The notes under the pieces: model-generated | What the model saw: the letters and a program-made list of their open reading frames with translations, nothing else | Databases searched by the model: none | What the model was told of the DNA's origin: nothing | Position numbers and translations under genes: made by a program | Source of the DNA: a bacterium | Lineage (GTDB): Bacteria > Patescibacteriota > Minisyncoccia > Phycocordibacterales > CALRBL01 | DNA: 64,000 nucleotides | Direction of reading: 5' to 3' | Assembly: GCA_027487075.1 (NCBI GenBank) | Contig: JAIYEG010000002.1 | Coordinates: 1,244 to 65,243, forward strand | Shown here: in pieces, positions 1-64,000 of the stretch | How positions within the stretch are numbered: position 1 is the stretch's first letter | Layout of the letters: every line of letters begins with the position of its first letter

Positions 1-3
1 CTG

Positions 4-777
4 TTGTTTCCGAAAAAGGTTCGAGAAGAGGTGTGGGCTCTCTATCAGTTTGTACGTTTTTATGACGAAATAGTTGATACCCAAAAACAAGATCAGGAAG
101 CTACGCTCATTCATCATATTGCTCTATTTACTAACGCGTACGACCAAGGTATTCCCTCAGGTCTGTTTATTATTGATGAATTTGTACAACTCATGCATAA
201 ACACAAGATACCTCGTGAATATGCTGAGAGTTTTTTTGAGGCAATGAAAACAGATCTTTCCAAGGCTCACTATCAAACGTATCAAGAGCTTGAAGACTAT
301 ATGTATGGGTCTGCGACGGTGATTGGCTATATGATGAGTATTTTGATTGGATGTGCAGATCAGAATGCATTGCCCCATGCACGTGCGCTTGCTGAGGCGT
401 TTCAAATGACTAATTTCCTGCGCGATATCAAGAGTGACTATGAAGAACGTCATCGTATATACATGCCACGTGAAGACATGCAACGGTTCGGTGTTACTGA
501 AGAGCATATTAAGCAAGGGATTAATGATGATGCGTGGAAAGCCTTTGTGAAGTTTGAAATAGCACGCATTCGAACGTTATACCAAAAAGGCGTGGATGGC
601 ATTCATTACCTCAGCAAAGATGGACGCAAGGCGGTGTATGCTGCTGCATTGGTGTATGGTTGTATTCAGGAACAGATAGAGAAAGCTGATTATGATGTGT
701 TCTCTCGTCGTATTGTGGTGAGTCCGTTTGATAAGACCATGCTATTATTAAAAGCACTATGGAAAAGAAATCTGTAA
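4..777 (+). CDS. crtB: Phytoene/squalene synthase family protein (CrtB-like). It is 5'-partial, so the true start lies upstream of the window.
   Basis: The ORF runs from the window edge. The translation carries the trans-isoprenyl diphosphate synthase head-to-head fold hallmarks (YxxxRxxDExxD-like 'YQFVRFYDEIVD' and 'MTNFLRDIKSDYEER'). It overlaps the downstream crtI start by 19 bp. Confidence 0.8.
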   Translation: MFPKKVREEVWALYQFVRFYDEIVDTQKQDQEATLIHHIALFTNAYDQGIPSGLFIIDEFVQLMHKHKIPREYAESFFEAMKTDLSKAHYQTYQELEDYMYGSATVIGYMMSILIGCADQNALPHARALAEAFQMTNFLRDIKSDYEERHRIYMPREDMQRFGVTEEHIKQGINDDAWKAFVKFEIARIRTLYQKGVDGIHYLSKDGRKAVYAAALVYGCIQEQIEKADYDVFSRRIVVSPFDKTMLLLKALWKRNL

Positions 778-2264
778 TCATTATTGGGGGAGGAATAGGA
801 GGATTGGCATTGTCTGCGTTACTTGGCAAAAAAGGGTATAAGGTGACCTTGCTCGAAAAGAATGACACGGTCGGTGGACGTGCGCGTATCTTTCGACAAG
901 ATGGATTTTTGTTTGATATGGGACCAAGTTGGTACATGATGCCCGATGTGTTTAAGCATTACTTTGATCTTCTTGGTGAAGATATTTCTGAATACTATAC
1001 CCTCAAAAAGCTTGAGCCTTCATATCAAATAACGCTCAAAAGCGATGGTGCATCATATCTGTTTCACTCTGATATGAAAAAGAATAAAGCGTTCTTTGAA
1101 TCAGTAGAACCTGGTGCAGGAAAGGTGTTTGAGGATTTTATGAATGATACGAAGTATCAATACGAGATCGCAAAGAACGAGTTTATGTACAAAAATTATG
1201 ATTCTATTTTTGATTTTTTGAATCTTCGAGTGATGCGCGAAGGATCACGACTTCCTCTTTTTAAGAAACAAAAAGATATCATAGAGAAGAAATTTAAGAG
1301 TGAAATTCTTCGAAAGGCATTGCAATACCAAACGGTGCTTTTAGGAACTGCCCCTGGAGACACACCCGGTATTTATAGTCTCATGAACTATGTCGATCTC
1401 GTGCTTGGTGAGTGGTATCCCGATGGGGGAATCAGAGCAGTGCCTGAGTCACTTGAAAAAGTGGCACGAAAGTACGGTGTTACGATTCGCACCAACGCTC
1501 CCGTGCGCCGTATTATCATCGAACAAAACAATGCAAAAGGTGTCGAGCTTGAGAATGGCGAAGTGGTGCATGCTGATATGGTCGTTTCAAATGCCGACGT
1601 TGCATTCACCGATATGAAGTTGCTCGATGAAAAACATCGTGTCTATTCTGATGCATACTGGAACAAGCGTGTCTTGGCACCGAGTGCCTTTATCCTCTAT
1701 TTAGGAGTAAAAGACACTATTCCTGGACTCCAGCATCATAACTTATTGTTTACCAAAAATTGGGAACAGGGATTTGGAGAAATTTTCAAAACTCCAACAT
1801 GGCCGCAGGATCCTTCTATGTATATTTGTGTTCCTTCTAAGACTGATCCGACAGTGGCTCCACCTGATCATGAAAACTTGTTTGTGCTTGTGCCGATTGC
1901 CTCAGGACTCGAATACACAGAAGAGTTTGCAAAGGACTATGGTGACAAGGTTATCGATGAGATTGCGAAATACTATAATATTCCAAACCTCAAAGAGCGG
2001 ATTGTGGTGCGACGTCATTACAGTGTTAAAGACTTTATTGCAGACTACAATGCATTCAAGGGTACGGCACTAGGGCTTGCTCATACGCTGACACAAACAG
2101 CAATCTTTCGCCCAAACAATGTACACCCGCGCATTAAAAACCTCCTTTATGTAGGCGCAGGAACAAACCCAGGTATTGGTATGCCTATCTGTCTTATTAG
2201 CGCAGAGATTGCGTATAAGCGTATCGAAGGAATCAAAGATCCTTCACCCCTCAAGGAGTTATAA
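759..2264 (+). CDS. crtI: Phytoene desaturase (FAD-dependent CrtI family)
   Basis: 501 aa. It has the N-terminal Rossmann dinucleotide motif 'VIIIGGGIGGLALSALL' and 'GGRA' and a length and conservation pattern typical of CrtI. It is translationally coupled to crtB. Confidence 0.85.
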   Translation: MEKKSVIIIGGGIGGLALSALLGKKGYKVTLLEKNDTVGGRARIFRQDGFLFDMGPSWYMMPDVFKHYFDLLGEDISEYYTLKKLEPSYQITLKSDGASYLFHSDMKKNKAFFESVEPGAGKVFEDFMNDTKYQYEIAKNEFMYKNYDSIFDFLNLRVMREGSRLPLFKKQKDIIEKKFKSEILRKALQYQTVLLGTAPGDTPGIYSLMNYVDLVLGEWYPDGGIRAVPESLEKVARKYGVTIRTNAPVRRIIIEQNNAKGVELENGEVVHADMVVSNADVAFTDMKLLDEKHRVYSDAYWNKRVLAPSAFILYLGVKDTIPGLQHHNLLFTKNWEQGFGEIFKTPTWPQDPSMYICVPSKTDPTVAPPDHENLFVLVPIASGLEYTEEFAKDYGDKVIDEIAKYYNIPNLKERIVVRRHYSVKDFIADYNAFKGTALGLAHTLTQTAIFRPNNVHPRIKNLLYVGAGTNPGIGMPICLISAEIAYKRIEGIKDPSPLKEL

Positions 2265-3107
2265 AATAAGACGTGCGATGAGTTCGATTGAAAGGATTGC
2301 TCCCATGGCGCTATTGATGGTGGGAAAATATTTGTAGACGTTGAAAAGCGCTTCGCTGTTGTAGGGTAGTTTGTATGATCGCGCCATAAAGTATGAATAC
2401 ACGCAGGCACCAATGATGCTTGCATAAGGAAGAATGGGAAAGATTAAGATAGCACTTCCTACATATAATGCCCAGCAGAAGATAATGGTCGTTCGAGGTC
2501 CACAAAGAATGGCAATTGTTTTTAGGTGTGCGTCTTTGTCAGCATCGATATCGGGTACTGCACTGTAAGCATGCATGGCAATTGCCCACATCATACCTGC
2601 AATGATGCCAAGGTAGGGAATATCAGTGCCACCAGCAAGGTAATAGCCAAATACCCCTGTTGCGACATAGTGACCAGCAGAAAACAGAGAATCAATAAGC
2701 GGTTTTGCTTTTGCTCTGATCGGAGGTGCAGAATAAAACGTTGCACAAAAAAGAAAAACAGAAAACGAAATAATGAGTGGTGTTGTATGAGGTACAAACA
2801 ACAAAAAGGGAAGATTGGTTGCAATAATCCATATCCATAAGGTGCGATGACGCTCCGGCACTACAAGTGCTTCGTATGATTGCTTTTTGGGATTCAGCTT
2901 GTCGGTTTCGTAATCAAAAATATCGTTGATCCCATAAATTAAAATGTTGGCAGGAATGAGAAAGTAAATAAAAAAGATCCAAAACGAACTGTTGGTAAGA
3001 AAATTAAGTGAGGTGTGAGCGGATAAGGTGCCGATAATGCCGAATGTCGCTGCCTCATAGAGCCAAAAGCGAGGGCGGGATATTTTTATTACTTCTGATA
3101 ATTTCAT
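2259..3107 (-). CDS. UbiA-family prenyltransferase, possibly a lycopene elongase-like enzyme (CrtEb/LyeJ analogue)
   Basis: The 283-aa polytopic membrane protein carries the UbiA Asp-rich motif 'NDIFDYETD'. I placed the start at the internal Met 'MKLSEVIK' (ATG 3105-3107). The 136 codons further upstream overlap the divergent DUF2892 gene and look spurious. The gene is convergent with, and abuts, crtI. Confidence 0.7.
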   Translation of the reverse strand: MKLSEVIKISRPRFWLYEAATFGIIGTLSAHTSLNFLTNSSFWIFFIYFLIPANILIYGINDIFDYETDKLNPKKQSYEALVVPERHRTLWIWIIATNLPFLLFVPHTTPLIISFSVFLFCATFYSAPPIRAKAKPLIDSLFSAGHYVATGVFGYYLAGGTDIPYLGIIAGMMWAIAMHAYSAVPDIDADKDAHLKTIAILCGPRTTIIFCWALYVGSAILIFPILPYASIIGACVYSYFMARSYKLPYNSEALFNVYKYFPTINSAMGAILSIELIARLIL

Positions 3108-3129
3108 ATATAAATTGTATACTATATCT

Positions 3130-3330
3130 ATGAAAAAAAATATTGGAACGTTTGATCGGGTGGTGCGCCTTCTTCTTGCAGTAGCAGTAGGTGTTGCTGC
3201 ATATATGTCGACATCAGTGGTAGGACAAATTATTCTTGCGGTGGTTGCACTGTTTACCCTGTACGAGGCTCTCGCAGGTTGGTGCGCACTGTACGCAGTG
3301 ATTGGAAAGAATACCTGTCCGATTGAGTAA
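3130..3330 (+). CDS. DUF2892 (YgaP C-terminal-like) small inner-membrane protein
   Basis: 66 aa with two TM helices and the 'TFDRVVRLLLA...GWCALY' pattern typical of DUF2892. It sits directly upstream of the photolyase gene. Confidence 0.55.
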   Translation: MKKNIGTFDRVVRLLLAVAVGVAAYMSTSVVGQIILAVVALFTLYEALAGWCALYAVIGKNTCPIE

Positions 3331-3353
3331 AAGCTTTGTGATATGCTATACCT

Positions 3354-4727
3354 ATGAAAACGCTTGGTATACATATCTTTCGTCGTGACCTGCGACTCGA
3401 GGACAATACCGCTCTCAATGCGCTCGCTCGGGAAGTCGACACTATTCTTCCCGTGTTTATTTTTGACAAACGACAGGTGAATGAACATCCGTATCGAAGT
3501 GTCCCTGGACTTCAAATGATGTGTGAATCACTTGGCGATCTTGATAGAACGCTCGCAGAACATGGCGCTGCCCTCTATATCGAAAGTGGAGTAGCAGAAG
3601 AAGTAGTAGAAAAACTCATCAAGACACATACACCTCACGCACTTTCTTTCAACAAAGATTACACGCCGTTTTCCGTAGATCGTGATGAGCGGATCACAAA
3701 GGTGTGCGAAACACATGGTGTGAAGGTGATCGCAGAACACGATGTGACCTTGTATGCACCTGGCACTGTACTCACCAAAGATGGCAAGCCTCATAGTGTA
3801 TATACACACTATCGTGTGGCGACAGAAGTATTGCCACTTCCTGCAGTACATCGGCTTGCAGCAAGTGCGGTATTCGCAAGACGTGAAGGTGGTGAATCAC
3901 TCACTGAGTACATTGCTCGACTTGTGCCGCATCCTGCAGGGCTTCGTGTCAAAGGGGGAAGAACGGTAGCAAAAGACATGCTCCGCGCACTCTCTCACAA
4001 CAAGACATATGCAAAAGAGCGAGATTTCCCCGCGATCAACGCCACCTCACTTTTGTCGGCACACATAAAGTTCGGCACGCTTTCAATACGTGAAATATAT
4101 GTGTATGCAAAAACTCACATGCCACACCCCGACGTCTTTTTGAGGGAGCTCCTCTGGCACGACTTCTTCACGACGGTTGCAGCACTCACACCACATGTCT
4201 ATACGGGGGCATATCGAAAAGAATTTGACAAACTCAAGTGGGATAACAACAAAGAGATGTTTGAGCGATGGAAGGAAGGTAAGACAGGATTTCCTATCGT
4301 CGATGCGGGTATGCGCGAGCTTCTCATGACGGGCTACATGCACAATCGCGTGCGTATGATCGTTGCATCATTTCTTATCAAAGATTTACATATCGATTGG
4401 CGATGGGGAGAAAAATATTTTGCTGAACGGCTTACTGACTACGATCCTGCGGTAAACAACGGCAACTGGCAGTGGGTCGCGGGGACGGGGTGTGATGCAT
4501 CGCCGTGGTTTCGTATCTTTAATCCGTGGCTCCAACAGAAAAAATTTGATGCTGAAGGGGTGTATATAAAAAAGTGGGTACCCGAACTCGCAGATCTTAG
4601 TATCGATGATATTCACGACGAGCGAGGTGATGCTCGCCATGCAGTAGGTTATCCACTTCCTCTGTGTAATCATCGTGAGGAAGCGGCGCGGACCAAAGAA
4701 CTATACGGTATCTTAAAAAAGCAATAG
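3354..4727 (+). CDS. phrB: Deoxyribodipyrimidine photolyase (cryptochrome/photolyase family)
   Basis: 457 aa. It has an N-terminal photolyase alpha/beta domain ('IHIFRRDLRLEDNTAL') and a C-terminal FAD-binding domain ('WRWGEKYFAERLTDYDPAVNNGNWQWVAGTG'). Confidence 0.85.
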   Translation: MKTLGIHIFRRDLRLEDNTALNALAREVDTILPVFIFDKRQVNEHPYRSVPGLQMMCESLGDLDRTLAEHGAALYIESGVAEEVVEKLIKTHTPHALSFNKDYTPFSVDRDERITKVCETHGVKVIAEHDVTLYAPGTVLTKDGKPHSVYTHYRVATEVLPLPAVHRLAASAVFARREGGESLTEYIARLVPHPAGLRVKGGRTVAKDMLRALSHNKTYAKERDFPAINATSLLSAHIKFGTLSIREIYVYAKTHMPHPDVFLRELLWHDFFTTVAALTPHVYTGAYRKEFDKLKWDNNKEMFERWKEGKTGFPIVDAGMRELLMTGYMHNRVRMIVASFLIKDLHIDWRWGEKYFAERLTDYDPAVNNGNWQWVAGTGCDASPWFRIFNPWLQQKKFDAEGVYIKKWVPELADLSIDDIHDERGDARHAVGYPLPLCNHREEAARTKELYGILKKQ

Positions 4728-4748
4728 GACGATGATATACTAGTCACT

Positions 4749-6107
4749 ATGAATTTCACAAAAGCATATGTTATTGCCGTCGATATGGGATATGGTCATC
4801 AGCGTGCAGCGTATCCACTAAAAGATATTTCGACCACGCCTGAAAGTTGGAACATCGCTGATCCTTATATTATCTCTGCAAACAATTATCCTGGTATTCC
4901 AAAGAAAGATGTCAAAATGTGGAATAGTGGTCGTGGGGTGTATGAGTGGATCTCTCGTATGCGTGAAATGCCGTTCATCGGAGAGCGATTGTTTGCACTC
5001 ATGAATTATTTTCAGCGTATCGAGCATTTTTATCCCAAGCGCGATCTTTCCAAATCATCATCGCAGTTAGATTACTTATATTTTCTCATTAAAAAACGTG
5101 GACTTGGAAAGCATTTGGTGCATGAGCTCAATAAAAATCCGTTGCCGATGATCACCACCTTCTTCACCCCTGCATTTTCTGCTGAAGTACACGGGTATAA
5201 AGGTGAAATATATTGCTTGTGTACTGATACCGATATTTCTCGAGCGTGGGTACCACAACATCCTGAAAACAGCCGCATCATCTATCTTGCACCGAGTCAC
5301 CGTGTGCAAGAGCGACTTAAAGCATACGGGGTATCACCAGAAAAAATCATCACCACAGGTTTCCCGCTCCCGAAGGAGTTGGTAGCTCCCGACACTGACA
5401 AAGATACACTCCTCAGGTCAGTGGTGCTTCGTCGCATTATGCGTCTTGATCCTACCGGCACATTCCGTGAGAAGTTTAAAGATCAGATCAAGGCTTCGCT
5501 TGGCACTGAAGTGTATGGTTCTCCTGATGAGCCCGTATCAGTGGCATTTGCTATTGGAGGAGCGGCAGCGCAATACCAGATCGGTCTTGATGTGATCAAA
5601 TCACTCGCGCCTGATATTAAAAATGGAAAAGTAAAACTCAACCTCATTGCTGGTGTATCAAATAAGATTTATCGTATTTTTGAGCAGGCACTTAAGAAAG
5701 AAGGGCTCGATTTGTTCCGAGGTAAGGGTGTCGACATTATCTATCATCCACAGAAGATGGATTACTTTAAGGAGTTTAATCATCTTTTGCTCGACACCGA
5801 TATTTTGTGGACAAAGCCGAGCGAGCTTTCGTTCTACGCAGGACTCGGGCTTCCTATCCTTATTGCACCAACACTTGGCTCACAAGAAGAATACAATGAA
5901 GAGTGGCTTCATGTGGTGAATGCGGGTATTGGACAGGGAAATCCAGTGTATACCCGCGAGTGGCTCTTTGATTGGCTTGAGTCGGGTATTCTTGCAAACC
6001 ATGCACTCAACGGATTTCTGAATGTATCAAAACGTGGTGCGTATCATATCGAGAGTGTGGTGATCAAGAACAAGCCAGAACAGATGCAGGATATTCATTT
6101 GGTATAA
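4749..6107 (+). CDS. GT28-family glycosyltransferase (MGDG-synthase/UgtP-like)
   Basis: It has the N-terminal 'VDMGYGHQRAA' G-loop and a C-terminal 'GSQEEYNEEW' motif resembling the UgtP/MurG 'GQEEENA' donor-binding region. Confidence 0.5.
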   Translation: MNFTKAYVIAVDMGYGHQRAAYPLKDISTTPESWNIADPYIISANNYPGIPKKDVKMWNSGRGVYEWISRMREMPFIGERLFALMNYFQRIEHFYPKRDLSKSSSQLDYLYFLIKKRGLGKHLVHELNKNPLPMITTFFTPAFSAEVHGYKGEIYCLCTDTDISRAWVPQHPENSRIIYLAPSHRVQERLKAYGVSPEKIITTGFPLPKELVAPDTDKDTLLRSVVLRRIMRLDPTGTFREKFKDQIKASLGTEVYGSPDEPVSVAFAIGGAAAQYQIGLDVIKSLAPDIKNGKVKLNLIAGVSNKIYRIFEQALKKEGLDLFRGKGVDIIYHPQKMDYFKEFNHLLLDTDILWTKPSELSFYAGLGLPILIAPTLGSQEEYNEEWLHVVNAGIGQGNPVYTREWLFDWLESGILANHALNGFLNVSKRGAYHIESVVIKNKPEQMQDIHLV

Positions 6108-6116
6108 TGTGCGTAT

Positions 6117-7025
6117 ATGATCTTTAGTTCATTCTTCATTGCGATTATCGGCTACGCACTCCTTGCTGTGGTGGCTATTCTCGACAAGCTCATTCTTTCA
6201 AAGGCGCTGAATACGTCTTCTTATACGTTCTATTCAAATCTCTTGTTTGGGTTTGCCTTTGTGATGTTGCCATTTGCGGAGCGTATCTCTTTAGAAGGTT
6301 TTTTGTGGTCTCTCGCATCAGGTTTGGGATTTGGCTTTGCGGCATGGGCAATGTTTATCGCGCTTGAGAAGAATGATGCAACACACATTATTCCATTTAT
6401 TGGTGCGATGACTGCAGTATGTACCTACGCACTTTCGGCGGTGGTACTTGGTGAATCGCTCACTCTTATTCAGACACTTGGTATCGTACTCTTGGTGGTT
6501 GCGAGTTTTTTGTTTGCCTACGAGCGAGATCGTGTGCGAGTGACGGGTATCAGCATGGGAGTGGTATGGGGAATTGTATCTGGATTGTTGTTTGCAATAT
6601 CACATGTCACCGCCAAAGTGGTATATGAACAGTACTCATTTGTCACTGGTTTTGCATGGACTAAGGGACTTGTTGTTCTTGTGGCACTGTGTGTATATCT
6701 CTTTGGTAAGAAAATGGGGCCAGCAAAAACAAAGCAGGTACCACATGCTGCACCTCGAGGACAACATAATAATTTTATACTTATTGCGGTTGATAAAATT
6801 GCAGCATTGCTCGGTATCGTCGCAGTACAGTATGCAATGTCTATTGGGAGTGTGACTATTGTGACGGGGCTTGTGGGACTTCAGTATGCACTCATTCTTA
6901 TCTACGCTCTTATCTTTACTACGTTTACTCCTCGTTTCTTTACCGAATATATTACGCGCAAAGAAATATTATTTGAAGGAACAGCTATTCTGCTTGTTAT
7001 TGGTGGTGCGGTATTACTTGCATAA
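6117..7025 (+). CDS. DMT-superfamily (EamA-like) transporter
   Basis: 302 aa with about 10 predicted TM helices and the duplicated EamA-like architecture. Confidence 0.55.
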   Translation: MIFSSFFIAIIGYALLAVVAILDKLILSKALNTSSYTFYSNLLFGFAFVMLPFAERISLEGFLWSLASGLGFGFAAWAMFIALEKNDATHIIPFIGAMTAVCTYALSAVVLGESLTLIQTLGIVLLVVASFLFAYERDRVRVTGISMGVVWGIVSGLLFAISHVTAKVVYEQYSFVTGFAWTKGLVVLVALCVYLFGKKMGPAKTKQVPHAAPRGQHNNFILIAVDKIAALLGIVAVQYAMSIGSVTIVTGLVGLQYALILIYALIFTTFTPRFFTEYITRKEILFEGTAILLVIGGAVLLA

Positions 7026-7030
7026 AACAT

Positions 7031-8038
7031 ATGAAAAAAGTTCCACGACATATATATCTGAAAAGAATGGGGATAGTGTTTGGCGGACTCGTGGTGGTGT
7101 ATGCATTGATGTGGATCGGATCGCTCAAGACATACCCTACTGACTTCGGTATAAGCTTCAGTCCCGAGTATGCACGTTCGCTCGGTCTTGATGCACAAGA
7201 AACCTTTGATGCTATTTTAGAAGACCTCAAGCCTACCACCGTGCGTTTGGCTGTGCCTTGGAATAAAGTAGAGCCAGAACAGGGGGTGTTTGATTATGCT
7301 GAAGTTGATAGGTTGCTTGAAAAAGCGGGAACTGCAGGAAGTAAGGTGGTACTGACGGTCGGACAAAAAGTGCCACGCTGGCCTGAGTGCTACATTCCCA
7401 CCTGGGCAGCCGCACTTCCTAAAGAAGAGCAAGAACAACAGCTTCTCAACTACGTTGCAACCACTATCAACCGCTATAAAGACAATCCTGCAATCGAACT
7501 GTGGCAAGCAGAAAATGAGGCATTCATCAACTTTCCTTTTGGTGAATGTGATGCATTCGATAGGGATTCGGTCACCAAAGAAATTGCACTTATCAGGCAG
7601 CTTGACCCGACGCGTCAGATTGTAACGACCGATAGTGGAGAATTGTCGACCTATCGCGTGGCATCACGAGAGGGTGATATTCTTGGTACGACGTTATATC
7701 GCACGACACGCGTCTCAGGAGGTTTTATTGTGCGTTATGATTGGCTCCCCCCAGCATTTTATAAGTTGAAAGCACGACTATGGGGAAATGATTATGAACA
7801 TTTTTTTGTATCAGAACTTCAGGCCGAGCCTTGGTTTGAAGGTGGCATGCCAAGCACCCTTGAGGGCTTTATGAAAGAGAAAACCTTTAGTCCAGAACGC
7901 TTTAGAGAAAATATTGCGTATGCTCACAGAGTCGGTGCATCTCGCGTTTACCTGTGGGGAGCGGAGTGGTGGTACTTTATGAAGACAAAGATTGGTGATA
8001 GTCGGTATTGGGAGGTGGCAGAAGAGCTATTTCAATAA
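7031..8038 (+). CDS. Membrane-anchored clan GH-A (TIM-barrel) glycoside hydrolase-like protein
   Basis: It has an N-terminal TM helix and an 'ENE' acid/base-type motif ('WQAENEAF'), with similarity to the GH5/GH42 N-terminal barrel. Confidence 0.45.
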   Translation: MKKVPRHIYLKRMGIVFGGLVVVYALMWIGSLKTYPTDFGISFSPEYARSLGLDAQETFDAILEDLKPTTVRLAVPWNKVEPEQGVFDYAEVDRLLEKAGTAGSKVVLTVGQKVPRWPECYIPTWAAALPKEEQEQQLLNYVATTINRYKDNPAIELWQAENEAFINFPFGECDAFDRDSVTKEIALIRQLDPTRQIVTTDSGELSTYRVASREGDILGTTLYRTTRVSGGFIVRYDWLPPAFYKLKARLWGNDYEHFFVSELQAEPWFEGGMPSTLEGFMKEKTFSPERFRENIAYAHRVGASRVYLWGAEWWYFMKTKIGDSRYWEVAEELFQ

Positions 8039-8053
8039 ATCTTTACAAGTGAC

Positions 8054-8842
8054 ATGGTTCGTACTACGATGCGAGGTATGAAGAAATTATCATACTACAT
8101 CATTGCTCTTATTGGGTTTTCAGTGTTTTTGGTAGCTGTTCCCGCAGAAGCGAGTTCTGTATTTGTACCATGTGCGATTAGTCGTAATTTGACCGTAGGT
8201 TCTCAGGGTCAGGACGTTCGCTGTCTCCAAGACTACCTCCGCTCTCAGGGATATTGGATTACCTACTCAAGCGGATATTTTGGTGAGCAGACTCGTGTTG
8301 CAGTAGCTCAGTGGCAAGCACGCAATGGTATCTATCCAGCCAACGGCTACTTCGTCGTGTCTGGTTACAACGGCGGATATAGCAACACCAACCTCATGCG
8401 GGATGCTCAGAACGCAATCGAGAATGCTATCGATGATATTGAAGACAGCGATGAAAGCGATAATGATATCGAGGATGCTCGTGATGAGCTGTTCGATGCA
8501 GTACGCGCATACTTTGCGGGAGATTACGCTGAAGCAATCGACTATGCAGAAGAAGCTTCAGATATTGCCGCCAATGATCGTCACGGAAACAACGACTACG
8601 ATAAGCAGGATGCAAAAGACGCCATCGAAGATGCAGAGGATGCCATAGAAGACGCTCAAGATGAGATCGATGATGCAGATGATCGAGGTCGCAATGTGCG
8701 CGATGCCGAAGATCTTCTCGATGAAGCACAGGACTATCTCGATGATGCTGAGGATGCCTACGATGATCGTGACTATGATGAAGCAGTGCGCCTCGCTGAA
8801 AAGGCTGAGGATCGAGCAAACGACGCAATTGACGAACTCTAG
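8054..8842 (+). CDS. Secreted peptidoglycan-binding (PG_binding_1) protein with a highly acidic repetitive C-terminal region
   Basis: It has a signal peptide, a PG-binding domain ('GSQGQDVRCLQDYLRSQGY...TRVAVAQWQARNG') and an approximately 140-aa D/E-rich tail with reiterated 'DAIEDAEDA'-type units. Confidence 0.6.
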   Translation: MVRTTMRGMKKLSYYIIALIGFSVFLVAVPAEASSVFVPCAISRNLTVGSQGQDVRCLQDYLRSQGYWITYSSGYFGEQTRVAVAQWQARNGIYPANGYFVVSGYNGGYSNTNLMRDAQNAIENAIDDIEDSDESDNDIEDARDELFDAVRAYFAGDYAEAIDYAEEASDIAANDRHGNNDYDKQDAKDAIEDAEDAIEDAQDEIDDADDRGRNVRDAEDLLDEAQDYLDDAEDAYDDRDYDEAVRLAEKAEDRANDAIDEL

Positions 8843-9020
8843 AAGACCTGCTATAGTAGCAGGGTAACTCAATATCTCTCAGGTTCCCGTTCACGTGGAT
8901 AGAACTCACCTTCAATCGCATGACATTGTCATCGCCTAGAACCTTCGAGACCGAGCCCCGACTTATTATTTAATTGGCTCAAGGTTATAGGGTGTTTACG
9001 TGTAAGCCCTCATATACAGT

Positions 9021-10265
9021 ATGTATTATCGAATCGCGCGAAATGTAGGGAATTTTTCTCGTACAGGCGCACCAGCTACTCGTCCTTCTCGTGGAGGATA
9101 TAAAGGTTCTCGAGGACCATCTCGTGGTAACTCTCGAGGTAATCGTTTCGGAGGAAGTCGTATCGACGTGTCTCGTTATATTAGCAAAGCAGTTGTTTCT
9201 GTAGAAGAGCCTGTTGCGTATGTTCCAAAACATGCCTTTGCAGATTTTCAAGTGATGCCAGGTCTCAAGAAGAATATCGAGGTAAAGGGGTATGTTCTCC
9301 CAACACCAATTCAGGATCAATCAATCCCTGTTATCCTCGAAGGAAAGGATATCGTAGGTATTGCAAACACTGGTACCGGAAAGACCGCTGCCTTTCTTAT
9401 TCCACTTATCAACAAAGTGCTCACCGGAAAGCGTGAGCAGGTCCTTATCGTTGCACCTACGCGCGAGCTTGCACTTCAGATCAATGATGAGCTCGCAGGT
9501 TTTGCTGCAGGACTCCGTATGCACTCAGTGACCTGTGTTGGTGGAATGCCTATCGGTCGTCAGCTTGCAGGACTTCGCTACCACAATGAATTCATCATCG
9601 GAACACCGGGTCGTATCAAAGACCTTATCGAACGAAAGGCGCTTGATCTTTCGGGATTCAAGACCGTCGTGCTCGACGAGGCTGATCGTATGCTCGACAT
9701 GGGATTCATTAATGATATGAAGTTGCTTATGTCGAAGATGTCTAAGGAAAACCGACAGACACTCTTCTTCTCAGCGACGCTTTCACCAGAAATCGATCGT
9801 CTCATTAAGGATTTCCTTAAAGACCCTGTTCGAGTTTCAGTAAAGACTCAGGACACGGCGAAGAATGTCGAACAAGACATTGTGCGCGTTGGTCCTGGTT
9901 CAACCAAGATCGACACCCTTCACGATCTTCTTTCTAAAGAAGACTTCAAGAAGGTGATCGTGTTCGGACAGACCAAGCACGGCGTCGAAAAGCTCACCGA
10001 TCTTCTTCAAAAGCGAGGTCATAAAGCGGTCTCAATTCATGGAGACAAGAATCAGGCTCAGCGACAGCGAGCACTCAACGATTTCAAACAGGATCGTATG
10101 GATATTCTTGTGGCAACAGACGTTGCGGCGCGTGGCCTTGATATTAACGATATCTCACACGTGATCAACTACGAACTTCCCACATCTCACGAAGATTATA
10201 TTCACCGCATCGGTCGAACCGGTCGAGGAAATAAGAAAGGTAAGGCCTTTACGTTCGTAGACTAG
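9021..10265 (+). CDS. DEAD-box ATP-dependent RNA helicase with an N-terminal RG/RGS-rich extension
   Basis: It carries a Q-motif, motif I 'TGTGKT', 'VLDEAD', 'SAT' and 'HRIGRTGR'. Before the Q-motif there is an approximately 60-aa Arg/Gly/Ser-rich stretch. Confidence 0.85.
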   Translation: MYYRIARNVGNFSRTGAPATRPSRGGYKGSRGPSRGNSRGNRFGGSRIDVSRYISKAVVSVEEPVAYVPKHAFADFQVMPGLKKNIEVKGYVLPTPIQDQSIPVILEGKDIVGIANTGTGKTAAFLIPLINKVLTGKREQVLIVAPTRELALQINDELAGFAAGLRMHSVTCVGGMPIGRQLAGLRYHNEFIIGTPGRIKDLIERKALDLSGFKTVVLDEADRMLDMGFINDMKLLMSKMSKENRQTLFFSATLSPEIDRLIKDFLKDPVRVSVKTQDTAKNVEQDIVRVGPGSTKIDTLHDLLSKEDFKKVIVFGQTKHGVEKLTDLLQKRGHKAVSIHGDKNQAQRQRALNDFKQDRMDILVATDVAARGLDINDISHVINYELPTSHEDYIHRIGRTGRGNKKGKAFTFVD

Positions 10266-11997
10266 TTGGTTTTCCTTTCTCAAACTCACTCAGAAAAGCT
10301 CGTATCGACACATGCTCGGTGCGAGCTTTTTCTGTTGTGTGGCGAAGCGGAGTGAGAAGTGAGTGGAGATGACGTGTATCCATGATATGGGTGAGATGAG
10401 AAAGGGCTTGTTCAGCATGTGAAAGATGAGAAGAAATGTCGGTGATGATCAGAGGAAGAACGTGCTCGAAAAAGTGGGTGGTGAGATCGGTCCGACCACA
10501 CATGTGCACACTCGCGCTATTGATAAAACCGCGCTTAAGGTCATCAGGCCAATCGTGTGCGTCATCATTCATTTGACGTGCAATAAGGTAGTGTACAAAG
10601 AACGTGTGGAGGTGCTGGTACTCTGGCGAATCGGGAGTGAAGCCAAGACGTATCATGATGGTGAGTGGGCCACATGCGTGACCGATTGATTTCTCGGCAA
10701 GGACGTGGTGGCTGCCATAGTCGGGGCGGACCGCAGGCTTGTAGCAGTGTTCATATTCCCACCTGTTTGCCTGATCGATTGTGTCGAGGAGTGACAGAAT
10801 GGTGGAAAGGTGTGGTGAGTCTGCGAGTGCTTCACAAAAGAGCGAGGTGGTGGCACGCAGATGTGTGTTTGCTTCAGAGAGCTGTGAGACAGGGGCTTCG
10901 TGATCGAGAATATTGTCATATATGGTATACGCTCTCCATCCATGTTCTGTTGCCTTGCAGAGTGTTGTGATAGTTGCTTTGTTTAGTTGTTTTTTCAGAG
11001 ATGGCACGAGGTGATCGTAGAAAGCTTGTGGTAGAAGATGTGGGGTTTCGATGGTGAGGTGAGCAGGTTTGTTGCACTGTGTGGCGAGGTGTAAAGCTTC
11101 GAGGGTGAGTGCATGGGTAAGCGCGGGATTTCCGACATGTGTGTGCTTTCCACCCTTATCTCGTTCAAGGTAGAGGGGAAATGTTTCCCATGTGTGATTG
11201 CGAGCAAGTGCTTGGATATCTTCGTGAAGAAGGGTGGGTGGATATCCGAAGTTGATGAGAGTGGTCACACGAAGTGCTCGTTCAAGAATATTCTGGGGAG
11301 TGTAAGAAAGTGTGCGGGTGATAAATTCTTGAGTATGTGTTCCTGAATATCCCTTTGATATGAAATAGAGTGCCGAAAGCGGTGGATAATATGCAGAGAT
11401 AAGTGACGTTAGTGCTGATTCTATAAAAGCATTCAGATTCGGAAGCTCAACGTTTTGAAGTTTGAGAATATGTGCAATGTTTGCATTCACCACTACGTCT
11501 ACATCACTCCATTCGGCTGGTCGAGGGTGCGGATGAATCCATGTGTAGTAGGGTCCACCGAGTGTGGTTTCTGATAGAATGAGTATTTTGCTATATGACG
11601 CAAGCTTATTGGTGACAAAATCGGTGTGTCCTGCAAGGTGAAGAGCGGTGAGTGTGACTGAGAGGACGTCAAGATCATCAGGACATCGGTGTGTGAGATA
11701 TTGTGGTGATGAGCGTTTCCAGTAATTTATACATGATGCTTCATTAAATTCTGCCATGAGAAAAGTAGTTGCGCGTTGCAGCATATCTCTGACAGCTAGA
11801 TCGTGTGTGAGTGGTGCAAGTGCAATGACTATGAGACTAGTGATGAAAGTGGTGTGCTCATCGAAGGAACCGTCAGGAAGTTGTAGATGATGCATGTGGA
11901 TAGGGGAATGACATAGTAAATATGGTGCCCGAAGTGCTTGTTGAAACTGAAAGTGTGCCCTGAAAACCTGATTCAACAACATGCTTGGTGGTGGCAA
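10249..11997 (-). CDS. Large uncharacterized protein of about 550-580 aa, possibly with an alpha/alpha-toroid-like fold. It lies downstream of the sensor kinase.
   Basis: It is a long ORF with no recognisable catalytic motif. The annotated start overlaps the kinase gene by 125 bp in another frame, so the real start is probably an internal Met near 11895. Confidence 0.4.
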   Translation of the reverse strand: MPPPSMLLNQVFRAHFQFQQALRAPYLLCHSPIHMHHLQLPDGSFDEHTTFITSLIVIALAPLTHDLAVRDMLQRATTFLMAEFNEASCINYWKRSSPQYLTHRCPDDLDVLSVTLTALHLAGHTDFVTNKLASYSKILILSETTLGGPYYTWIHPHPRPAEWSDVDVVVNANIAHILKLQNVELPNLNAFIESALTSLISAYYPPLSALYFISKGYSGTHTQEFITRTLSYTPQNILERALRVTTLINFGYPPTLLHEDIQALARNHTWETFPLYLERDKGGKHTHVGNPALTHALTLEALHLATQCNKPAHLTIETPHLLPQAFYDHLVPSLKKQLNKATITTLCKATEHGWRAYTIYDNILDHEAPVSQLSEANTHLRATTSLFCEALADSPHLSTILSLLDTIDQANRWEYEHCYKPAVRPDYGSHHVLAEKSIGHACGPLTIMIRLGFTPDSPEYQHLHTFFVHYLIARQMNDDAHDWPDDLKRGFINSASVHMCGRTDLTTHFFEHVLPLIITDISSHLSHAEQALSHLTHIMDTRHLHSLLTPLRHTTEKARTEHVSIRAFLSEFEKGKPTSLRT

Positions 11998-13273
11998 GAC
12001 CTATGCCAATACCTCCCTGTTGTTTGGTGGTGAAGAAGGGGCTGAATATCTGAGGAAGGACATCATCGGGGATTCCCGGACCGTTGTCTTCGACGGTGAG
12101 AGTGATATGGGTATCGGTGTGGGTGAGGCCGACGCGCACCCATTTCTGAGTACTTTGTGTAGATGTGGTTAAGGATGAGGTGGTGTGAGCGTCTATCGCG
12201 TTTGAGATGAGGTTGGTAACGATATGTTGGAATTGAAGAGGGTTATGGAAGATACAAAATGGTTCGATGGTTGCGAGAGTGATATCAACCCCTGCTGCTT
12301 TAGCTTTGTAGTTTAGGAGTAAGATGGAATCTTCGATAACGGTGTTGAGACAGAAGTGTTCTTTGAGTTCATTTACTTTTATTTGTGATTTAATCGCAGA
12401 GAGGTAGCGTTCCATTTTGCTACTTGCTCCGAGTGATCGTTTGAGGTGATCTTTGATTTCTTGTAGTTCAGGATGAAGCGAGTTCTCTACTTGAGACAGA
12501 TTTAAGGAAATACTGAAGAGGGGGTTCACGAGATCGTGGAAGAGTCCTGATGAAAGTTTTCCGAATTCGGCGAAGTGACTGAGTTGGGCGGTGCGCTCGA
12601 CTACTTTGAGTTCGAGGAGGTCGCGCTCGTGTTGGAGTGCTTTTTCTGATGCGCGAGCTCGCTTGAGTGAGGCTTCTGTTTCTCGGTTTGAGAGCCACGA
12701 CACGGTCATGATTGCTGAAAGCATGAATGCGTAGAAGATGGTGTCGAGGATGGTGACGGGTTCGGATTTCCAATGGTATATCATTTGAATTGCAGATTCA
12801 TGAATTCCCATTTTTACAATAGTGGCGAAAATAATTGTTGTTATTAGTAATCCAAATAAATTCCCAATAAGAATACTTGATATGGTGATAACCAAGCTAT
12901 AACTCAATAGGTTTGCTGGAAGACTAACTCCCCATTTTGTTGCTGAGTATGTGGTAATTAAATAATAAGATGCAACAAGAAGTGTGGAAGCGGTATACAA
13001 GTGCCCTCGCTTATGCAGTACATATAAGAAAATGAAATATAAAAGAACAAGAACTATGTGATCAAAAGATGTTCCAGGTTCGTCAAATCCTAATGTTGTA
13101 GATAAATGAAGAACATACAATGAAGCAACAAATAAAAGCGTAATAGTTGAAATCAAAACAATATTTAAGATGTAAGTTCTTCTTGGTCTATTGTCTTCAG
13201 CAACACGAACACTCTCAGCTTTCCATGCTGTATATCGTGCACGATATGTAGCCAAGAGCTCGAGAGTATTCAT
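11873..13273 (-). CDS. Sensor histidine kinase with a multi-TM N-terminal domain
   Basis: It has the H-box 'HDLVNPL', the N/G boxes 'LISNAIDA' and 'VEDNGPGIP' and 'GGIGIGL'. It has about 6 N-terminal TM helices. No response regulator gene is adjacent. Confidence 0.8.
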   Translation of the reverse strand: MNTLELLATYRARYTAWKAESVRVAEDNRPRRTYILNIVLISTITLLFVASLYVLHLSTTLGFDEPGTSFDHIVLVLLYFIFLYVLHKRGHLYTASTLLVASYYLITTYSATKWGVSLPANLLSYSLVITISSILIGNLFGLLITTIIFATIVKMGIHESAIQMIYHWKSEPVTILDTIFYAFMLSAIMTVSWLSNRETEASLKRARASEKALQHERDLLELKVVERTAQLSHFAEFGKLSSGLFHDLVNPLFSISLNLSQVENSLHPELQEIKDHLKRSLGASSKMERYLSAIKSQIKVNELKEHFCLNTVIEDSILLLNYKAKAAGVDITLATIEPFCIFHNPLQFQHIVTNLISNAIDAHTTSSLTTSTQSTQKWVRVGLTHTDTHITLTVEDNGPGIPDDVLPQIFSPFFTTKQQGGIGIGLATTKHVVESGFQGTLSVSTSTSGTIFTMSFPYPHASSTTS

Positions 13274-13502
13274 GGTGATGTTGCTAATCAGCCCACGGCT
13301 GGAAAGCGTCAGATGAGAGGTTTATCTGATCGACGTTTTCACGAGCCTGTTCATTGGTAAGCACATCTTTAAGCAGGGTGCTCATGTGTATGTGTTGATT
13401 GTTCTTATAATATTCGACCTTTGTATGCATATCATACGGATTCGAAATAAAGAAACGTATAAGAACATATCACAAAACTGTGGAGAACTTTTGGAAAATT
13501 CC

Positions 13503-13531
13503 TTGACGGTGAACTAGTGTTCACCTATACT
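13503..13531 (+). promoter_or_regulatory. Sigma70-like promoter with an overlapping LexA (SOS) operator. The promoter is TTGACG, a 17-bp spacer, then TATACT. The operator is GGTGAACTAGTGTTCACC.
   Basis: A perfect 18-bp palindrome with the GAAC-N4-GTTC core (Cheo-box class) at 13508-13525 sits in the spacer between -35 (13503-13508) and -10 (13526-13531). It is 9 bp upstream of the ATG of the small-ORF and lexA operon. Confidence 0.65.
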
Positions 13532-13539
13532 ATATTCAT

Positions 13540-13728
13540 ATGAGCAAGAACAAATACATCAAAGAAATAGAGAGGGAATTACAAAGATTAAACGAAGTGA
13601 TTGATTTCAAGATTTTGCATGGACTTGCGTATAAAGAAGAAACGCGTCAGCATCGCAAGCTCTTGGATCAGATGAATGGTATCCGCCGTCAAAAGCGCAG
13701 TTTTAACCTATTTGGTATACTCTTTTAG
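13540..13728 (+). CDS. Small SOS-box-controlled protein (62 aa) co-transcribed with lexA. It has a basic, coiled N-terminal region and a hydrophobic C-terminus.
   Basis: Its ATG lies immediately downstream of the LexA operator. Its stop is 4 bp before the lexA start. The C-terminal 'SFNLFGILF' is hydrophobic. Confidence 0.5.
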   Translation: MSKNKYIKEIERELQRLNEVIDFKILHGLAYKEETRQHRKLLDQMNGIRRQKRSFNLFGILF

Positions 13729-13731
13729 TAC

Positions 13732-14307
13732 ATGTTTGCCACCTACAAGAAAAAAATAGTCGACTTTTATAAGCAGAACCGTCGTATGCCAAGCTATGGC
13801 GAGATCATGAAGCTCACCGGCTTCAAGTCAAAGAACGCTGTCTACAAACTCATCAATAAGCTCATTGAAGCGGGAGTGGTCAGCAAAGATGCCGATGGAA
13901 AGCTTATTCCCGAAGCTATCTACGGAGAAGTGATGCGCCTCACACAACCTGTCTCTGCAGGTATGGGTGCTGAAGTGCAAGAAGAATCTATTGAAAAGCT
14001 CAACCTCACTGAATGGCTTGTCGATAATGAAAGTCAGACCTACATGGTCGACGTTCAGGGTGATTCGATGAAAGACGCTTGCATCCTCGATGGCGACACA
14101 GTTCTTGTTGAACGATCATCATCATTCCGTGATGGGCAGATTGTGGTAGCTCTTATGCAAGATGGGTACACCATTAAGTATCTTCGCAAACAGGGTAGTA
14201 AGATGCATCTCGAACCCGCAAACTCTCGCTATCGTCCTATCTATCCCACTGAAGATAACCCTATCGAGCTCATTGCCGTGGTCAAAGCGGTAATCCGCAA
14301 GTTGTAG
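13732..14307 (+). CDS. lexA: LexA repressor (S24 peptidase)
   Basis: It has an N-terminal wHTH, an Ala-Gly cleavage site ('VSAGMGAEV'), Ser ('GDSM') and Lys ('IKYLRK') catalytic dyad motifs. Confidence 0.9.
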   Translation: MFATYKKKIVDFYKQNRRMPSYGEIMKLTGFKSKNAVYKLINKLIEAGVVSKDADGKLIPEAIYGEVMRLTQPVSAGMGAEVQEESIEKLNLTEWLVDNESQTYMVDVQGDSMKDACILDGDTVLVERSSSFRDGQIVVALMQDGYTIKYLRKQGSKMHLEPANSRYRPIYPTEDNPIELIAVVKAVIRKL

Positions 14308-14410
14308 GCGTGTCTCACACGCTGGGTGTTGCATATCTTGCACAATGACATGTATACCAAGGAAAGTCTGCTGCCTGAAAAGTTGAAAGGGAAAAAGTAT
14401 TTAAAATAAA

Positions 14411-14446
14411 AAAGCCGCGCCCTGTTGCCAGGGTCGCGGGGTTTAG
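14411..14446. terminator. Bidirectional rho-independent terminator between lexA and the convergent downstream gene
   Basis: The GC-rich hairpin CCGCGCCCTG-TTGC-CAGGGTCGCGG is flanked by an A-run on the 5' side (a T-run on the minus strand) and a short T-run on the 3' side. Confidence 0.55.
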
Positions 14447-14463
14447 TGAGATGAGTAAGCAGA

Positions 14464-14985
14464 TCAACGAAACAGGTAGCCAATGTCGATCATCTTGGTC
14501 AGAGTGCGAACTGAATTTTCGAGAAAATCAGTTTTTTCCACTTGAGTTTCCTTTTCTCCGGCCAACTGATTGTAGATTCGAGCGAGGATCTCACTTTCGC
14601 TCGTAATGATGATGATCTGCAGTCCGCCCTCTTTTTCGATGGCTACCACTCCATGTTTATCGATGTAGTGGTGGGAAGCGTTCATGACATCGTGTACCAC
14701 ATTTTGGCATCGATCTTGGACTGGTGTTCCGTTGTTGCGCGCTAGGTTGGGCAGTGCGTCTGCTTTCATTCCCACCGCGTTGTGCTCCAGCAGAATTTCG
14801 GTCGTCTCCGAAGCACCTCGAACTGAGCTGCAGAAAGCAAGATGAAAAAAGGGGTTAAGAGTGTCATCTCGTAACTTCCTAATTTTACAAACCTGTTCTA
14901 CGTTGAGTTGGTGGTCTGGTCCGTTGTTAGGGCACTTTAAGAAAGTGAATGTGCAGGAAATTGAAAAGAGGACAGTGTAGTCCAT
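14464..14985 (-). CDS. Hypothetical protein
   Basis: 173-aa ORF of reasonable coding appearance with a terminator downstream. No confident family assignment. Confidence 0.4.
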   Translation of the reverse strand: MDYTVLFSISCTFTFLKCPNNGPDHQLNVEQVCKIRKLRDDTLNPFFHLAFCSSVRGASETTEILLEHNAVGMKADALPNLARNNGTPVQDRCQNVVHDVMNASHHYIDKHGVVAIEKEGGLQIIIITSESEILARIYNQLAGEKETQVEKTDFLENSVRTLTKMIDIGYLFR

Positions 14986-15130
14986 AGAGGCATCCTTTCA
15001 GGTTGCGGTTCTTCGGGTGTGAGCTGTCAGTGGGACGAGCTATATAAAGAACCAAGGTTTACACCTTAATATCATTAAAAATAGAATAAGTCAAATAAAA
15101 AAATTACACACTAAAAGAGCCACCCCGTTT

Positions 15131-15649
15131 TCACGAGATGGCTTTTTGTGAGAGCTTCAGTGCTCCAGCAATGGACACGATGGCGCTGGCAATCTGGAAA
15201 TCTGCGAAGAACTGCTGTCCTTTGTGGTATCCAAGATATGCTGCGAGCACGTGTCCCAGAGCGTAGAGCCACCATCCAGCTTTCGGGTGCTGATGAGTGA
15301 GCAAGAATGTCCCAAGGAGAAGCCCGAGTGACGATCCAAGCTCTACGATCGTGATGAGTCCGCTCCAGGCAAAGTAGCCGAGTGCGAGCATCACCATAAT
15401 CGTTATCATTCGAATCCACGTTTCCACCTTCGGGTTTTTGCGTTCCTTCTTCAGGAATGCATAGACCATCAATGCGATGAGTCCAAACTCGAGAGCAGTG
15501 TAGACGTAGAGGTGAATAAGGTAAAAGTAGAAAATTGCGAGTGTTGCTGCAATCGCTCCGAGAAGCCATCCTACTTTCTTTTCAGTGAGTACGAAAACTT
15601 TCTGTGTGAAGAAGATCACTGAGACCAGGATTTGAAGTGTCCAGATCAT
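15131..15649 (-). CDS. pnuC: PnuC-family nicotinamide riboside transporter-like membrane protein
   Basis: 172 aa with multiple TM helices and Trp/Gly-rich loops ('AGWWLYALGHVLAAYLGYHKG') resembling PnuC. An RBS 'GGAGGT' precedes the ATG. Confidence 0.5.
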   Translation of the reverse strand: MIWTLQILVSVIFFTQKVFVLTEKKVGWLLGAIAATLAIFYFYLIHLYVYTALEFGLIALMVYAFLKKERKNPKVETWIRMITIMVMLALGYFAWSGLITIVELGSSLGLLLGTFLLTHQHPKAGWWLYALGHVLAAYLGYHKGQQFFADFQIASAIVSIAGALKLSQKAIS

Positions 15650-15692
15650 GTGAGGTTACCTCCATTTTTGGGTTTTCTACAGCTCTGTGAGT

Positions 15693-15736
15693 GGCTGTAT
15701 CTATAAAAGCACCTCAATGCACTTATAGATACAGCC
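15693..15736. repeat. A 14-bp-stem inverted repeat (GGCTGTATCTATAA...TTATAGATACAGCC) in the pnuC leader
   Basis: A perfect inverted repeat with a 16-nt loop between the methyltransferase stop and the pnuC start. No T-run follows on either strand. Confidence 0.5.
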
Positions 15737-15785
15737 AGATATAAAGAACCATTCTAATTATATCAATATAAATTGTATTTGTCAA

Positions 15786-16505
15786 TTAATACATCCGCTC
15801 CGCATACACCGTCACGCTGCGACGCTTTGCATTCTTGGTCTTGCGCAGGTGTCCGTGCGACTTGAGGACTTTGTGAATCTTGAAATGTGGACTGAGAAGC
15901 TGATCAATTTCCTCTTCGGTGAACACATGCTCTGCCACACCGATTTCGGGATGGATATATGAACCCGCTTCGTCTGCAGGATTTTCTTTCAGAAGACGCT
16001 TGGCATGGCGATCCTCATCGAGAAGGAATGTCTTGAAGAAGAGCCAACCCCCAGGCTTCATGATGCGGGTGAGTTCTGTGAGGAGTTCGGCGCGCTCTTC
16101 GTTGTTTAGGAAGTGCGATACCATCATGTCGAGCACGATGGTGATTGATTCATCCTCGAAGGGAAGATGTCCGGCGATAGAGCGTGCTTCGAAAGTGAGA
16201 GGAAGGTTCGATGTGGCTGCGGTCTTGCGCGCGATAGCGACTGCAGACTGCGCAATGTCATATCCAGTGCCTTTCATGCCGAATTCGCGTGAGAGGTAGA
16301 TGATATTGCGGCCATTGCCACAGCCGAGGTCGAGGACGGTCTCGCGGTGATTCAAAAATTCACCTCCCGACTCACGTTCAAGAAAGCGCACGAACTTCTG
16401 CAAGTCCTCGCTTGGTTCTTCTGAAAGGGTAAGGTGTTGACCACCGCGATACTCCTTGTCCCAGAAGCCTTGTGAACTTTTGGAGCCTTTTCTTCGCTTT
16501 TTCAT
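15786..16505 (-). CDS. Class I SAM-dependent methyltransferase
   Basis: It has the motif I 'VLDLGCGNGRN' and a downstream acidic motif II. The start is placed at 'MKKRRKGS'. Confidence 0.7.
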   Translation of the reverse strand: MKKRRKGSKSSQGFWDKEYRGGQHLTLSEEPSEDLQKFVRFLERESGGEFLNHRETVLDLGCGNGRNIIYLSREFGMKGTGYDIAQSAVAIARKTAATSNLPLTFEARSIAGHLPFEDESITIVLDMMVSHFLNNEERAELLTELTRIMKPGGWLFFKTFLLDEDRHAKRLLKENPADEAGSYIHPEIGVAEHVFTEEEIDQLLSPHFKIHKVLKSHGHLRKTKNAKRRSVTVYAERMY

Positions 16506-16527
16506 TGATTTGAGTATACTACATGCT

Positions 16528-17247
16528 ATGAGCAACAAAATCTATATTCATGGCAAACACGCCGTCAAAGAGGCCCTCGTGCATATTCCTCAGGCTATCA
16601 ATCAGGTTATGACGGCACAAGCATTCGATGACAAAGACATTATGCAGCTCGTGCGCAAAGCCGGCATCGCGCAAGGGAAGTTCGATCCTTCAAGTGCACC
16701 AAAAGGCCACCAAGGCGTGATGGCGCAGGTCCTCATGAACAATCTCGTGCGCCAAGAAAAGGCATTTTTCGAAACGCTCGAGGTGACACCTCGTACGTGT
16801 CTTGTGATATTGGGAGAGCTTCAGGATCCGCACAATGTGGGAGCAGTGATTCGTTCAGCTGCAGCGTTTGGTGCAACGGCCGTGCTCATCCCGGAACATA
16901 ATCAAGCACCGATCAATGGAACGGTGGTGAAGGTGTCTGCGGGTATGGCATTTCGTATTCCGCTTGTTGAAGTGGCAAACATCAACAACACCCTCCGCGA
17001 TCTCAAGAAGAAGGGCTTTTGGATCTACGGTCTTGAAGGGGAATCAAAGACCAGTATTCATGATGAAAAGTTTGAAGCACCAACCGCCATCATTCTCGGC
17101 AACGAAGCCGAAGGTATTCGAGAAAAAACCAAAGCACTTTGCGATGTGCTCCTCTCAATCCCCATGGATCCTCGCTGTGAGTCGCTCAACGCAGCAGCAA
17201 GTGCTGCGGTGGCTTTGTATGCGTGGAGTGTGCGACACGTGAGATAA
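16528..17247 (+). CDS. rlmB: TrmH/SpoU-family RNA 2'-O-methyltransferase (RlmB-like)
   Basis: It has the SPOUT motifs 'LVILGELQDPHNVGAVIRSAAAFG', 'ILGNEAEGI' and 'SLNAAASAAVALY'. The start is at 'MSNKIYIHG'. Confidence 0.8.
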   Translation: MSNKIYIHGKHAVKEALVHIPQAINQVMTAQAFDDKDIMQLVRKAGIAQGKFDPSSAPKGHQGVMAQVLMNNLVRQEKAFFETLEVTPRTCLVILGELQDPHNVGAVIRSAAAFGATAVLIPEHNQAPINGTVVKVSAGMAFRIPLVEVANINNTLRDLKKKGFWIYGLEGESKTSIHDEKFEAPTAIILGNEAEGIREKTKALCDVLLSIPMDPRCESLNAAASAAVALYAWSVRHVR

Positions 17248-17299
17248 AATAAAATGCCCCATCTTTTCAGATGAGGACTTGGTTGAAGTTGTTGAGAAT

Positions 17300-17695
17300 T
17301 CAGGAATGTGCGATGAGTGCAATTCCTCCACTGAGAAATAGAAGGAGTGAAATGGGTATGATAGGTTCCTTCATTATTTGGGCACGAACTTTAGAGAATG
17401 GCGTGCAGGCAATAACGAAGGATCCAACCAATCCACACAGCATACACCCTACATACCATTTCCACGAATGGGAATGATTGAGGATGCCTGAATGTGCGAT
17501 TATGAAAGGACTGATGATCCATATAATCATGATGATGGACCCTACGATTCTCTCCACTGTATTCCAGTGCGCGAATCTTTTTCCTCTTTCAGTGGTCACC
17601 CATTGATGGAGGTGGTACCCACTCACTAAGACCGAGCTGATGATCAATGGCAACAAAGCCAAGATCCCAATGCAGAGAGATGTGTCGAAGAACAT
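17300..17695 (-). CDS. Hypothetical small membrane protein
   Basis: 131 aa with 3-4 TM helices. Confidence 0.35.
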   Translation of the reverse strand: MFFDTSLCIGILALLPLIISSVLVSGYHLHQWVTTERGKRFAHWNTVERIVGSIIMIIWIISPFIIAHSGILNHSHSWKWYVGCMLCGLVGSFVIACTPFSKVRAQIMKEPIIPISLLLFLSGGIALIAHS

Positions 17696-17744
17696 AATTT
17701 AATTTAAAATATAATACTAAATTAAATTTGTCAAATATTCTCAC

Positions 17745-18485
17745 TTACCCCATCCCCAACTCCTCAAACAATCCCGCTAATTCGTCACCTTCAATTTTGC
17801 GGTGTGCATTTGCAGGAAGGGTTCCTAGTCTGATATTCATAATACGTGTGCGTTTCAAGTCCACCACTTCATTGTGCATCACTTCCACCATGCGGCGGAT
17901 TTGGTGTTTCTTTCCTTCGGTGAGGATAATGCTAAAACTTTTTTCATCAAGAATTTTCACTTTGCACGGCTTAGTCTGATAGTCGTCGATCATCAAACCA
18001 TTCTGCATGTATTCTTTGAAGCTTGGTCGAAGCGGATTCTTTACTTTCACCACGTATTCTTTTTCGTGATCGCGGTCGGGGTTTAGGAGTTTGTCGGTGA
18101 GGCGACCGTCATTGGTGAGGAGAATGAGTCCGTGTGAGAGTTTGTCGAGGCGGCCGATAGGGAACACGCCTTTAAGGTTTGCAGATTGCACGATGTCTTT
18201 TTCTCCCATTTGAGGTGAGTGGGTGATGACACCCACCGGCTTATTGTATGCATAGTAGACAAACGGTGTGTGTTTGCCCGAGTGCTTCACCTCCACCTGA
18301 TCGCCCTCCTTTACCTTGCTTCCAAGCTCAGCGAGCACACCGTTAATAAACACCTTCTTTTTGAGAATGAGTTCATCAGCACCGCGTCGGGTGCAGATGT
18401 TTTGGTGAGCGAGGTATTTGTTGATACGCATCGGGTATTCGGGTTTTTCCTCCGAAGTGATCTTTTTGGTAGGTGTTTTCTTCAT
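17745..18485 (-). CDS. rRNA pseudouridine synthase (RsuA/RluB family) with an S4 domain
   Basis: It has an S4-like N-terminus ('RINKYLAHQNICTRRGADELI') and the catalytic 'GRLDKLSHGLILLTNDG'. The start is at 'MKKTPTKK'. Confidence 0.8.
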   Translation of the reverse strand: MKKTPTKKITSEEKPEYPMRINKYLAHQNICTRRGADELILKKKVFINGVLAELGSKVKEGDQVEVKHSGKHTPFVYYAYNKPVGVITHSPQMGEKDIVQSANLKGVFPIGRLDKLSHGLILLTNDGRLTDKLLNPDRDHEKEYVVKVKNPLRPSFKEYMQNGLMIDDYQTKPCKVKILDEKSFSIILTEGKKHQIRRMVEVMHNEVVDLKRTRIMNIRLGTLPANAHRKIEGDELAGLFEELGMG

Positions 18486-18672
18486 GTAGGGTGAGTATAC
18501 ACGGAAAGGTATGTATTGCATAATTTGTTGTAGTTCATGTGTCTTCCTAAAAACCTGCTTGGAAAAAACATTGCGGAGCACGACGGTGCGAGCATAAGAA
18601 TTTTCTAGTAAGAAAATATCTGTGTTTTTGGAAAGCATGGTCTTTTAGGAAGTCACACACTATAATAAATAC

Positions 18673-19284
18673 ATGCTCAACACCTCTACCGGCTACAACG
18701 CAAACAAAGACAATCGCGGTGTCGAGGCTGAGCGCATGAAGCGTGCAAAAGAGCAGCAAGAACGTGCACACAAAATGCATCTTGCGAGTGATATTGCTGC
18801 CAAGAAGAACTTTCTGTTCTCGACGACGACCACGATCAATATGAAATCGTCGGTGATGAAAGGAAAGGAAATGCGCTTGCGTGTCCTCGAAAATGAAATC
18901 GCCGCACTTGAAGCAAAGAAGCGCCAGCTCGAAAGTCATGAGCGTGCGACTCAAACTACCCACGAACAACAACTCCACAAAGAACTTTCTCAGCTTGAAG
19001 CCGATATCATCAGAGTTAAGCAAAACATTGAACGCGAAAAGAAAGAGCTCGCGACACTCGAGAAGAAGGCTCAAGAACTCAAGCAATCAAAAGACAAGCC
19101 GCTACCGACGGGTGCTCATGGAAAAATGGAAATGGAGAGTGTGGATCGCCAAAAGCAACTCAAAGAACGAGAGCTCGAAAATACCAAGCGTGAACACGAT
19201 ACCTTGAAGCACGAAATCGAACAGCTCGAACGTGACAAAGCAAAACTCGAAATGGAGCTTCGAAAGCTTGAAATGGAAAGGTAG
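18673..19284 (+). CDS. Coiled-coil protein (K/E/R/Q-rich), hypothetical
   Basis: 203 aa with an almost entirely heptad-like charged composition. Confidence 0.45.
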   Translation: MLNTSTGYNANKDNRGVEAERMKRAKEQQERAHKMHLASDIAAKKNFLFSTTTTINMKSSVMKGKEMRLRVLENEIAALEAKKRQLESHERATQTTHEQQLHKELSQLEADIIRVKQNIEREKKELATLEKKAQELKQSKDKPLPTGAHGKMEMESVDRQKQLKERELENTKREHDTLKHEIEQLERDKAKLEMELRKLEMER

Positions 19285-19351
19285 AAGCGTATACTGCACG
19301 TATGCGAAGCACCCTTGAGCGCCCGCATTTAATAGCTCTCATTACTTCACC

Positions 19352-19504
19352 ATGCTTACTACCATTGCTACTATCCTTCTTGTTTTGTGGCTGGTCGGTC
19401 TCGTTTCAGGATTTACAATCAATAACCTGATCCATATTCTTTTGGTGGTTGCTATCGTGCTATTCCTCATCCGTATTATTCGAAGTGAAAATCCGTTGAA
19501 GTAG
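19352..19504 (+). CDS. Small hydrophobic membrane protein (50 aa; lmo0937/DUF-like)
   Basis: Reading frame MLTTIATILLVLWLVGLVSGFTINNLIHILLVVAIVLFLIRIIRSENPLK. It is not in the ORF track because it is under 60 aa. Confidence 0.35.
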   Translation: MLTTIATILLVLWLVGLVSGFTINNLIHILLVVAIVLFLIRIIRSENPLK

Positions 19505-19576
19505 AAGAACGCGCGCGTTAGAAAATAGTGAGAGAACCTCGAGGACAGCTTCGAGGTTTTCTTGTATAGTAGATGC

Positions 19577-20332
19577 ATGGAACGAAATATACACGCAGAC
19601 GTGATTGTATTTGATTTGGATAATACGCTGGCACGCAGTAAGACGATCATAGATGAAGAAATGGGTGGACTTCTTGCAGAGCTTCTCACCAAAAAGAAAG
19701 TGGCAGTGGTATCGGGTGGTAGTATGGCGCAGTTTAAGAAAGAGTTGCTCGATCCACTTCCTCCTCCATACGACAATTTACACTTATTCCCAACCGACGG
19801 TACCGCGTATTTTAAGTGGGACACCGCAACTCACGCATGGAAGCCTGTTTACCAAAAATTATTCAGCGAAGATGAAAAGGCAAAAATTCTCGCAGCATTT
19901 GCTGAGGTGTTGCCGGCTGCAGGATTCAGCGCAACAGGTGCAATTGGTAAAATCATCGAAGATCGTGGTTCGCAGATTACGTTCTCTGGACTTGGTCAGG
20001 ATGCGCCACTTGAACGCAAGCAGGTGTGGGATGCCGACAAACAGATTCGTGTAAAGATCGTGGAACTGCTCGCACCGAAACTTCCTGACTACGAACTCAT
20101 GATTGCGGGCACTACCTCAATCGACGTGACCGCAAAAGGCCTCGATAAGGCATATGCCATTCATAAGATCAGCGAGGAGCTTAATGTCGACGTGCCGAAG
20201 ATGGTGTTTATCGGCGATGCAATCTTCGAAGGGGGGAATGATTATCCAGTAGTATCAACAGGTGTGCCGTATATTAAGGTGACCGATCCTGAGGATACAA
20301 AACAGGTGATTCGTGAGATAATAAATATATGA
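19577..20332 (+). CDS. HAD-superfamily hydrolase (sugar-phosphatase-like, subfamily IIB-like)
   Basis: It has the N-terminal 'FDLDNTL' motif I and the C-terminal 'GDAIFEGGNDYP' motif IV. Confidence 0.7.
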   Translation: MERNIHADVIVFDLDNTLARSKTIIDEEMGGLLAELLTKKKVAVVSGGSMAQFKKELLDPLPPPYDNLHLFPTDGTAYFKWDTATHAWKPVYQKLFSEDEKAKILAAFAEVLPAAGFSATGAIGKIIEDRGSQITFSGLGQDAPLERKQVWDADKQIRVKIVELLAPKLPDYELMIAGTTSIDVTAKGLDKAYAIHKISEELNVDVPKMVFIGDAIFEGGNDYPVVSTGVPYIKVTDPEDTKQVIREIINI

Positions 20333-20928
20333 TACAACCATACGCAGCGCGCACACATGAAAAGATGAAAGAAGTTTTGATGGACCCAACCGCGCAAGGT
20401 CCTGAGATTCACTATTACATGATCCGCGGGGGAAGCGACAAGCGCAACGTGACGGTGTGGGAGACGGGAACCGTGGGTGGTGAATACATCAAAACCTATG
20501 GTCACTACCATATCGGCAACTTGTGCGAGATCTATTGGATCAAGCAAGGTGAGGGAATTATTCTGCTTCAAGAACGCGCAAGCACTGACCCCAATGAAAA
20601 GTCGGTGAAGAGTTTCAAGGCAGTGTATGCAAAAGCGGGAGATGAAGTGTTCATTCCTGCTGGTATCGGGCATCTCATGGTCAACACTGGCTCGACATGG
20701 CTCGTGACGGTCGATGATAGTCCGGTGAACTTCGAAGAAAAAGATCCGGTGTCGCTTCCTGGTCATGCTGATTACGAAAGCGTGCATAAGATGAAGGGGT
20801 TTGCATACTATGTGGTGAACAAGGATGGTGTGCCGACATTTGTGAAAAATGAAATGTATGATCAAGTGCCTGAGGTGGAGGTGCTGACCGCGGATGAATA
20901 TCGAGAGAAATATCCGCGGAAAGATTAA
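20329..20928 (+). CDS. pgiA: Cupin-type glucose-6-phosphate isomerase (archaeal-type cPGI)
   Basis: It has 'TYGHYH' and 'IPAGIGHLMVN' metal-binding His motifs equivalent to the Pyrococcus cPGI 'TKGHFH' and 'YWAHRTVN'. Its length is about 200 aa. Confidence 0.65.
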   Translation: MIQPYAARTHEKMKEVLMDPTAQGPEIHYYMIRGGSDKRNVTVWETGTVGGEYIKTYGHYHIGNLCEIYWIKQGEGIILLQERASTDPNEKSVKSFKAVYAKAGDEVFIPAGIGHLMVNTGSTWLVTVDDSPVNFEEKDPVSLPGHADYESVHKMKGFAYYVVNKDGVPTFVKNEMYDQVPEVEVLTADEYREKYPRKD

Positions 20929-20970
20929 ATGTAAATGGGAAGAAGAGTGCTGAATGTGTCTTTTTAGTGA

Positions 20971-21008
20971 TTTTTTTCTAAGGTCACAATTTGTGACCTT
21001 AGAAAAAA
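20971..21008. terminator. A 38-bp perfect palindrome (TTTTTTTCTAAGGTCACAATTTGTGACCTTAGAAAAAA) acting as a bidirectional terminator. This is copy 1 of 2.
   Basis: The 11-12-bp stem is flanked by T7 and A6 runs between convergent genes. It is identical to the element at 27731-27768 except for the loop orientation. Confidence 0.7.
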
Positions 21009-21077
21009 TAGTGAAATGAGTGTGTATAAAAAGAACCGCCTCCTGCACGAAGCAGGAGGCGGGGTTCGTTTGACTGT

Positions 21078-21377
21078 TCAATCGCCACCACGAAGTCGAC
21101 GAATGACGCGCACCATTTTGTCATCGGGATGCACGCCAGCACCAATCTTCGGATCAGGTTTAAGAACCGCATCGTTGTACCAACTGTGATTGAGGTACCG
21201 ACACAGAAGCCAGCAACCATCCTTTCGGACAATTGAATCTCTGTGATGCCTATACCAGTCGGCCGCGAGAGCCGTTTCAGGTGCATCTTGTACTTCATCG
21301 AGATCGACGAGGTACGTGTCGGCACCACCTTCCCAGAGGACGGTGCGTTCTATTAGGCGGTGAGCAATTTCGCTCAT
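21078..21377 (-). CDS. Hypothetical protein
   Basis: 99-aa ORF bounded by the palindromic terminator. No family recognised. Confidence 0.35.
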   Translation of the reverse strand: MSEIAHRLIERTVLWEGGADTYLVDLDEVQDAPETALAADWYRHHRDSIVRKDGCWLLCRYLNHSWYNDAVLKPDPKIGAGVHPDDKMVRVIRRLRGGD

Positions 21378-21523
21378 GGTTGTTCCTTTCTGCGGTGAGG
21401 CAGAAGGATATACCAGAGCTCTACTGTTTATTAATGAGGTATGCTTCTGCCCCGAGTTTATTCAGAGCTTCGAGTGATTTTTATCACATTTATATAATAT
21501 GTCAAGTATCATGTGGAGGTGTA

Positions 21524-22804
21524 CTAAAGCACGTCTTTTATCTCCCACATCTTCATACTATTACTCCCTTTGATGAGTACTGCCGAGTTTCGGATGCTCG
21601 AAGCGAATGGTGAACCGAGAAAAGCTGCTCGGTCAGGAAATGCAGCATAACGCTTCACGGATTCGTGGGCTTTGGTGAATGCGGGGCCGATGAGAACGAC
21701 ATTAGTGAATCCATAGAAAGAAATGTCGTTGAGAATGTTTGCATGTTCTTTTTCTTCGTACGCGCCGAGTTCCTTCATGTCGCCAAGGATAAGCCACTTT
21801 GGTTTTGTGGTGGTGTAGCGAGAAAATGATTCGATAACAGCGTGCATGCTCGAAGGGTTGGCATTGTATGCATCGAGAATGATGTCATTGCCTTTTGAGG
21901 TGCTGATGATCTGGCTGCGCATGTTGGTCGGCACGTAGTTTCGGAGTGCTTTGTTAATGGTCACGGTCGGCACTTTGAAATGCTTGCCGATTGCATATGC
22001 CGTGCGCATGTTTTCCTTATTGTAGTCGCCGAAGAGGTTTGGATTCTCGGGAACTACCTCCTGGCCGTAGCGGATAGTGACGGCACTGCACCCTGGGTCG
22101 ATGGAATACAACAGAGAGGTAAGAGATGGGTCGGTTTCATTGATGAACACGATCGCCATATGATCGCGGAGGTATTCATAGAGTTCACCATTTGCTATGG
22201 CAACATTTTCTTTTGAGCCGAAGCCTTCGAGGTGGTCGCTGCCGTTGTTGGTGATGACGCCATGTGTTGGTGCTACGATTTCGCAAAGTGCCGCAGTTTC
22301 TTTGAGGTGGTTGGCGCCAATTTCGATGACGGCAATCTCGGTGCTTTTTTTGATGCGCAGGAGCGTGAGTGGTACGCCGATATGATTGTTGTGATTGTCT
22401 TCGGTCTTCACGATGAGATACTTTTCGGAGAGGACCGCAGCGGTGAGCTCTTTGGTGGTGGTTTTGCCGTTTGATCCACAAATAGCGATCACGGGCATGG
22501 AATATTGCATGCGATGGTGGTGCGCGAGTGTCTGGAGTGCCGTGAGTGCGTCGTGAGTGGCACCTTCGTGCTCGAAGTAGATGATGCGATCTGCGTTCTT
22601 TTCAAAGCGCGGGTCAGCCTTGAGTGAGAGGTCGTCGACTACTGCCGCAGCAGCGCCTTTGTCGAGTGCCTCGAATGCAAACTGATTGCCATCAAAGCTC
22701 TCGCCCTTGAGAGCAAAAAACAGGGAATTGCGGGCGATCTTGCGGGTATCGGTCGACACGCTGTCGCATTCTTTGAAGAGGTGATACAGCTCAGTGAGAT
22801 TCAT
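21524..22804 (-). CDS. murF: UDP-N-acetylmuramoyl-tripeptide--D-alanyl-D-alanine ligase
   Basis: It has the Mur ligase P-loop 'ICGSNGKTTTKE' and the typical MurF domain order and length. Confidence 0.85.
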   Translation of the reverse strand: MNLTELYHLFKECDSVSTDTRKIARNSLFFALKGESFDGNQFAFEALDKGAAAAVVDDLSLKADPRFEKNADRIIYFEHEGATHDALTALQTLAHHHRMQYSMPVIAICGSNGKTTTKELTAAVLSEKYLIVKTEDNHNNHIGVPLTLLRIKKSTEIAVIEIGANHLKETAALCEIVAPTHGVITNNGSDHLEGFGSKENVAIANGELYEYLRDHMAIVFINETDPSLTSLLYSIDPGCSAVTIRYGQEVVPENPNLFGDYNKENMRTAYAIGKHFKVPTVTINKALRNYVPTNMRSQIISTSKGNDIILDAYNANPSSMHAVIESFSRYTTTKPKWLILGDMKELGAYEEKEHANILNDISFYGFTNVVLIGPAFTKAHESVKRYAAFPDRAAFLGSPFASSIRNSAVLIKGSNSMKMWEIKDVL

Positions 22805-22867
22805 GTGAATATCGTAGCATATCTTTCTCGTTGATTATGTGAATAAATATTGTGGAACATTTGATGA

Positions 22868-23332
22868 GTGAGATGGGAGGATGGGGTGATGGAGGAATAT
22901 GATGTGTGGAATGAAGATAAGAAGCAACTTGCGAAAATAAGTAAGCGATTCATGTTCAAAGTGGGTGAAATCTGGTGGTGTTCTGTTGGCTTAAATATCG
23001 GAACTGAAGTGAGGGGAAAAGGTGATAAATTTCGTCGTCCGATTCTTATACTTAAGAAACTTTCGTATGATTCTTGTGTTGGATTGCCTTTGACTACTCA
23101 ACCAAAGAAAGGAAGTTGGTATCTAGAGGTGTGCATTCCTGAGGGAAGAAGGTGGATTATGCTTCACCAAATTAAAATGGTGCATGTTAAAAGATTTCAA
23201 AAGAAACTCTCACAAATTTCCCAAGAAGATTTCCAAAAGACAAAAGAAAAACTCGGGCAGTTGCTCGAGTTGTTAGATCATCACCCAGCCGTCGCTGGGA
23301 TCGATGGGATGGCTCCCCAAAATGTGCCGTAA
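22868..23332 (+). CDS. PemK/MazF-fold (Kid-like) endoribonuclease-toxin homologue, orphan
   Basis: 'VGEIWWCSVGLNIGTEVRG...RRPILIL...GLPLTT' follows the MazF/Kid pattern GEIW..G.E..G.RP.LVL..TT. No antitoxin-sized ORF lies upstream. Confidence 0.55.
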   Translation: MRWEDGVMEEYDVWNEDKKQLAKISKRFMFKVGEIWWCSVGLNIGTEVRGKGDKFRRPILILKKLSYDSCVGLPLTTQPKKGSWYLEVCIPEGRRWIMLHQIKMVHVKRFQKKLSQISQEDFQKTKEKLGQLLELLDHHPAVAGIDGMAPQNVP

Positions 23333-23371
23333 CGTTATTTCAGCACGATTAAACTATATACCAAATCAAAC

Positions 23372-25087
23372 ATGAGTCAATGCGTAAATAAATCAAAACT
23401 AATATATAATCCTCCCATGACCCAAAAGGAAGCATTCGACATACTGAAGACTGGAGTAAACGTGTATATCACGGGTGCTGCTGGCGCAGGCAAGACGCAC
23501 CTTCTCAATATGTATATCGACTATCTGCGCGAGCACGACGTGGCCTTCGGCATCACCGCATCCACGGGTATCGCAGCAACACACATGGGTGGAGTGACAA
23601 TTCACTCATGGACAGGGCTTGGGGTGCGAAGCGAGCTCACACCCTATGATCTCGAGTCACTTCAAGAAAAACAATATCTGTACCGGCGTATCGAAAAAGC
23701 GAGTGTGCTTATTATCGACGAGGTATCGATGCTCCACCATTTTCGTCTCGATATGATTGATCAGGTACTCCGCGCATTCAAGCGTGTGGATGCACCCTTT
23801 GGTGGGATGCAGGTGGTGCTGTGTGGAGACTTTTTCCAGCTCCCGCCAGTGTCGCGCATGGGTGAACCTGATCCAAAATTTATCTACCATTCTCGTGCAT
23901 GGAAAGAAGGGCAGTTTAAGGTCTGCTACCTCGAAGAGCAGTTTCGTCACAATGATGATGTGGCGGTGCGTGTACTCAACGATATCCGCAATGATCGCGT
24001 CGATCGTGGCACTATGCAACATATCGAACATCGCTTCACGACTGAGCGTTCAGAGATGTCGCCGCTTCGTTTGTACACACACAATGTTGATGTCGACAAG
24101 GTGAATGACCAAGAGCTCTACCGACTTCGTGGTGACATGATGACCTACGACATGGAAACACGTGGTAATGCAACACTCGTCGATATATTGAAGAAGAGCT
24201 GTTTGGCTCCAGAATTTTTGAAGCTCAAGGTGGGAGCGAAGGTAATGTTCGTGAAGAATAATTTTGAGGCAGGATATGCAAACGGTACGCTTGGTATCGT
24301 CAAAGAGCTCGAGGGCTTTAGTGGTGGTCCCGTAGTGGAGACGTACGGAGGCAAAACCATTGAAGTACCTGTCGAGAGTTGGGTCATCGAAGAAGATGGC
24401 AAAATAAAAGCAGAGCTCAAGCAATATCCACTTCGTTTGGCATGGGCAATCACCATCCACAAGAGTCAGGGAATGAGTTTGGATATGGTGGAGGTGGATT
24501 TGTCACGCTCCTTCGAAAAGGGTATGGGATATGTGGCGCTGTCGCGTGTGCGTTCGTGGGATGGGCTGTCGATTCTTGGTTTCAACGATGAAGCACTTGC
24601 GGTGGATGGTGAGGTACTTGCGTATGATAAGCAACTACGAGCGCAATCGAATAAAGCAAAGGCACAACTCTACGAAATGAAGGAAAGTAGCACACTCGCC
24701 AAAAAGCAGGAAACATTCTTGAAGCGTATTTCGCCAAAAGCGAATCCAAAGCAGAAAGTGGTAAAGCCCTCGACATTCCAAAAGACGCTCGCACTCCTTC
24801 AGGAGCAGGTATCACTTGCTCAGATTGCAAAACATCGTGGTGTCACTGAAGAGACGGTACTCTCGCATATCGAAACATTGCTCGAAGAAGGACAGATTAC
24901 GAAAGGCGCGATTGAATATTTGATTAAAGGATTTTCAAAAAAGAAATATGATGAGATTGCCGCCCTTCTTAAGAAATTTCACTCGGAAAATGATGATTGG
25001 CGCCTAGCGCCGGTACGTGCTGCGCTTGGTGACCGTCCGAGCTATCGAGATATTCAGCTGGTGAGGTTGTTTGTGAGGAAGTGGTAG
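23372..25087 (+). CDS. Pif1/RecD-family ATP-dependent DNA helicase with a C-terminal HTH domain
   Basis: It has Walker A 'GAAGAGKT', helicase motifs ('IDEVSMLHH', 'VVLCGDFFQLPPV') and a C-terminal HTH ('IAKHRGVTEETVLSHIETLLEEG'). Confidence 0.8.
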   Translation: MSQCVNKSKLIYNPPMTQKEAFDILKTGVNVYITGAAGAGKTHLLNMYIDYLREHDVAFGITASTGIAATHMGGVTIHSWTGLGVRSELTPYDLESLQEKQYLYRRIEKASVLIIDEVSMLHHFRLDMIDQVLRAFKRVDAPFGGMQVVLCGDFFQLPPVSRMGEPDPKFIYHSRAWKEGQFKVCYLEEQFRHNDDVAVRVLNDIRNDRVDRGTMQHIEHRFTTERSEMSPLRLYTHNVDVDKVNDQELYRLRGDMMTYDMETRGNATLVDILKKSCLAPEFLKLKVGAKVMFVKNNFEAGYANGTLGIVKELEGFSGGPVVETYGGKTIEVPVESWVIEEDGKIKAELKQYPLRLAWAITIHKSQGMSLDMVEVDLSRSFEKGMGYVALSRVRSWDGLSILGFNDEALAVDGEVLAYDKQLRAQSNKAKAQLYEMKESSTLAKKQETFLKRISPKANPKQKVVKPSTFQKTLALLQEQVSLAQIAKHRGVTEETVLSHIETLLEEGQITKGAIEYLIKGFSKKKYDEIAALLKKFHSENDDWRLAPVRAALGDRPSYRDIQLVRLFVRKW

Positions 25088-25218
25088 TAGGGTGAAAATA
25101 GAGAAATAAAAAACCGCCTGCCCCACAATCAGTTACGATGGGGACAGACGGCATATGCTTGTGGGGTCATTGACCTACCTCAAGCTTTGTTAAGGGTTTG
25201 GTTTGCGAAGTTATCGTG

Positions 25219-25578
25219 TCACTGGCGTGAGCTGGTGCGGTCCGATGCCGCAGGCTCGCGCACGTGCGCGATCATCACAGTGTTGCTTTCGCCGAGGTCG
25301 AAGCCGAAGCTCCCGACCCGATACCAGCAGTCAGAGACCGCCGGAGTGTCTTCCTTGAGACGCTCAGTAGCGAAACACTCACACGGTGGTGGAGGTTTCC
25401 CAGTAGAACGAATGAAGGAAAATGTGTCTGGAGGGGGCATAGGTCCGAGAGTGAGTACATCATGGTACTCAAATTCTGGAACAAGCACCTCTCCGAAATT
25501 GGCATCACATTCCTCGGGAATGACGATAACAAGAGATGGTCCGAGGGCCATCAAAACCGCGAAACGAAGAGAACTCAT
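25219..25578 (-). CDS. Small predicted secreted Cys/Pro-containing protein, hypothetical
   Basis: 119 aa with a signal-peptide-like N-terminus. It lies in a locally GC-rich segment and has a terminator hairpin downstream on the minus strand at about 25110-25150. A competing antisense ORF 25187..25597(+) exists. Confidence 0.3.
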   Translation of the reverse strand: MSSLRFAVLMALGPSLVIVIPEECDANFGEVLVPEFEYHDVLTLGPMPPPDTFSFIRSTGKPPPPCECFATERLKEDTPAVSDCWYRVGSFGFDLGESNTVMIAHVREPAASDRTSSRQ

Positions 25579-25655
25579 TGCTTGCGTACGAATGTAGCAC
25601 GATTATGAAAAATGTAAATTTTGTGGTGTGAAGACGAGAAGCATATACTTACGGT

Positions 25656-26060
25656 ATGAATGAAGAAGATATCAAGAAAAAATTGACCTCAGAAGAATAT
25701 ACGGTGCTCCGACAAAAAGGCACCGAAGCTCCTTTTTCTGGAAAGTATGTGAATAGCAAAGAAAAGGGTGTGTATGTGTGTAAGGTGTGCGGACAAAAAT
25801 TATTTTCATCTGATACTAAGTTTGATTCTGGTACCGGATGGCCGAGCTTCTATGATGCGGTGCCTGGAAGTGTCGAGTTTGTACACGATGATACGCATGG
25901 GATGCGACGTACGGAAGTAGTGTGTTCAAAGTGTAAGTCACATCTTGGGCATGTGTTTGATGATGGATTTGGAACACCGACGAATAAACGCGATTGCATG
26001 AACTCGGTGTGTTTGGATTTGTTGCCTGAGTCTGAAGAAAATAAAAACGCCAATAATTAA
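25656..26060 (+). CDS. msrB: Peptide-methionine (R)-S-oxide reductase
   Basis: It has two CxxC zinc motifs and the catalytic 'RxCxN'-region ('GHVFDDG') typical of SelR/MsrB. Confidence 0.85.
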   Translation: MNEEDIKKKLTSEEYTVLRQKGTEAPFSGKYVNSKEKGVYVCKVCGQKLFSSDTKFDSGTGWPSFYDAVPGSVEFVHDDTHGMRRTEVVCSKCKSHLGHVFDDGFGTPTNKRDCMNSVCLDLLPESEENKNANN

Positions 26061-26063
26061 CTA

Positions 26064-26333
26064 ATGTCTAAAACATTTTCTGAAAAAGTGCGAGATGTGG
26101 TGTCAAAGATTCCGAAAGGAAGCGTGATGACCTATAAAGAAGTTGCTAAGAAAGCGGGAAATGAAAAAGCTGCTCGTGCAGTGGGTACGGTGATGCGCAA
26201 AAACTATGACCTTGCCGTATTTTGTCATCGGGTCATCAAAAGTGATGGAACGGTGGGGAATTATAATCGCGGAGGTGCGAAGGTGAAACAAAAGATGCTT
26301 ATTAAAGAAGGAGTGTTAATTGAGCGTATATGA
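26064..26333 (+). CDS. MGMT-family (Ogt C-terminal domain-only) DNA-binding protein
   Basis: 89 aa. It has 'AARAVGTVMRKN' and the active-site-like 'FCHRVI' (the PCHRV variant). Confidence 0.6.
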   Translation: MSKTFSEKVRDVVSKIPKGSVMTYKEVAKKAGNEKAARAVGTVMRKNYDLAVFCHRVIKSDGTVGNYNRGGAKVKQKMLIKEGVLIERI

Positions 26334-26686
26334 ATAACCATGAACAACAGCGTCAGATCAATAGAGAAGAAGTGGTAAGGGAAATTCAGGAATCACATGG
26401 TGATTCAGAATATTTTGATGATGCTCTTAGAGAGTTGATTAGTGCGTGGGCTGAACAAGAATATTATAAACTAGGTTCAGATGCTGAAAGTGTGGTTGGT
26501 CAAATAGGAATTATAATTAGTGAGGCAGAGTTGTTTGCTGATGCTGGTCATCCAAGGATTGCAATAAGTTGCTTGTGGAATGCTTTGCAATGGGCTGAAC
26601 AGTATGATGATGAAAATTTGGAGCGCAGTATAAAGAGTAAAATGCTAGATATTGATCCTTCGTTGGAGTTCGAACCTAAGCAATAA
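26330..26686 (+). CDS. Hypothetical acidic protein
   Basis: 118-aa ORF wedged between the MGMT-like gene and msrA with 4-bp overlaps. Confidence 0.4.
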   Translation: MNNHEQQRQINREEVVREIQESHGDSEYFDDALRELISAWAEQEYYKLGSDAESVVGQIGIIISEAELFADAGHPRIAISCLWNALQWAEQYDDENLERSIKSKMLDIDPSLEFEPKQ

Positions 26687-26691
26687 CCACT

Positions 26692-27234
26692 ATGACATCA
26701 CCAACACAAACAGCAATATTCGCCGGAGGATGCTTTTGGTGTACAGAGGCACTTCTCAAAGGTCTTAAGGGAGTGCTTTCGGCAGAGCCCGGCTATGTCG
26801 GCGGTTCAACACCGAAGCCGACATATGAGCAAGTATGCACGGGAAACACCGGTCACGCTGAAGCAGTGCGTATCAACTTTGATCCGAGTGTCATCAGCTA
26901 TGGTCAGCTCCTGTCGGTGTTCTTTAATACTCACGACCCGACAACGCTCAATCGCCAAGGAAATGATGTGGGTACGCAGTATCGTTCAGCGATTTTCTAC
27001 ACAAGTGATGAGCAAAAAGAAGAAGCTGAGAAACTCATCACTGAACTTAACTCAAGTGGTGCGTATGACAAGCCAGTGGTGACCGAAGTGACACCAGCAA
27101 CTGAGTTTTATGTTGCTGAAACCTACCACCACGACTACTATGAGCGAAACAAAGACAAGGCATATTGTCAGATTATTATCGAACCTAAATTAGAAAAACT
27201 TCAAAAGACTTACCATGAACTACTGGCTCGTTAA
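26692..27234 (+). CDS. msrA: Peptide-methionine (S)-S-oxide reductase
   Basis: It has the N-terminal 'GGCFWC' catalytic motif. Confidence 0.85.
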   Translation: MTSPTQTAIFAGGCFWCTEALLKGLKGVLSAEPGYVGGSTPKPTYEQVCTGNTGHAEAVRINFDPSVISYGQLLSVFFNTHDPTTLNRQGNDVGTQYRSAIFYTSDEQKEEAEKLITELNSSGAYDKPVVTEVTPATEFYVAETYHHDYYERNKDKAYCQIIIEPKLEKLQKTYHELLAR

Positions 27235-27673
27235 AAGTGAAGGGGATTGCTACTCGATTGCAGATTTGAAACGCGACAAACGCACGGCGTGGACGGGAAT
27301 TCGCAACTATCAAGCGCGCAACTTTATGAGAGACGGCATGAAGAAAGGAGATCTCGTGCTTTTTTATCATTCACAATCTGAACCGTCAGGTATCTACGGT
27401 CTTGCAAAAGTAGTGAGTGAGCCGCATCCCGACGAGACAGCGTTCGATAAAAAAGATGAGCACTATGATCCGAAATCAAAACGTGAAGCCCCAACATGGA
27501 TGTGTGTCGATCTGCAGTACGTAAAGACATACAAAGAGCCACTCAGTTTGGCGGATATAAAGCGTGACACAAAGCTCGAAGGTATGTGGGTGACACGAAA
27601 AGGAGATCGTCTGTCGGTCCAACCGGTGTCGGAGAAACATTTTAAGTGGATTGAGAAGTTGTTGAGTAAATAA
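27215..27673 (+). CDS. EVE-domain (PUA-like) protein
   Basis: 'NYWLVKSEGDCYSIADL...ARNFMRDGMKKGDLVLFYHS' matches the EVE/Thy28 fold. Confidence 0.7.
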   Translation: MNYWLVKSEGDCYSIADLKRDKRTAWTGIRNYQARNFMRDGMKKGDLVLFYHSQSEPSGIYGLAKVVSEPHPDETAFDKKDEHYDPKSKREAPTWMCVDLQYVKTYKEPLSLADIKRDTKLEGMWVTRKGDRLSVQPVSEKHFKWIEKLLSK

Positions 27674-27730
27674 AAAGCCGCCGATGGTAGGTCGACTGTG
27701 AGTTCTTCCGGTAGAGTATTACAAATCGTG

Positions 27731-27768
27731 TTTTTTTCTAAGGTCACAAATTGTGACCTTAGAAAAAA
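27731..27768. terminator. A 38-bp perfect palindrome (TTTTTTTCTAAGGTCACAAATTGTGACCTTAGAAAAAA), copy 2 of 2, acting as a bidirectional terminator
   Basis: It lies between the convergent EVE and nuclease genes. It is the reverse-complement version of the 20971 element. Confidence 0.7.
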
Positions 27769-27771
27769 GCA

Positions 27772-28383
27772 TCATTCACACACTCCCTCCGCCCACAACC
27801 CTCGCTTTTCGCGCTGTGCTTCTTTCTCCGCCGCCTTAAACTCAGCCTGATACTTGTAAGGGATCTTATTGTAGGTGTATTCGTGCGCGTATCCTTGCTC
27901 GATGAGCACTTTGTTGAAGTTTGTGCCGTCTTCAAGGATGATGTAGCCAAGGTCGCGACCGTACTTGTCTGGGCCCGGATTGCGCTCATCGCTCTCTATG
28001 CGCACGTGCTTTCCGGCGAGCATCATTTTGGTGAATTCAGACGCTTCTTTACCAAAACACTGCACGGGTTTTCGTGGGTCTACCGTCTCTGGTGTATCAA
28101 CACCGATCATGCGCACGGTGACGGGCTTGCAATCACGACTTACCGTGATGGTGTCGCCATCACTCACCTCGACGACTTCGAGTGAGCTTGTTGCGCTTGT
28201 AGTCGATGCCGCACCTTCTTCGATGATGCAGGTATCAAAATACATCGTCTTCTTGATGTTCTTGTTGAATGGACCAAACACCTCTTTCTGAAGTGATCCA
28301 TCGGGATCAAAAAAGACCACGAGTAATACAAAAAGACAAGCGAGGAGGGTAGAAATAAGCTTCTTTGCGTGCTTTTGGGGCAT
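27772..28383 (-). CDS. Membrane-anchored thermonuclease (SNase-like)
   Basis: It has an N-terminal TM helix and the SNase motifs 'VSDGDTI', 'VRMIGVDTPE' and 'DKYGRDLGYI'. Confidence 0.75.
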   Translation of the reverse strand: MPQKHAKKLISTLLACLFVLLVVFFDPDGSLQKEVFGPFNKNIKKTMYFDTCIIEEGAASTTSATSSLEVVEVSDGDTITVSRDCKPVTVRMIGVDTPETVDPRKPVQCFGKEASEFTKMMLAGKHVRIESDERNPGPDKYGRDLGYIILEDGTNFNKVLIEQGYAHEYTYNKIPYKYQAEFKAAEKEAQREKRGLWAEGVCE

Positions 28384-28443
28384 CTTGCTTATGATACGAC
28401 AAACCGCGTATAATGGACACATTAGTAATAAGATCGAAATAAA

Positions 28444-28986
28444 ATGAACTCTACAGACAATAACAATAAGACCGCAGGACAGCAGATGGTGTTCGACAAG
28501 TACGTAGCGATTGCGCTCGTGGTGGGTATCGTCGCTGGTTTTATCATTGGTAACAGCGTAGGAAGTAACAGAGCGAAGATGAGTAACACCGCATCAAGCA
28601 CCGATAAAATGATGCTCGCAAGCTCAACTGATTCAATGATGGAAGCGAATAACGAATCTTCAATGATGATGAGTGGTGATTGGATTAGTGTTGAAGAACA
28701 AAAGGCGGGTAATATGGTAAAAGTTTCTAAGCTTACACTCGATGGTACCTATTGGGTAGCAGTTCGTGACGATCACAGTACTACCAAGAATCCCTACGTA
28801 CTTGGTGCAAAGAAACTCATGAAGGGAACATACACTGATGAGTCGATCTATGTATCACGCGCAACTGAAGCAGGAAAGAGCTACGAAGTAGTGCTCTTCA
28901 AAGATGCTCCAGACTTCAACTACAGCGCTTCAATGCTCATCAAGGATGGGGATCATCCAAAGGGTGCAACCTTCAAGGCTAACTAG
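28444..28986 (+). CDS. Membrane-anchored Met-rich protein, hypothetical. It is the first gene of the ABC/FN3 operon.
   Basis: It has one TM helix, then a Ser/Met-rich linker ('DKMMLASSTDSMMEANNESSMMMSGDW') and a beta-rich domain of about 100 aa. Its stop is 9 bp before ABC gene 1. Confidence 0.4.
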   Translation: MNSTDNNNKTAGQQMVFDKYVAIALVVGIVAGFIIGNSVGSNRAKMSNTASSTDKMMLASSTDSMMEANNESSMMMSGDWISVEEQKAGNMVKVSKLTLDGTYWVAVRDDHSTTKNPYVLGAKKLMKGTYTDESIYVSRATEAGKSYEVVLFKDAPDFNYSASMLIKDGDHPKGATFKAN

Positions 28987-28994
28987 CCTTACGC

Positions 28995-30695
28995 ATGCTT
29001 GAGGCCCTAAAGCCCTACCGACTTCATATTAGTGCGATAGCCCTTTTGTCCACTGTGGCAAATGGGCTTTCGTTATATTTCCCTAAAAAGACGGGAGAGT
29101 ATATTGATATGTATCAAAGTGGTACGGGAGATGTGTGGCTCTTTTTGTCGGTGCTTGGTGGGATTGCGGTCGCAATACTCGTCGCAACACTCCTCCAGGC
29201 ATTTATTTCAGTGTATGCATCAGAGCGTATTGCGTTCGATATCCGCCAACTCCTCATTAAGACATTAAAAGATCGGTCATTCTCGTATATTCGCGACATG
29301 TCGGGCGGACGTCTCATTACGGTGCTCACCTCTGATGTTGATGCAATTAAAAATCTAGTGGCTTCAGGTATTGCATCGCTTCTTATGTCGGCAATTACGC
29401 TCGTCGGTGCCATTATCTTTCTTCTCACTATCAACTGGAAGATGGCACTTCTCACACTGTCGGTGATGCCGTTTATTCTGATTGTCTTCGCACTGGTATT
29501 TCGTCGGCTGGGGCCGCTCTTTGGTATGAGTCAAGCGAATCTTGATGGTATTAACCGTGTGATTAATGAAAGTATCGTCTCCGCACCGCTCGTGCGTGTT
29601 CTGAATGCAAAGCAAGCAGAAGTGCAAAAGTTTGATGTGGTGAATAAGCGAAGTAACGATATTGGTATTCAGATTGCGACATTTTTTGCGGCACTGATTC
29701 CGGTTATTACATTGCTTGGTCAGGGTGCGGTGCTTGTGGTGTTGTGGTTCGGAGGAAAGAATGTGGTGGCAGGTACGTTGAGTTTGGGAGAGATGAGTGC
29801 GTTCTTTGCGTATACATCAGCGTTTATTTGGCCATTTTTTGTTTTGTCATTTGCGAGTACGTTTATATCTCGCGCTCAGGTATCGTGGAAGCGCATTAAA
29901 GAAGTGCTCGATAGTGATGACAAGGCTGTCGCGAAAGAAGCACATGAGGGAACGCACCGAAGTGAGCTCAAAGGAGAGATTGTATTCAAGAATGTCACCC
30001 TTCGCTATGGTGAAAAAGAAATTCTCAAAAATATTTCATTTGCCATCAAACCTCACACCAAGACGGCGATTCTTGGTCCTACCGGAGCCGGAAAAACAGA
30101 GCTGGTGTATCTTCTTGCGGGGCTTGCCACACCGACTGAGGGATCAATCCATATTGATGGTGTGTCGGTGAGTGAGTGGGATCAAGAGGCGCTACTTTCA
30201 AAGATGGGGATCGTGTTTCAGGACAGTATTGTGTTCAATGCATCGCTCAAAGAAAATATTTTGTTCAAACACGGTGCTGATGAACGTCGACTCACCTCTG
30301 CACTTGAAGTGGCAGAGCTATCAGGACTCATCGATGAATTACCACAGGGAATCGATACTGATGTGAGTGAGCGCGGTACTAGTCTTTCTGGAGGGCAGAA
30401 GCAACGCCTCATGCTGGCGCGCGCACTCGCAATCAATCCCTCAGTCTTGCTTCTTGATGACTTTACGGCGCGTGTCGACGCAGGTACCGAAGCACGCATT
30501 CTCTCAAATATACGGCACGCGTTCCCGAACCTAACACTTATTTCGATCACCCAAAAGATTGAACCTATTAAGGATTATGATCATATCATCGTACTTATGG
30601 AGGGAGAGTTGATTGCACAAGGAAGACATGACGAGCTCATCAAAAACTCGCTTGAGTACCAGCAAATATATGCGTCACAACAAACCGCATCATAA
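28995..30695 (+). CDS. ABC exporter ATP-binding/permease subunit (type I exporter half-transporter)
   Basis: It has a 6-TM domain plus an NBD with Walker A 'GPTGAGKT', signature 'LSGGQKQR' and Walker B 'LLLDD'. Confidence 0.85.
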   Translation: MLEALKPYRLHISAIALLSTVANGLSLYFPKKTGEYIDMYQSGTGDVWLFLSVLGGIAVAILVATLLQAFISVYASERIAFDIRQLLIKTLKDRSFSYIRDMSGGRLITVLTSDVDAIKNLVASGIASLLMSAITLVGAIIFLLTINWKMALLTLSVMPFILIVFALVFRRLGPLFGMSQANLDGINRVINESIVSAPLVRVLNAKQAEVQKFDVVNKRSNDIGIQIATFFAALIPVITLLGQGAVLVVLWFGGKNVVAGTLSLGEMSAFFAYTSAFIWPFFVLSFASTFISRAQVSWKRIKEVLDSDDKAVAKEAHEGTHRSELKGEIVFKNVTLRYGEKEILKNISFAIKPHTKTAILGPTGAGKTELVYLLAGLATPTEGSIHIDGVSVSEWDQEALLSKMGIVFQDSIVFNASLKENILFKHGADERRLTSALEVAELSGLIDELPQGIDTDVSERGTSLSGGQKQRLMLARALAINPSVLLLDDFTARVDAGTEARILSNIRHAFPNLTLISITQKIEPIKDYDHIIVLMEGELIAQGRHDELIKNSLEYQQIYASQQTAS

Positions 30696-30699
30696 CAAT

Positions 30700-32457
30700 A
30701 TGAAAAATTATCACCTCACCAATGACATACAAAACAATGAAGCGTATCTCAAACGTGTATTTCGTAGTATTAAAGAGATAGGCTCGTATCTCAATAAAAA
30801 ATCATTTTTTACAGCGGTATTTCTTGCCTTATTGACCTCAGCTGCTGCGGTGCTGACACCATACCTTCTTGCTCATGCGATTGATACCTATATTGCGAAG
30901 AATGATCTTGCGGGGCTTTTACGTCTCATCTTCCTTCTTGCAGTGGTGTATGTGGTATCTTCGGTGACGCAGTACTTCCAGCAGATGATTATGGGGCGCG
31001 CCAGCATGAAAGCGTTGTATAAGATACGCGGAGTGATATTTGCGAAGATTCAGTCATTACCGATTGCCTTTTTTAATCAAAATAAAGCAGGAGACTTAAT
31101 GTCGCGTATCAATAATGACTCCGACAAGCTTAGTCAATTTCTCTCAGAAAGTATTCTCCGCTTTACCGGAAGTGTATTTACTCTTTTGGGTATTGCGATT
31201 TTTGTACTGTATTTGAACTGGAAACTTGGGCTTGTATTACTTTCTTCTACGGTCTTTTTGGTGATCGTGACAAGATTCGTGTCGCCACAACTTGAGAAAG
31301 CAAACAAGCAAAGCTCTGGCGCGCTTGGGCAGTTTACCGCAGGGGTGTCTGAGCAGCTTTCAAACTTTAAAGCGATCATCGCATTCAATCGACGTAACTT
31401 CTTTGATGAATTCCTGAATAGGCTTAATAGTGAAAATTACATGCGTTCGCGTAAGGCAGGCTTTCTTAATCAGATATTCTCACCACTGTATGACTTTGCT
31501 GGCTATATCGCCCAGGCAGTCGTACTAGTGTATGGACTGTATCTTATAAGTCAGGGAGAACTTACGGTAGGTCTTCTTATTGGTTTTCTTACCTTCGCTC
31601 TCCGTTTTTACGATCCACTCCGCTTTATCGCAAACATCTTCGGGGAAATTCAGGTATCGCTTGCGTCGTGGGGACGCATTAAAGATATTTTAACACTCGA
31701 TTCGGATATTGTGACACTTCCCGCACAAGCTGCACAAGGTGTGACGCCACCACCTCCTTTAGTGCGTCTTGCATTCAAAGAGGTGAGTTTTACATACGGT
31801 GAGGATCATGTGGTGCTCGACAAGGTGTCGTTTGCACTTGAAAAAGGGAAGACGTATGCGCTTGTTGGTCCAACAGGAGGAGGAAAGTCGACGATTGCGA
31901 GTCTTATGGCACGTCTCTACGACCCAACAGATGGTGTCATCGAATGGGAAGGGCGAGACATGCGCACACTCACTGAAGCAGAACGTGCCGAGCGGATTGG
32001 GGTAATTCTTCAGGAGCCGTACCTTTTTTCGGGTACGGTAGAGGAAAATATCCGCTATGGTAACGCGAAGGTGCATGACAAAACCGAAATCACTGATACC
32101 GAATTGCTTGGATTGCTGTCACGCCTACCAGATGGTTTGGCAACTAAGGTAGAAACAGGAGGAGAATCAATCTCCATCGGACAGCGTCAGCTTATTTCGT
32201 TCGTGCGTACCGTGCTTCGCAAGCCAGACCTCCTTATTCTCGACGAGGCGACTGCAAATATCGATACAGTGACCGAATCCGCACTGCAAGAACTTATCAA
32301 CTCACTTCCACCGTCTACTACGAAAGTGATCATTGCACATCGTCTCAATACCATCACGCAGGCAGATGAAATCCTTTTTGTGCGTGGTGGGAAGGTGCAA
32401 CGAGTATCAAATGAGAAGGAGGTGCTCAAGCTTCTCACCGCAGAATCTGCCAGCTAA
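30700..32457 (+). CDS. ABC exporter ATP-binding/permease subunit, the heterodimer partner
   Basis: It has a TM domain plus an NBD ('GPTGGGKST', 'ISIGQRQL', 'LILDEAT'). It starts 5 bp after the partner stop. Confidence 0.85.
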   Translation: MKNYHLTNDIQNNEAYLKRVFRSIKEIGSYLNKKSFFTAVFLALLTSAAAVLTPYLLAHAIDTYIAKNDLAGLLRLIFLLAVVYVVSSVTQYFQQMIMGRASMKALYKIRGVIFAKIQSLPIAFFNQNKAGDLMSRINNDSDKLSQFLSESILRFTGSVFTLLGIAIFVLYLNWKLGLVLLSSTVFLVIVTRFVSPQLEKANKQSSGALGQFTAGVSEQLSNFKAIIAFNRRNFFDEFLNRLNSENYMRSRKAGFLNQIFSPLYDFAGYIAQAVVLVYGLYLISQGELTVGLLIGFLTFALRFYDPLRFIANIFGEIQVSLASWGRIKDILTLDSDIVTLPAQAAQGVTPPPPLVRLAFKEVSFTYGEDHVVLDKVSFALEKGKTYALVGPTGGGKSTIASLMARLYDPTDGVIEWEGRDMRTLTEAERAERIGVILQEPYLFSGTVEENIRYGNAKVHDKTEITDTELLGLLSRLPDGLATKVETGGESISIGQRQLISFVRTVLRKPDLLILDEATANIDTVTESALQELINSLPPSTTKVIIAHRLNTITQADEILFVRGGKVQRVSNEKEVLKLLTAESAS

Positions 32458-32536
32458 TCGGCAGTGCTTGTTATCCACAGAAGCATGATTTCTGCTTCAT
32501 TGTGTCTTCATTTTGGTCTATACTTAAAGTATATAT

Positions 32537-35500
32537 ATGAAAAAACATGCTGTGCTCGGATCAGGCATCCTTTTTATTCTTTCGGGTATTATTGCATTAG
32601 TAGCATTCTCTGGTGTGGTATCTGCGGCAACACTTGCGACACCTGTGGTTACCACAAAGACAAGTGCATTATGTGGTGGATCAATAGAGCTTTCGCTCAC
32701 GCGTCCGGTTGGTAGTGCAACAAGTTTTGCAATATATCGTGCTCCATCTACAGGTGGAGCACTTACCCTCATCGCCACAGTCCCCTCAACATCGGGGACA
32801 TTTTTGTATACAGATAGAAATCTCACTCCATCAACTTTATATTCTTATAGGGTACAAGCAAGAAGTAGTAAGCTTACTTCAGCCCAGAGCGCAACTAAAA
32901 GTGCAATGTCATCAGCAAGGTGTCCGGACGCACCAGTTAATCCCGTTAACCCAGTGCCACCACCTCCACCAGAAATTAACCTGAGCAAAGTAGAGGGTTG
33001 TGCCGATAATGCTCTAGTTAATGTTGCAATTTATGATACAACAAGAGTGTATGAACGTGCGTCAACCACTTTTCAAATCTACCGAGCAGTTGCTGGCTCG
33101 TCGTCGTATACGCTCATAGGGTCAATACCTTACGAGAGCTATATCACACATTATCGAGATAGGTCTTTTGTACCTGGTACTAACTATAGTTACTATGTCG
33201 TGGCAACGCTCAGAGGTCTTGCATCATCACAGGGTAGTCCAAAATCAGTGACTGCTCCCGCGGTATGTCAAAAAATTGAGACACCAACTAACTTCAAAGT
33301 GTCACCAGCACCTTCGTGTGGTAATAGAGTAACCCTTACTTGGGATGCGCCGAAGAACGGACGTGGGTACAATTATCAAATATATCGTTCACTGTATCCG
33401 CAAGATGACAATCGTTTCCAAGTGGTTGTAGAGAATAGTGTAAACCTTATACCATACAGTACTTCGACATACTCTTTTACTCTTAGTACTCCGCCAACTG
33501 GTACCGTCTACTATAAAATTAGGGCGACGGATCCAACGAATGCCAAACAACCCGCATCTGATTTCACCCCAATTGTAGGATCTGTCGGGTCAGGAAAATG
33601 TTTAACAGCCCCTGTTGTTAGGGCCGCAACTGCTTCATCGTGTGGTGGTAAAACAAACGTAAGCTGGAATGCAATTGCTGGAGCAACAGGATATAGAGTT
33701 TACGCCTCACCAGTATCTACAGGTGCTTATAAGGCCATTGGAGTGGTGACAAGTACTACTTTTGTTGCGAGTTCAGCGCCGCGCACCATACAGTATTATA
33801 AAGTTGCTCCTATGATTGGAGTGTCAGAGTCACCAACAAATTCAGTAGGGGTAAGTGCGCCCTCGTCTATTGAGTGCTCTACCGGTCAGACATTACAACT
33901 ACGTTCTAGTGGATCGCTCGAACAGTGCTCATTTTCTACACGACTCTCTTGGGATACCGTTCCTGGGGTAGCTGAATATCGATTGTATCGAGTCATTGGG
34001 CCAAATTCTGCAGTAGTATATACAGGTGATCAAACCAGCTTTGATGTTATGACATATTTTGGGGATTATTCTTTCTATGTTGTGTATGTGGATGATACAG
34101 GTAAAGAAAATGGTAAAAGTAATATTGTCAGAGTCCCTTCATCAAATTTTAATTGCCCACTGACGACGAACGTTTCTTTGGGAGGATGGAATGAAAGTGT
34201 CTATGAACCATACATTGAGGCGGCTTCTGGGATTGATGAGTCTTGGTCGGGAGATGGAGATACAAATGGAAATGGATACTGTGAATTTGGAGAGCGATGT
34301 TATCCTTCAGCAGAGGGTGAGTCAGATAATAATGTATTTGATAATTCCGGATTAAATTCTTCTCTTGATAGAGTTGGAGATACCGATATTGGTATTGCTC
34401 CGATCGCGCTTAACCCATCGATACGTAGTAGTGGGATTGATAGAGGTAAGCGATATCTTAACTTCATTGCAGATTTTGGAACAGAACCATCGAGACAGCT
34501 TCCACCTGATTGTTTTGAATCGATGACATCTTACAAAGATAGTAAGGGAAGATATCTTCCATCGGCTACTTCTTCGCGTATGATTGAAGATGCAACTACT
34601 AAGTTTGATTTAGGTGGTAATAATAAATTTTTTGGAGTACTCATGAAGCTTGATACAGGCAAATGTAAAGATAAGACACTTGCTCAACAACTCACTACAT
34701 TCTCGTACCCACCTTCTCAGCCTTTCTCTGATAAAGCAACGTTTAACAATAATGTGATGCTCACTGATGATAGTATTCGATTAAATTATAATGCATATGA
34801 TTGGGGTTCGGGAACCTTTGCAAACTTTCCACAAGGAGTAAGTGCTGATATTCCTTGGGCAGACAAATATCAATTTGGAGTTAAGAGTTTCAAGGCACGT
34901 TATTCTGGTGAATTAACTCAAAAGTATATTTCCGGATACACTGATTATGAGCCTGATGGTACAGAAAAGTGGATAAAAACAGAAGGTAGTCTTTCAATGA
35001 CCGTTGCAGGGCTTACGAATCTTACTGAGGTTCTTGAACCAGGTAATGCTCAAGAAGAGTTAAGGAAAACAGGTATATTTAAAGGTACTGGTGTGGGTAG
35101 TGTGTCAGTTACATACCCCAAGAATTTTGTTAGTTGTGAGAGTTCATCATACTCGGGTACGTTTCCAGTTGAAATCACTGTAGATCTTACTAAAGCAGAA
35201 AAAGTTGCGGCGGGTAATTCAGTTTATCCATATACGGTAGATTTTACTGCGCCGATTAACGTAAAGGGTAGCGCTGTAGTTAAGGAAATTGAACGATGTG
35301 ATGGTGAAAGCGAACGGGCATATGAGCATTATCCTGAATTCAGCACCCAAAATAATTCAAATCCGAAAAATAATATACCTTATTATTCAGCACAAGGTAC
35401 TATAGGTGGTAAAACTACTGAGCTCCGCTTTGTTAAGAAGGCGGTTGATGGTTATCCTTGGACAGATTGTCCTCCTCCATGGAGTGGTTCCGCAGAGTGT

Positions 35501-35725
35501 CCAGTGACAACAACCTCATTTAATTTCACTATCGATGTTGTTCCTGAAAGATGCTACACCTATGCACTTGACGGTGTTGCAAAGTATAACGATGATTGTA
35601 CCCCTACTCTCGATAATCAAGGTTTGTCGAAAGAAGAATCAAAAAACTGGCTTGCTCTCATATGGGAAAACATGAAAAGCTTTGTGGGATTTGCTGCAGG
35701 TTTAATCATTAATATATTGTCATGA
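32537..35725 (+). CDS. Giant secreted protein (1062 aa) with five FN3-like repeats, a Cys-rich unknown C-terminal domain and a C-terminal hydrophobic anchor
   Basis: It has a signal peptide. There are five repeats of about 90 aa, each starting with a Cys-containing strand and ending in a 'Y(R/Q)(I/V)YR' motif. The C-terminal segment of about 500 aa is of unknown function. The last 22 aa are hydrophobic. The gene is AT-richer than its neighbours. Confidence 0.7.
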   Translation: MKKHAVLGSGILFILSGIIALVAFSGVVSAATLATPVVTTKTSALCGGSIELSLTRPVGSATSFAIYRAPSTGGALTLIATVPSTSGTFLYTDRNLTPSTLYSYRVQARSSKLTSAQSATKSAMSSARCPDAPVNPVNPVPPPPPEINLSKVEGCADNALVNVAIYDTTRVYERASTTFQIYRAVAGSSSYTLIGSIPYESYITHYRDRSFVPGTNYSYYVVATLRGLASSQGSPKSVTAPAVCQKIETPTNFKVSPAPSCGNRVTLTWDAPKNGRGYNYQIYRSLYPQDDNRFQVVVENSVNLIPYSTSTYSFTLSTPPTGTVYYKIRATDPTNAKQPASDFTPIVGSVGSGKCLTAPVVRAATASSCGGKTNVSWNAIAGATGYRVYASPVSTGAYKAIGVVTSTTFVASSAPRTIQYYKVAPMIGVSESPTNSVGVSAPSSIECSTGQTLQLRSSGSLEQCSFSTRLSWDTVPGVAEYRLYRVIGPNSAVVYTGDQTSFDVMTYFGDYSFYVVYVDDTGKENGKSNIVRVPSSNFNCPLTTNVSLGGWNESVYEPYIEAASGIDESWSGDGDTNGNGYCEFGERCYPSAEGESDNNVFDNSGLNSSLDRVGDTDIGIAPIALNPSIRSSGIDRGKRYLNFIADFGTEPSRQLPPDCFESMTSYKDSKGRYLPSATSSRMIEDATTKFDLGGNNKFFGVLMKLDTGKCKDKTLAQQLTTFSYPPSQPFSDKATFNNNVMLTDDSIRLNYNAYDWGSGTFANFPQGVSADIPWADKYQFGVKSFKARYSGELTQKYISGYTDYEPDGTEKWIKTEGSLSMTVAGLTNLTEVLEPGNAQEELRKTGIFKGTGVGSVSVTYPKNFVSCESSSYSGTFPVEITVDLTKAEKVAAGNSVYPYTVDFTAPINVKGSAVVKEIERCDGESERAYEHYPEFSTQNNSNPKNNIPYYSAQGTIGGKTTELRFVKKAVDGYPWTDCPPPWSGSAECPVTTTSFNFTIDVVPERCYTYALDGVAKYNDDCTPTLDNQGLSKEESKNWLALIWENMKSFVGFAAGLIINILS

Positions 35726-36477
35726 AACGAATAACAAAACTTAGCATCATCTTGGTATTTGTTGTATGTATATTTGCAGCAGCAGGGTATCTTCAAGGTG
35801 CTTCAAAAAAATCGATAGTAGGTCAAATCGATGATCCTGCGTTGCATAAGGCTCTTCTTGAGTGGAGAATGAATAAAAATTATATTACTTACTATGGGAC
35901 AGAGTGGGATCCAACCAGAGGCACATCAACAATCACAGGATTACCATTTAGAGATCACAAATTAATTCCAGAGAATCCTGTTACTAAAATAAAATATCCT
36001 CGCTCAATTACGATGTACTGTGCATTTCCTATGGCTGAGTTTCTACCGCGGAATCTAATGAAATATTGGAATCATGTTACCCCAACGCAAGACCCTGAGG
36101 GAAAACAAATTGTAGGGGGGGTTAATCTTGTTAGTTATGTGGTAGGACGATATTATTACATGGAAGTAACTCGTCTTACGCCACCTGAGTCTGACTTGGA
36201 TCCACAACCTGAGAGCGATAAAGTTTATGCAATTATCGATGATCGTGGTCCTGACTATGCGGGAACACTTGATTGTTCTCCTGCGGTATTGAGAACATTG
36301 GGGGTTAAATCAATAAAAATTAAGGATAGAAATATGAATAGTAAAGATCTTGATAATAGAGTAAGTGCACGTCTTGTACCAAAAGATAGGTTTATGAGTG
36401 GTGAGTATGATGCTGCGTTTAAGTTCCAAAAAATTATTTACCCTGTAAGGAGAGAAGAGATTAACGTGAATCAGTGA
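35722..36477 (+). CDS. RlpA-like double-psi beta-barrel (DPBB/3D-domain-like) protein, membrane-anchored
   Basis: It has an N-terminal TM or signal segment. 'YAIIDDRGPDYAGTLDCSPAVLRTLG' resembles the RlpA/expansin 'DRGP...IDLS' core. It overlaps the giant gene by 4 bp. Confidence 0.45.
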   Translation: MKRITKLSIILVFVVCIFAAAGYLQGASKKSIVGQIDDPALHKALLEWRMNKNYITYYGTEWDPTRGTSTITGLPFRDHKLIPENPVTKIKYPRSITMYCAFPMAEFLPRNLMKYWNHVTPTQDPEGKQIVGGVNLVSYVVGRYYYMEVTRLTPPESDLDPQPESDKVYAIIDDRGPDYAGTLDCSPAVLRTLGVKSIKIKDRNMNSKDLDNRVSARLVPKDRFMSGEYDAAFKFQKIIYPVRREEINVNQ

Positions 36478-36484
36478 TATCAAA

Positions 36485-36949
36485 TCACACCCCCTCCGCA
36501 TTGCGGTAGGGGGTGGTTGAGGTGATTTTTGGTTTCTTGTGAAGAGCGTGCAGGAGTATGAATCCCGTGCGCACCTCACCGGTCTTGGTGTTGGTAATAG
36601 TGCATTCCGCCACCACAATGACTTCGCCAACAGAAGGACTGTCATCAAAAGCGAATGACTTTTTGAGGGGCATCATCCGGTCATTGATGAACGCGGTTAC
36701 ATCGCCGTTGCGTGCAACAACGAGTGCGGTCGTGGTGTGGAGCTTGATGATTCGATAAGAAAGAGAATCTTTCCGATCGGGCGGGTTGAGGAACTCCGTG
36801 TAAGCGCTCTCGTGGAGTACTATGGGAGGTACATCAAACTCCATGCCAGGAATGAGTTCGACTGTCGGTGTTGCTTCGGTGGCGAACGACGCCGAAGTAG
36901 TTGTCAGCATCGCGACAACAGCGCAAAAGATGGAAAGAGCAGTATTCAT
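36485..36949 (-). CDS. Predicted secreted protein, hypothetical
   Basis: 154 aa with a signal peptide. It is convergent with the DPBB gene. A GC hairpin (CCCCCTCCGCA/TGCGGTAGGGGG) overlaps its 3' end. Confidence 0.4.
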   Translation of the reverse strand: MNTALSIFCAVVAMLTTTSASFATEATPTVELIPGMEFDVPPIVLHESAYTEFLNPPDRKDSLSYRIIKLHTTTALVVARNGDVTAFINDRMMPLKKSFAFDDSPSVGEVIVVAECTITNTKTGEVRTGFILLHALHKKPKITSTTPYRNAEGV

Positions 36950-36970
36950 TCATCATAATTATACCATTTT

Positions 36971-38512
36971 TTATCTCAAAATCAAGCTCTTGCCCGTCAT
37001 GAAAGCAGGCTTATCTAGAGCCATCAAACCAAGCACCGTAGGAGCAAGGTCGGCAATTGTTCCAGACGCTGCAATGTGCGTAGCTGTTTTGTCGGAGCCA
37101 GCAAGAATGCAGGGAACAGGATTAATGGTGTGTGCAGTGTGCTTTTTGCCAGTCTCCTGATCAATATTTACTTCAGCATTGCCGTGGTCGGCGGTGACGA
37201 TAGCAACGCCTCCACGCGCGATAAGTGCATCGACGACACGGCCGAGCTGTGTGTCTGTTTCTTCGATGGCTTCGATGATGGCGGGAACATTTGCGGTATG
37301 TCCGACCATGTCAGGGTTTGCAAAGTTAATGAAAATAAAGTCAGTGCCGGCAGCAATTTCTTCGAGCGCTTTATCCGCTATGGCTTCTGCACGCATCTTT
37401 GGTGCGAGGTCGTGTGTAGCAACATCTTTGCGGCTATCAAGAAGAATGTGTTTCTCTTTTTCGTAGGGAGTTTCAACACCGCCATTCAAAAAGTATGTAG
37501 CATGAGGGAATTTTTCAGTCTCCGCGATGTGTGCTTGGCTCTTGCCTGCGTGCGCGATTTCTTTTGCGAGAGTGGTCTCAATAGCGAGCTTTGGAAACGC
37601 AATCTGCACGTGTTCTGCATCTGCTTTGTCGTATTCGGTGAGGGTGACATAGCACAAATTGCGTGATGTTTTCTGGTCACTGATTTTCTTTGAGAGCATG
37701 CGTGCCCGGTCAGAACGGAAATTGAAAAAGAAAATACCGTCATTGTCTTCGACTTTGTATGATGCGCCATTGCTGTCGAGAAAGACAATTGGCTCGATAT
37801 GTTCATCGAGCATTCCAGCAGCATAGAGTTCTTCGAGGACTTCTGATGGAGTCTGACCGCTTTTGGTGTGGCCTTTGCCGTGAAAGATGGCGTCTTCTGC
37901 CTTTGCGAGACGATCCCAGTTGTTGTCACGGTCCATGGCATAGAAACGGCCGGACATGGTAGCGATAAAGCCGATACCCACTTCTTCAAGCACGCTTTCA
38001 ATTTCTTTGAGATACGATGCTGCGCTTTGTGGAGGCACATCTCGACCATCGGTGAAGACATGAAGAGCGAGTTTTTCGACGCCAGCATTCTTTGCAGCTT
38101 TGAGAAATGCAATAAGATGATCTTGATGGCTATGCACTCCTCCTTTAGATACAAGACCCTTCACATGAAGTGTCGAATTATATTCCTTCACATGATTGAA
38201 AAGGGAAATAAATGCGGGATTCTGTGCAAATGCACCACTGTCGATTGCTTTTGCAATACGCACGAGGTCAGTATCAAGGGCGCGTCCTGCACCGATGGTG
38301 GTGTGGCCGATTTCTGAGTTGCCCATCTGACCATCGGGAAGTCCTACTGCAAGTCCTGATGCTTCAAGAAGTGTGTGTGGGTAGGTATTCCAATAGCGAT
38401 CAAAATTCGGGGTTTTTGCCTGAGCAACGGCGTTGTCCTTGCTGTCTTCGCGGTATCCCCAGCCATCGAGCACAATGAGGGCGGTCTGAGTCGCAGTTTG
38501 TGTTTTTGTCAT
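36971..38512 (-). CDS. gpmI: 2,3-bisphosphoglycerate-independent phosphoglycerate mutase
   Basis: 513 aa. It has 'LIVLDGWG', 'MGNSEIGHTTIGAGR' and 'TADHGN' iPGM motifs. Confidence 0.9.
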   Translation of the reverse strand: MTKTQTATQTALIVLDGWGYREDSKDNAVAQAKTPNFDRYWNTYPHTLLEASGLAVGLPDGQMGNSEIGHTTIGAGRALDTDLVRIAKAIDSGAFAQNPAFISLFNHVKEYNSTLHVKGLVSKGGVHSHQDHLIAFLKAAKNAGVEKLALHVFTDGRDVPPQSAASYLKEIESVLEEVGIGFIATMSGRFYAMDRDNNWDRLAKAEDAIFHGKGHTKSGQTPSEVLEELYAAGMLDEHIEPIVFLDSNGASYKVEDNDGIFFFNFRSDRARMLSKKISDQKTSRNLCYVTLTEYDKADAEHVQIAFPKLAIETTLAKEIAHAGKSQAHIAETEKFPHATYFLNGGVETPYEKEKHILLDSRKDVATHDLAPKMRAEAIADKALEEIAAGTDFIFINFANPDMVGHTANVPAIIEAIEETDTQLGRVVDALIARGGVAIVTADHGNAEVNIDQETGKKHTAHTINPVPCILAGSDKTATHIAASGTIADLAPTVLGLMALDKPAFMTGKSLILR

Positions 38513-38591
38513 GGGTGTATTATAACGTATTTTGAATCCCCGATGAACAAGGGCACAATGCCTACGAGAAAGGGTAAGAGTTTAAGATATT

Positions 38592-38747
38592 ATGATGGGA
38601 AATTTTACTAACCTTCAGCTCCAAGCTGATGATGAGAAGTCCGCCGCGGATTCGTGGTTCTGGACCATCTTCATTCTTTTGGTGGTTGCCGTGCTGGGCA
38701 TCATGAGTTACCTGAGCGACATCAAGCTCGTGGAGGTGATCAAATGA
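38592..38747 (+). CDS. Small single-TM peptide (51 aa), hypothetical
   Basis: This short ORF ends in an ATGA overlap with the next small ORF. Confidence 0.3.
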   Translation: MMGNFTNLQLQADDEKSAADSWFWTIFILLVVAVLGIMSYLSDIKLVEVIK

Positions 38748-38941
38748 AGACCTGGGTAATCCAAGTTATCAAGAAGCTTCCACGTCGGTGGCATACGCTC
38801 TTGGTTGGCCCGATTATCATGGCGCTCATGTGCTTCTTGCTCGGAGCGACCGCAGCAGTGTGGGCTATCCTTTGCTCGATCGGCTTGGCAGCGAGCTGGC
38901 TTTTTCGCAAGAGCGAAATCAAGTCGATCGATGGGCCGTAA
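38744..38941 (+). CDS. Small two-TM membrane peptide (65 aa), hypothetical
   Basis: 'MKTWVIQVIKKLPRRWHTLLVGPIIMALMCFLLGATAAVWAILCSIGLAASWLF'. A strong terminator follows. Confidence 0.35.
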   Translation: MKTWVIQVIKKLPRRWHTLLVGPIIMALMCFLLGATAAVWAILCSIGLAASWLFRKSEIKSIDGP

Positions 38942-38945
38942 AAAA

Positions 38946-38978
38946 CCCCGCGCCATCACGGCGCGGGGTTCCTTTGTT
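38946..38978 (+). terminator. Rho-independent terminator
   Basis: CCCCGCGCC-ATCAC-GGCGCGGGG followed by TTCCTTTGTT. Confidence 0.7.
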
Positions 38979-39200
38979 CTTGGTTTACACAAATATTTGG
39001 TATTATATCTCAGGGAAGTATCTTAGAGCGTACGAGCATCTAGACTCTCGACCCGTGTGCGAATTTATGCGTCAGGATGAAATTCCTGAGCAACCGGACG
39101 TTGTCGCACCACGTGTGCTTCGCCAGTCTTATCGATTCAGCGAGGTTTGGCTGGCGAATCTGGATAAGCTCGTAAACGTCACGCTCACAACGGTGGACCC

Positions 39201-39248
39201 AAAAAGCCCACATCAACCCAATGAGGATAAAGGATGATGTGGGCTTTT
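39201..39248 (-). terminator. Rho-independent terminator downstream of eno
   Basis: Hairpin GCCCACATCA...TGATGTGGGC with an A5 run on plus (T-run on minus) after the eno stop. Confidence 0.6.
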
Positions 39249-39262
39249 GCTGTGGAAGGCTG

Positions 39263-40570
39263 TTATGCCTTGAATGCACCTTTTCCAGCAAACACCGCTT
39301 TCTTTCCAAGCGCTTCTTCGATGCGAAGGAGTTCGTTGTATTTTGCAACACGTTCTGAACGGCAGAGTGATCCGGTCTTGATCTGTCCGCATCCGAGTCC
39401 GACCACGAAGTGTGAGATGGTAGTGTCTTCGGTTTCTCCTGAGCGGTGTGACACCACTGCGGTCATACCAGCCTTGTGAGCCATCTTGATGGCGTCGATA
39501 GTTTCAGACACCGTTCCGATCTGATTGAGCTTGATAAGAATCGAGTTCCCAGCCTTTTCATTGATTCCTCGTTCAAGTCGCTTGATGTTGGTCACGAAGA
39601 GGTCGTCTCCCACGATCTGCACTTTCTTTCCAATGTTCTTGGTCATGAGCTTCCAACCATCCCAGTCATCTTCTGAAAATCCGTCTTCGATAGACACGAT
39701 AGGATACTTCTGAAGCCACTTTGAATAGAATTCCACCATCTCAGCTGATGAAAGCTTTCGTTTCTCGCTGGCGAGATCGTAGATGCCAACACCGTTTTCT
39801 TGCTTGTACAGCTCAGTTGCTGCACCATCGATGGCGATAGCAATATCTTTTCCTGGCTTGTATCCCGCAGCTTGTGCTGCTTCGAGGATCACCTCGATAG
39901 CCGCTTCGTTTGAAGGAAGAGAAGGAGCAAAACCTCCTTCATCTCCCACTGAGGTGTTGAGTCCTCGCTTGTGAAGGATTTTCTTGAGAGCGTGGAATAC
40001 CTCGGTTCCCATCTGAAGCGCCTGTGAGAAATTTTTGGCACCAACGGGCATCACCATGAATTCCTGAAGGTCGGTAGACTGTTCTGCATGCTTTCCGCCG
40101 TTCAAGATATTCATCATCGGAAGAGGAAGTGACATAGGCTTTCCGGTCTTCGCGATCTTTGCAAAGTATTTGTAAAGAGGAATGCCTTCAGCGGCTGCTG
40201 CGGCGTGTGCGAAGGCGAGGGATACGCCAAGAATAGCATTTGCTCCGAGCTTTCCTTTGTTTTCTGTGCCATCGAGCTCGATCATCTTGTCATCGAGGCT
40301 CTTCTGGTTGAAAGCTTTATTCTTGAGAGACTTCGAGATCATGGTGTTCACGTTGGTAACGGCTTTCACTACACCCTTTCCTCCGTAGCGTGTTCCGCCG
40401 TCTCGAAGCTCGATTGCTTCGTGAGAACCAGTCGAAGCTCCGGAAGGGACGGCAGCTCGTCCGCGCACCTCCTTTCCTTTGCCGTCTTTAAGGATAACGT
40501 CTACTTCGACTGTCGGATTGCCGCGCGAATCGAGGATCTCTCGTCCAATGATGTTTTTGATTGTATGCAT
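39263..40570 (-). CDS. eno: Enolase (phosphopyruvate hydratase)
   Basis: 435 aa with the classic N-terminus '[19 protein letters not shown]' and C-terminal '[12 protein letters not shown]'. Confidence 0.9.
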
Positions 40571-40604
40571 AGACTGGCATTATATATGGTGACTGAAAAA
40601 ATAC

Positions 40605-40645
40605 AAAAAAAGCCTCCGTCGCGTTTGCGACGGAGGTCTTTGTTG
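40605..40645 (-). terminator. Rho-independent terminator for the 40662-41021 gene
   Basis: CCTCCGTCG-CGTTTG-CGACGGAGG with an A7 run on plus, which is a T7 run on minus. Confidence 0.65.
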
Positions 40646-40661
40646 AGGGGGTTGGTGTTCT

Positions 40662-41021
40662 TCAGTTGACGGGTATCACTTCCAAACCCGCTGGGCGAAT
40701 CTTCACTTTGAAACGGCTTTCTACCGGCATGTCAGTGATCTGCGGGAAAATCGCGTGATCGCTGGCTAGGATAGTATAGCGTTTCGCGGGCGAGACAATC
40801 CCTTCGATGGTCGGGTACTTCGCGAGGTGCTCGCGATAGCTCACGACGCTGAATCCTTTGTCAACGAACTGGCGTTGAGCCTCGATCGTGAACGTGCGGC
40901 TTTCAAGATCCGGCGGCAAGGTGTTCGCAAGCCAGATTGTCGGATCGGGCTTGAGATAGAGGCCGGCAGCAAAGGAGGCGAGGATGATGATGGACGTTAC
41001 GATGAATGTGCGTGCTTTCAT
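40662..41021 (-). CDS. Small membrane-anchored or secreted protein, hypothetical
   Basis: 119 aa with an N-terminal TM or signal segment. Confidence 0.4.
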   Translation of the reverse strand: MKARTFIVTSIIILASFAAGLYLKPDPTIWLANTLPPDLESRTFTIEAQRQFVDKGFSVVSYREHLAKYPTIEGIVSPAKRYTILASDHAIFPQITDMPVESRFKVKIRPAGLEVIPVN

Positions 41022-41089
41022 TTCACTGTGAAAATATCATTGATTTTTTGCGTGGTCAATGGATATGAAAAAGTAAAAAATGCTACTAT

Positions 41090-41641
41090 ATGAGCATGCC
41101 TGAAACATCAAAAAACAAATGGATTGCGGTGGTGGTAGCCCTCGTTATCGTCGCTCTTTTCTTTGGAGCATTTTTTATTTATTCATTTACAAACAAGTCG
41201 CCTAGCATGACTGATACATCTCTTGAAACTCAGTCACAGCCAGTTGAGCCTGTAGACAGTTTGACTAATAATCCTAATTCGCTTACAACAACTACTATGA
41301 CAACAACACAAGAACCAACAAAGCTCGTGATCGAGGATGAGCGCATCGGAACAGGTGCTGAAGCAAAGGCTGGCCAGCAGGTATCAGTAAATTATGTCGG
41401 AACCCTTACCGATGGAACAAAGTTCGACAGCTCATATGACCGCGGTGAACCAATCGTCTTTACGCTCGGAGTCGGACAGGTGATCCAGGGATGGGATCAG
41501 GGACTTCTCGGTATGAAAGTCGGTGGAAAGCGAAAGCTTGTCATCCCGTCTGACATGGCATACGGAGCACGCGGAGCAGGAAATATCATCCCACCTAATG
41601 CAGCGCTTGTATTTGAAGTCGAATTGGTCGGAGTAAAATAA
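41090..41641 (+). CDS. Membrane-anchored FKBP-type peptidyl-prolyl cis-trans isomerase
   Basis: It has an N-terminal TM helix, a Thr-rich linker and the FKBP domain ('[24 protein letters not shown]', '[20 protein letters not shown]'). Confidence 0.8.
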
Positions 41642-41655
41642 TTTAGAAAAGAAAA

Positions 41656-41688
41656 GCAATGCGACGTGCGTCGCATTGCTTTTTTTCT
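41656..41688 (+). terminator. Rho-independent terminator
   Basis: GCAATGCGACG-TGC-GTCGCATTGC followed by T7. Confidence 0.7.
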
Positions 41689-41712
41689 TGGTGAATTGGC
41701 GGTGTTTCGGAT

Positions 41713-41991
41713 TTAGAGGTTGAGCGCGGTGTGAGCAGCTCGAATCATGTCCCATTGTTCTGGTGTGATACCACATGCCCCAGGATCACAGGCCATGAGG
41801 TGCTTTTTCAGTTCAGAGTGTTCGTAATCTGCTGTATTTGCCAGCCACCATCGAGGGGGATTTCCTTTTTTGATGGCAAACCTCATGCATGTGGGTTTAT
41901 TCTTGCCGAAGATGACAATGTGAACGCCGCTAGAGCGTGAGGGTACGCCAACTTGGTAAATTATGCTAGGGTTGATTTTCGGAATATTCAT
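41713..41991 (-). CDS. Hypothetical protein
   Basis: 92-aa ORF with no family assigned. Confidence 0.3.
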   Translation of the reverse strand: MNIPKINPSIIYQVGVPSRSSGVHIVIFGKNKPTCMRFAIKKGNPPRWWLANTADYEHSELKKHLMACDPGACGITPEQWDMIRAAHTALNL

Positions 41992-42040
41992 GACTAAGGG
42001 TGCTTGAATTCTTGTTCATATAATCATATAACTGTAGTAC

Positions 42041-43258
42041 GTGCCAGCTATAACATTCACTATCAATAAAAAGCTCGAAGGTACGCTCGGACGTGCCGGA
42101 GTACTCGAAACAAAACACGGAAGTCTACAGACTCCGTGTTTTGTGACGGTCGGTACGAAGGCCGCTGTAAAAGCGGTGATACCAGAACAGGTAAAAGATA
42201 CCGGTGCTCAAGTGGTGCTTTCAAACACGTACCATTTATATCTTCAGCCAGGTCACGAACGTATCGAGAAAGCTGGTGGGCTCGGCAAATTCATGAATTG
42301 GCAAGGCCCCACCATGACCGACTCGGGAGGTTTTCAGGTGTTCTCACTCGGTTCTGCATATGGAAAGGGAATTGGAAAGCTTCTCAAGCCCTCAACCGAA
42401 CCTATTCTTTCTGCTGCTCCTGAAGATGCAAAGCCGAAGCTCGTCGACATCGACCATGATGGTGCGATGTTTCGTTCGCACCTGGATGGATCCGCACACT
42501 ACTTCACGCCAGAAAAGTCGATCGAGATCCAGCATGCGATCGGCGCCGACATGATTTTTGCGTTCGATGAGTGCACCTCTCCTATGGAACCGTTCACCTA
42601 CCAGCGCCAAGCGCTTGATCGAACACATCGTTGGGGAAAGCGCAGCTTGGAATATCACAAGAGCAAGCCGATTTCTGAAGTGCAGGCATTGTTTGGAATC
42701 GTGCAAGGAGGACGTCACGAAGAGTTGCGTAAAGAAAGCGCGAAGGTGACTGCGGAGACGGTCGCTTCAAATGGCGAAGGCTTTGATGGGTTCGGTATTG
42801 GGGGATCGTTTGCAAAAGAGGATATGGAAACTGCGGTGCGTTGGGTGAATGAGATTCTCCCTGAAGAAAAGCCTCGACACCTTCTTGGTATTGGCGAGCC
42901 TGAAGATCTTTTTATGGCTGTTGAGAATGGGTGTGATCTCTTTGATTGCACTGGTCCCACACGTCTTGGTCGCACGGGAACGGTCTACACCAGCACTGGT
43001 AAGATGCATCTTCACAATGCGGAGTTTCGTGATGATTTTACGAAGCTCGATGCTGCCTGCGATTGCTATACCTGCACCAACTATACGCGTGCATACCTCT
43101 CACATCTATTCCATGCAAAGGAAATGGAGGCAGGAACCCTCGCTTCAATTCATAACATCCATTTCATTGTGAATCTTGTTGATCGTATGCGTGAGGGAAT
43201 CCTCGATGGGACATTCCATGCGATCAAAGAAAATTTTTTGAAAAAGTATAAGGGATAA
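42041..43258 (+). CDS. tgt: Queuine tRNA-ribosyltransferase
   Basis: It has a TIM barrel ('LQTPCFVTVGT', 'DSGGFQV') and the Zn motif 'CDCYTCTNYTRAYLSHL'. Confidence 0.9.
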   Translation: MPAITFTINKKLEGTLGRAGVLETKHGSLQTPCFVTVGTKAAVKAVIPEQVKDTGAQVVLSNTYHLYLQPGHERIEKAGGLGKFMNWQGPTMTDSGGFQVFSLGSAYGKGIGKLLKPSTEPILSAAPEDAKPKLVDIDHDGAMFRSHLDGSAHYFTPEKSIEIQHAIGADMIFAFDECTSPMEPFTYQRQALDRTHRWGKRSLEYHKSKPISEVQALFGIVQGGRHEELRKESAKVTAETVASNGEGFDGFGIGGSFAKEDMETAVRWVNEILPEEKPRHLLGIGEPEDLFMAVENGCDLFDCTGPTRLGRTGTVYTSTGKMHLHNAEFRDDFTKLDAACDCYTCTNYTRAYLSHLFHAKEMEAGTLASIHNIHFIVNLVDRMREGILDGTFHAIKENFLKKYKG

Positions 43259-43313
43259 GGTAGTGTGGGGTAAAACCTTAACCTCTAACCAAAGAAAGGA
43301 AATTGTTCATAAT

Positions 43314-43813
43314 ATGAGTCTTGAAATTGAAAGGAAGTTTCTCTTCATCAATTTTGATGAAGTGCTTCCTCGTGCCACATCTTTCGTCGACATCGAACAG
43401 ACGTATCTTAGTTGTGGTGATGAAACTGACGTCGAGTGTCGGGTAAGGAAGGTGACCTCACAAACTGGTGAAGTAACATTTACCTACACGGAAAAAAGGA
43501 AAACCCCAAAAGAGGGTAAGAGGGAAGAGGATGAAATCTCTATCATTAGTGATCAGTATGTGAAGTATCTGAGAAGCCAGGATCCAATGCGCAGACCATT
43601 CAAAAGCGTCGCTACTTGGTAACTCAGAATCTAAATGTGCTGGAAATTGATGTCTATGAGGGTCGACTTAGCGGGCTCGTCGTGCTTGAGGTGGAGTTTC
43701 AGAATAGCGAAGAGTCGGTACAGTTTGTTCCACCACCCGAGTTCAATCTCATTGAAGTTACGGGTGACAAACGCTACTCGAATAAGCAGCTCGCAAGGAA
43801 TGGTCTTCCTTAG
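43314..43813 (+). pseudogene. CYTH-domain (triphosphate tunnel metalloenzyme) gene interrupted by a frameshift near 43585-43615
   Basis: The N-terminal frame gives the CYTH hallmark 'EIERKFL'. The downstream frame, which is shifted, continues with the CYTH 'KRRYLV...LEIDVYEG...VLEVEF' motifs. The two ORFs, 43263..43622 and 43616..43813, together equal one CYTH domain of about 180 aa. Confidence 0.6.
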
Positions 43814-43823
43814 CATTGAGCAA

Positions 43824-43862
43824 AAACAAGCGCCGGCGGAGTGAATCCGCCGGCGCTTTTTT
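43824..43862. terminator. Bidirectional rho-independent terminator
   Basis: GCGCCGGCGGA-GTGAA-TCCGCCGGCGC flanked by A-rich and T6 runs. Confidence 0.7.
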
Positions 43863-44285
43863 GTGAGACATTAGGGTCTTAGGCGGGTTCTCCCACTAGG
43901 AAACCCCATCCGCTCGCTTTTCCATAGAATGGGCAAAGGAGGTATTCTGTTTTGTTTTCCCGAACGACCATTGTCGATATGTGATGGCTTGAGGCGGTGT
44001 TCCGGTACGCAGCTATAGGGCGATGCAGAAGAAGCTCTCTTCTTTCCCACCCAAGTCGCTTTATAGCGGGGGCAACACAGAGTAGACTTTCGGTGCTCTC
44101 ATGTTCAAAATGGTATTGGAGAGCGAGAGATGTGATATCGGCGATATCCCACACTCCTTTTCCTACAATGATCATCATCCTCCTCCTGCCTTTGGATCCG
44201 AAGCAGCCAAGGTCGGTTGTAATAAAAGAACTCATGATGACTACCATAGAGTAATCATGAGCTAATATCAAGAAAATGTATAAAT

Positions 44286-44320
44286 AAAAAACAGCGGGCG
44301 GAGAGTGTATCTCCGCCCGC
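44286..44320 (-). terminator. Rho-independent terminator for the small minus-strand gene
   Basis: GCGGGCGGAGA-GTGT-TCTCCGCCCGC with an A6 run on plus. Confidence 0.6.
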
Positions 44321-44338
44321 GACGTTCTGATCCTGGAT

Positions 44339-44539
44339 TCACGTTTGGTAAATGTGGTTGGTCCACCGCGGAATCGGGTAAATTGTGCCCCGTGGTGGTT
44401 GGGGCAACTTCCTGCTTCTCTTGAATCGATGACGAATTTGATCGAAGAAAGATTCACCAGGAATTTCATCCAGCGACGGGACATCATGGTCGGGGTCAAG
44501 CTCGAACTCATTTTTCCAGGCACGCGGAATTTCGATCAT
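44339..44539 (-). CDS. Small hypothetical protein (66 aa)
   Basis: A strong RBS (AAAGGAGAG) lies 6 nt before the ATG. A terminator lies downstream. Confidence 0.45.
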   Translation of the reverse strand: MIEIPRAWKNEFELDPDHDVPSLDEIPGESFFDQIRHRFKRSRKLPQPPRGTIYPIPRWTNHIYQT

Positions 44540-44614
44540 AGAACTCTCCTTTCTTTTGGCTAAGGGTTAAGGGCTTACCATGACAATACCACTCATATAC
44601 GCTATTATCAATCC

Positions 44615-46777
44615 ATGCCAAAAGCTTCAAAAGCATCTCACAACAATGATTCGCCATTCACCATCAGCACGGCATTTGCTCCAGCAGGTGATCAGCCAAA
44701 GGCAATCGCTAGTCTTGTTGATGGACTCAAGAAGGGGTTGCGACACCAGACGCTTCACGGTGTAACGGGGTCCGGAAAGACCTACACCGCCTCACAGGTC
44801 ATTCAACAACACGGCAAGCCAACACTTGTGATCGCGCACAACAAAACGCTCGCAGCGCAGCTCGCTCAAGAGTATCGAGAATTTTTCCCGAACAATGCGG
44901 TGCATTACTTCGTGTCCTACTATGACTACTATCAGCCGGAGGCATACATGCCGCACACTGATACCTATATCGAGAAAGAAGCACAGATCAATGCCGAGAT
45001 CGATCGTCTTCGTCATGCATCTACCCAAGCACTCCTTACCCGCAAAGATGTGATCATTGTTGCGTCAGTGTCATGTATATACGGTTTGGGAAGCCCAGAA
45101 GAATATGAGAAGTCTCACCTCAAGATCGCAAAGGGTGCAACGATGGATCGTGCTGAACTCATTCGACGTCTTATTCATATTTATTTCGATCGTACGAATG
45201 CAGACATGATGCCGGGAAAGTTTCGTGCGCTCGGCAACTCAATGGAAATCATGCCGGTGAACGAACGTGTCATCTATCGCATCGACTTTGGTATCGAAGG
45301 TGCGACGCCAATCATCAAAAGCATTATCAAGATCGACGAAATTACGCGCGCCATCATCGGTGAGATAGACGCATTCTTTTTGTTTCCCGCAAAGCACTTC
45401 GTGACCCCTGAAGATGAGCGTGAACGAGCGATTAAGGATATCAAACACGAACTCGATGAGCGTCTTGAGGTACTCAAGGCAGAAGGAAAACTTCTTGAAG
45501 CAGATCGCTTGAAGCGCCGCACCACCTATGACCTCGCGCTTATCAAAGAAGTGGGATACTGCAACGGTATCGAAAACTATTCACGACATTTTTCTGGTAA
45601 GGCACCTGGCGAAGCGCCGGATACGTTGCTTTCATATTTCCCACACAAGAAAGATGAGAAGGGAAATCTAGTTCCCGATTTCCTTACTATCATCGACGAG
45701 TCGCATGTGACGGTGCCACAGCTCAATGGAATGTATGCTGGTGATCAGTCGCGCAAGCAGAGTTTGGTGGATTTCGGTTTTCGTTTGCCTTCTGCTCGTG
45801 ACAACCGCCCGCTCAAGTTCCCTGAGTTTCTCGAACGTACCGGTCAGATTGTGTACACCACGGCAACACCCGGAAAATACGAACTTGAACACTCACAAAA
45901 TATCGCAGAGCAGGTCATTCGTCCGACCGGTCTTCTTGATCCTGAGGTTGAAGTGCGACCGATTATTTCGATGGCGCCCTTCGAAGGGCGCCATTACAAG
46001 GGTCAAATTTTCGACTTTATTGATGAAGCAGAGCGCACGATTGCAAAGGGATTTCGCGTGATCGCAACGACGCTCACCAAGAAGATGGCAGAGGACTTGA
46101 GCGAATTTCTGAAAGAGCGAAAGATCAAAGCTGCGTACATCCACAGCGACATCGAAACACTGGAACGTATCCAGATCCTCACTGAGCTTCGCAAGGGTAC
46201 CTACGACATCATTGTGGGAGTGAACTTGCTTCGTGAAGGACTTGATCTTCCTGAGGTGGCGCTCATCGGTATTCTCGATGCTGATAAGGAAGGCTTTTTG
46301 CGCTCGGAGTCGGCACTCATTCAGACGATTGGTCGTGCCGCGCGAAACTCTGAGGGAAAAGTGATTTTGTATGCCGAACATATAACCGGCTCGATGGAAC
46401 GCGCACTGAATGAGACAAATCGCCGTCGTACGCTGCAAATCGCATACAACAAAGAGCACGGCATCACACCAAAGACGATCATTAAGCGTATCAAGGATAT
46501 TACAGAAGACATCGAGAACGAACATCAGAAGACCATCAAGACACTCCTCACGATGGACGCTGAAGCATTTGCCAAAGATCCGAAGAAAGTGATTAAGATG
46601 AAAGAGCAAGAAATGCAGGAAGCGGTGAAGGAACTCGATTTCGAAACGGCAGCGTTGTTGCGAGATGAAATTAAAGCACTTATGGAGGGAACAGTGAAAG
46701 CAGAAAAGAAAGCTGCAAAAGCAAAGAAGGAGGCGAATAAAGGAATTCGTGGAAAGAAACAGGATTTGCGCGGATGA
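44615..46777 (+). CDS. uvrB: Excinuclease ABC subunit B
   Basis: 720 aa. It has 'GVTGSGKT', a beta-hairpin region, helicase motifs and the C-terminal UVR domain ('DFETAALLRDEI'). Confidence 0.9.
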   Translation: MPKASKASHNNDSPFTISTAFAPAGDQPKAIASLVDGLKKGLRHQTLHGVTGSGKTYTASQVIQQHGKPTLVIAHNKTLAAQLAQEYREFFPNNAVHYFVSYYDYYQPEAYMPHTDTYIEKEAQINAEIDRLRHASTQALLTRKDVIIVASVSCIYGLGSPEEYEKSHLKIAKGATMDRAELIRRLIHIYFDRTNADMMPGKFRALGNSMEIMPVNERVIYRIDFGIEGATPIIKSIIKIDEITRAIIGEIDAFFLFPAKHFVTPEDERERAIKDIKHELDERLEVLKAEGKLLEADRLKRRTTYDLALIKEVGYCNGIENYSRHFSGKAPGEAPDTLLSYFPHKKDEKGNLVPDFLTIIDESHVTVPQLNGMYAGDQSRKQSLVDFGFRLPSARDNRPLKFPEFLERTGQIVYTTATPGKYELEHSQNIAEQVIRPTGLLDPEVEVRPIISMAPFEGRHYKGQIFDFIDEAERTIAKGFRVIATTLTKKMAEDLSEFLKERKIKAAYIHSDIETLERIQILTELRKGTYDIIVGVNLLREGLDLPEVALIGILDADKEGFLRSESALIQTIGRAARNSEGKVILYAEHITGSMERALNETNRRRTLQIAYNKEHGITPKTIIKRIKDITEDIENEHQKTIKTLLTMDAEAFAKDPKKVIKMKEQEMQEAVKELDFETAALLRDEIKALMEGTVKAEKKAAKAKKEANKGIRGKKQDLRG

Positions 46778-47478
46778 TTGATAAGAGTGGTTTGGTGTGG
46801 TATTTTGAGAAAGAAACCGTGCCCAGTAAGCACGGATTTGTTCACTTCAGTCTTATGATACCCACTATTGTTTTTGCTGGCCCTCCCTGTGGCGGCAAAG
46901 AAACCCTTCAGCGAATACTGCTTTCGCAGTTCATGATCGATAAGCCCATAGGTGTCGGTGATCTGTGCCGGCGTGAGGAGGACGAACAATCAGACCTTTG
47001 GAAAGCTGCATCAGCCCACATGAGCAAGACTCGTTCCACACTTTGGCCTGACGAGCTCATTGCTCAACTTTTGGGAAATGTAATCGAGACAAGCTTACGG
47101 GAAAGTACCGCGCTGGTTTTTGATGGCTTTCCTCGGAGCCGACGTCAGATCAGTCTTTTTACGGGTGTTGCTAAATCTCACGGGCTTACGAACGTCTTGC
47201 TCGTGCACATCCATGCGAAGGATAGTGCATGTATCGAGCGTGCGGAGAAACGGAAACGTCCTGATGATGTGAGGATTGTTGAGCGGCTTGCTGAGTACAA
47301 CTCGGAAACCGTTCCAGCAATCGAGCAGCTTCTCGGAATGAATTCTATCCTCCCAGTGCAATACCTGCGTTTCGACGGGAATCAACCTAAGCAGCAGGCA
47401 CTCGAGAAGGGTGCGAAGTTCTGTCGAACAATCGGCGAATTGCTTGAGTTGGTTCCTCGGCCAGTTATGGCTCTCTGA
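46774..47478 (+). CDS. Adenylate kinase/NMP-kinase-like protein with an atypical P-loop (GPPCGGKET)
   Basis: It has 'IVFAGPPCGGKET' and 'FDGFPRSRRQ', which correspond to the Adk 'GPPGSGKGT' and 'LDGFPRT' motifs. The true start may be the internal Met at about 46855. Confidence 0.5.
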   Translation: MIDKSGLVWYFEKETVPSKHGFVHFSLMIPTIVFAGPPCGGKETLQRILLSQFMIDKPIGVGDLCRREEDEQSDLWKAASAHMSKTRSTLWPDELIAQLLGNVIETSLRESTALVFDGFPRSRRQISLFTGVAKSHGLTNVLLVHIHAKDSACIERAEKRKRPDDVRIVERLAEYNSETVPAIEQLLGMNSILPVQYLRFDGNQPKQQALEKGAKFCRTIGELLELVPRPVMAL

Positions 47479-47501
47479 GTCTCGTTAGCCCTGACTGTAT
47501 T

Positions 47502-47541
47502 GCGCCGCCCCACCGAAAGGTAGGGCGGCGCTTTTCTTTTT
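47502..47541 (+). terminator. Rho-independent terminator
   Basis: GCGCCGCCC-CACCGAAAGGTA-GGGCGGCGC followed by a T-run. Confidence 0.7.
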
Positions 47542-47617
47542 TAAAAAGCAGGAGTATGATTTTATTTTAGACCAGTTGCAGTCCGCACACTGGCTTGAAC
47601 CTGTCACCAAAATATCA

Positions 47618-47836
47618 ATGCACGAAATTACTGCTTCCCTCAGTGGACACGAAGATGATATCCATCACGGAAAAGAAGTCAAAGGGAGCTTGGTCGATCC
47701 TCAACCACGCCCCGCAGGTACGGACCATCTTAAGCCCCACACTCCACCACGGATGAAATTTCCCCCAGCTGGTCGTCGACCTGCTGGTGGCGATGATCAT
47801 CCTCGTGTCCCATTTGGTGCTGTCCCCACCAATTAG
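47618..47836 (+). CDS. Questionable small His/Pro-rich ORF
   Basis: It lies between terminators. An ATG-started frame 'MHEITASLSGHEDDIHHGKEV...' is followed by a GC hairpin and a T-run (47858-47897). An antisense ORF competes. Confidence 0.2.
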   Translation: MHEITASLSGHEDDIHHGKEVKGSLVDPQPRPAGTDHLKPHTPPRMKFPPAGRRPAGGDDHPRVPFGAVPTN

Positions 47837-47950
47837 CCTTTTCATGGGCACCACCCTCTCTCCTGCACGCGATGTGTACGGGGAGGGGGTGGCTCTTTTT
47901 ATATAAATATACATGCAATACAGAGCGCTTCGTGCTACCATACCCCTGAT

Positions 47951-50587
47951 ATGAAAAAATCTCCTGAAAACAAGTCGCACGATGAACACAATGGGTCTAT
48001 TGTGGTAAAAGGAGCTCGAACCCACAATCTCAAGGATATTACGGTTGAGATGCCACGCAACAAGATGATCGTGATCACGGGTCTTTCTGGTTCCGGAAAA
48101 TCATCGCTTGCTTTCGACACGATCTTCGCTGAAGGACAGCGACGCTACGTCGAGTCTCTTTCATCATATGCTCGACAATTCCTTCGCCAGATGCAGAAAC
48201 CAGACGTCGATGAGATCACCGGCCTTTCTCCTGCTATCTCAATCGATCAGAAATCTCGCTCGAACAACCCGCGTTCGACGGTGGCGACCATCACCGAAAT
48301 CTACGACTATCTCCGTATTTTGTTTGCGCGTGTGGGTAAGCCACATTGTTTGGTGTGCGGCCGCGAAATCAAAAAACTCTCGAAGGAGGAAATTCTTGAG
48401 AGTATTATCAAAACAGTGAACGCAATCGACACCTCGAAGAAAAAGGTGATGGGTGTCGAACTCACTGATGCGACGTTCTCAGTGTACGCGCCAGTGGTGG
48501 TAGGACGAAAAGGTGAATACTACCAGCTTCTCTACGATCTGCTTGGTAAAGGATATGAAGAAGTGCGTATTGATGGCAAACCTCACAAACTTCGTGAGCA
48601 AATCGTACTTACCAAAACTCATAAACATGATATCGACGTGCTTGTTGATCGATTCTACGTGTCTGAGCTCGCCACAAAAGATAAAAAGCAAAAGGAGAGC
48701 TTCGATGAACGTTTGAATGAAGCAATTGAAAAAGCGCTCGATCAAGCTGAGGGATTGCTTCGTATTGTTGCTGATGGAGTGGAGGGAAGTGATCACCTCA
48801 TTTCTTCGAAGTTTATGTGTCCGTTTGATGGATTTTCATATCCTGAAATCGAGCCGCGTTTGTTCTCATTCAACTCACCATACGGTGCGTGTCCTGAATG
48901 TAATGGTCTTGGTACACGTGGATTTTTTGTGAATGAGGCATGCCCCGTATGTCACGGTGCACGTCTTCGACCCGAAGCCCTCCATGTGTTCTTGATGAGT
49001 GGTGATGGATCTGAAGCAGGGCATAAAGTAAATATTATTGAATTGGTGGACCGTTCAATCAAAGATGCGATTGGTTTCTTCAAGTCACTCAAACTTTCAC
49101 CAAAAGATAAAGAAATTTCTAAAGTGGTGATAAAGGAAATTCAGAACCGTCTCACCTTCATGAATGATGTAGGTATTGAATATCTTTCATTGTCGCGTAA
49201 AGCAAACACGCTTTCAGGAGGAGAGGCGCAGCGTATTCGTCTTGCATCACAACTTGGTTCGGGGCTCGTAGGTGCACTCTACGTGCTCGACGAACCCACA
49301 ATCGGCCTTCATCAGCGCGACAACGATCGCCTCATCAAGACACTTCTTAGCTTGCGTGATGCAGGGAATACGATCGTAGTGGTAGAGCACGATGAAGATA
49401 CGATCTACGCCGCAGACTATATTGTCGACATTGGTCCAGGGGCAGGTGTACACGGTGGAGACGTGGTGGTGTCAGGATGGCTTGAAGATCTGCTCACCAC
49501 AAAGAAGAATGATTCAGGTTCGCTCACGCTCGGCTATCTTCGCAAAGAGAATGAAGTTCCCGTACCTGAAAAGCGACGTGATCACGATGCGGGTAAGATC
49601 ATGATTCGTGGGGGAAATATTTTTAATATCAAAAACCTCAGCGTTGATATTCCGCTTGGTCGCCTCATCACGGTCACTGGTGTGTCGGGATCAGGCAAGT
49701 CATCATTCGTGTACGAACTCCTCTACAAAAATCTTCAAGCACGACTCGAAAAGCGCAAGCGCACCGCACAGCTCTTCAATGTGGGAAGCTTCAGTGGTAC
49801 CGAGTATGTTGGTCGCTCAATTCTCATCGATCAATCTGCGATCGGGCGTACGCCTCGCTCAAACCCGGTGACCTACACTGGAGCCTTCAGTCATATTCGT
49901 GATATGTTTGCCACTACCTCAGAAGCAAAAGCACGAGGGTGGTCTGCGAGTCGCTTCTCATTCAACGTAAAAGGTGGGCGATGTGAGACCTGCCAAGGAA
50001 ACGGCATGATCGAAGTGGAAATGCACTTCTTGCCGACGGTGTTTGTGACGTGCGATGTTTGCAACGGCAAGCGCTTCATGAAAGAAACACTCGAAGTGAA
50101 ATACAAAAAGAAGAGTATTTACGATGTGCTCGAGATGACTGTTGAAGAAGGTCTCGCATTCTTTGAGGACATTCCGTCTATTTATGATCGCTTAAAGACG
50201 CTTGATGAGGTGGGTCTCGGATATCTCAAGCTCGGTCAGTCTGCAACCACACTCTCTGGTGGAGAAGCGCAGCGTGTGAAAATTGCTTCAGAGCTTTATC
50301 GTCCACATGTGCAGAAGACGATCTACATTCTCGATGAACCAACCATCGGACTTCACTACGAAGACGTACGCAAGCTCATCGAAATTCTTCAGAAGTTGGT
50401 GAACAAGGGGAACACCGTGCTTGTGATTGAGCACAACATGGATCTCATCAAATGTTCAGACTACATCATCGATATTGGTCCTGAAGGAGGAATTGGTGGA
50501 GGACAGATTGTGGCGAAGGGAACTCCTGAGGAGGTGGCGAATAGTCCGAAGAGCTTTACGGGGAAGTATCTTAAAAAAATTTTGTAA
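47951..50587 (+). CDS. uvrA: Excinuclease ABC subunit A (short form, 878 aa)
   Basis: It has two ABC NBDs (Walker A 'GLSGSGKSS' and 'GVSGSGKSS'; signatures 'LSGGEAQR' twice) and Zn-finger cysteines ('CPECNGLG', 'CETCQGNG'). It is about 60-70 aa shorter than canonical UvrA. Confidence 0.9.
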
Positions 50588-50720
50588 ATAATATCTCTCT
50601 TCAGAAGCACGGATATTTTCTTGCTAGAAAATTCCTCGTGCTCGCTCCGTCGAGCCTCGCAAGGCTTCTTCCGAGAAATATTATGTACAAAATTTTCTTT
50701 CGCTTTTCTCCTTATCACAC

Positions 50721-50757
50721 AAAAGTCGCCCCGGGGTTTCCAGGGCGACGTAGTTTT
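50721..50757. terminator. Terminator hairpin between uvrA and the convergent phosphatase gene
   Basis: GTCGCCC-CGGGGTTTCCA-GGGCGAC followed by GTAGTTTT. Confidence 0.5.
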
Positions 50758-50776
50758 GGGTCGGTGATCTTGCCGA

Positions 50777-51595
50777 CTAGACGATAACAGCGGGGACTTG
50801 GCGAGCCCGTTCAAGAAGCTCGTCGTTGGTGTAGCGTTTGCGCTGGATCTTCCTCCACTTTCCATCACCGGACAGATCAAGTTGCCAAGGGCAGATTGAC
50901 CGCATCCAATTCAGGTGTGGGTGTGGCGCCGTCGTTCCACTGGTGTGCGGATCGGTGCGAGTGTAGTGAATCACTTGGCAGTTGTGAATTCGGTGATACG
51001 GCTTTTTGGAGCCGTCGAGCTTGCGGAATTTTTCTTGGGACATCCGCTCGAGTCTGACGCGAAACGCCCACATCACTTCGCCGTGACAGACGATAATGAC
51101 GTTCTTTCCTTCGCATTCGCGATGGAGGGTGTCGATCACGCGGTCGATTCGCAAGCAGAGGTCCGCAAGAGAAGTTCCGTTCGGAGGCACCCAGTAAAAT
51201 GGGTCTACCTTGCGTTCCTTCATTGCCACCGCGAACTTTTGTTCACGCTCCTCTACGGAAACGCGATCGAGAGCACCCCAATCACGCTCGCGCAGATAAA
51301 AGTCTTCATACCACTGCGCATCCGGAAGAGCAAGGAGACCTGCGGTTTCCATCGCGCGAATGTAGGCAGAGGTGTAATGACGATCAAACCGCAGACCGAG
51401 GTTGGCAGTGATCCACCTTCCTGTTTCTGTTGCTTGGGCGACTCCCTTTGCAGAGAGACGCCAGAGTGAACTGTGGCGGCTGGTGAATTTCGGATCGTTG
51501 AACGCGCTGTGGTCGCCCTTCTTGGAGCGATCGACAGCAACGTTACCTTCTGATTCGCCGTGGCGTACCAGAACAAGGTTGAGAGGCATTGACAT
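50777..51595 (-). CDS. Histidine-phosphatase (PGAM-like) superfamily protein
   Basis: It has the 'LVLVRHGESEGN' RHG motif and a later 'CHGEVM' motif, plus a C-terminal extension of about 70 aa. Confidence 0.7.
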   Translation of the reverse strand: MSMPLNLVLVRHGESEGNVAVDRSKKGDHSAFNDPKFTSRHSSLWRLSAKGVAQATETGRWITANLGLRFDRHYTSAYIRAMETAGLLALPDAQWYEDFYLRERDWGALDRVSVEEREQKFAVAMKERKVDPFYWVPPNGTSLADLCLRIDRVIDTLHRECEGKNVIIVCHGEVMWAFRVRLERMSQEKFRKLDGSKKPYHRIHNCQVIHYTRTDPHTSGTTAPHPHLNWMRSICPWQLDLSGDGKWRKIQRKRYTNDELLERARQVPAVIV

Positions 51596-51660
51596 TGTGT
51601 AAGGTTCTTCCTATTGTTAGTTGTTCATTTTCACCATACATAAGATATTTAATTTTGTCA

Positions 51661-51692
51661 AAAAAAGCGGCGACCCGAGGTGGGTCGCCGCT
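51661..51692 (-). terminator. Rho-independent terminator with stem GCGGCGACCC/GGGTCGCCGC
   Basis: The hairpin lies immediately after the stop of the 51692-52156 gene, with an A6 run on plus. The same stem recurs at 55796. Confidence 0.6.
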
Positions 51693-52156
51693 CATGGATT
51701 GGGTTTGAATCGTTCTTGTTGGTTCGGGGGAGTAGCGTGGAGTGTTCCACAGCTTGCACACTTCCATCGGTGAGCATGGGTCATGGGTGTGATAATGAGT
51801 GTGGTCACGGCACACCTACAAATGTACACTCTGAGCGCTGGTCTCGCTGGTCCGTGTGGCATCAACCCCTGTTGCCTGCGAAATGCTCTGTCATCCGCAA
51901 GTTCTTGAAGTTTCTGCAGTAGACGTTCCCATAGAGAGTGTAGTCCACAGGAAACCAAGGTAGCCATGAGGGTTACAGCGGATAACCCGATCCAAAATGC
52001 GCTGTGTGATGTGAAGCCGTAGTCTTCCAAGAGCCTCGTAAGGTCTTCAGTGAAAGCGCAGATCCGCAATGCCACACAAAGAACGATACCAAACGCAATC
52101 CAATCAGCTTTTTGTTTGAACATGATGTCCTTTCTGGTTGGTTGAGTTTTTTGCAT
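51692..52156 (-). CDS. Hypothetical membrane protein with a C-terminal Cys cluster (possible zinc ribbon)
   Basis: It has two TM helices and a C-terminal 'CRC...CASCG' motif. Confidence 0.35.
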   Translation of the reverse strand: MQKTQPTRKDIMFKQKADWIAFGIVLCVALRICAFTEDLTRLLEDYGFTSHSAFWIGLSAVTLMATLVSCGLHSLWERLLQKLQELADDRAFRRQQGLMPHGPARPALRVYICRCAVTTLIITPMTHAHRWKCASCGTLHATPPNQQERFKPNP

Positions 52157-52181
52157 ATAAAAGTATAATCATTTTGCATAT

Positions 52182-53405
52182 ATGTCAATCGATATCTCTG
52201 CTATTAAGGAACTGCCTGATTCGCCTGGAGTATATTTCTTCAAGCGAGGCAAGGAGATCCTCTATATAGGAAAGGCAACGTCACTGCGCGATCGTGTGCG
52301 AAGTTATTTTGCTAAGAATCTGTTTAAGACCAGAAGCGAGCTTATTGCCGACATGGTAGTGCTTGCGGATACTATCGACTATCAGCAAACAGACTCAGTA
52401 CTCGAGGCTCTTATCCTCGAAGCTGAACTCATTCGCAAATATCGCCCGTATCACAACACCAAAGAGAAAGATGATAAGAGCTTCATGTTTGCGGTTATCA
52501 CTGAAGAAGAATTTCCTATGGTGATCATGGAGCGTGGTCGTGATCTTGAAGATCGCAAGATTCGTGGGGAGGTAAAGACCCGACATCAGTTCGGACCATT
52601 CATGAGTGGGCCTTCACTACGTGAGGGTCTTAAGATTATTCGACGCATCTTTCCGTATCGCGATGAGAAGTGTAAAGCAGGATCAGGTATGCCGTGCTTC
52701 AACTATCAAATCGGCTTGTGTCCTGGAACATGTGTCGGCACGGTAAGTAAGACAGAGTATGCAAGAACGATGCGTAATATCACTCTGTTTTTTCAGGGTA
52801 AGAAGGGAGCGCTTCTCACCAAGCTTCGTGCTGAGATGAAGGCATATGCTAAGCAGCAGGAGTTCGAAAAAGCCGACAAGATCAAGCGACAAATCTTCGC
52901 ACTCGAACATATTCGTGATGTGTCGCTCATCAAGCGCGAGAACATTCAAGAAAAGGGAACAGAGGAAGCTGGTGCGTTTCGTATCGAAGCGTATGACATC
53001 GCACACATGCAAGGAGCAAGTATGACAGGAGTGATGGTAGTGATCGAAGATGGTATCGCAAAGAAAAGTGACTATCGTATGTTCAAGGTTCGTCGTAAGG
53101 GGATCAACGATGTGGCGAGTCTGAAAGAAGTGCTCATGCGTCGGGTGAAGCATGAGGAGTGGCGCATGCCGGATCTTATCGTTACCGACGGAGGAATGCC
53201 ACAATATAAGGTAGCGAAAGAACTATTTCCGAATACTCCTGTTATCGGAGTCGTCAAAAATATCAAACACCAACCCGAACGTCTTATCGGTGACGAAGAG
53301 CTTATTAAAAGGCATCAGACTGCGGTACTTCTTGCCAACGCCGAAGCCCACCGATTCACGCTCAAATACCATCGGAAGCTCCGGAGCAAGGATCTACTGG
53401 GGTAG
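52182..53405 (+). CDS. uvrC: Excinuclease ABC subunit C (short form, 407 aa, lacking the C-terminal HhH domain)
   Basis: It has GIY-YIG ('GVYFFKRGKEILYIGKA'), a UVR motif ('EFEKADKIKRQIFALE') and an RNase H-like endonuclease region. The ORF ends before any (HhH)2 module. Confidence 0.8.
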   Translation: MSIDISAIKELPDSPGVYFFKRGKEILYIGKATSLRDRVRSYFAKNLFKTRSELIADMVVLADTIDYQQTDSVLEALILEAELIRKYRPYHNTKEKDDKSFMFAVITEEEFPMVIMERGRDLEDRKIRGEVKTRHQFGPFMSGPSLREGLKIIRRIFPYRDEKCKAGSGMPCFNYQIGLCPGTCVGTVSKTEYARTMRNITLFFQGKKGALLTKLRAEMKAYAKQQEFEKADKIKRQIFALEHIRDVSLIKRENIQEKGTEEAGAFRIEAYDIAHMQGASMTGVMVVIEDGIAKKSDYRMFKVRRKGINDVASLKEVLMRRVKHEEWRMPDLIVTDGGMPQYKVAKELFPNTPVIGVVKNIKHQPERLIGDEELIKRHQTAVLLANAEAHRFTLKYHRKLRSKDLLG

Positions 53406-53981
53406 GATCATGATGCGAGTTTTTGGATTTGCTGCAGTACCTTCACTCCAATTTAAGCTCGCCCAACATGCTGGCTGTGCATATGTAGAATCGGGCTTTA
53501 CGTCGGTAGTTTCCTTCCAAGCGAGTATTGCATACTTTCCAGTTGGTGATCCGCATTCAGTATTCGGAGTAGTACTATTTCCGCCTGTTTGAATATTGAC
53601 GTAACGATATACACACTCGTTACCCATATTCCTTTCGTAAGGCATTTTTGAAATATATCCTCCTGTTTCAAGTACTTCAAGCCAATTGAAACCACCATTT
53701 ATATTTCCGGATTGCCACCCATTCCAACAATTCAATCCATAACCTTCACCGCTTGGTATGCTTGGCAAGCCTTCTGCGTCCAAATGGGGATACATGCCAT
53801 CATGGTCATTTGCATAAAGCAAAAGTGCGTTTTTAACAGCTTGCATGTCTGATTGACGCTTAGCATCAAGGGCTTTGTTGCGTGCGCTATTGAGTGACGC
53901 CATGACAACAGATGAAAGAAGGCCGATGATGGCAATCACGACCAATAATTCAATGAGGGTAAAGCCTCTCTGTAGCTTCAT
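53394..53981 (-). CDS. Type IV pilin-like protein (prepilin-type N-terminal cleavage/methylation domain)
   Basis: 'MKLQRGFTLIELLVVIAIIGLL' is a class III signal peptide with Gly-1, Phe+1 and Glu+5. Confidence 0.75.
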   Translation of the reverse strand: MKLQRGFTLIELLVVIAIIGLLSSVVMASLNSARNKALDAKRQSDMQAVKNALLLYANDHDGMYPHLDAEGLPSIPSGEGYGLNCWNGWQSGNINGGFNWLEVLETGGYISKMPYERNMGNECVYRYVNIQTGGNSTTPNTECGSPTGKYAILAWKETTDVKPDSTYAQPACWASLNWSEGTAANPKTRIMILPQ

Positions 53982-54064
53982 TGCTACAAGTGTGACATTT
54001 TGCAATTTTAATAGCAATAGGTATACTAGTGCTTGTCTGTTTTATGCGGCTTAGGTCGTAAAAT

Positions 54065-54137
54065 GGGCCCCTAGCTCATCTGGTAGAGCGCCTCATTTGC
54101 ACTGAGGAGGTGAGCGGTTCGAGTCCGCTGGGGTCCA
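54065..54137 (+). tRNA. tRNA-Ala (anticodon UGC)
   Basis: It folds as a cloverleaf. The acceptor stem GGGCCCC/GGGGTCC carries the diagnostic G3:U70 pair. The anticodon stem-loop CCTCA-TTTGCAC-TGAGG gives anticodon TGC. The T-arm is GGTTCGAGTCC. CCA is not encoded. Confidence 0.85.
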
Positions 54138-54145
54138 CAAAATGA

Positions 54146-54176
54146 AAAAGACTTGGCTTCGGCCAGGTCTTTTTCA
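54146..54176 (+). terminator. Rho-independent terminator with a UUCG tetraloop after the tRNA
   Basis: AGACTTGGC-TTCG-GCCAGGTCT followed by T5. Confidence 0.7.
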
Positions 54177-54319
54177 TTTCTGGAGGGGAGCACAGTGGAC
54201 GAGAAAGCCGGACTGAGTTCTGGTGTGAGTCTAGCGAACCAGAACGAGGGAGGCGGGGTCGCGGAAATTTTGAGAAGCAAAATTATCAGTGACCGAGTCC
54301 TGTCGGGTCCACTAGAGTA

Positions 54320-54348
54320 TTGACATATTATCTATTACGTGATAATAT
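54320..54348 (+). promoter_or_regulatory. Consensus-like sigma70 promoter (TTGACA, a 17-bp spacer, TAATAT)
   Basis: It lies about 55 bp upstream of the 54404 ORF. Confidence 0.5.
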
Positions 54349-54403
54349 GATTATTAGGTTACAACCACACACCGAAACTCCTTCAACCCAGAAAAACTGA
54401 CTC

Positions 54404-54766
54404 ATGGACATCAAAGCACTTAAACAAATCATCGCAGCCCAGAAGCCTGTTAACGAAGCTTTCAAGAGCATCGGCCAGCAGATTGTCGAAAGCGGACGGC
54501 CCTACAACGAACTCAGCAATGACGAAATCGAGGCCGCACTCCGCTACATCATCGAAACCTCCGAGACCGAGGACGAAATCAAACTTCGCTTCAAAGAAGA
54601 GTTCCACTATCCCTACACCCCTTCTATCCACTCGCTCACGGCCCTTACGGCTGCAGCGGGAGAAGCGAAGACGCTCTGTCAGGCGATGGGCGGGCTCACG
54701 ATGAAAAACGGCACCCTCGTTCAACTCATGATCTGGAGCCCTCGCGGTAAAATGATCATGATGTAA
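54404..54766 (+). CDS. Hypothetical protein
   Basis: 120-aa ORF with its own promoter and terminator. Confidence 0.4.
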   Translation: MDIKALKQIIAAQKPVNEAFKSIGQQIVESGRPYNELSNDEIEAALRYIIETSETEDEIKLRFKEEFHYPYTPSIHSLTALTAAAGEAKTLCQAMGGLTMKNGTLVQLMIWSPRGKMIMM

Positions 54767-54876
54767 GTTCGAAAATCGAACCCACCATCAAAGCACGGAA
54801 ACCCACCGTCGCATGATGGTGGGTTTTCTTTTTATATAAATTCGTGATAGTTTTTTCGTAAGAAAGGAATAGTTCT

Positions 54877-55788
54877 ATGAAATTTATCATGCAGGAAGAT
54901 GTGCGACGCTGGTACCATCTGTTTTGGGATCTCGAGAAAGGTGGGTTATTTCTCAGGATTCATCGCGAGTACATCGCAAGTATGCCCCACAAAGATTTCA
55001 GTGTGTACTTCGAGGGTAAGGAAGAAGAGCTATCTCTTTTGCCTTTGTTTGATCGGTACGAGCCAATAGTGGGAAGTCAGACGTTCGGAATCAATGATTC
55101 GCTGATCTTGGTGGGGAGCGATGCAGACTGGCTTACGTATCAGATTCGCATACCGCACATGGTTTTGCGAACAGGCATGTCCTGTCCCGATTGTGACGGG
55201 ACGGGAAAAAGACTGTGGCTTGGTGAGGTGGGCGAAGATATCTGCGACGCTTGTGGTGGTACGAAGAGCGAACGCTACTACTGCTATCATGAAGTGAAGC
55301 ACGTCTGCTACTCTCTGCAGGTGCTACTTGGAGCGATTGCGTATCCGCACGATCATGATATGCCGACAACATCGCAGCAGGTGCTCTCGATCACATCCTG
55401 TTCTGTTCCGGGTGGACACGGTCACTCGGTTGGTGGATATGCCAGCCCCTCCTTGGTGAAGTTTTGGAGGCGCCTATCTCCTGATGAACGTAGTACTATG
55501 CGTGTGGACGATGCTGAACGAGCGATGTATGAGGCGCATCGACAACTTCATGGAGAAGTAAAGTCGTACTACGATCATGGCTTCAATGCGTTTGTGTCCA
55601 ATGGCCAGCTATTGCTCAGGTGTCCAGAGAATGCGTGTGAAATTCACTCCGACCACCTCGGGGAGTCAGACAGAGGAAGAGGTACGAACATTACGTGCCA
55701 CAACCTTGACTCTGGTGTGCAGCAATTGACGCTTCTTGCTGGTTTGGGAGTGATTGCGAGTTTGTATGATAACCACGTCGAGTCCTGA
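54877..55788 (+). CDS. Hypothetical protein with a DnaJ-type CxxCxGxG zinc-finger pair
   Basis: 'CPDCDGTGK' and 'CDACGGTKS' lie 18 aa apart. The rest of the protein is unassigned. Confidence 0.4.
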   Translation: MKFIMQEDVRRWYHLFWDLEKGGLFLRIHREYIASMPHKDFSVYFEGKEEELSLLPLFDRYEPIVGSQTFGINDSLILVGSDADWLTYQIRIPHMVLRTGMSCPDCDGTGKRLWLGEVGEDICDACGGTKSERYYCYHEVKHVCYSLQVLLGAIAYPHDHDMPTTSQQVLSITSCSVPGGHGHSVGGYASPSLVKFWRRLSPDERSTMRVDDAERAMYEAHRQLHGEVKSYYDHGFNAFVSNGQLLLRCPENACEIHSDHLGESDRGRGTNITCHNLDSGVQQLTLLAGLGVIASLYDNHVES

Positions 55789-55795
55789 AAACAGA

Positions 55796-55828
55796 GCGGC
55801 GACCCACCACGGGTCGCCGCTTTTCTTT
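55796..55828. terminator. Rho-independent terminator with stem GCGGCGACCC/GGGTCGCCGC, second copy
   Basis: It has the same 10-bp stem as 51667-51691 with a different loop (ACCAC). A T-run follows, and an A-rich run precedes it. Confidence 0.65.
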
Positions 55829-56651
55829 ATTTCAAATATTGTTCAATACCTTTCTTATGCTCATCGTATGTTTTTGAACAGTGAATTTTGCGGTTTTTGT
55901 CGTGGAAATAGAAGAGGCATGAAGTCTTTTCAGGATTATATGCTGCGTTGATCGCCGCAAGGCTCGGGCTTGCGATGGGTGTTGGTGGTAGACCAATCGT
56001 CTTATACGTATTATAGGGCGAAGCGATATTCTTATCCGATGAAAGTACCTGTGGCCACCACTTATTTTCTGCGGAACCCTTTGCGTATTGGAGTGTTGCA
56101 TCAATATCAAGACTCATACCACTCCATATACGATTCCAAATAATGCCGGAGATGAGATTCATGTCATGTTTACCCGCAGCCTCTCGTTGAATCAATGACG
56201 CAACCTTAAGAGCAGTGTCGATGTTTACCTTATTCTTGCTGAGAATTGAGCTTGGTGACGGTTTTGCCGTGACAACTTTTTTATTAAAGGTCTCGATCAT
56301 CTTATTGCGCACCTCTTCTCCGCTTGCATCAAGAGGGAGGACATAGGTGGTGGGGAAGTAGTAACCCTCAAGATCAGTTTTGGTACCGCTTGATTCGTTG
56401 AGGAAATCTCGAACATCTTGGTCATTCCAGGCAAGTACTTTTGAATAGATAGAAGCAACTTCTTCCTTGCGGAGGCCAGGGGGGATGTGGACATATCGAA
56501 TGTATGGATTACCGAGATTTTGATACATCGAAAAGATGTCAAAATTGTCAAAGATATATGAAAAACGCTCAGATCGGGAAGCATAGAAAAAAGCACCTCC
56601 GACTACTAGAAATAAGGCAAAAAGTGCTATAATAACGCGAACCCCTTTCAT
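55827..56651 (-). CDS. mltG: Endolytic murein transglycosylase MltG (YceG-like)
   Basis: It has an N-terminal TM helix and the 'YYFPTTYVLP' and 'GLPPTPIASPSLAAINAA' YceG motifs. Confidence 0.75.
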   Translation of the reverse strand: MKGVRVIIALFALFLVVGGAFFYASRSERFSYIFDNFDIFSMYQNLGNPYIRYVHIPPGLRKEEVASIYSKVLAWNDQDVRDFLNESSGTKTDLEGYYFPTTYVLPLDASGEEVRNKMIETFNKKVVTAKPSPSSILSKNKVNIDTALKVASLIQREAAGKHDMNLISGIIWNRIWSGMSLDIDATLQYAKGSAENKWWPQVLSSDKNIASPYNTYKTIGLPPTPIASPSLAAINAAYNPEKTSCLFYFHDKNRKIHCSKTYDEHKKGIEQYLK

Positions 56652-56720
56652 AATGCTCAAAGTATAGCATATATGGTAGCTAAAGGGTGTAATAAACCGT
56701 CCAACACTGCGTCTTAAATT

Positions 56721-57227
56721 ATGACAAGCGAAAAAGCACAAAAAGCTGAATTTCTCACCCTTTATGAGAAGCACGCCGATGAACTTTTTCGGTATTGTTA
56801 CTTCAAGACGAGTAATAGGGAGCAATCACTCGAAATTGTCCAGGAAGTATTTATGAAGGCCTGGATTACCATTACCAAAGAAACGGTCATGGAAAACCCT
56901 CGAGCCTTCCTCTATGCGGCCACCCGAAATGCTATCACCGACTGGTATCGCAAGAAAAAGGTGGTATCCCTCGATGATCTTCATGATGTGGGCTTCGATG
57001 CCCCTGTCGAGCACTCGGGTCATCACACAGATCGTGTCGAGGTAGAGCGTATTCTCGAAAAGACCTCAAAACTTGAAGAAAAATATCGCGAAGTTATTAT
57101 TTTGCGCTTCGTGAACGATCTCTCGGTTACCGAGATAGCGGAGCTCCTCAAAGAGACCGAAAACAATATTTCTGTACGTCTCCATCGAGCACTCGAAAAA
57201 CTTCGAAAATTGTATATAAAAAAATGA
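56721..57227 (+). CDS. ECF-type RNA polymerase sigma factor (sigma-70 regions 2 and 4)
   Basis: It has region 2 ('LFRYCYFKT...EIVQEVFMKAW') and region 4 HTH ('LSVTEIAELLKETENNISVRLHRALEKL'). Confidence 0.8.
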   Translation: MTSEKAQKAEFLTLYEKHADELFRYCYFKTSNREQSLEIVQEVFMKAWITITKETVMENPRAFLYAATRNAITDWYRKKKVVSLDDLHDVGFDAPVEHSGHHTDRVEVERILEKTSKLEEKYREVIILRFVNDLSVTEIAELLKETENNISVRLHRALEKLRKLYIKK

Positions 57228-58147
57228 AAACAACCTGGATCAAAAAATTCTCAAAGACTGCTCGCGAAGTGAAACTCACTGCGCGTGATAAGCGTGCCAT
57301 GTTGAATGCAATTCTCGGACCAAAAAACATCCCTTCACCATATGGCTTTTTCCTCACGGTTATGGAGTACCGCACGCGTATTGCGGTGGCGGCATTCACT
57401 TTCATGCTCATTATCACGAGTGGTGGTACGTCGTATGCAGCATCGGCAGCACTTCCTGGAGATGCACTTTATCCTATTAAGACCAACATCAACGAAGGGC
57501 TTCAGACTCTTGTCGCGGTGACACCTGATGCAAAAGTAAAAGTAGAAGTGCAACATACCAAAAATCGTCTCGCTGAAGCAGAGATACTTTCAAAAAAAGG
57601 AAAGCTCACCGAAGAAACTCAGGCTATTATTGAAACTAAAATCACCGAGCATACCGAATCTATCAAGGCGGGCATTGCAGAGCTTACGTCTGAGCAGGCT
57701 ACGACGACCGTAAAAGAAGTAATTGCTGACCTCAAGAGTACGCTTGATGAGCACGCTGCGGTACTTTCTGATCTTGCCTCATCGTCATCATCCGCCACAA
57801 CAACTGTCGAAGCAAGCTCTACGCTGGCTGTGGAGGCACGTATAGCAACTATGGCAGCTCCTGTTGAACAAACTGAACAAGATAAGCATATCGATGCTCT
57901 TATTACTAAGGTAAATGAAGTTAAGAGTACGATTGAAGATATTGAAAAAGCTATTGACGACTCCGCTCAGGCTCAAGCTCAGGCACAAGTAACTGCAACC
58001 AGCACAGCTGAAGTGGATAATGTTATAATCAACACATGGACATCATCATCTTCGGAATCTCAGGTAATCTCGCCGAACGCAAGCTCATCCCAGCCCTCAT
58101 CGACCTCTACGGTAGAGGTAGGCTCCCCAAAAATACAAGGCTTATAG
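57224..58147 (+). CDS. DUF5667-like membrane protein, a putative anti-sigma factor partner, with a Ser/Thr-rich tail
   Basis: It overlaps the sigma stop by 4 bp. It has a single TM helix, a helical extracytoplasmic region and a low-complexity S/T tail. It overlaps the zwf-like start by 112 bp. Confidence 0.5.
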   Translation: MKTTWIKKFSKTAREVKLTARDKRAMLNAILGPKNIPSPYGFFLTVMEYRTRIAVAAFTFMLIITSGGTSYAASAALPGDALYPIKTNINEGLQTLVAVTPDAKVKVEVQHTKNRLAEAEILSKKGKLTEETQAIIETKITEHTESIKAGIAELTSEQATTTVKEVIADLKSTLDEHAAVLSDLASSSSSATTTVEASSTLAVEARIATMAAPVEQTEQDKHIDALITKVNEVKSTIEDIEKAIDDSAQAQAQAQVTATSTAEVDNVIINTWTSSSSESQVISPNASSSQPSSTSTVEVGSPKIQGL

Positions 58148-59070
58148 GCTTCTCTCGTTCACCCAAGCTGTTTGATCAGCTTCCTTTTGAGTATCAACAC
58201 ATCGTAGGTGCTTATGATGATCCTGCATCATTTAAAACACTCGAACAAGCGCTTCGCCTAGATGTAAAACACCTTGCATATCTTGCATTGCCACCTACTG
58301 CATCAAAACAGGTGCTCCGTATGATGCATCACCTCAAGGTGTTTACACTTATTGAAAAACCTTTTGGTGAAGGATTCAAGGACGCTCAAGGTCTCGCAAG
58401 ATTTTTGGAGACATCAGCGATTGATACGTGTCATGTAAAAGTAGATCACTATGCTGGCAAAAAAGAGTTGCGCGCACTACAAAAGGAAGATCCTGCGCAC
58501 ATACAATCACTTACGATTGAAATTCTTGAGACCGCCACGGTAGATCATCGTGCAGGCTTTTATGATGCAGTTGGGGCGCTTCGCGATGTTGGTCAAAACC
58601 ACCTGCTTTTTATGCTTGCACGCATTTTTCATGCCACACACTCACGCTCGTATATTTTGTCTCGACTTGTGCCTGCGCAAGATCACGATGCACATCACTT
58701 TGCACGATACGATGGCAGAGAAGGAAAAGAAACCTATCTTTCAGTGAAGGCCCACATCGATGATCCAGAGCTTCGGCATATCGATATCACACTACGAAGT
58801 GGTAAGGCACTCGCTGAAAATCGGGTGGCAATCATAGTTACCTACACCTCAGGAGAAACTAAAGAAATCGTACTCGAAGGGGGGCATGAGGCATATATGA
58901 ATATCCTCGAAGACGCCATAGAAGGCCGCCTAGAGGGCTTTTTGTCGACTGAGGAGGTGCTCGCAGCATGGAAGTTTATTGAGGAGGTAGAGCGCATCAA
59001 GGAAAAAAAAGAAATCCTATGCTATCCTATAGGCTATGATCAAAGATTTTTTAATGAGAAAGCTGCTTGA
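58036..59070 (+). CDS. zwf: Glucose-6-phosphate dehydrogenase family protein (short form, 344 aa)
   Basis: It has the N-terminal 'IFGISGNLAERKLIPAL', 'EKPFGEGFKDAQGL', 'KVDHYAGKKEL' and 'LRDVGQNHLLFML' Zwf signature motifs. It is about 140 aa shorter than typical Zwf. Confidence 0.55.
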   Translation: MDIIIFGISGNLAERKLIPALIDLYGRGRLPKNTRLIGFSRSPKLFDQLPFEYQHIVGAYDDPASFKTLEQALRLDVKHLAYLALPPTASKQVLRMMHHLKVFTLIEKPFGEGFKDAQGLARFLETSAIDTCHVKVDHYAGKKELRALQKEDPAHIQSLTIEILETATVDHRAGFYDAVGALRDVGQNHLLFMLARIFHATHSRSYILSRLVPAQDHDAHHFARYDGREGKETYLSVKAHIDDPELRHIDITLRSGKALAENRVAIIVTYTSGETKEIVLEGGHEAYMNILEDAIEGRLEGFLSTEEVLAAWKFIEEVERIKEKKEILCYPIGYDQRFFNEKAA

Positions 59071-59263
59071 ACGCCAGCTCAAAAACGTTCCCAAAGAACA
59101 GCAAGAACAGATGATTGCCATGATAACCAAGAATCCAGAGCTGTTCCAGAAGATTGGTATGGAGGTCAAAAAGCGTACTGATAGCGGTATGGATCAGATG
59201 AAGGCAACAATGGAAGTGATGCGTATGTACGAAAGTGAGCTTCGCGCACTTCAACAAAAATAA
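59036..59263 (+). CDS. Small helical hypothetical protein
   Basis: 75-aa ORF overlapping the zwf-like 3' end. Its start is uncertain. Confidence 0.3.
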   Translation: MIKDFLMRKLLERQLKNVPKEQQEQMIAMITKNPELFQKIGMEVKKRTDSGMDQMKATMEVMRMYESELRALQQK

Positions 59264-60755
59264 TATGCTCAACACAATCGACCGATTCCTCAACAACATC
59301 ACCATGTATCGCTTGGTGTTGTATGGTCTAGCACTACTCGCCGCGTACTCAATGGCTCTTGCTCTCTCAGGGAGTTTGTCGTTTGGCGTCTTCTCCTATG
59401 TTGCGACATTGCTTGCAGTGCTTGCGGGGTGTGGTATTTCAAACGTCATTCTTTCGAAATGTTTTGGAGCTCCGGTGAATATTGAGTCATGGCTCATCAC
59501 GGGATTTATTTTGTACTTTATTTTGTTCCCGTCATATCAGGTTGCTGATCTGATCACTGCTTTTGCGGTAGGTTTTTTTGCAATGGCATCAAAGTACTTA
59601 CTTGCTACGAATGCACGGCATATCTTCAACCCTGTAGCCGCAGGACTCTTCATCATGAGCATATTCCCCACACTTCAGAATGGAAATGGGGTATGGTGGG
59701 TAGGCACTTCTGTGATGCTTCCTCTCGTGCTTATGGTCGGTCTTTTGATTGTGCGTAAGATTCGTAAATTCGCGATGTTCGGGGCATTTGTAGCAAGTGC
59801 GCTGGTGGTAACAGCCGTATTTCACTGGTCAGAAGTGGGTGTAGCACTTCGAGAGCAGTTTCTTTCATGGCCACTCATCTTTTTCGGTACCATTATGCTT
59901 ACCGAGCCTCTTACGATGCCGTCTCGTCGAACGTTTCAAGTCGTGTTTGGAGTAATCGTGGGAGCGCTATTTGCAAGCTCGTATTCATTTGGTCCGATTC
60001 ATTCTTCTCCAGAGCTTGCACTGCTTATTGGTAATATTTTTGCATACACAGTGAGCATGAAGCGACGCTTAATGCTCAAGCTTAAAGAAAAGAAGTTAAT
60101 ATCAAAGGAAACGTATGAATTTACGTTTACTTCTGATGCGCCGTTTACCTTTACGCCAGGTCAGTACATTGAGTGGACATTGTCTGAAGCTCGAGCAAAG
60201 ACCGCGCCTGATAATCGTGGAAATCGCCGCTACTTCACCATTGCATCATCACCCACTGAAAAAGAGCTAAAGCTCGGGGTAAAATTCTATACCCCCTCAA
60301 GTACCTTCAAGCAACATTTACTTAACATGAAAGAAGGAGAAATGATTGCTGCGGGTCAGCTCGGTGGAGATTTTGTGATGCCGAAAGATACTTCAAAGAA
60401 GCTGGTGTTTATTGCGGGAGGAATTGGTGTCACGCCGTTTCGTAGTATGGTGAAGTATCTTTCAGATAGTGGAGAACAACGCAAAGTCACTCTTATCTAT
60501 AGCGTGAAAGAGGAAGCTGAAATTGCGTATAAAGATATTTTTGAAGAAGGAGCGCAGAAGTTTGGATTAAGAACCGAATGCCTTATTAAAGATTTTCTCA
60601 CCAAGGAAGTGGTAGAAAAGATGGTCCCAGACTGGAAGGATTGTATGTTCTATCTCTCAGGGCCCAACGCAATGGTAGAGAATTATAAAACTATGCTTTT
60701 GCGCATGGGGCTTCCACGCGCCTCTATCAAAACTGATTATTTCCCAGGCTTTTAG
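59235..60755 (+). CDS. Membrane oxidoreductase with an NqrB/RnfD-like polytopic N-terminal domain fused to an FNR-like FAD/NAD(P)-binding reductase domain
   Basis: It has about 8 TM helices with 'FNPVAAG' and a 'TEPLTMPS' flavinylation-type motif. The C-terminal domain carries 'RRYFTIASSP' (RxYS FAD-binding) and 'LVFIAGGIGVTPFRSM' (NAD(P)-binding). Confidence 0.6.
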   Translation: MSFAHFNKNNMLNTIDRFLNNITMYRLVLYGLALLAAYSMALALSGSLSFGVFSYVATLLAVLAGCGISNVILSKCFGAPVNIESWLITGFILYFILFPSYQVADLITAFAVGFFAMASKYLLATNARHIFNPVAAGLFIMSIFPTLQNGNGVWWVGTSVMLPLVLMVGLLIVRKIRKFAMFGAFVASALVVTAVFHWSEVGVALREQFLSWPLIFFGTIMLTEPLTMPSRRTFQVVFGVIVGALFASSYSFGPIHSSPELALLIGNIFAYTVSMKRRLMLKLKEKKLISKETYEFTFTSDAPFTFTPGQYIEWTLSEARAKTAPDNRGNRRYFTIASSPTEKELKLGVKFYTPSSTFKQHLLNMKEGEMIAAGQLGGDFVMPKDTSKKLVFIAGGIGVTPFRSMVKYLSDSGEQRKVTLIYSVKEEAEIAYKDIFEEGAQKFGLRTECLIKDFLTKEVVEKMVPDWKDCMFYLSGPNAMVENYKTMLLRMGLPRASIKTDYFPGF

Positions 60756-60769
60756 CTGATGGCACTGCT

Positions 60770-61639
60770 ATGTACACCTTTGCTTACGAATCGATGGGAA
60801 CTCACTGGGAAGTGACGTTTGATCCACATGAGGTGAAGAGTGGGGTGAGCGCAGAAGACATGAAGCATGAGATTATTGCTCGTTCTCAACGTTTTGATGA
60901 GACCTACTCACGTTTTATTCGTTCGTCGTTAGTGTGGAGGATTGCAGAGCAGGCAGGAGTGTACAAAATTCCTGATGATTTTCGAGCGATGCTAGAGCTC
61001 TACCTCAAGTTCTATGAACCATCAGGGTATAAGCTTAATCCGCTCATTGGGTTTACGATCAGTGACCTTGGATATGATGATGTCTATTCTTTGACCGAGC
61101 AAGAAGTGGTGCGTTTTACTCCAGATCTCATTGAAACGATAACCCTTGAGGGAAATACCCTTATTACTTCCGCCCCGGTACTTTTTGATGTGGGAGCACT
61201 TGGTAAAGGATATTTCGTTGATCGTATAGTTGCTTACCTCAAAGAACAGGGTTGTGAGTCAATGCTCGTGAATGGTAGCGGTGATGTGTACTACCAAGGC
61301 ACCGAACCTACTACCATAGGTCTCGAAGATCCGCGTAATGCATCAAAGGTGATCGGTACCACGACCCTTCAAAAAGGTGCATTGTGTGCATCGGGTATTA
61401 ACAAGCGTACATGGCGTGATCATCATCATGTGATTGATCCTCATACACGTGCTTCGGTTGATAATGAAGTGTTGGCAACCTGGGTAGTTGCAGGTGACAC
61501 AGCCACTGCAGATGCGCTCGCAAGCTGTCTTTTTTTTGTGTCACCCGAAGCACTTCACGAGTGGAAATTCGAGTACGTCATCATGAACAAACAGGGCTAC
61601 ATAAAAAAATCCCCCGGATGGGTGGGAGATTTTTTCTAG
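60770..61639 (+). CDS. apbE: FAD:protein FMN transferase (ApbE family)
   Basis: It has 'ESMGTHWEV' (the MGT motif) and the conserved C-terminal 'DPHTRAS' region. Confidence 0.8.
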   Translation: MYTFAYESMGTHWEVTFDPHEVKSGVSAEDMKHEIIARSQRFDETYSRFIRSSLVWRIAEQAGVYKIPDDFRAMLELYLKFYEPSGYKLNPLIGFTISDLGYDDVYSLTEQEVVRFTPDLIETITLEGNTLITSAPVLFDVGALGKGYFVDRIVAYLKEQGCESMLVNGSGDVYYQGTEPTTIGLEDPRNASKVIGTTTLQKGALCASGINKRTWRDHHHVIDPHTRASVDNEVLATWVVAGDTATADALASCLFFVSPEALHEWKFEYVIMNKQGYIKKSPGWVGDFF

Positions 61640-61658
61640 TTTGTTTGACGCGTCGAGA

Positions 61659-62162
61659 TTATGCCTTCGCTTCAGCTTTGATAGTCACAAGGGCATCCAT
61701 GAAGCTCTTGGTAGTGAGAGATGCTCCACTTACGATGCTTAGGTTGATACTGTCAACGGATTTTCCTACGACTTGTGTGCGGTATTCTTCTGCAAACCCC
61801 TGCTGGTAGCGCTTACTTGCTTCGGGTTTTGCCTGAATATCGAATGAGGTACTTACGACTTTATCATCTTTGATAGTAATAGTGAGTCCAAACGTATCCG
61901 TGCCTGCTGGTGAGCGATATGATCCAATGGTGTTGTACGTGCCATCTTTGTAGGTGCGCTGAGGTGGAGGAGTTGTGGTGGTTGTTGTGGTTGTTGTTGA
62001 CACCGCGCTAGAGGTAGTTGCATTCTCTGAAGTGGTGTCAATATTGGTATTAGTAGGGGTAGCTACTTCATTGTTTGAAGGGGTATTGAGTCGTGCGAGG
62101 GCAACGCCAGCGACAACGATCACTACAATACCGCCGATTACTTTTTTTGTTGTTGGTTGCAT
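61659..62162 (-). CDS. Membrane-anchored FMN-binding-domain protein, a likely ApbE flavinylation substrate, with a poly-Thr/Pro linker
   Basis: It has an N-terminal TM helix, a 'TTTTTTTTTPPP' linker and an FMN_bind domain whose flavinylation-type motif is 'SGASLTT'. Confidence 0.6.
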   Translation of the reverse strand: MQPTTKKVIGGIVVIVVAGVALARLNTPSNNEVATPTNTNIDTTSENATTSSAVSTTTTTTTTTPPPQRTYKDGTYNTIGSYRSPAGTDTFGLTITIKDDKVVSTSFDIQAKPEASKRYQQGFAEEYRTQVVGKSVDSINLSIVSGASLTTKSFMDALVTIKAEAKA

Positions 62163-62192
62163 AAGTGAAAGTGTATCAAGAAAGCGTTATAC

Positions 62193-63293
62193 TTGTCTAA
62201 CATGAGAGACTTTATTGCCTATATCTACAAATACCTAGCAAAACCGGTGCTTTTTAAGTTTGATCCTGAAGACGTACACGATCGTATGGTGATGGTGGGC
62301 AAACTCTTGGGCAAGCTCACACCCGCTCGCTATATTACCAAAAAAATTTTTACCTATGAGGATTCTATTCTTGCTCAAGATGTGTGCGGGCTTCATTTCT
62401 CGAACCCCATTGGACTCTCGGCAGGATTCGATAAGAATGCTGAGCTTACGCAGATCATGTCCGCTATCGGATTCGCCTTCGAGGAGGTGGGTTCAGTAAC
62501 AGGAAAGCTCTGTGCAGGTAATCCCAAACCTCGTTTGTGGCGAGTGCCAGAGCAAAAGGGAATCCGCGTGTACTACGGACTCAAAAATGATGGGTGTGAG
62601 GTGATTGCAGATCGTTTGGCACACACACGTCGCATTGAAAAAGATTTCCAGCTCGGCATCAGTGTTGCAATGACTAACTGCGAAGCAAATCTCGATATCG
62701 ACAATGCGGTGCGAGACTATCAGAAGGCATTTCGCACTATGGAACCTCATGCTGACTATCTCACTATCAATATCAGCTGTCCGAATACGCTCGGTGGCCA
62801 GCCGTTTACTGATCCATTAAAGCTTGAGAAACTGCTTTCTGCTCTTGAAGAGGATGGCGCCCTTCGAAGGGCGCCATCCAAGCCGATCTTCATAAAAATG
62901 TCACCCGATATGTCGATGGAGCAGGTAGATGCAGTGCTTGCGGTACTGCAGGTGCATCGCGTGCATGGTATTATATGTACTAACCTCACTAAGAAGAAGG
63001 AGGTGAAAGGTGGATATAGTGGAAAGATGGTGCAGGAGCAGTCAGATAAGCTTCTTGCCCATATCTACCGAAGTTGTGGTTCGCGTTTTGTGTTGGTGGG
63101 ATGTGGAGGGGTGTTTAGTGCCGAAGATGCCTATCGAAAGATTCGTCTTGGTGCAACGCTCATTCAGATGATCACCGGCATGATATACGAGGGACCTCAG
63201 GTGGTAGGTACTATCAATCGCGATCTCGCCACACTTCTTCGACGAGACGGTTTTACCCACATTAGCCAAGCCATAGGCATCGATAATCGATAA
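62193..63293 (+). CDS. pyrD: Dihydroorotate dehydrogenase (quinone), class 2
   Basis: It has an N-terminal membrane-association helix, then 'NPIGLSAGFDKN' and 'CGGVFSAEDAYRKIRLGATLIQMITGMIYEGP'. Confidence 0.9.
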   Translation: MSNMRDFIAYIYKYLAKPVLFKFDPEDVHDRMVMVGKLLGKLTPARYITKKIFTYEDSILAQDVCGLHFSNPIGLSAGFDKNAELTQIMSAIGFAFEEVGSVTGKLCAGNPKPRLWRVPEQKGIRVYYGLKNDGCEVIADRLAHTRRIEKDFQLGISVAMTNCEANLDIDNAVRDYQKAFRTMEPHADYLTINISCPNTLGGQPFTDPLKLEKLLSALEEDGALRRAPSKPIFIKMSPDMSMEQVDAVLAVLQVHRVHGIICTNLTKKKEVKGGYSGKMVQEQSDKLLAHIYRSCGSRFVLVGCGGVFSAEDAYRKIRLGATLIQMITGMIYEGPQVVGTINRDLATLLRRDGFTHISQAIGIDNR

Positions 63294-63298
63294 CATTA

Positions 63299-64000
63299 TG
63301 ACCAAACGAGTTTTTATTACCCGCGAGATTCCAAAGTTGGGCATCGATATGCTCACACAGAAAGGATACGAAGTAGATGTCTATCCGAAAGACAAGGTGC
63401 CGAGTCAGCGTGAGCTCATCACATACCTCAAGAAAAAGCCCTATGATGCGGTGATGTGTTTGCTCACTGATGATATCAATGCACAGGTGTACGATGCTGC
63501 ACCGAGTGTGAAGCTTTTTGCAAGTTATACGGTGGGTTATAACAATATCGATGTTGTGGAAGCAACTAAGCGTGGCATTACCGTCACCAACACCGCAGGA
63601 TCTTCGAATGCTCCTGTGGCCGAGCAAGCTATCGCACTCATGCTTGGTCTCACTACACGTATGGTAGAAGCAGATGCTTTTACCCGAAAGGGAAAATATA
63701 AGGGCTGGTCACCTATGGCGTTCATGGGAACTGATATGAAGGGTAAAACGTTGGGACTTGTCGGAAGTGGTGCAATTGGTTGTGAAGTGGCACGTATTGC
63801 ACATCATGGGTTCGGCATGAAAATTATCTACACCGATCTTGTGGCACATCCTGATATTGAGACTGATTGTGGTGCCACAAAAATGGCATCACTGGATGCT
63901 CTCCTTGCTGAAGCAGATATTGTGAGTGTGCATGTGCCTCTCCTTCCAGCAACGCATCACCTTATCAATGAAAAAACCTTGTCGCTGATGAAGAAGACGG
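63299..64000 (+). CDS. D-isomer-specific 2-hydroxyacid dehydrogenase (3'-partial, running off the window)
   Basis: It has the NAD-binding 'LGLVGSGAIGCEVARIA' motif and a catalytic-domain pattern. There is no stop before the window end. Confidence 0.8.

Follow-up and report, generated by a model that had tools for sequence, protein, structure and literature searches.

A solitary MazF-fold gene in a CPR genome with a predicted convergent antisense RNA as its candidate antitoxin

Genes between murF and msrB

The window, i.e., the whole stretch of 64,000 nucleotides analysed here, comes from a genome of the CPR/Patescibacteria type. The region considered is delimited by two core genes, murF on the left (21524..22804, minus strand; TIGR01143, 319 bits, together with the Mur ligase Pfam domains) and msrB on the right (25656..26060, plus strand; SelR, E 4e-49), which the first-pass annotation of this DNA had correctly named as the flanks. 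Between them lie a MazF-like gene, a predicted small-RNA gene antisense to its 3′ end, a helicase gene of the Pif1 type, and a GC-rich ORF of 119 aa. The annotation had put the three protein-coding genes forward as a candidate accessory or defence islet.

In the closest relatives (Pif1 64–76% identical), the order PMM-murF<>Pif1-msrB-msrA is kept, murF and Pif1 are spaced by only 46–66 bp, msrB comes next, and neither the MazF-like gene nor the GC-rich ORF is present. The murF gene, divergent from the MazF-like gene in the window, is syntenic with PMM and Pif1 in loci L006, L088–L091 and L103; msrB directly follows Pif1 in L089–L091, where the slot between these two genes is empty. Locus L006 shows the order murF-66aa-MazF-Pif1, and in L088 both slots are filled by genes different from those of the window, the Pif1–msrB slot being occupied by a pilin-like gene. 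Compared with its relatives, the murF–msrB region thus displays two indels, and synteny largely refutes the reading as a three-gene islet. Conservation of all three genes throughout the lineage, which had been named as an argument against an islet, holds for Pif1 and fails for the other two genes; the latter are accessory, as had been suggested, since the closest relatives have neither of them at the same junctions. The region may be pictured as a conserved chromosomal backbone, PMM-murF<>Pif1-msrB-...-msrA, which would have received two independent single-gene insertions.

The hallmarks of genomic islands or mobile elements (flanking repeats, integrase, tRNA target, compositional deviation) were not found around these inserts: no direct or inverted repeats bound them, there are no target duplications, no integrase lies near the murF–msrB block, and no tRNA is nearby, the sole tRNA of the window being located at 54065. 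The tetranucleotide distance falls between the 50th and 67th percentiles and is unremarkable. The GC content of the MazF-like gene is 40.5% (z −1.9, similar to its neighbours msrB and ogt) and that of the 119-aa ORF is 55% (z +2.7). Composition therefore lends little support to a single acquired block between murF and msrB.

The helicase gene (23417..25087, plus strand, 556 aa) was identified by Pfam, PDB matches and synteny. Its product matches PIF1 (PF05970, E 3.5e-37), Pif1_2B (PF21530, E 1.7e-8) and, at the C-terminus as previously described, HTH_40 (E 1.6e-15), as well as the PDB entries 5o6b (E 2e-69) and 5fhd, the Bacteroides Pif1 (9e-57). With the core and the 2B domain both recognizable, it belongs to the Pif1 family of SF1B helicases; it has the same full helicase core and 2B/SH3 domain as Bacteroides Pif1 and yeast and human PIF1, and differs from them in its bacterial C-terminal HTH_40 extension. 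Orthologous Pif1 stretches were found 382 times in metagenomes. The helicase starts at M16 (ATG 23417) in homologues and gene calls, so the gap between the MazF-like and Pif1 genes is 84 bp instead of the 40 bp reported earlier, the adjacency itself being real. A TATAAT −10 box belonging to the helicase gene's own promoter (23405..23410, plus strand) lies 6 nt before this ATG and is conserved in relatives: it is kept as TATAATCC..CC-ATG in the window, L006, L005 and L103, with or without the MazF gene. This arrangement suggests a leaderless or near-leaderless Pif1 mRNA.

Pairing of a toxin-fold nuclease with a helicase had been put forward as a recurrent anti-phage arrangement. However, no Pif1 gene lies within 6 kb of a MazF-like relative in 80 MazF-centred GTDB loci (0/80), and an HMM search of 80 Pif1-centred loci found a MazF-like gene near Pif1 only once (1/80). 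L005 and L006 likewise have the two genes side by side, as does L126, where the MazF is a distant one, and Pif1 occupies the same place without the MazF gene or the 119-aa ORF in L089–L091 and L103. In PADLOC-DB v2, the MazF-like protein and the 119-aa ORF match no model, and the helicase yields only partial matches to the generic SF1 core of RecD-like and PDC-S68 models; hence, neither component models nor co-occurrence point to a known anti-phage system. A functional MazF–Pif1 linkage is rejected in view of the co-occurrence counts and of synteny without MazF. Pif1 is a core syntenic gene, a housekeeping neighbour outside the MazF module.

Among the six frames, the one holding the 119-aa ORF (25219..25578, minus strand) obtains the highest codon score; a hydrophobic stretch is visible at the N-terminus of the product. 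The local rise in GC noted previously is genuine (55% over the ORF, with a peak of 62.7% in the 150-nt window 25200–25349, against 46% for the whole 64,000 nucleotides). An intrinsic terminator of the ORF (25113..25152, minus strand) consists of a stem followed by UUUUUUAUUU; it folds at −24.4 kcal/mol (z −4.5; 0/200 shuffles as stable). No homologue other than the ORF itself was found among 5.8 billion proteins, and neither the ORF nor hyp118 matched anything in Pfam, NCBIfam or PADLOC. It is an unrelated gene and fills a variable slot of its own, the second one, between Pif1 and msrB. An RNA gene (RNase P, tmRNA, 6S, etc.) was considered for the GC-rich stretch and rejected: Rfam gave no match, whether at the gathering score or with E<=10, tRNA and tmRNA were absent, and the codon score of the minus-strand frame and the terminator also disfavour it.

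The MazF-like protein and its family

The MazF/PemK-fold endoribonuclease gene (22889..23332, plus strand, 147 aa) corresponds exactly to the public gene call P0001, and its product is identical to two public gene calls. The ORF as first delimited (22868–23332) matches PF02452, PemK_toxin, with 51.8 bits (cutoff 23.1; E 1e-13) over the full profile (1–109), so that the gene exists as originally described. The true start is most likely the ATG at 22889, with GGAGG at 22876–22880 eight nt upstream. The divergent intergenic region (22805..22888, plus strand), read from the sequence as the MazF-like promoter and leader including this Shine–Dalgarno motif, is 84 bp long; since nothing more separates the gene from the divergent start of murF, no upstream antitoxin ORF fits, in agreement with the first-pass annotation.

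An AlphaFold2 model of the protein (pLDDT 80, pTM 0.72) was compared with the PDB by Foldseek, and the top 50 matches were all MazF (probability 1.0, target-normalised TM 0.68–0.82); as modelled, the protein adopts the SH3-like beta-barrel of the MazF/Kid fold. Among 20 family members, E40, R50 and P51 are invariant and T69 is conserved in at least 90%. In a profile alignment, also including E. coli MazF, these E, R-P and T positions match GSEQGG..RP and T of B. subtilis EndoA, and we take them to correspond to E24, R29 and T52 of E. coli MazF. The family also carries an N-terminal helix extension with invariant W7 and K11. Gene content, synteny, the MazF fold and the conservation of the active site have, thus, been established computationally.

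The family comprises about 1,900 clusters at 50% identity (~1,941 at E<=1e-10) and is large, CPR-wide and solitary, with the catalytic residues kept. It is very widespread and chromosomal in CPR, with 160 loci among GTDB species representatives. Nevertheless, the presence of the gene is patchy among close relatives, its insertion sites vary (e.g., between split transketolase genes), ten loci hold multiple copies, and members occur on Campylobacterota plasmids and prophages. Viral carriage amounts to 2 IMG/VR contigs among 2.9 million viral contigs, and INPHARED matches are confined to Campylobacter prophages.

No conserved protein partner emerged when the flanking ORFs of 96 family genes were compared by all-against-all BLAST and small ORFs were inspected: no family recurs. 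In L006, the 66-aa ORF beside MazF is followed by a terminator of its own and matches nothing in Pfam. Neither in the window nor in the 96 family genes is there an adjacent co-transcribed protein antitoxin gene of the mazEF (type II) kind.

The antisense RNA gene and its conservation

The description of the MazF-like gene as an orphan is correct with regard to protein antitoxins; probably, the gene is not truly orphan, because its 3′ end is shared with a conserved small-RNA gene on the opposite strand. An antitoxin overlapping the 5′ end, which the first-pass annotation had named as a check, is absent there; the candidate found is an RNA at the opposite end, close in spirit to what had been sought. 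This predicted cis-antisense small RNA of ~105 nt (23240..23346, minus strand), a candidate RNA antitoxin, was delineated by a covariance model, folding and covariation. It is convergent with the MazF-like gene and overlaps the last ~93 nt of its coding sequence. Its sigma70-type promoter (23353..23380, minus strand; TTGACT, 16 nt, TATAGT; 10/12 match) lies just downstream of the MazF stop codon, with the −10 box at 23353–23358, outside the coding sequence, while its intrinsic terminator lies inside the coding sequence, in the codons of the C-terminal helix. The RNA would begin with a lineage-specific 5′ hairpin, continue with the conserved segment UUUUGGGG-loop-CCC-AUCGAUC and then with a covarying hairpin (23299–23284), and close with the terminator hairpin (23271–23250) and its U-tract. 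It folds into four hairpins at −37.1 kcal/mol (z −2.0). The small RNA has no match in Rfam, and tandem repeats amount to no more than a trivial 9-nt two-copy array.

The promoter is conserved in all 14 related loci compared, as TTGAC(A/T), 16–18 nt and TATA(A/C/G)T in the antisense orientation, with unrelated spacer sequences. An antisense promoter of at least 10/12 follows 65 of 96 family genes, as compared with 8/96 on the sense strand and 3/75 after the Pif1 genes serving as a control (p about 3e-18). Such a promoter combined with a strict terminator 30–190 nt past the −10 box was recorded for 42/96 genes and for none of 96 mirrored controls.

A covariance model of the RNA, R1, hits the window at 23236–23329 of the minus strand (75.5 bits, E 3e-20). 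At E<0.01, it was found at antisense-strand MazF 3′ ends in about 29 of 86 loci, although this signal partly overlaps conserved coding sequence (the C-terminal helix); 12 of the ~29 loci were outside the seed alignment and scored 36–83 bits, and no hit below E 0.05 occurred in 629 kb of control loci. The model thus detects about one third of the family loci, the remainder being supported by the generic promoter and terminator scans alone.

RNAalifold applied to the raw MAFFT alignment missed the middle hairpin owing to misalignment, so the structure was specified and the sequences were realigned with the covariance model. In the resulting alignment, which is biased towards the modelled structure, 97.6% of the cells are paired (75% after shuffling, about 60% after sliding), 17 of 19 pairs are compensatory, and 98 compensatory cells are observed against 22.5 expected, a value reached in 0/500 shuffles; the raw MAFFT alignment alone yields 11/19 compensatory pairs. 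The strand is indicated by 19 G-U versus 3 A-C cells and by a U-tract present solely in the antisense reading. A “GSVGNPKS”-like peptide is found in all three frames relative to MazF, which argues for a constraint at the nucleotide and not at the protein level. In some loci, including the window, the 3′ element is read in frame as a translated tail; elsewhere it often lies past the stop codon. Computational evidence thus establishes the conserved promoter, the covarying structure and the terminator of the antisense unit, and its exclusive link to MazF-like 3′ ends.

A possible RNA-controlled toxin module

The reading that we favour, with a probability of roughly 60%, is that the MazF-like gene and the antisense small RNA constitute a type I-like toxin–antitoxin (TA) module, to which Pif1 and the 119-aa ORF are unrelated; it is a small mobile module beside the core Pif1 gene, and its design recurs across CPR. 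The first insertion (~22805–23395) would then be a self-contained two-gene unit, a MazF-fold endoribonuclease plus a convergent small-RNA gene of ~105 nt. Since the RNA is the exact complement of the final ~93 nt of the toxin coding sequence and of the beginning of the 3′ UTR, it would most likely pair with the MazF mRNA at this 3′ end and thereby lower the amount of toxin, via duplex-triggered degradation and/or convergent transcription. Its predicted pairing with the 5′/Shine–Dalgarno region of MazF (−17.8 kcal/mol) is no stronger than that of cross-matched (−17.4) or shuffled (−17.5) sequences; since there is no extra complementarity to the 5′ end or the ribosome-binding site, a translational block by Shine–Dalgarno occlusion seems unlikely. 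By inference, the protein is toxic and the RNA is both expressed and able to neutralise it, thus filling the antitoxin role that no neighbouring protein fills. The module would be type I-like with a type II-style MazF toxin, because an RNA would serve as the antitoxin. As a predicted gene, the RNA has the complementarity to toxin mRNA expected of type I systems; the small (<60 aa) hydrophobic toxin that is typical, if not universal, of this type is replaced by a 147-aa soluble-type MazF fold. Counting against the proposal, the toxins of classical type I systems are small peptides of the membrane, and it is normally proteins that neutralise MazF toxins.

A different function of the same RNA is conceivable: it may be real and only fine-tune a domesticated, non-addictive RNase, i.e., a housekeeping or stress enzyme of CPR devoid of TA behaviour. 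The 160 chromosomal loci in GTDB representatives and the mere two viral contigs among 2.9 million would suit such an enzyme, a solitary MazF has been recruited to development in Myxococcus (PMC2701414), and antisense RNAs that modulate mazEF without neutralising it are known, e.g., aMEF (PMC8749433). On the other hand, the patchy presence among close relatives, the variable insertion sites (including that between split transketolase genes), the ten multi-copy loci and the carriage on Campylobacterota plasmids and prophages fit the usual behaviour of mobile toxin modules, as opposed to that of housekeeping genes, making domestication unlikely, if far from negligible. It is very improbable that the 3′ element gives rise to no antisense transcript and represents instead a sense 3′-UTR structure, a translated C-terminal tail or a recombination/attachment site of a cassette. 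It is indeed translated in frame in some loci, the window among them, and a hairpin at the 3′ end of a cassette is a usual mark of a recombination site, but the promoter hexamers are conserved solely in the antisense orientation amid variable spacers, the U-tract and the G-U pairs fit the antisense strand only, the element occurs in three frames and often after the stop codon, and flanking direct or inverted repeats were not found.

Direct binding of the small RNA to the MazF-fold protein, in the manner of ToxI and ToxN (type III) and without mRNA pairing, has in its favour that ToxN-type toxins share a Kid/MazF-like fold and that the conserved single-stranded segments CUUUUGGG, ACCGAUC and UGAUGAU exceed what antisense pairing alone needs. 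We consider it very improbable, since tandem repeats of the ToxI kind are absent and the RNA is convergent and antisense, not upstream on the same strand; moreover, the conservation of these segments is due in part to the overlapping coding and stop-codon region. Hardly any weight remains for the original suggestion of one anti-phage islet made up of the nuclease, Pif1 and a secreted ORF between murF and msrB. The contiguity of the three genes, the MazF–Pif1 adjacency in three further loci and the partial helicase matches to RecD-like PADLOC models speak for it; against it stand Pif1 at the same position without the other two genes, its own promoter, the co-occurrence of 0/80 and 1/80, PADLOC matches confined to the generic SF1 core and to the helicase, a 119-aa ORF without homologues, and GC deviations of MazF and this ORF in opposite directions.

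The proposed type I-like module combines features of several known systems. It has the Pfam family, fold and Glu/Arg-Pro/Thr positions of the type II toxins MazF/PemK/Kid (E. coli MazF, B. subtilis EndoA/YdcE, S. aureus MazF), but, in the window and in 96 family genes alike, no adjacent antitoxin of the MazE, AbrB or RHH type; it has an additional N-terminal helix with invariant Trp and Lys, and its partner would be the product of a convergent antisense RNA gene, not a protein. In B. subtilis txpA/RatA and bsrG/SR4 and in E. faecalis par, toxin and small RNA are convergent, complementary at their 3′ ends and furnished with an intrinsic terminator. The geometry predicted here is the same, whereas the toxins of these systems are small hydrophobic membrane peptides and not a 147-aa MazF-fold RNase of a CPR lineage; no relationship of the small RNA to them was found in sequence or in Rfam. 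SymE/SymR, an outlier of type I by its ribonuclease target and its broad distribution (PMC5367252), is likewise an RNase-type toxin controlled by a cis-antisense RNA, yet SymE has an AbrB-like fold and SymR overlaps the 5′ end, in contrast to the MazF fold and the 3′ overlap here. The antisense RNA aMEF acts on the canonical mazE-mazF pair of the Enterococcus mazEF operon and stimulates its expression (PMC8749433); the likeness is an antisense RNA on a MazF-family locus, whereas the locus analysed here lacks MazE and offers only the RNA as a candidate partner.

An experimentally documented counterpart may exist on the plasmid pVir of C. jejuni 81-176, where an antisense small RNA, CjrA, is reported to be the antitoxin in a type I TA system (PMC10470494, PMC7826846). 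The plasmid carries a member of this MazF subfamily, 34.5% identical to the protein of the window; this member is the sole annotated toxin of pVir and has no annotated partner, and R1 gave no hit on the plasmid. If CjpT is this MazF-family gene, the window locus would be a distant CPR relative of the experimentally shown CjrA/CjpT system. More broadly, the solo MazF-fold toxins across CPR, with their relatives on Campylobacterota plasmids and prophages, may be neutralised by cis-encoded convergent antisense RNAs and form a hybrid TA class, a generalisation whose odds we put at about even.

MazF is a textbook type II toxin, and CPR bacteria largely lack CRISPR. More than half of the toxin homologues in genomes appear “solo”, for which RNA antitoxins have been proposed as one explanation without demonstration (PMC2701414), and type I systems are regarded as narrow in distribution and as using tiny membrane peptides (PMC5367252). 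If the proposal is true, the antisense partner of a MazF family of ~1,900 clusters would bear both on the excess of solo toxins and on the distribution of type I systems; the hybrid class would help to explain the long-noted surplus of solitary toxins, RNA-antitoxin systems would be extended into the Candidate Phyla Radiation, and CPR would gain a recognisable RNA-controlled toxin module. As regards annotation, the adjacency of a toxin and a helicase should not be called a defence system before synteny is checked. The RNA would, in addition, found a new structured small-RNA family absent from Rfam, which is directly testable because its promoter lies outside the toxin coding sequence.

The murF–msrB block and its counterparts in related genomes

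The three ORFs named in the first-pass annotation, i.e., a MazF/PemK-fold gene, a Pif1/RecD-family helicase gene and a GC-rich, putatively secreted ORF, are real, and so are the genes bounding them, murF (21524-22804, minus strand) on the left and msrB (25656-26060) on the right. The MazF-like ORF (22868-23332) matches PemK_toxin (PF02452) with full profile coverage (E 1e-13); its most likely start is the ATG at 22889, eight nt 3' of GGAGG, yielding the same 147-aa product as the public gene calls. Nearly all relatives of this protein belong to MAGs of Parcubacteria, Saccharibacteria, Gracilibacteria and the like, and the genome carrying the window is CPR/Patescibacteria-like. The contig that contains the window has a length of 153 kb in its NCBI record, and run SRR16126832 gave an assembly of it as well. 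The helicase, whose C-terminal HTH was recovered together with the PIF1 and Pif1_2B domains (as HTH_40), is a bona fide Pif1-family member (E 2e-69 vs. a solved PIF1; 9e-57 vs. Bacteroides Pif1). It starts at ATG 23417, M16 of the long ORF, a position shared by all homologues and gene calls.

A search of metagenome contigs yielded 382 full-length helicase relatives; the loci of the best 80 of the 382 (49-76% identical) were searched for the proteins neighbouring it in the window. In the loci of the nearest relatives (L089, L090, L091 and L103; Pif1 64-76% identical), PMM and murF on the minus strand diverge from Pif1 and msrB on the plus strand, with msrA further on, save that the L103 contig stops within Pif1. 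The murF-Pif1 gap amounts to 46-66 bp in these four loci, msrB begins ~47 bp 3' of Pif1 in L089-L091, and neither the MazF-like gene nor the GC-rich ORF (orf119) was found at their junctions. Elsewhere the slots are filled differently: the gene order is murF, a 66-aa ORF, MazF and Pif1 in L006, and MscL, MazF and Pif1 in L005. In the close relative L088, the space between murF and Pif1 (4560-4930) is taken by an unrelated gene of ~120 aa that carries a terminator of its own, and the space between Pif1 and msrB (6724-7323, minus strand) by a gene whose 199-aa product resembles a type IV pilin (N-terminal GFTLIELLVV). Both Pif1-flanking junctions behave as insertion hotspots. On this comparison of loci, the backbone is conserved, both junctions are variable slots, and the helicase is a core gene rather than islet cargo.

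A TATAAT box lies 6-8 nt 5' of the Pif1 ATG in the window (23405-23417), L006, L005 and L103, and its retention with or without MazF shows that Pif1 has an independent promoter; such close spacing suggests a leaderless Pif1 mRNA. The same TATAAT-N6-8-ATG arrangement occurs at several MazF-like genes elsewhere (e.g., L004, L014, L018). The 66-aa ORF of L006 (2149-2349), located 5' of the MazF-like gene, is followed by a separate terminator hairpin and gave no Pfam match; it is unlikely to be an antitoxin, since the window has no counterpart of it.

The proposed pairing of toxin and helicase in a defence islet finds no support in these comparisons. Among 80 species-representative genomes, none had a Pif1 homologue within 6 kb of the MazF-like relative (0/80); conversely, the family HMM detected a MazF-like gene in only 1/80 Pif1-centred loci, L126, where the member is 33% identical and consistent with a separate insertion. 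PADLOC models did not match the MazF-like protein or orf119, and their match to the helicase was limited to the generic SF1 core of RecD-like models. Together with the conserved backbone, these results argue against a toxin-helicase unit, and a three-gene islet including the helicase is very unlikely in view of Pif1 synteny without MazF and orf119 and of the own promoter of Pif1. Nor do the composition checks mark a single acquired block: the GC of MazF, 40.5% (z -1.9), is close to that of msrB, ogt and the 118-aa ORF hyp118, orf119 stands at +2.7 sd, and tetranucleotide distances are ordinary. Searches around the inserts recovered neither bounding nor tandem repeats, and likewise no integrase or tRNA. 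Of the suggested accessory status, the part concerning the MazF-like gene and orf119 stands, as both are insertions, but the helicase is core; the region comprises a conserved backbone into which two accessory insertions were made independently.

The second of these, orf119 (25219-25578, minus strand, 119 aa), occupies the Pif1/msrB junction, which in relatives is empty or holds another gene. The GC rise reported for it holds at the peak (62.7% in a 150-nt window), orf119 overall reaching 55% vs. a background of 46% for the window. When all six frames were scored for codons, that of orf119 came out best (0.149 vs. a gene mean of 0.28 ± 0.12), and a strong terminator follows 3' on the same strand. 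No relatives were detected among 5.8 billion clustered proteins and no domain match in Pfam, NCBIfam or PADLOC, and orf119 is best described as a lineage-specific gene without known relatives. Further downstream, hyp118 (26330-26686), between an ogt-like DNA-binding gene and msrA, has the lowest GC of the neighbourhood (38%, z -2.7) and no match in Pfam, NCBIfam or PADLOC; the msrB-msrA interval is also present in L089/L090.

The MazF-like protein and its family

The family is large: of 1.84 billion 50%-identity clusters, 3,475 have a representative that matches at E<=1e-3, and tightening the cutoff to 1e-10 and 1e-30 leaves 1,941 and 409, respectively. In the AlphaFold model (pLDDT 80), the MazF barrel is joined by an additional helix at the N terminus (residues 2-16) and by one at the C terminus (112-131); the top PDB matches are MazF toxins throughout. 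Invariant residues include W7, K11, W29-W30, G34, N36, E40, G43, R50-P51 and P67, with T69 nearly so. In an alignment with B. subtilis EndoA and E. coli MazF, the E, R-P and T positions fall in the active-site region of these toxins, so that the protein is expected to be an active RNase.

Genomic contexts of the MazF-like genes are many and varied, and no recurring ORF family adjoining them was found. One site recurs in different CPR genomes, between the N- and C-terminal halves of a split transketolase (L003 6001-6396; also L045, L073 and L083). Two paralogues occur at most ~6 kb apart, in some cases as a tandem pair, in 10 loci (L012, L017, L020, L028, L033, L036, L037, L051, L060 and L079). 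Distant members (27-38% identical) reside on Campylobacter, Helicobacter and Nitratiruptor plasmids, and others in Campylobacter CJIE4 prophages, where terminase and portal genes flank them (e.g., L170 2486-2920 in CJIE4-3); no annotated antitoxin was present in the three plasmid/prophage contexts inspected. The genomes of L015, L051, L069, L074 and L077 are labelled as Gamma- or Alphaproteobacteria or Rickettsiales MAGs, and may represent either true non-CPR hosts or contigs that were mis-binned or mislabelled.

A predicted antisense RNA at the 3' end of the MazF-like gene

A peptide-like motif, GSVGNPKS (GIDGMAPQN in the window), keeps a constant spacing to the MazF core yet occurs in all three frames and often 3' of the stop codon. 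In the window (23283-23329) and in the family proteins P0002, P0003 and P0007 it forms tails of the type DHHP...GSVGNPKS or GIDGMAPQNVP, the same nucleotides elsewhere being post-stop or in other frames. The motif hops between frames because, as the nucleotide alignment shows, the conserved unit is an antisense one; in some family proteins the C-terminal tail thus seems to arise incidentally, by translation through the DNA that encodes the small RNA.

The antisense elements were read in 14 related loci, and each was present, in the same order, in 14/14. The unit opens with TTGAC(A/T), an unrelated 16-18 nt spacer and TATA(A/C/G)T, followed by a conserved CUUUUGGG-loop-CCCACCGAUC segment, a 6-9 bp hairpin with a locus-specific stem sequence and usually a tetraloop, a UGAUGAU spacer, and a 9-10 bp hairpin with a U-tract, the latter located within the codons of the MazF C-terminal helix (VKEKLEALLEL). 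For the window, the best promoter match of the region is TTGACT-16-TATAGT (23380-23353, minus strand), and the predicted RNA of ~105 nt would extend over about 23346-23240 on the minus strand. Its fold (-37.1 kcal/mol, z -2.0) contains the expected hairpins and, near the 5' end, a further one that is lineage-specific.

A covariance model (R1) built from 11 sequences with three helices specified matches the antisense strand at MazF-like 3' ends in about 29/86 loci (E<0.01), including both copies in L079; scores of 36-83 bits were obtained at twelve loci that had not contributed to the seed. Neither the control set (629 kb of Pif1-centred loci) nor the remainder of the 64-kb window gave a match with E under 0.05, and no Rfam 15 family corresponds to the predicted RNA. 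One weak match away from MazF 3' ends (L073 11978-12073, minus strand; 22.6 bits, E 0.004), ~5.7 kb from the MazF-like gene there and near the locus end, could represent a second module cut by that end, or chance. In the 26-sequence model alignment, 97.6% of cells are paired vs. 75% in shuffled alignments and ~60% with slid partners, and 17/19 pairs show compensatory change, values reached by 0/500 shuffles; the raw MAFFT alignment is already 88% paired, with 11/19 pairs compensatory. G-U cells number 19 vs. 3 A-C cells, and the U-tract is exclusive to the antisense reading.

A sequence-independent scan of 96 MazF-like genes, from -20 to +160 nt of the stop codon, revealed sigma70-type promoter matches (at least 10/12) on the antisense strand in 65/96, vs. 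8/96 when the sense strand was scanned there (Fisher p about 3e-18) and 3/75 downstream of Pif1 genes (3e-19); genes lacking an R1 match contribute 41/64. In 42/96, vs. 0/96 in the mirrored control, a strict intrinsic terminator also lies 30-190 nt past the -10 box (median about 70 nt). Judged by these predicted signals, the antisense unit is a family-wide feature.

The putative toxin/antisense-RNA module

The MazF-like gene, previously regarded as an orphan, is thus accompanied by a predicted convergent cis-antisense RNA gene at its 3' end. One of the two insertions is, as predicted from sequence, a compact MazF-toxin/antisense-RNA module, widely recurrent in CPR bacteria, where it appears to be undescribed; we infer RNA expression, toxicity of the protein and its neutralisation. 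As a cis-antisense transcript, the predicted RNA is necessarily capable of pairing with the 3' ~93 nt of the MazF coding sequence. No complementarity was found between it and the toxin 5' region; repression, if real, would probably depend on convergent transcription or on the duplex at the 3' end.

Type I systems such as txpA/RatA and bsrG/SR4 have this convergent antisense geometry; the toxin differs, however, that of the module being a MazF-fold RNase. SymE is the only well-known RNase-type type I toxin (PMC5367252). To account for solo toxins being in excess, Makarova et al. named small-RNA antitoxins as one possibility (PMC2701414). For pVir of C. jejuni 81-176, CjrA is reported to be an antitoxin of the antisense RNA kind (PMC10470494, PMC7826846). 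The only annotated toxin on pVir is a member of the MazF-like family (L168/L171 30630-31034), offering the lead that CjpT is this protein, WP_011117588.1. Right after its stop codon, pVir has a hairpin, CCCCG-CTCTATGA-CGGGG, and ~80 nt downstream ATTATA (TATAAT on the opposite strand), an arrangement which, by eye, is compatible with a convergent small RNA.

Follow-up and report, generated by a model that had tools for sequence, protein, structure and literature searches.

We focus here on a cluster of five genes on one strand of a 64,000-nucleotide stretch of bacterial DNA (the window), which probably consists of two evolutionarily independent units that point the same way by chance: an ordinary ABC exporter and a previously undescribed surface gene pair, made up of a 1062-aa protein (gene 4, the giant) and gene 5. 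The first-pass annotation had read all five genes as a single dedicated surface system, and three comparisons do not bear this out. First of all, relatives of the giant, of gene 5 or of the convergent gene 6 occur at none of 80 related ABC loci; the co-occurrence of the ABC pair with FN3 giants had been set beforehand as the point on which the proposal could fall, and the exporter genes stand without the giant and gene 5 at every one of the 80. Second, in the nearest relative, L002 (a Saccharibacteria MAG), the block in common with the window comprises SNase, DUF7282, ABC-A and ABC-B genes and is followed there by mraZ and rsmH, synteny breaking exactly at the ABC-B stop codon. Third, the sole homologues of genes 4 and 5 (P0029 and P0030, respectively) are adjacent on L082, in the same order and with a 4-nt spacer, and have M14 peptidase genes and an EVE-domain gene as neighbours; no ABC gene is present in this locus, of which 2.1 kb is visible upstream of the giant's homologue.

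Layout of the locus

27772-28422, reverse: SNase homologue, membrane-anchored (Pfam SNase, 5e-31), divergent from gene 1
28444-28986, forward: gene 1, 180 aa (ORF)
28995-30695, forward: gene 2, ABC half-transporter A, 566 aa (ORF, Pfam)
30700-32457, forward: gene 3, ABC half-transporter B, 585 aa (ORF, Pfam)
32458-32536, forward: spacer of 79 nt, AT-rich, coinciding with the synteny break relative to L002
32537-35725, forward: gene 4, the giant, 1062 aa (ORF)
32640-34171, forward: FN3 array of the giant, five repeats, Cys pairs 46/129, 155/244, 261/355, 369/447 and 464/540
34259-34294, forward: EF-hand-like loop of the giant, DTNGNGYCEFGE, 12 residues (aa 575-586), with Cys582 and Cys588 conserved at its flanks
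35024-35218, forward: best-conserved core of the giant's orphan C-terminal domain, aa 830-894
35642-35722, forward: amphipathic/hydrophobic C-terminal tail of the giant, aa 1036-1062
35722-36477, forward: gene 5, 251 aa (ORF)
36238-36303, forward: gene 5 motif DDRGP-x5-GTLDCSPAVLRTLG (aa 173-194), similar to the latter half of an RlpA/expansin double-psi beta-barrel (DPBB)
36485-36949, reverse: gene 6, a 154-aa secreted orphan, convergent with gene 5

All five genes reported at first pass are recovered as ORFs on one strand and at the same coordinates. The spacers measure 8, 4, 79 and -4 nt; the positive values had been given as 9, 5 and 80, each 1 too high, and the -4 was correct. We place the start of gene 3 at ATG 30700 because homologue alignments begin at residue 3. 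A chimeric assembly of the giant gene, raised earlier as a possible objection, can be set aside: over the ABC-B/giant, FN3/C-terminal and giant/gene 5/gene 6 junctions the sequence is matched at 100% by two Logan contigs that were assembled separately, and the giant's one homologue has an identical architecture. The 79-nt spacer holds two weak hairpins that fold no better than shuffles (z = -1.05), and neither its sequence nor its folding yielded a convincing terminator or promoter; one transcript might conceivably serve all five genes.

The ABC exporter and its upstream neighbours

Genes 2 and 3 are, as first proposed, two half-transporters without a peptidase or C39 domain, each consisting of ABC_membrane and ABC_tran (for gene 2, a TMD at 5e-41 and an NBD at 2e-30 in Pfam). 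Their description as a heterodimeric exporter is also upheld, with asymmetric motifs and one degenerate ATP site. Gene 2 has Asp where the catalytic Glu is expected in Walker B (VLLLDD-F) and Gln instead of His in the H-loop (ITQK), together with a canonical LSGGQ signature; gene 3 has a canonical Walker B (LLILDE) and H-loop (AHR) and a deviant signature, ISIGQ. The motifs make up a consensus ATP site, formed by Walker A/B and the H-loop of subunit B with LSGGQ of subunit A, and a degenerate, non-hydrolytic site, formed by the substituted Asp and Gln of subunit A with ISIGQ of subunit B. TM287/288 and LmrCD/BmrCD have the same asymmetry, with Asp-for-Glu and Gln-for-His in one subunit and a deviant signature in the other.

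The closest bacterial solved structures to gene 2 are heterodimers of the TM287/288, TmrAB, EfrCD and BmrCD type, and the PDB matches of gene 3 likewise fall among these; both genes match TM287/288-type chains at E values of 1e-70 to 1e-91, identity to the solved members being modest. Like genes 2 and 3, the type IV (ABCB-like) exporters TM287/288 (Thermotoga maritima), BmrCD, EfrCD and TmrAB are encoded by adjacent genes, each with a six-helix TMD fused to an NBD, and TM287/288-type exporters share with them the lack of a peptidase domain and the asymmetric motifs. The 80 related loci come from Bacteroidota, Saccharibacteria, Peregrinibacteria, Acidobacteriota and others; all carry the ABC genes, both halves adjacent and in A-then-B order in 78, among unrelated flanking genes. 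Judging from its family, the pair would use alternating access to remove small amphipathic compounds, lipids or peptides from the cell and would not export a protein of 1062 aa. It appears, from sequence, to be an ordinary, housekeeping heterodimeric exporter of the TM287/288-BmrCD type and an independent unit, which gene 1 loosely accompanies.

Gene 1 is the Met-rich membrane protein that it had been taken for, with 13 Met among 180 aa, 8 of them inside 37 residues. A single N-terminal TM helix (aa ~14-41) is followed by a linker rich in Met and Ser, and then by a DUF7282 domain (aa 81-157; Pfam 1e-6, 29.3 bits with the cut-off at 27). Among the related ABC loci its orthologues are found only in L002, where the gene lies next to the exporter genes and its product does not keep the Met-rich linker, and in L003, where it lies 2.4 kb upstream with xseA/xseB and a nitroreductase-like gene in between. 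A DUF7282 membrane protein adjacent to the exporter or within 2.4 kb upstream of it is seen only here and in the two nearest relatives, and has not been described in known TM287/288-type exporters. Beyond gene 1, the SNase gene, which has a 47% identical orthologue at the corresponding position in L002, is the left end of the block common to the window and L002; it is context, outside the five genes.

The giant protein

From its N-terminus, the giant runs through a signal or signal-anchor (aa 1-30) and five FN3 repeats (aa ~35-545) into an orphan C-terminal domain (aa 541-1062). The Sec-type signal ascribed to it is seen as a hydrophobic N-terminal signal, which P0029 also has; the giant thus has no need for an ABC exporter, and would leave the cytoplasm via Sec. 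The five FN3-like repeats do open with a Cys, and each has a closing Cys too, so that two Cys and one Tyr are invariant in the repeat alignment. The Pfam fn3 match is borderline (24.2 bits against a cut-off of 25), and PF00041 is carried by 21 homologues; P0029 has seven Cys-bracketed repeats against five in the giant. We infer that the giant displays its five FN3 domains as a stalk, with a probable disulfide staple in each, and that the orphan C-terminal domain, probably stabilised by Ca2+, sits on it as a head.

The C-terminal half proved as uncharacterised as first described, its 522 aa having no family match. It is not Cys-rich, as had been claimed, since its 1.9% Cys equals that of the FN3 half, nor does it end in the hydrophobic anchor once assigned to it: the tail has just 13-15 hydrophobic residues, below the 19-residue TM criterion (Kyte-Doolittle 2.3 over 13 aa, 1.3 over 19 aa), and its counterpart in P0029 is less hydrophobic. 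The conserved core, aa 830-894, follows the pattern TEVLEP..RKTGIFKG..SV..YP..C..PVEI..D..KAE in the alignment with P0029, and is the sole C-terminal stretch that an exhaustive HMMER search matched beyond the gene's own fragment. The EF-hand-like loop is kept in P0029 as DDNGNGVCDAGE, weakly matches an engineered Ca-binding loop (PDB 6fgo) and is predicted to bind Ca2+; since dockerins carry EF-hand-like Ca2+ loops, it recalls those of dockerins.

By sequence, the FN3 half is closest to FN3-array proteins fused to peptidoglycan hydrolases or proteases (P0004, P0007, P0010, P0014, P0006 and P0020). Six of nine relatives scanned join the array to a domain that degrades wall or protein (Amidase_3, Glucosaminidase, Amidase_6, Peptidase_C1 or S8), mostly N-terminal to it, P0010 having an additional C-terminal Glucosaminidase. 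Unlike these FN3-hydrolases the giant has no recognisable enzyme domain, a putative wall-active domain being located on the separate gene 5. Unlike in the giant, the FN3 repeats of three proteins (P0002, P0004 and P0007) are without the Cys pair; the Cys-bracketed subtype together with the orphan C-terminal domain is found in one other protein only, P0029. In Saccharibacteria, an FN3-containing surface protein of Southlakia epibionticum, SEML1_0890, is essential for epibiotic growth, and the authors speculate that FN3 proteins of this kind target glycans of the host cell, either to adhere to them or to degrade them; among the essential proteins listed there is also one with a dockerin domain (PMC10633639). 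Compared by description only, SEML1_0890 and the giant are both exported FN3 proteins in a Saccharibacteria-type genome.

Gene 5 and its DPBB-like motif

Gene 5 consists of an extracytoplasmic domain behind an N-terminal TM anchor (aa ~4-25). Its first-pass assignment as an RlpA/expansin-like DPBB protein with a 'DRGP' motif stands as far as the motif is concerned; family matches are missing and the profile-profile matches are local only. RlpA, a septal-ring lytic transglycosylase, and the bacterial expansin EXLX1 share with it the block V-x-[VI]-x-D-[DR]-G-P ... [LI]-D-[LC]-S-x-A-x3-L-G, which we take to hold catalytic or groove Asp residues in those two proteins. Like RlpA, gene 5 is predicted to be tethered at the outer face of the membrane; unlike RlpA and EXLX1, it has no Pfam DPBB_1 match, a large insertion between the halves and no SPOR or expansin D2 domain, and the first-half motifs (SWYG...TASGE...AAH) were not recovered by alignment. 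The DPBB fold is putative, the two AlphaFold predictions having given pLDDT values of only 35 and 34.

A competing view, to which we give a substantial chance that stops short of even, is that the DRGP...LDCS motif is fortuitous or convergent and that gene 5 is not a DPBB protein at all, perhaps an assembly or anchoring factor for the giant. The protein has no Pfam, NCBIfam or PDB match even at E=10, and a plain RlpA HMM gives it 1.2 bits, which is noise level. With hhalign, the match to 10 RlpA domains (P 2.8e-4, probability 41%) is confident over 32 columns only and that to 7 expansin D1 domains (P 4e-3, probability 8.5%) over 56, and neither global nor greedy mode places the first-half motifs on the expected residues. 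Against this, the same hhalign scores exceed 60 of 60 column-shuffled controls for both of these independent DPBB subfamilies (z about 5.8), in agreeing register; the expression [DN]RGP..[ILVM]D[LVICM]S, in 1.5 Mb of six-frame translation, retrieves nothing but gene 5, P0030 and a single genuine RlpA; and the motif block is invariant between gene 5 and P0030, which are otherwise 31% identical (E 1e-19). On the DPBB reading, gene 5 would place a divergent RlpA/expansin-like domain that binds or cleaves glycan at the outer face of the membrane.

Genes 4 and 5 as a probable module

The start codon of gene 5 and the stop codon of gene 4 overlap in the sequence ATGA, a sign that the two may be coupled in translation. 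The giant had been called AT-richer than its neighbours and indeed is (GC3 0.280, z = -2.6); among 53 genes in the window (mean 0.467, sd 0.072), it and gene 5 (0.275, z = -2.7) are the only GC3 outliers. The family has two members in about 15 billion proteins, which makes 'conserved pair' a statement of n=2. The EVE gene of L082 is 62% identical to that of the window, as against about 27% for the giant and 31% for gene 5, so that the pair is diverging far more rapidly than the genes around it. Genes 4 and 5 would form a lineage-restricted, fast-diverging cell-surface module whose exposure is predicted, and whose products together probably bind or remodel cell-wall or host-surface glycan; a candidate role of the two in adhesion or host contact is plausible.

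The deviating GC3, the left edge at the synteny break and the extreme rarity of the family could also be explained by a foreign cassette, recently acquired from an AT-richer donor or mobile element and carried as cargo, not as a long-resident module. We consider this unlikely. The homologous pair on L082, in a different genome, shows the same relative GC3 dip, which is more readily explained by a composition intrinsic to the genes, or by their fast evolution, than by two recent transfers independent of each other. Flanking direct or inverted repeats were not found, and the only tRNA gene of the window (54065-54138) lies about 17 kb off. Gene 5, gene 6 and the giant's C-terminal half have no PHROG match (gene 1 has a weak one, E 0.057), and one viral_contigs motif scan gave a chance match only.

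Least of all do we favour a single envelope system of all five genes, in which the ABC heterodimer would export, lipidate or service the giant or its ligand and gene 5 would act on the wall for it, by opening or binding it: five co-directional genes with short spacers, no clear terminator between ABC-B and the giant, and products that are all membrane or extracytoplasmic speak for it, but it is rendered highly improbable by the three comparisons given at the outset, by the codon composition, which differs between the ABC genes and genes 4 and 5, and by the N-terminal signal of the giant itself; nor was a C39 peptidase domain, a membrane-fusion protein or any further part of a type I secretion system found.

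Membership of gene 6 in the module of genes 4 and 5 is doubtful. Its GC3 is high, at 0.59, unlike that of the pair, and homology to its L082 counterpart is not detectable (alignment z = 0.76); that counterpart is a secreted protein of similar size in matching position and orientation.

Organization and integrity of the locus

The locus holds five co-directional open reading frames at the place where the first-pass annotation had put them, and its gene-level description is largely correct. Upstream of gene 1 lies a divergent nuclease gene, and gpmI and eno, like the small gene 6, converge on the five genes from downstream.

Genes at the locus (window coordinates)
27772-28422, divergent, membrane-anchored staphylococcal-nuclease gene upstream of gene 1
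28444-28986, gene 1, ORF of 180 aa, DUF7282 protein
28995-30695, gene 2, ORF of 566 aa, ABC-A
30700-32457, gene 3, ORF of 585 aa from ATG, ABC-B
32537-35725, gene 4, ORF of 1062 aa, giant FN3 protein
35722-36477, gene 5, ORF of 251 aa, DRGP-motif protein
36485-36949 (-), gene 6, small secreted orphan of 154 aa, converging from downstream

The start of gene 3 was taken as ATG and not as the upstream TTG of the ORF listing; alignments with homologues begin at residue 3 of the protein so started. The spacers measure 8, 4 and 79 nt, in place of the 9, 5 and 80 first reported, and are followed by a 4-nt ATGA overlap of genes 4 and 5 that stands as reported. Consensus scans and folding of the 79-nt spacer for a terminator or promoter gave only weak hairpins, with folding no better than that of shuffles. 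A recognisable Shine-Dalgarno sequence is absent from the 20 nt upstream of all five start codons (28423-28443, 28987-28994, 30696-30699, 32517-32536).

It had also been considered that the giant gene might be a mis-assembled chimera. This is unlikely, since two Logan contigs (run SRR30952591) match the window at 100% over 31910-34856 and 35032-37046, spanning the ABC-B/giant, FN3/C-terminal and giant/gene 5/gene 6/gpmI junctions, and since the same architecture recurs in P0029, the only homologue of the giant's C-terminal half.

A self-contained heterodimeric ABC exporter

The products of genes 2 and 3 make up an asymmetric heterodimeric ABC exporter, and the two genes are conserved as a self-contained pair. 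Both subunits are half-transporters in which a transmembrane domain is fused to a nucleotide-binding domain (Pfam ABC_membrane at 5e-41 and 1e-53, ABC_tran at 2e-30 and 6e-28). As first described, they lack a peptidase or C39 domain: none was found with Pfam or NCBIfam, and the proteins align to peptidase-containing NCBIfam models only from about position 130-220. In gene 2, the signature LSGGQ is canonical, the Walker B motif (VLLLDD-F) has Asp in place of the catalytic Glu, and the switch His is replaced (ITQK); in gene 3, LLILDE and AHR are canonical and the signature (ISIGQ) is deviant. This asymmetry gives the dimer one consensus and one degenerate ATP site, a hallmark of TM287/288, LmrCD and BmrCD, and the same degenerate or deviant residues are seen in the orthologues at the two closest ABC-pair loci, L002 (a Saccharibacteria MAG) and L003. 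Identity between the two halves is only 27%, and their nearest bacterial solved structures are TM287/288, TmrAB, EfrCD and BmrCD. With fused domains, a conserved adjacent pair and a degenerate site, they belong to the heterodimeric ABCB-type (type IV fold) exporter class; neither gene reaches an NCBIfam equivalog cut-off, the best models being MsbA-related at 312-315 bits against cut-offs of 602-780. By analogy with its family, the exporter would handle small amphipathic substrates, lipids or peptides. Export of the giant by a type I secretion or bacteriocin-type ABC system was rejected, as the pair has no C39 domain, no MFP-type domain occurs among the five genes and two flanking genes scanned, and the giant has an N-terminal hydrophobic signal.

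The first-pass annotation had read genes 1-5 as a single dedicated envelope system. Gene 3 was scanned against one genome per species (GTDB representatives), and 80 loci were kept with flanks of up to 10 kb. An A-type gene lies directly 5′ of the B-type gene in 78 of these, the remaining two being cut by contig ends; the hosts include Bacteroidota, Saccharibacteria, Peregrinibacteria, Acidobacteriota and others, and the genes flanking the pair vary from locus to locus. When the FN3 half, the C-terminal half, gene 5 and gene 6 were used as tblastn queries, no match was obtained in any of the 80 loci. The annotation had itself named an ABC pair without giant or DPBB genes in most relatives as the outcome that would count against it, and this is what the comparison returns. 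In L002, where ABC identity to the window is 62%, the gene 1 orthologue adjoins the pair and the common block runs nuclease (-), DUF7282, ABC-A, ABC-B, followed by mraZ, rsmH, an ftsL-like gene and a PBP gene; synteny with the window stops exactly at the ABC-B stop. The 80 loci and this break in synteny thus do not support one dedicated five-gene system. The ABC pair is ordinary, and for annotation the comparison guards against mistaking a generic, phylum-spanning exporter for a dedicated secretion system on account of its adjacency to a giant surface gene.

Gene 1 scores 29.3 bits with Pfam DUF7282 (PF23951), for which the gathering score is 27 bits, and the match (E 1e-6) covers 79 of the 112 profile positions; no literature on this family was found. 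Among the 80 loci its orthologues occur only in L002 and in L003, where it lies 2.4 kb upstream of the ABC pair with xseA, xseB and a nitroreductase-like gene between. The methionine richness noted for this protein resides in a linker at aa 44-80 (28573-28683), with 8 Met in 37 residues and runs MM and MMM, which resembles Cu(I)-binding methionine motifs. A role as a metal site was dropped: the linker is absent from the L002 orthologue and is thus probably not a conserved functional site.

Genes 4 and 5 as a linked pair

Genes 4 and 5, on the other hand, form a separate, linked and rapidly evolving pair of extracytoplasmic proteins. First of all, they differ in composition. Among the 53 non-nested ORFs of at least 150 aa that served as the GC3 baseline for the window (mean 0.467, sd 0.072), the only outliers are gene 4 (0.280, z = -2.6) and gene 5 (0.275, z = -2.7), so that the AT-richness first noticed in the giant gene holds for gene 5 likewise. 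Gene 4 is low in both halves (0.296 and 0.262); values of 0.44-0.48 place genes 1-3 within the ordinary range, and at 0.59 gene 6 is high.

Second, the two genes recur together elsewhere. An exhaustive HMMER search with the C-terminal 522 aa of the giant against 1.84 billion cluster representatives returned only a fragment of the gene itself and P0029, a protein of 1242 aa with the same architecture, comprising an N-terminal signal and seven FN3 repeats with the giant's cysteine bracketing; an NGNG-Cys loop, an RKTGIFKG core and a similar amphipathic C-terminal tail are also common to both. On its 10.6-kb contig, L082, which carries no ABC gene, P0029 is followed after 4 nt by P0030, a 286-aa protein and the only homologue of gene 5 (31% identity, E 1e-19). 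Around the pair lie genes for two M14 peptidases, for a small secreted protein in convergent orientation and for an EVE-domain protein, and the GC3 of the pair (0.43-0.44) is below theirs (0.53-0.74). The pair is about 27-31% identical between the two loci, as against 62% for the neighbouring EVE gene; order and tight linkage have thus been kept while the pair diverges far faster than its surroundings.

The gene 5 family gained no member from a word-indexed profile search of 5.8 billion protein clusters, from a JGI metagenome scan with automatic patterns or from a scan of metagenome contigs with a hand-made GTLDCSPAVLR pattern, and one viral-contig pattern match was rejected as chance, lying outside any ORF. 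No flanking repeats that might mark mobile-element boundaries were found. The neighbourhoods of two other FN3 giants, P0003 and P0009, hold paralogous FN3 arrays and contain no ABC pair and no relative of gene 5. The giant and gene 5 are an undescribed, very rare family pair.

The EVE-domain gene (window 27215-27673 (+), L082 7310-7762 (+)) is near the giant pair in both contigs, immediately downstream of it in L082 and 4.9 kb upstream of it in the window, beyond the nuclease/DUF7282/ABC block. This placement suggests that a rearrangement joined the ABC block to the giant pair.

Architecture of the giant protein

The giant begins with a hydrophobic signal or signal-anchor (aa 1-30), and its N-terminal half is an FN3 array of tandem units of about 90-100 aa. 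The Pfam fn3 score of the giant, 24.2 bits, falls just under the cut-off of 25, and that of P0029 is 44 bits; 21 homologues match the FN3 half only, most of which carry PF00041, and six of the nine FN3 homologues scanned join the array to peptidoglycan hydrolases or proteases. Five aligned repeats share a Y-x-[IV]-Y-R motif and, as first reported, each opens with a conserved Cys, seven residues before the strand-B Trp position; a second Cys just past the last strand proves equally invariant (pairs 46/129, 155/244, 261/355, 369/447 and 464/540). FN3 topology brings the end of strand G to the pole that also carries the A-B turn, which makes one intradomain disulfide per repeat plausible. The repeat cysteines are missing from the three generic FN3 homologues inspected over their whole length, P0002, P0004 and P0007.

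The C-terminal 522 aa match no family in Pfam, NCBIfam, PDB or PHROGs. The PDB profile search gave only a weak match to an EF-hand-like loop, and the sole interpretable feature of this half is a conserved 12-residue EF-hand-like loop, DTNGNGYCEFGE, with conserved flanking cysteines. To call this half Cys-rich was an overstatement, with Cys at 1.9% here as in the FN3 half, and the proposed C-terminal anchor amounts to a hydrophobic stretch of only 13-15 residues, with a still weaker tail in P0029.

Does gene 5 carry a double-psi β-barrel?

Gene 5 had been assigned an RlpA/expansin-like DPBB on the strength of its DRGP motif. The motif stands, within a block of 22 residues that does not vary between gene 5 and P0030 apart from an insertion after DRGP in the latter, and so does the motif of the second psi-loop, D-R-G-P ... 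[IL]-D-[LC]-S ... L-G, with its conserved Asp residues, which is present and invariant in both proteins. A library match to the DPBB does not: no hit was obtained in Pfam (PF03330 or relatives), NCBIfam or PDB up to E=10, nor in PHROGs, and a home-made RlpA HMM scored gene 5 at 1.2 bits, which is noise level. Profile-profile comparison by hhalign gave local matches to ten verified RlpA domains (P 2.8e-4, probability 41%) and to seven annotated expansin D1 domains (P 4e-3, probability 8.5%), both in the same register and with the conserved Asp residues aligned. The scores, 30.1 and 24.3, respectively, exceed those of 60/60 column-shuffled controls (means 12.7 and 12.2, maxima 22.0 and 20.9), and a regular expression for the motif, run on 1.5 Mb of six-frame translation, matched gene 5, P0030 and one true RlpA and nothing else. 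In the first half of the domain, colinear look-alikes are visible by eye (TYYG, GTSTITG and YCAFP..LP for W-Y-G, T-A-S-G-E and A-A-H-x-x-L-P), and neither hhalign nor HMMER aligned these first-half motifs with a positive score. AlphaFold2 reached pLDDT 35.4 from the single sequence and 34.3 from a two-sequence alignment with the only homologue, an N-terminal transmembrane helix being the only confident part of both models. On these motif and profile comparisons, the balance tips slightly towards a DPBB-like domain in gene 5.

A possible surface apparatus

The residual interest of the locus lies in genes 4 and 5, in which an FN3 stalk with a head domain that has no detectable relatives is coupled to a possible wall-active DPBB protein. 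The giant would be exported by Sec and may form a disulfide-stapled FN3 stalk bearing a Ca2+-stabilised orphan head; gene 5 would be a membrane-tethered module that binds or cleaves glycan, and together they may act on cell-wall or host-surface glycan. If the pairing is functional, the two proteins would be candidates for a device of host contact or wall remodelling; with a family of two, this is a lead, not a result. The unusual essential genes of cultured Saccharibacteria include some for surface proteins with FN3, VCBS or dockerin domains, which have been speculated to target host glycans, and the few non-housekeeping genes that epibiotic growth requires include some for exported FN3 proteins (PMC10633639). 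On the fullest reading, a rare Saccharibacteria-like lineage would possess in genes 4 and 5 a surface apparatus of two proteins not described before: a disulfide-stapled FN3 stalk of variable length with a novel Ca2+-dependent head, and a highly divergent enzyme of RlpA/expansin type, tethered to the membrane, that loosens or cuts cell-wall glycan of the host or of the cell itself where the two make contact. The very fast divergence of the pair would then reflect an arms race with the host surface. We regard this reading, taken jointly, as improbable.

Further observations

In L082 (178-1960), the homologous giant gene is directly preceded by two M14 zinc-carboxypeptidase genes in tandem, an arrangement seen once. 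The M14 family includes murein-peptide carboxypeptidases, and these genes are a possible second link to the cell wall.

Gene 6 and its L082 counterpart (6760-7194 (-), 144 aa) are small secreted proteins that converge on the 3′ end of gene 5 or its homologue, and the GC3 of both is unusually high (0.74 in L082) beside the low-GC3 pair. Homology between them is not detectable (alignment z = 0.76); position is thus conserved without conservation of sequence, and gene 6 was rejected as a conserved third member of the family. Gene 6 has no match in Pfam, NCBIfam, PHROGs or PDB.

Finally, a gene-free gap of 568 nt (25088-25655) separates helicase-like and MsrB-like genes, with GC rising locally to 0.54 and, on both strands, only overlapping ORFs. 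Rfam gave no match, either at gathering score or at E<=1; the gap holds no tRNA or tmRNA and has no blastn match in the retrieved loci. The minus strand folds at -160.9 kcal/mol (z = -4.5, 0/100 shuffles as good) and the plus strand at z = -2.5, and the gap is a candidate for an unclassified structured RNA.

Follow-up and report, generated by a model that had tools for sequence, protein, structure and literature searches.

The locus described here very probably holds a divergent member of a published flavinylation-associated electron-transfer system, the NQR/RNF-like system, in the form of a three-gene module in which Ser148 of the smallest protein would accept the flavin. This system was defined by Méheust et al. 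2021 (eLife, PMC8238504), who found it mostly among Actinobacteria and the candidate phyla radiation, and was modelled for Ktedonobacter racemifer by Huang et al. 2024 (PMC10979944). In the literature model, NAD(P)H electrons are passed by a two-subunit complex to an acceptor outside the cytosol; one subunit is NqrB-like and does not contain the flavinylated Thr, and the second, homologous to NqrC/RnfG, carries the flavinylation motif (PMC10979944). An earlier sequence-only reading of this DNA had proposed a conduit from NAD(P)H to an extracytosolic flavin, which is the same hypothesis as that published for the NQR/RNF-like system (PMC8238504, PMC10979944). It had also suggested that the redox system may be unrecognised; this has to be withdrawn, because a module of this kind had been reported from genome analyses in these two papers, of 2021 and 2024.

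Organization of the locus

The four open reading frames of the locus were confirmed by the ORF listing of the window (the whole 64-kb stretch of DNA that was analysed). The genes and motifs are the following.

59265..60755, + strand: fusion gene from ATG 59265 (496 aa); the mechanical ORF starts at GTG 59235 (59235-60755, 506 aa)
59901..59924, + strand: TEPLTMPS motif, fusion residues 223-230 (from translation and HMM, hhalign and MAFFT alignment)
60770..61639, + strand: apbE, FAD:protein FMN transferase, 289 aa (PF02424)
61659..62162, - strand: NqrC/RnfG-like FMN-binding subunit, 167 aa (from family alignment, PDB match, hhalign, charge bias and linker composition)
61710..61730, - strand: SGASLTT motif, with the Ser148 codon at 61719-61721 (from translation and alignment of 32 relatives)
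62193..63293, + strand: pyrD, class 2 (quinone-type) dihydroorotate dehydrogenase, 366 aa (TIGR01036)

Translation of the fusion probably starts at ATG 59265, because the database copy P0001 has 496 aa and the family alignment begins there; this ATG sits 1 nt past the stop of a small upstream ORF. Residue numbers of the fusion are counted from 59235. The apbE gene starts 14 nt 3' of the fusion stop codon, and the FMN_bind-like gene follows directly after apbE. Méheust et al. 2021 define a flavinylation-associated cluster by an ApbE gene, an FMN-binding gene or both within five genes, with a signal peptide or lipidation site in one or more of them. Here ApbE adjoins the fusion, and a signal anchor is present at the N-terminus of the FMN_bind-like protein.

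The three genes are conserved together. In 27 of the 35 loci with a full-length fusion, ApbE and the FMN_bind gene are immediately adjacent to it, and the FMN_bind gene is present in 30, so that the co-occurrence anticipated by the sequence-only reading is found. In most cases the genes overlap and form a co-directional operon, with FMN_bind first, then ApbE and last the fusion; the window departs from this by its convergent, downstream FMN_bind gene. The only other recurrent neighbour family is a two-component system (10/35), and no linked acceptor gene was found at the module. The fusion is 39-41% identical over residues 10-506 to the fusions of the Ktedonobacteria Dictyobacter (L017) and Ktedonospora (L021); in the cluster of the former, PF04205, PF02424, PF03116 and PF00175 all score above their Pfam gathering thresholds. 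The named relatives are mostly Patescibacteria.

The HMM searches recommended earlier gave a divided result in the window: PF00175, PF00970 and PF02424 scored above their cut-offs, while PF03116 fell just under and PF04205 had no match. Membership in the system is thus assigned via profile and fold comparisons and not by curated thresholds.

The pyrD gene was correctly read as a quinone-linked enzyme. The curated equivalog model TIGR01036 assigns it to class 2 (272.4 bits, cut-off 200), NF003652 gives 338.7 bits (cut-off 267), the match begins at residue 11-15, and the N-terminal extension is present. However, its inclusion in the module does not hold, as pyrD lies within 8 kb in only 1/35 fusion loci and is missing beside the three closest relatives. 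It is an unrelated neighbour outside the module.

The fusion protein

The architecture proposed earlier, an NqrB/RnfD-like and FNR fusion with ApbE and an anchored FMN_bind protein, is supported by Pfam, profile and fold evidence. The NqrB/RnfD-like membrane domain spans approximately residues 11-275 (59265-60059). It is assigned by homology, the strict Pfam threshold being narrowly missed: NQR2_RnfD_RnfE (PF03116) gives 27.3 bits against a gathering score of 27.7 and covers profile positions 170-286 only. The family profile matches the RnfD chain 8ahx_D with E=2.9e-5. In a Foldseek search of the PDB with the AF2 model of residues 1-278 (pLDDT 89.8), the best 15 matches are all RnfD/NqrB chains with TM 0.57-0.71, and the following match has E=0.33. 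Searched on its own, this domain finds 693 relatives at E<=1e-10, counted as 50%-identity cluster representatives.

The FNR-type FAD/NAD(P)H domain occupies approximately residues 279-506 (60069-60752) of the same polypeptide, so that the NqrF-like NAD-binding domain of the NQR/RNF-like system is present in the fusion itself. NAD_binding_1 (PF00175) gives 43.1 bits (cut-off 22) and FAD_binding_6 (PF00970) 22.5 bits (cut-off 21.1). The best PDB sequence matches of this domain are NqrF FAD domains (E=1e-18), and by Foldseek it falls in the FNR/NqrF/flavohaemoglobin class. Since the Pfam FNR domains pass their cut-offs, the RnfD profile matches and the first 15 structural matches are RnfD/NqrB, the fusion is real. 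The motifs HxFNP, WW, MxTEPxTxP, RxFTxAS, GGxGxTP, SGP and the C-terminal DYFPGF are invariant in the family alignment; among them, those of the FNR type (RxFTxxS, GGxGxxP, SGP) belong to the C-terminal domain.

By hhalign and MAFFT the membrane domain and E. coli RsxD are colinear, minus a stretch of about 75 residues that holds the flavinylated T187 (GISQAT). This segment has no counterpart in the fusion family, in agreement with the loss of Thr described by Huang et al. 2024, and judged from these alignments the NqrB/RnfD-like domain has lost its own flavinylation loop. TEPLTMPS had been taken for a flavinylation-type motif. The alignments do not bear this out: it is aligned to ATDPVTSP of A. 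vinelandii RnfD (HMM alignment) and to LTDPVTAST at 288-295 of E. coli RsxD (hhalign and MAFFT). By sequence comparison it corresponds to the TDPVT(A/S) motif conserved in RnfD/NqrB, approximately 100 residues downstream of the flavinylated Thr187. Two findings had been named in advance as speaking against the sequence-only reading. The first, a missing flavinylated Thr, was found, since the Thr187 loop is absent from the fusion family; the second, a fusion and apbE that are not co-conserved, was not.

The FMN-binding subunit

The 167-aa protein consists of an N-in signal anchor (approximately residues 8-24), a Thr/Ser/Pro-rich linker and a divergent FMN_bind domain (approximately residues 69-167). 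Its identification as an FMN_bind protein stands by homology, although the protein itself gives no match in a Pfam search with FMN_bind (PF04205) and none of its database relatives carries a precomputed Pfam domain. Weak PF04205 matches were found in 14 of 32 relatives, hhalign matches the family profile to PF04205-positive subunits from canonical clusters (97.8%, E=9e-13), and the family matches the solved FMN-binding domain 8p2a_A (E=0.005). An exported topology is indicated by the charge bias and the signal anchor, and some relatives have a lipobox. The second, NqrC/RnfG-homologous subunit with a flavinylation motif is therefore present, though the PF04205 threshold is not reached.

The SGASLTT motif is present as reported, at the position of flavinylation. 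All 32 relatives keep G146 and S148, and S148 is aligned with the Thr of SGAT in the canonical subunits and in 8p2a_A. From this correspondence, Ser148 is likely the FMN-phosphoryl acceptor.

ApbE and the location of flavinylation

The second gene was rightly identified as an ApbE FMN transferase (PF02424, 143.8 bits, profile positions 1-254 of 266). The 289-aa protein, in which the ApbE domain begins at residue 9, shows neither a signal peptide nor a lipobox, and an N-terminal hydrophobic segment is absent in 120/120 of its closest relatives, all equal in length. The absence of a signal peptide extends to every ApbE of this system. Its similarity to ApbEs of canonical clusters is low (E ~1e-5, compared with ~1e-55 inside its own subclade).

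A leaderless ApbE is hard to reconcile with the flavinylation of an exported domain. FAD is available in the cytoplasm. The FMN-binding subunits of the NQR/RNF-like class are signal-anchored or lipoproteins and do not have a twin-arginine motif. A tentative explanation, which we consider possible but doubtful, is that ApbE is cytoplasmic and its substrate exported throughout the class, so that either the FMN is attached before export or ApbE leaves the cell by an unrecognised route. If true, either option would amount to a new principle of extracytosolic flavinylation.

A pipeline with Pfam thresholds would pick up the leaderless ApbE and nothing else at this locus, and would drop the cluster. 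The subclade stays below the thresholds of PF03116 and PF04205, and its ApbE does not pass filters for signal peptides. As a corollary, part of the rarity reported for extracytosolic flavinylation in the candidate phyla radiation may be an artefact of detection.

Proposed mechanism

Following Méheust et al. 2021 and Huang et al. 2024, NAD(P)H as the putative donor would reduce FAD in the cytoplasmic FNR domain, and the electrons would traverse the membrane via the flavin site(s) of the NqrB-like domain. ApbE would attach FMN covalently to the invariant Ser148 of the 167-aa subunit, which would be kept outside the membrane by its N-terminal anchor and flexible Thr/Ser/Pro linker. The tethered subunit may form a complex with the fusion by docking into a pocket left free by the loss of the NqrB loop; its covalent FMN would there receive the electrons and hand them to an extracytosolic acceptor.

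It is improbable that the module is instead a minimal NAD(P)H:quinone oxidoreductase, or the reverse, which would work through the quinone and riboflavin side of the NqrB fold and feed or drain the quinone pool of the class 2 PyrD next door instead of exporting electrons. The NqrB of Na+-NQR does hold riboflavin and forms the route to ubiquinone (PMC10979944), and in the three closest relatives the gene just upstream of the fusion is of the Flavodoxin_2/FMN_red (quinone-reductase-like) type. However, neither this gene nor pyrD is conserved across the family, and the linked partner is an exported flavoprotein, needless for a quinone reductase on the cytoplasmic side. In addition, the named relatives are mostly Patescibacteria, which to our knowledge generally lack quinone synthesis.

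A minimal redox-driven Na+/H+ pump, in which the NqrB/RnfD-like domain would retain the ion translocation proposed for NqrB/RnfD and couple it to NAD(P)H oxidation, appears equally improbable. The full NqrB/RnfD transmembrane core is kept (TM up to 0.71), with invariant acidic and polar residues D16, E84 and E224 and the HxFNP motif, but neither the window, in a search of low sensitivity, nor the gene surroundings of the relatives yielded NqrD/E or RnfA/E, and the available energy depends on the acceptor.

Flavinylation of the NqrB/RnfD-like domain itself at TEPLTMPS, in a module working with the adjacent quinone-dependent PyrD, is very unlikely: T223, E224, P225, T227 and P229 are invariant in the fusion family, the motif lies beside the positive, probably cytoplasm-facing SRR (230-232) of the model and could in principle be reached by a cytoplasmic ApbE, and pyrD is 30-40 nt from the FMN_bind gene, but the counterpart of the motif is equally conserved in proteins flavinylated elsewhere, it is unlike the (S/T)GA(T/S) target of ApbE, the NqrB-like subunit has lost its flavinylation site according to Huang et al. 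2024 (PMC10979944), and pyrD is not co-conserved.

Comparison with known systems

The locus shares with the Listeria-type system of extracellular electron transfer (FmnB/PplA/Ndh2/EetAB) an ApbE-type transferase and an anchored FMN-binding protein that sits outside the cytosol on a flexible stalk. However, FmnB is a secreted lipoprotein while the window ApbE is leaderless, the PplA model gives 24 bits against a cut-off of 325, and no Ndh2, EetA/B or Dmk genes flank the cluster; a locus of this type was rejected.

The NOX/FRE-type reductases (SpNOX, 8qq7) also combine a membrane domain with a C-terminal FNR-type dehydrogenase that takes NAD(P)H electrons across the membrane, and they are the top Foldseek matches of the whole fusion chain, with an rmsd of ~18 Å. 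The likeness is confined to the FNR domain, the membrane part of NOX being a six-helix di-haem ferric-reductase fold.

With Na+-NQR/RNF the module has in common the NqrB/RnfD fold, an FNR domain nearest to NqrF and a small subunit homologous to the NqrC/RnfG FMN_bind domain; dependence on ApbE is expected. Neither the full subunit set nor the Thr that carries covalent FMN on NqrB/RnfD is found: no NqrA/D/E or RnfA/B/C/E subunits were detected, the FNR part is without the [2Fe-2S] domain, and the loop with the covalent FMN site (NqrB Thr236, RnfD Thr187) is deleted. A phmmer search of the window with E. coli RsxA, B, C, D, G and E gave no matches, at a low sensitivity because the fusion escaped even the RsxD query. 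The annotated neighbourhoods of relatives show neither PF02508 nor any further Rnf/Nqr subunit, and none is recurrent in the 35 loci. The electron flow would presumably be one-way, compared with the semicircular path in Na+-NQR/RNF.

From the canonical NQR/RNF-like system the window differs in an FMN-binding subunit that is invisible to PF04205 and has Ser (x-G-A/S-S) in place of SGAT, in an inverted gene for this subunit that is not first in the operon, in an ApbE of a different ~290-aa subtype and in a PF03116 score under the threshold. The features in common are the NqrB/RnfD-like domain fused to an NqrF-like NAD-binding domain, the adjacent ApbE, the anchored NqrC/RnfG-like subunit, the lost Thr and the occurrence in the candidate phyla radiation.

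Structure of the module

The four open reading frames proposed in the sequence-only reading all lie exactly where it placed them:

59235-60755 (+), 506-residue frame, fusion of an NqrB/RnfD-like domain and an FNR domain
60770-61639 (+), ApbE, 289 residues
61659-62162 (-), FMN_bind gene product, 167 residues, with the motif SGASLTT
62193-63293 (+), pyrD, 366 residues

In Pfam searches the 506-residue frame matches NAD_binding_1 (43.1 bits) and FAD_binding_6 (22.5 bits), while NQR2_RnfD_RnfE scores 27.3 bits, slightly under the gathering score of 27.7, and the match spans the C-terminal third of the model only. The most likely start of the fusion is the ATG at 59265, giving a protein of 496 residues, because the identical database protein P0001 has this length, the family alignment starts there, and this ATG lies one base past the stop of a small upstream frame.

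The fusion protein is a member of a large, well-conserved family. The best 120 database matches are full length throughout, with 45-63% identity, and the named organisms among them are Patescibacteria. The N-terminal domain has 1230, 693 and 307 relatives (50%-identity cluster representatives) at E-values up to 1e-3, 1e-10 and 1e-30, respectively, mostly about 500 residues long. The family alignment shows the invariant elements HxFNP, WW and MxTEPxTxP in the membrane half, and RxFTxAS (FAD binding), GGxGxTP (nicotinamide nucleotide binding), SGP and a C-terminal DYFPGF in the FNR half.

The two halves had to be compared with known structures separately. A full-length profile searched against PDB sequences was swamped by FNR, and a full-length model in Foldseek gave only FNR-class and NOX matches, with the membrane domain masked. 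With a profile of the N-terminal half, the sole match among all PDB sequences was Azotobacter vinelandii RnfD (E=2.9e-5). The AF2 model of residues 1-278 (pLDDT 89.8, pTM 0.87) has RnfD and NqrB chains as its best 15 Foldseek matches in the PDB (E=2e-6 to 4e-4, TM up to 0.71), and the next match is a urea transporter at E=0.33. The C-terminal half is closest in sequence to NqrF FAD domains and resembles in fold the FNR, flavohaemoglobin and NOX dehydrogenase domains. The helix count (five crossings after a deleted loop), taken with the positive charge on segments RKIRKF and KRRLMLKLKEKK, suggests that the FNR domain would lie in the cytoplasm.

The TEPLTMPS motif

The sequence TEPLTMPS had been taken for a flavinylation motif. 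This is the wrong motif: it aligns with the conserved (A/L)TDPVT(S/A) at RsxD 288-295, both in the HMM comparison with A. vinelandii RnfD and in the hhalign and MAFFT alignments with E. coli RsxD. The flavinylated residue of V. cholerae RnfD is Thr187 (Backiel 2008, as cited in PMC8238504), which, by position counted in E. coli RsxD, is within GISQAT. The fusion family is colinear with RsxD from the N- to the C-terminus, except for a segment of about 75 RsxD residues, containing Thr187, that has no counterpart. The alignment thus indicates that the NqrB-like domain has no flavinylation site of its own. The same loss was reported for the NqrB-like subunit by Huang et al. 2024 (PMC10979944).

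The FMN-binding protein

The 167-residue protein has no FMN_bind match in Pfam, and none of the 120 relatives listed for it carries a precomputed Pfam domain; weak PF04205 matches were found in 14 of 32 relatives. Its family profile matches the solved FMN-binding domain 8p2a_A, with vSGaSlT aligned over VSGATYT. In addition, hhalign pairs the family over the whole domain with the corresponding subunits of canonical NQR/RNF-like clusters (97.8% probability, E=9e-13), and those subunits exceed the PF04205 threshold. Homology to FMN_bind is secure. Gly146 and Ser148 are invariant in the family alignment, and Ser148 sits where the canonical subunits have the flavinylated Thr.

At the N-terminus of the protein is a hydrophobic anchor, and next comes a linker rich in Thr, Ser, Pro and Ala; some relatives have a clear lipobox in place of the anchor. 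The flanks of the anchor in 60 relatives carry a positive charge of 2.75 on the N-terminal side versus 1.25 on the C-terminal side, which supports an N-in, C-out orientation.

Genomic neighbourhood

When one genome per species was scanned, a full-length fusion turned up at 35 loci; these belong to many lineages of Patescibacteria, to Ktedonobacteria and Anaerolineae, to Mesorhizobium and its relatives, and to others. The expected co-occurrence of the fusion with apbE was borne out: iterated HMMs found ApbE together with the FMN_bind gene immediately upstream of the fusion in 27 of the 35 loci, and the FMN_bind gene was present in 30. Single-sequence phmmer had undercounted these partners (about 22 and 9 loci, respectively). 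The usual arrangement is FMN_bind, ApbE, fusion, with the genes co-directional and mostly overlapping.

The gene pyrD had been included in the module. Its product is a class 2 dihydroorotate dehydrogenase, above the curated NCBIfam equivalog cut-offs. It occurs within 8 kb of the fusion in one of the 35 loci only, 5.7 kb away on the other strand, and the three closest relatives have other genes at its place. Judged by gene order, pyrD is an incidental neighbour and not part of the module. It diverges from the FMN_bind gene across an intergenic gap of about 30-40 nt (62162-62202).

Besides ApbE and FMN_bind, only a two-component system recurs in the neighbourhood: in 10 of the 35 loci a histidine kinase and an OmpR-type response regulator are immediately 3' of the module (for example at 9520-11211 of locus L016 and 10571-11359 of L019). 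The window (56721-58147) and its close relatives instead have an ECF sigma factor and a DUF5667 protein upstream. All of these are possible candidate regulators of the module. E. coli Rsx subunits gave no phmmer match in the window, a method too insensitive to establish absence.

In the three closest relatives (60-62% identity) the synteny upstream matches that of the window, and so does the layout of the fusion, ApbE and the convergent FMN_bind gene. In the window the gap between ApbE and the 3' end of the FMN_bind gene is 19 nt; no terminator-like hairpin was detected between them, and the promoter and terminator scan gave a chance-level result. Other arrangements were also seen. On an actinobacterial-type contig (L088, 4001-6929) the NqrB-like protein (276 residues) and the FNR (233 residues) are encoded by separate overlapping genes, preceded by an FMN_bind gene for a lipoprotein and by an ApbE with no leader. 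Two further loci (L087, 4001-5452; L089, 4001-5411) have a lipoprotein FMN_bind gene paired in this way with a leaderless ApbE, and within 4 kb there is no fusion.

Upstream genes

The small frame preceding the fusion (59036-59263, +) encodes 75 residues and overlaps the end of a glucose-6-phosphate dehydrogenase-like gene by 35 nt. Relatives with just 60-62% identity in the fusion keep 81-83% in this frame, which is thus more conserved than the genes beside it. Neither Pfam nor NCBIfam has a family for it, and it is confined to close relatives (L082-L086), being absent in the 35 wider loci.

The dehydrogenase-like gene (58036-59070, +, 344 residues) is short and divergent, scoring 137 bits with TIGR00871 against a cut-off of 400, with only fragments of G6PD_N and G6PD_C matching. 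As a guess, it might supply NADPH to the module, but this was set aside since its synteny is limited to close relatives (306-348 residues in the three closest) and it is absent from the 35 wider loci.

The closest relatives also have a 199-residue Flavodoxin_2/FMN_red gene between the small frame and the fusion (L084, 5392-5991; L085, 5395-5994; L086, 3587-4186), which is absent in the window. It was rejected as a cytoplasmic ApbE substrate because it has no (S/T)G(A/S)(S/T) motif; with no signal peptide either, it is no obvious substrate of ApbE. Further upstream, a 303-residue Cys/His-rich frame (54877-55788, +; CPDCDGTGK...CDACGGTK), with no Pfam match at E-values up to 0.01, adjoins a tRNA gene (54065-54137).

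ApbE without a leader

The 289-residue ApbE scores 143.8 bits in Pfam. In all 31 of 31 fusion-adjacent ApbEs the first strand of the ApbE domain opens the protein. Among the 120 proteins closest to the window ApbE, lengths are 252-319 residues; in the 102 where the conserved strand motif (A/S)xG(T/S) could be located, it starts 7-18 residues in from the N-terminus and no hydrophobic segment precedes it. In three relatives a leaderless ApbE of this kind is paired with an FMN_bind protein whose lipobox is unmistakable and which lacks a twin-arginine motif.

In the literature searched, characterized ApbEs acting on exported substrates are themselves lipoproteins that are secreted, and the ApbEs known to be cytoplasmic act on cytoplasmic enzymes; the searches turned up no discussion of a leaderless ApbE in the NQR/RNF-like system. 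A leaderless, system-specific ApbE with an exported substrate raises the question of where and when flavinylation occurs. Flavinylation could take place in the cytoplasm ahead of Sec export, ApbE could leave the cell by an unrecognized export route, a second ApbE could be encoded elsewhere in the genome, or the ApbE of the module could have a different role.

Comparison with the published NQR/RNF-like system

A fusion of PF03116 and PF00175 in an ApbE/FMN_bind cluster was described as an NQR/RNF-like system by Méheust et al. 2021 (PMC8238504). Huang et al. 2024 (PMC10979944) modelled the Ktedonobacter complex, remarked on the Thr loss, and put forward the idea that the NqrB-like subunit has its flavin pocket sampled by the FMN of the NqrC-like one. 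Over its full length the window fusion shares 39-41% identity with the Ktedonobacteria members, and the Dictyobacter cluster (L017) meets all Pfam thresholds. Sequence comparison thus identifies the window locus as a divergent member of this known system, which is defined bioinformatically. The outline of the sequence-only reading stands, and the function it gave, electron transfer from NAD(P)H to an extracytosolic flavin, is the published hypothesis; its motif, the inclusion of pyrD and the novelty of an "unrecognised redox system" do not hold, the system having been published in 2021 and 2024. The value of the result is mainly corrective, in that the locus should be filed under the published system and not as new. 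No biochemical characterization of any member was found in the literature searched, which makes the three genes a compact target for heterologous expression.

The window locus belongs to a subclade that here also includes the Saccharibacteria-like and Uhrbacteria-like loci L001, L004, L005, L018 and L038. The FMN_bind domain of this subclade is under Pfam detection, unlike that of the canonical clusters, and precomputed PF03116 is present in 54 and absent in 66 of the best 120 fusion relatives, the window protein being among the 66. The published pipeline relies on Pfam matches, and one of its target genes must have a signal peptide (PMC8238504). It would recognise only the ApbE of the window cluster and, as this has no signal peptide, would discard the cluster. 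Since these Pfam-threshold census criteria miss the subclade, along with roughly half of the fusion's close relatives, the abundance of the NQR/RNF-like system in Patescibacteria is probably underestimated.

Three further differences separate the window locus from the canonical clusters. The acceptor position is Ser (x-G-A/S-S-L-T) in the window subclade, while the canonical clusters have SGAT; the ApbE of the subclade is a distinct subtype of about 290 residues; and the FMN_bind gene is inverted in the window's own lineage.
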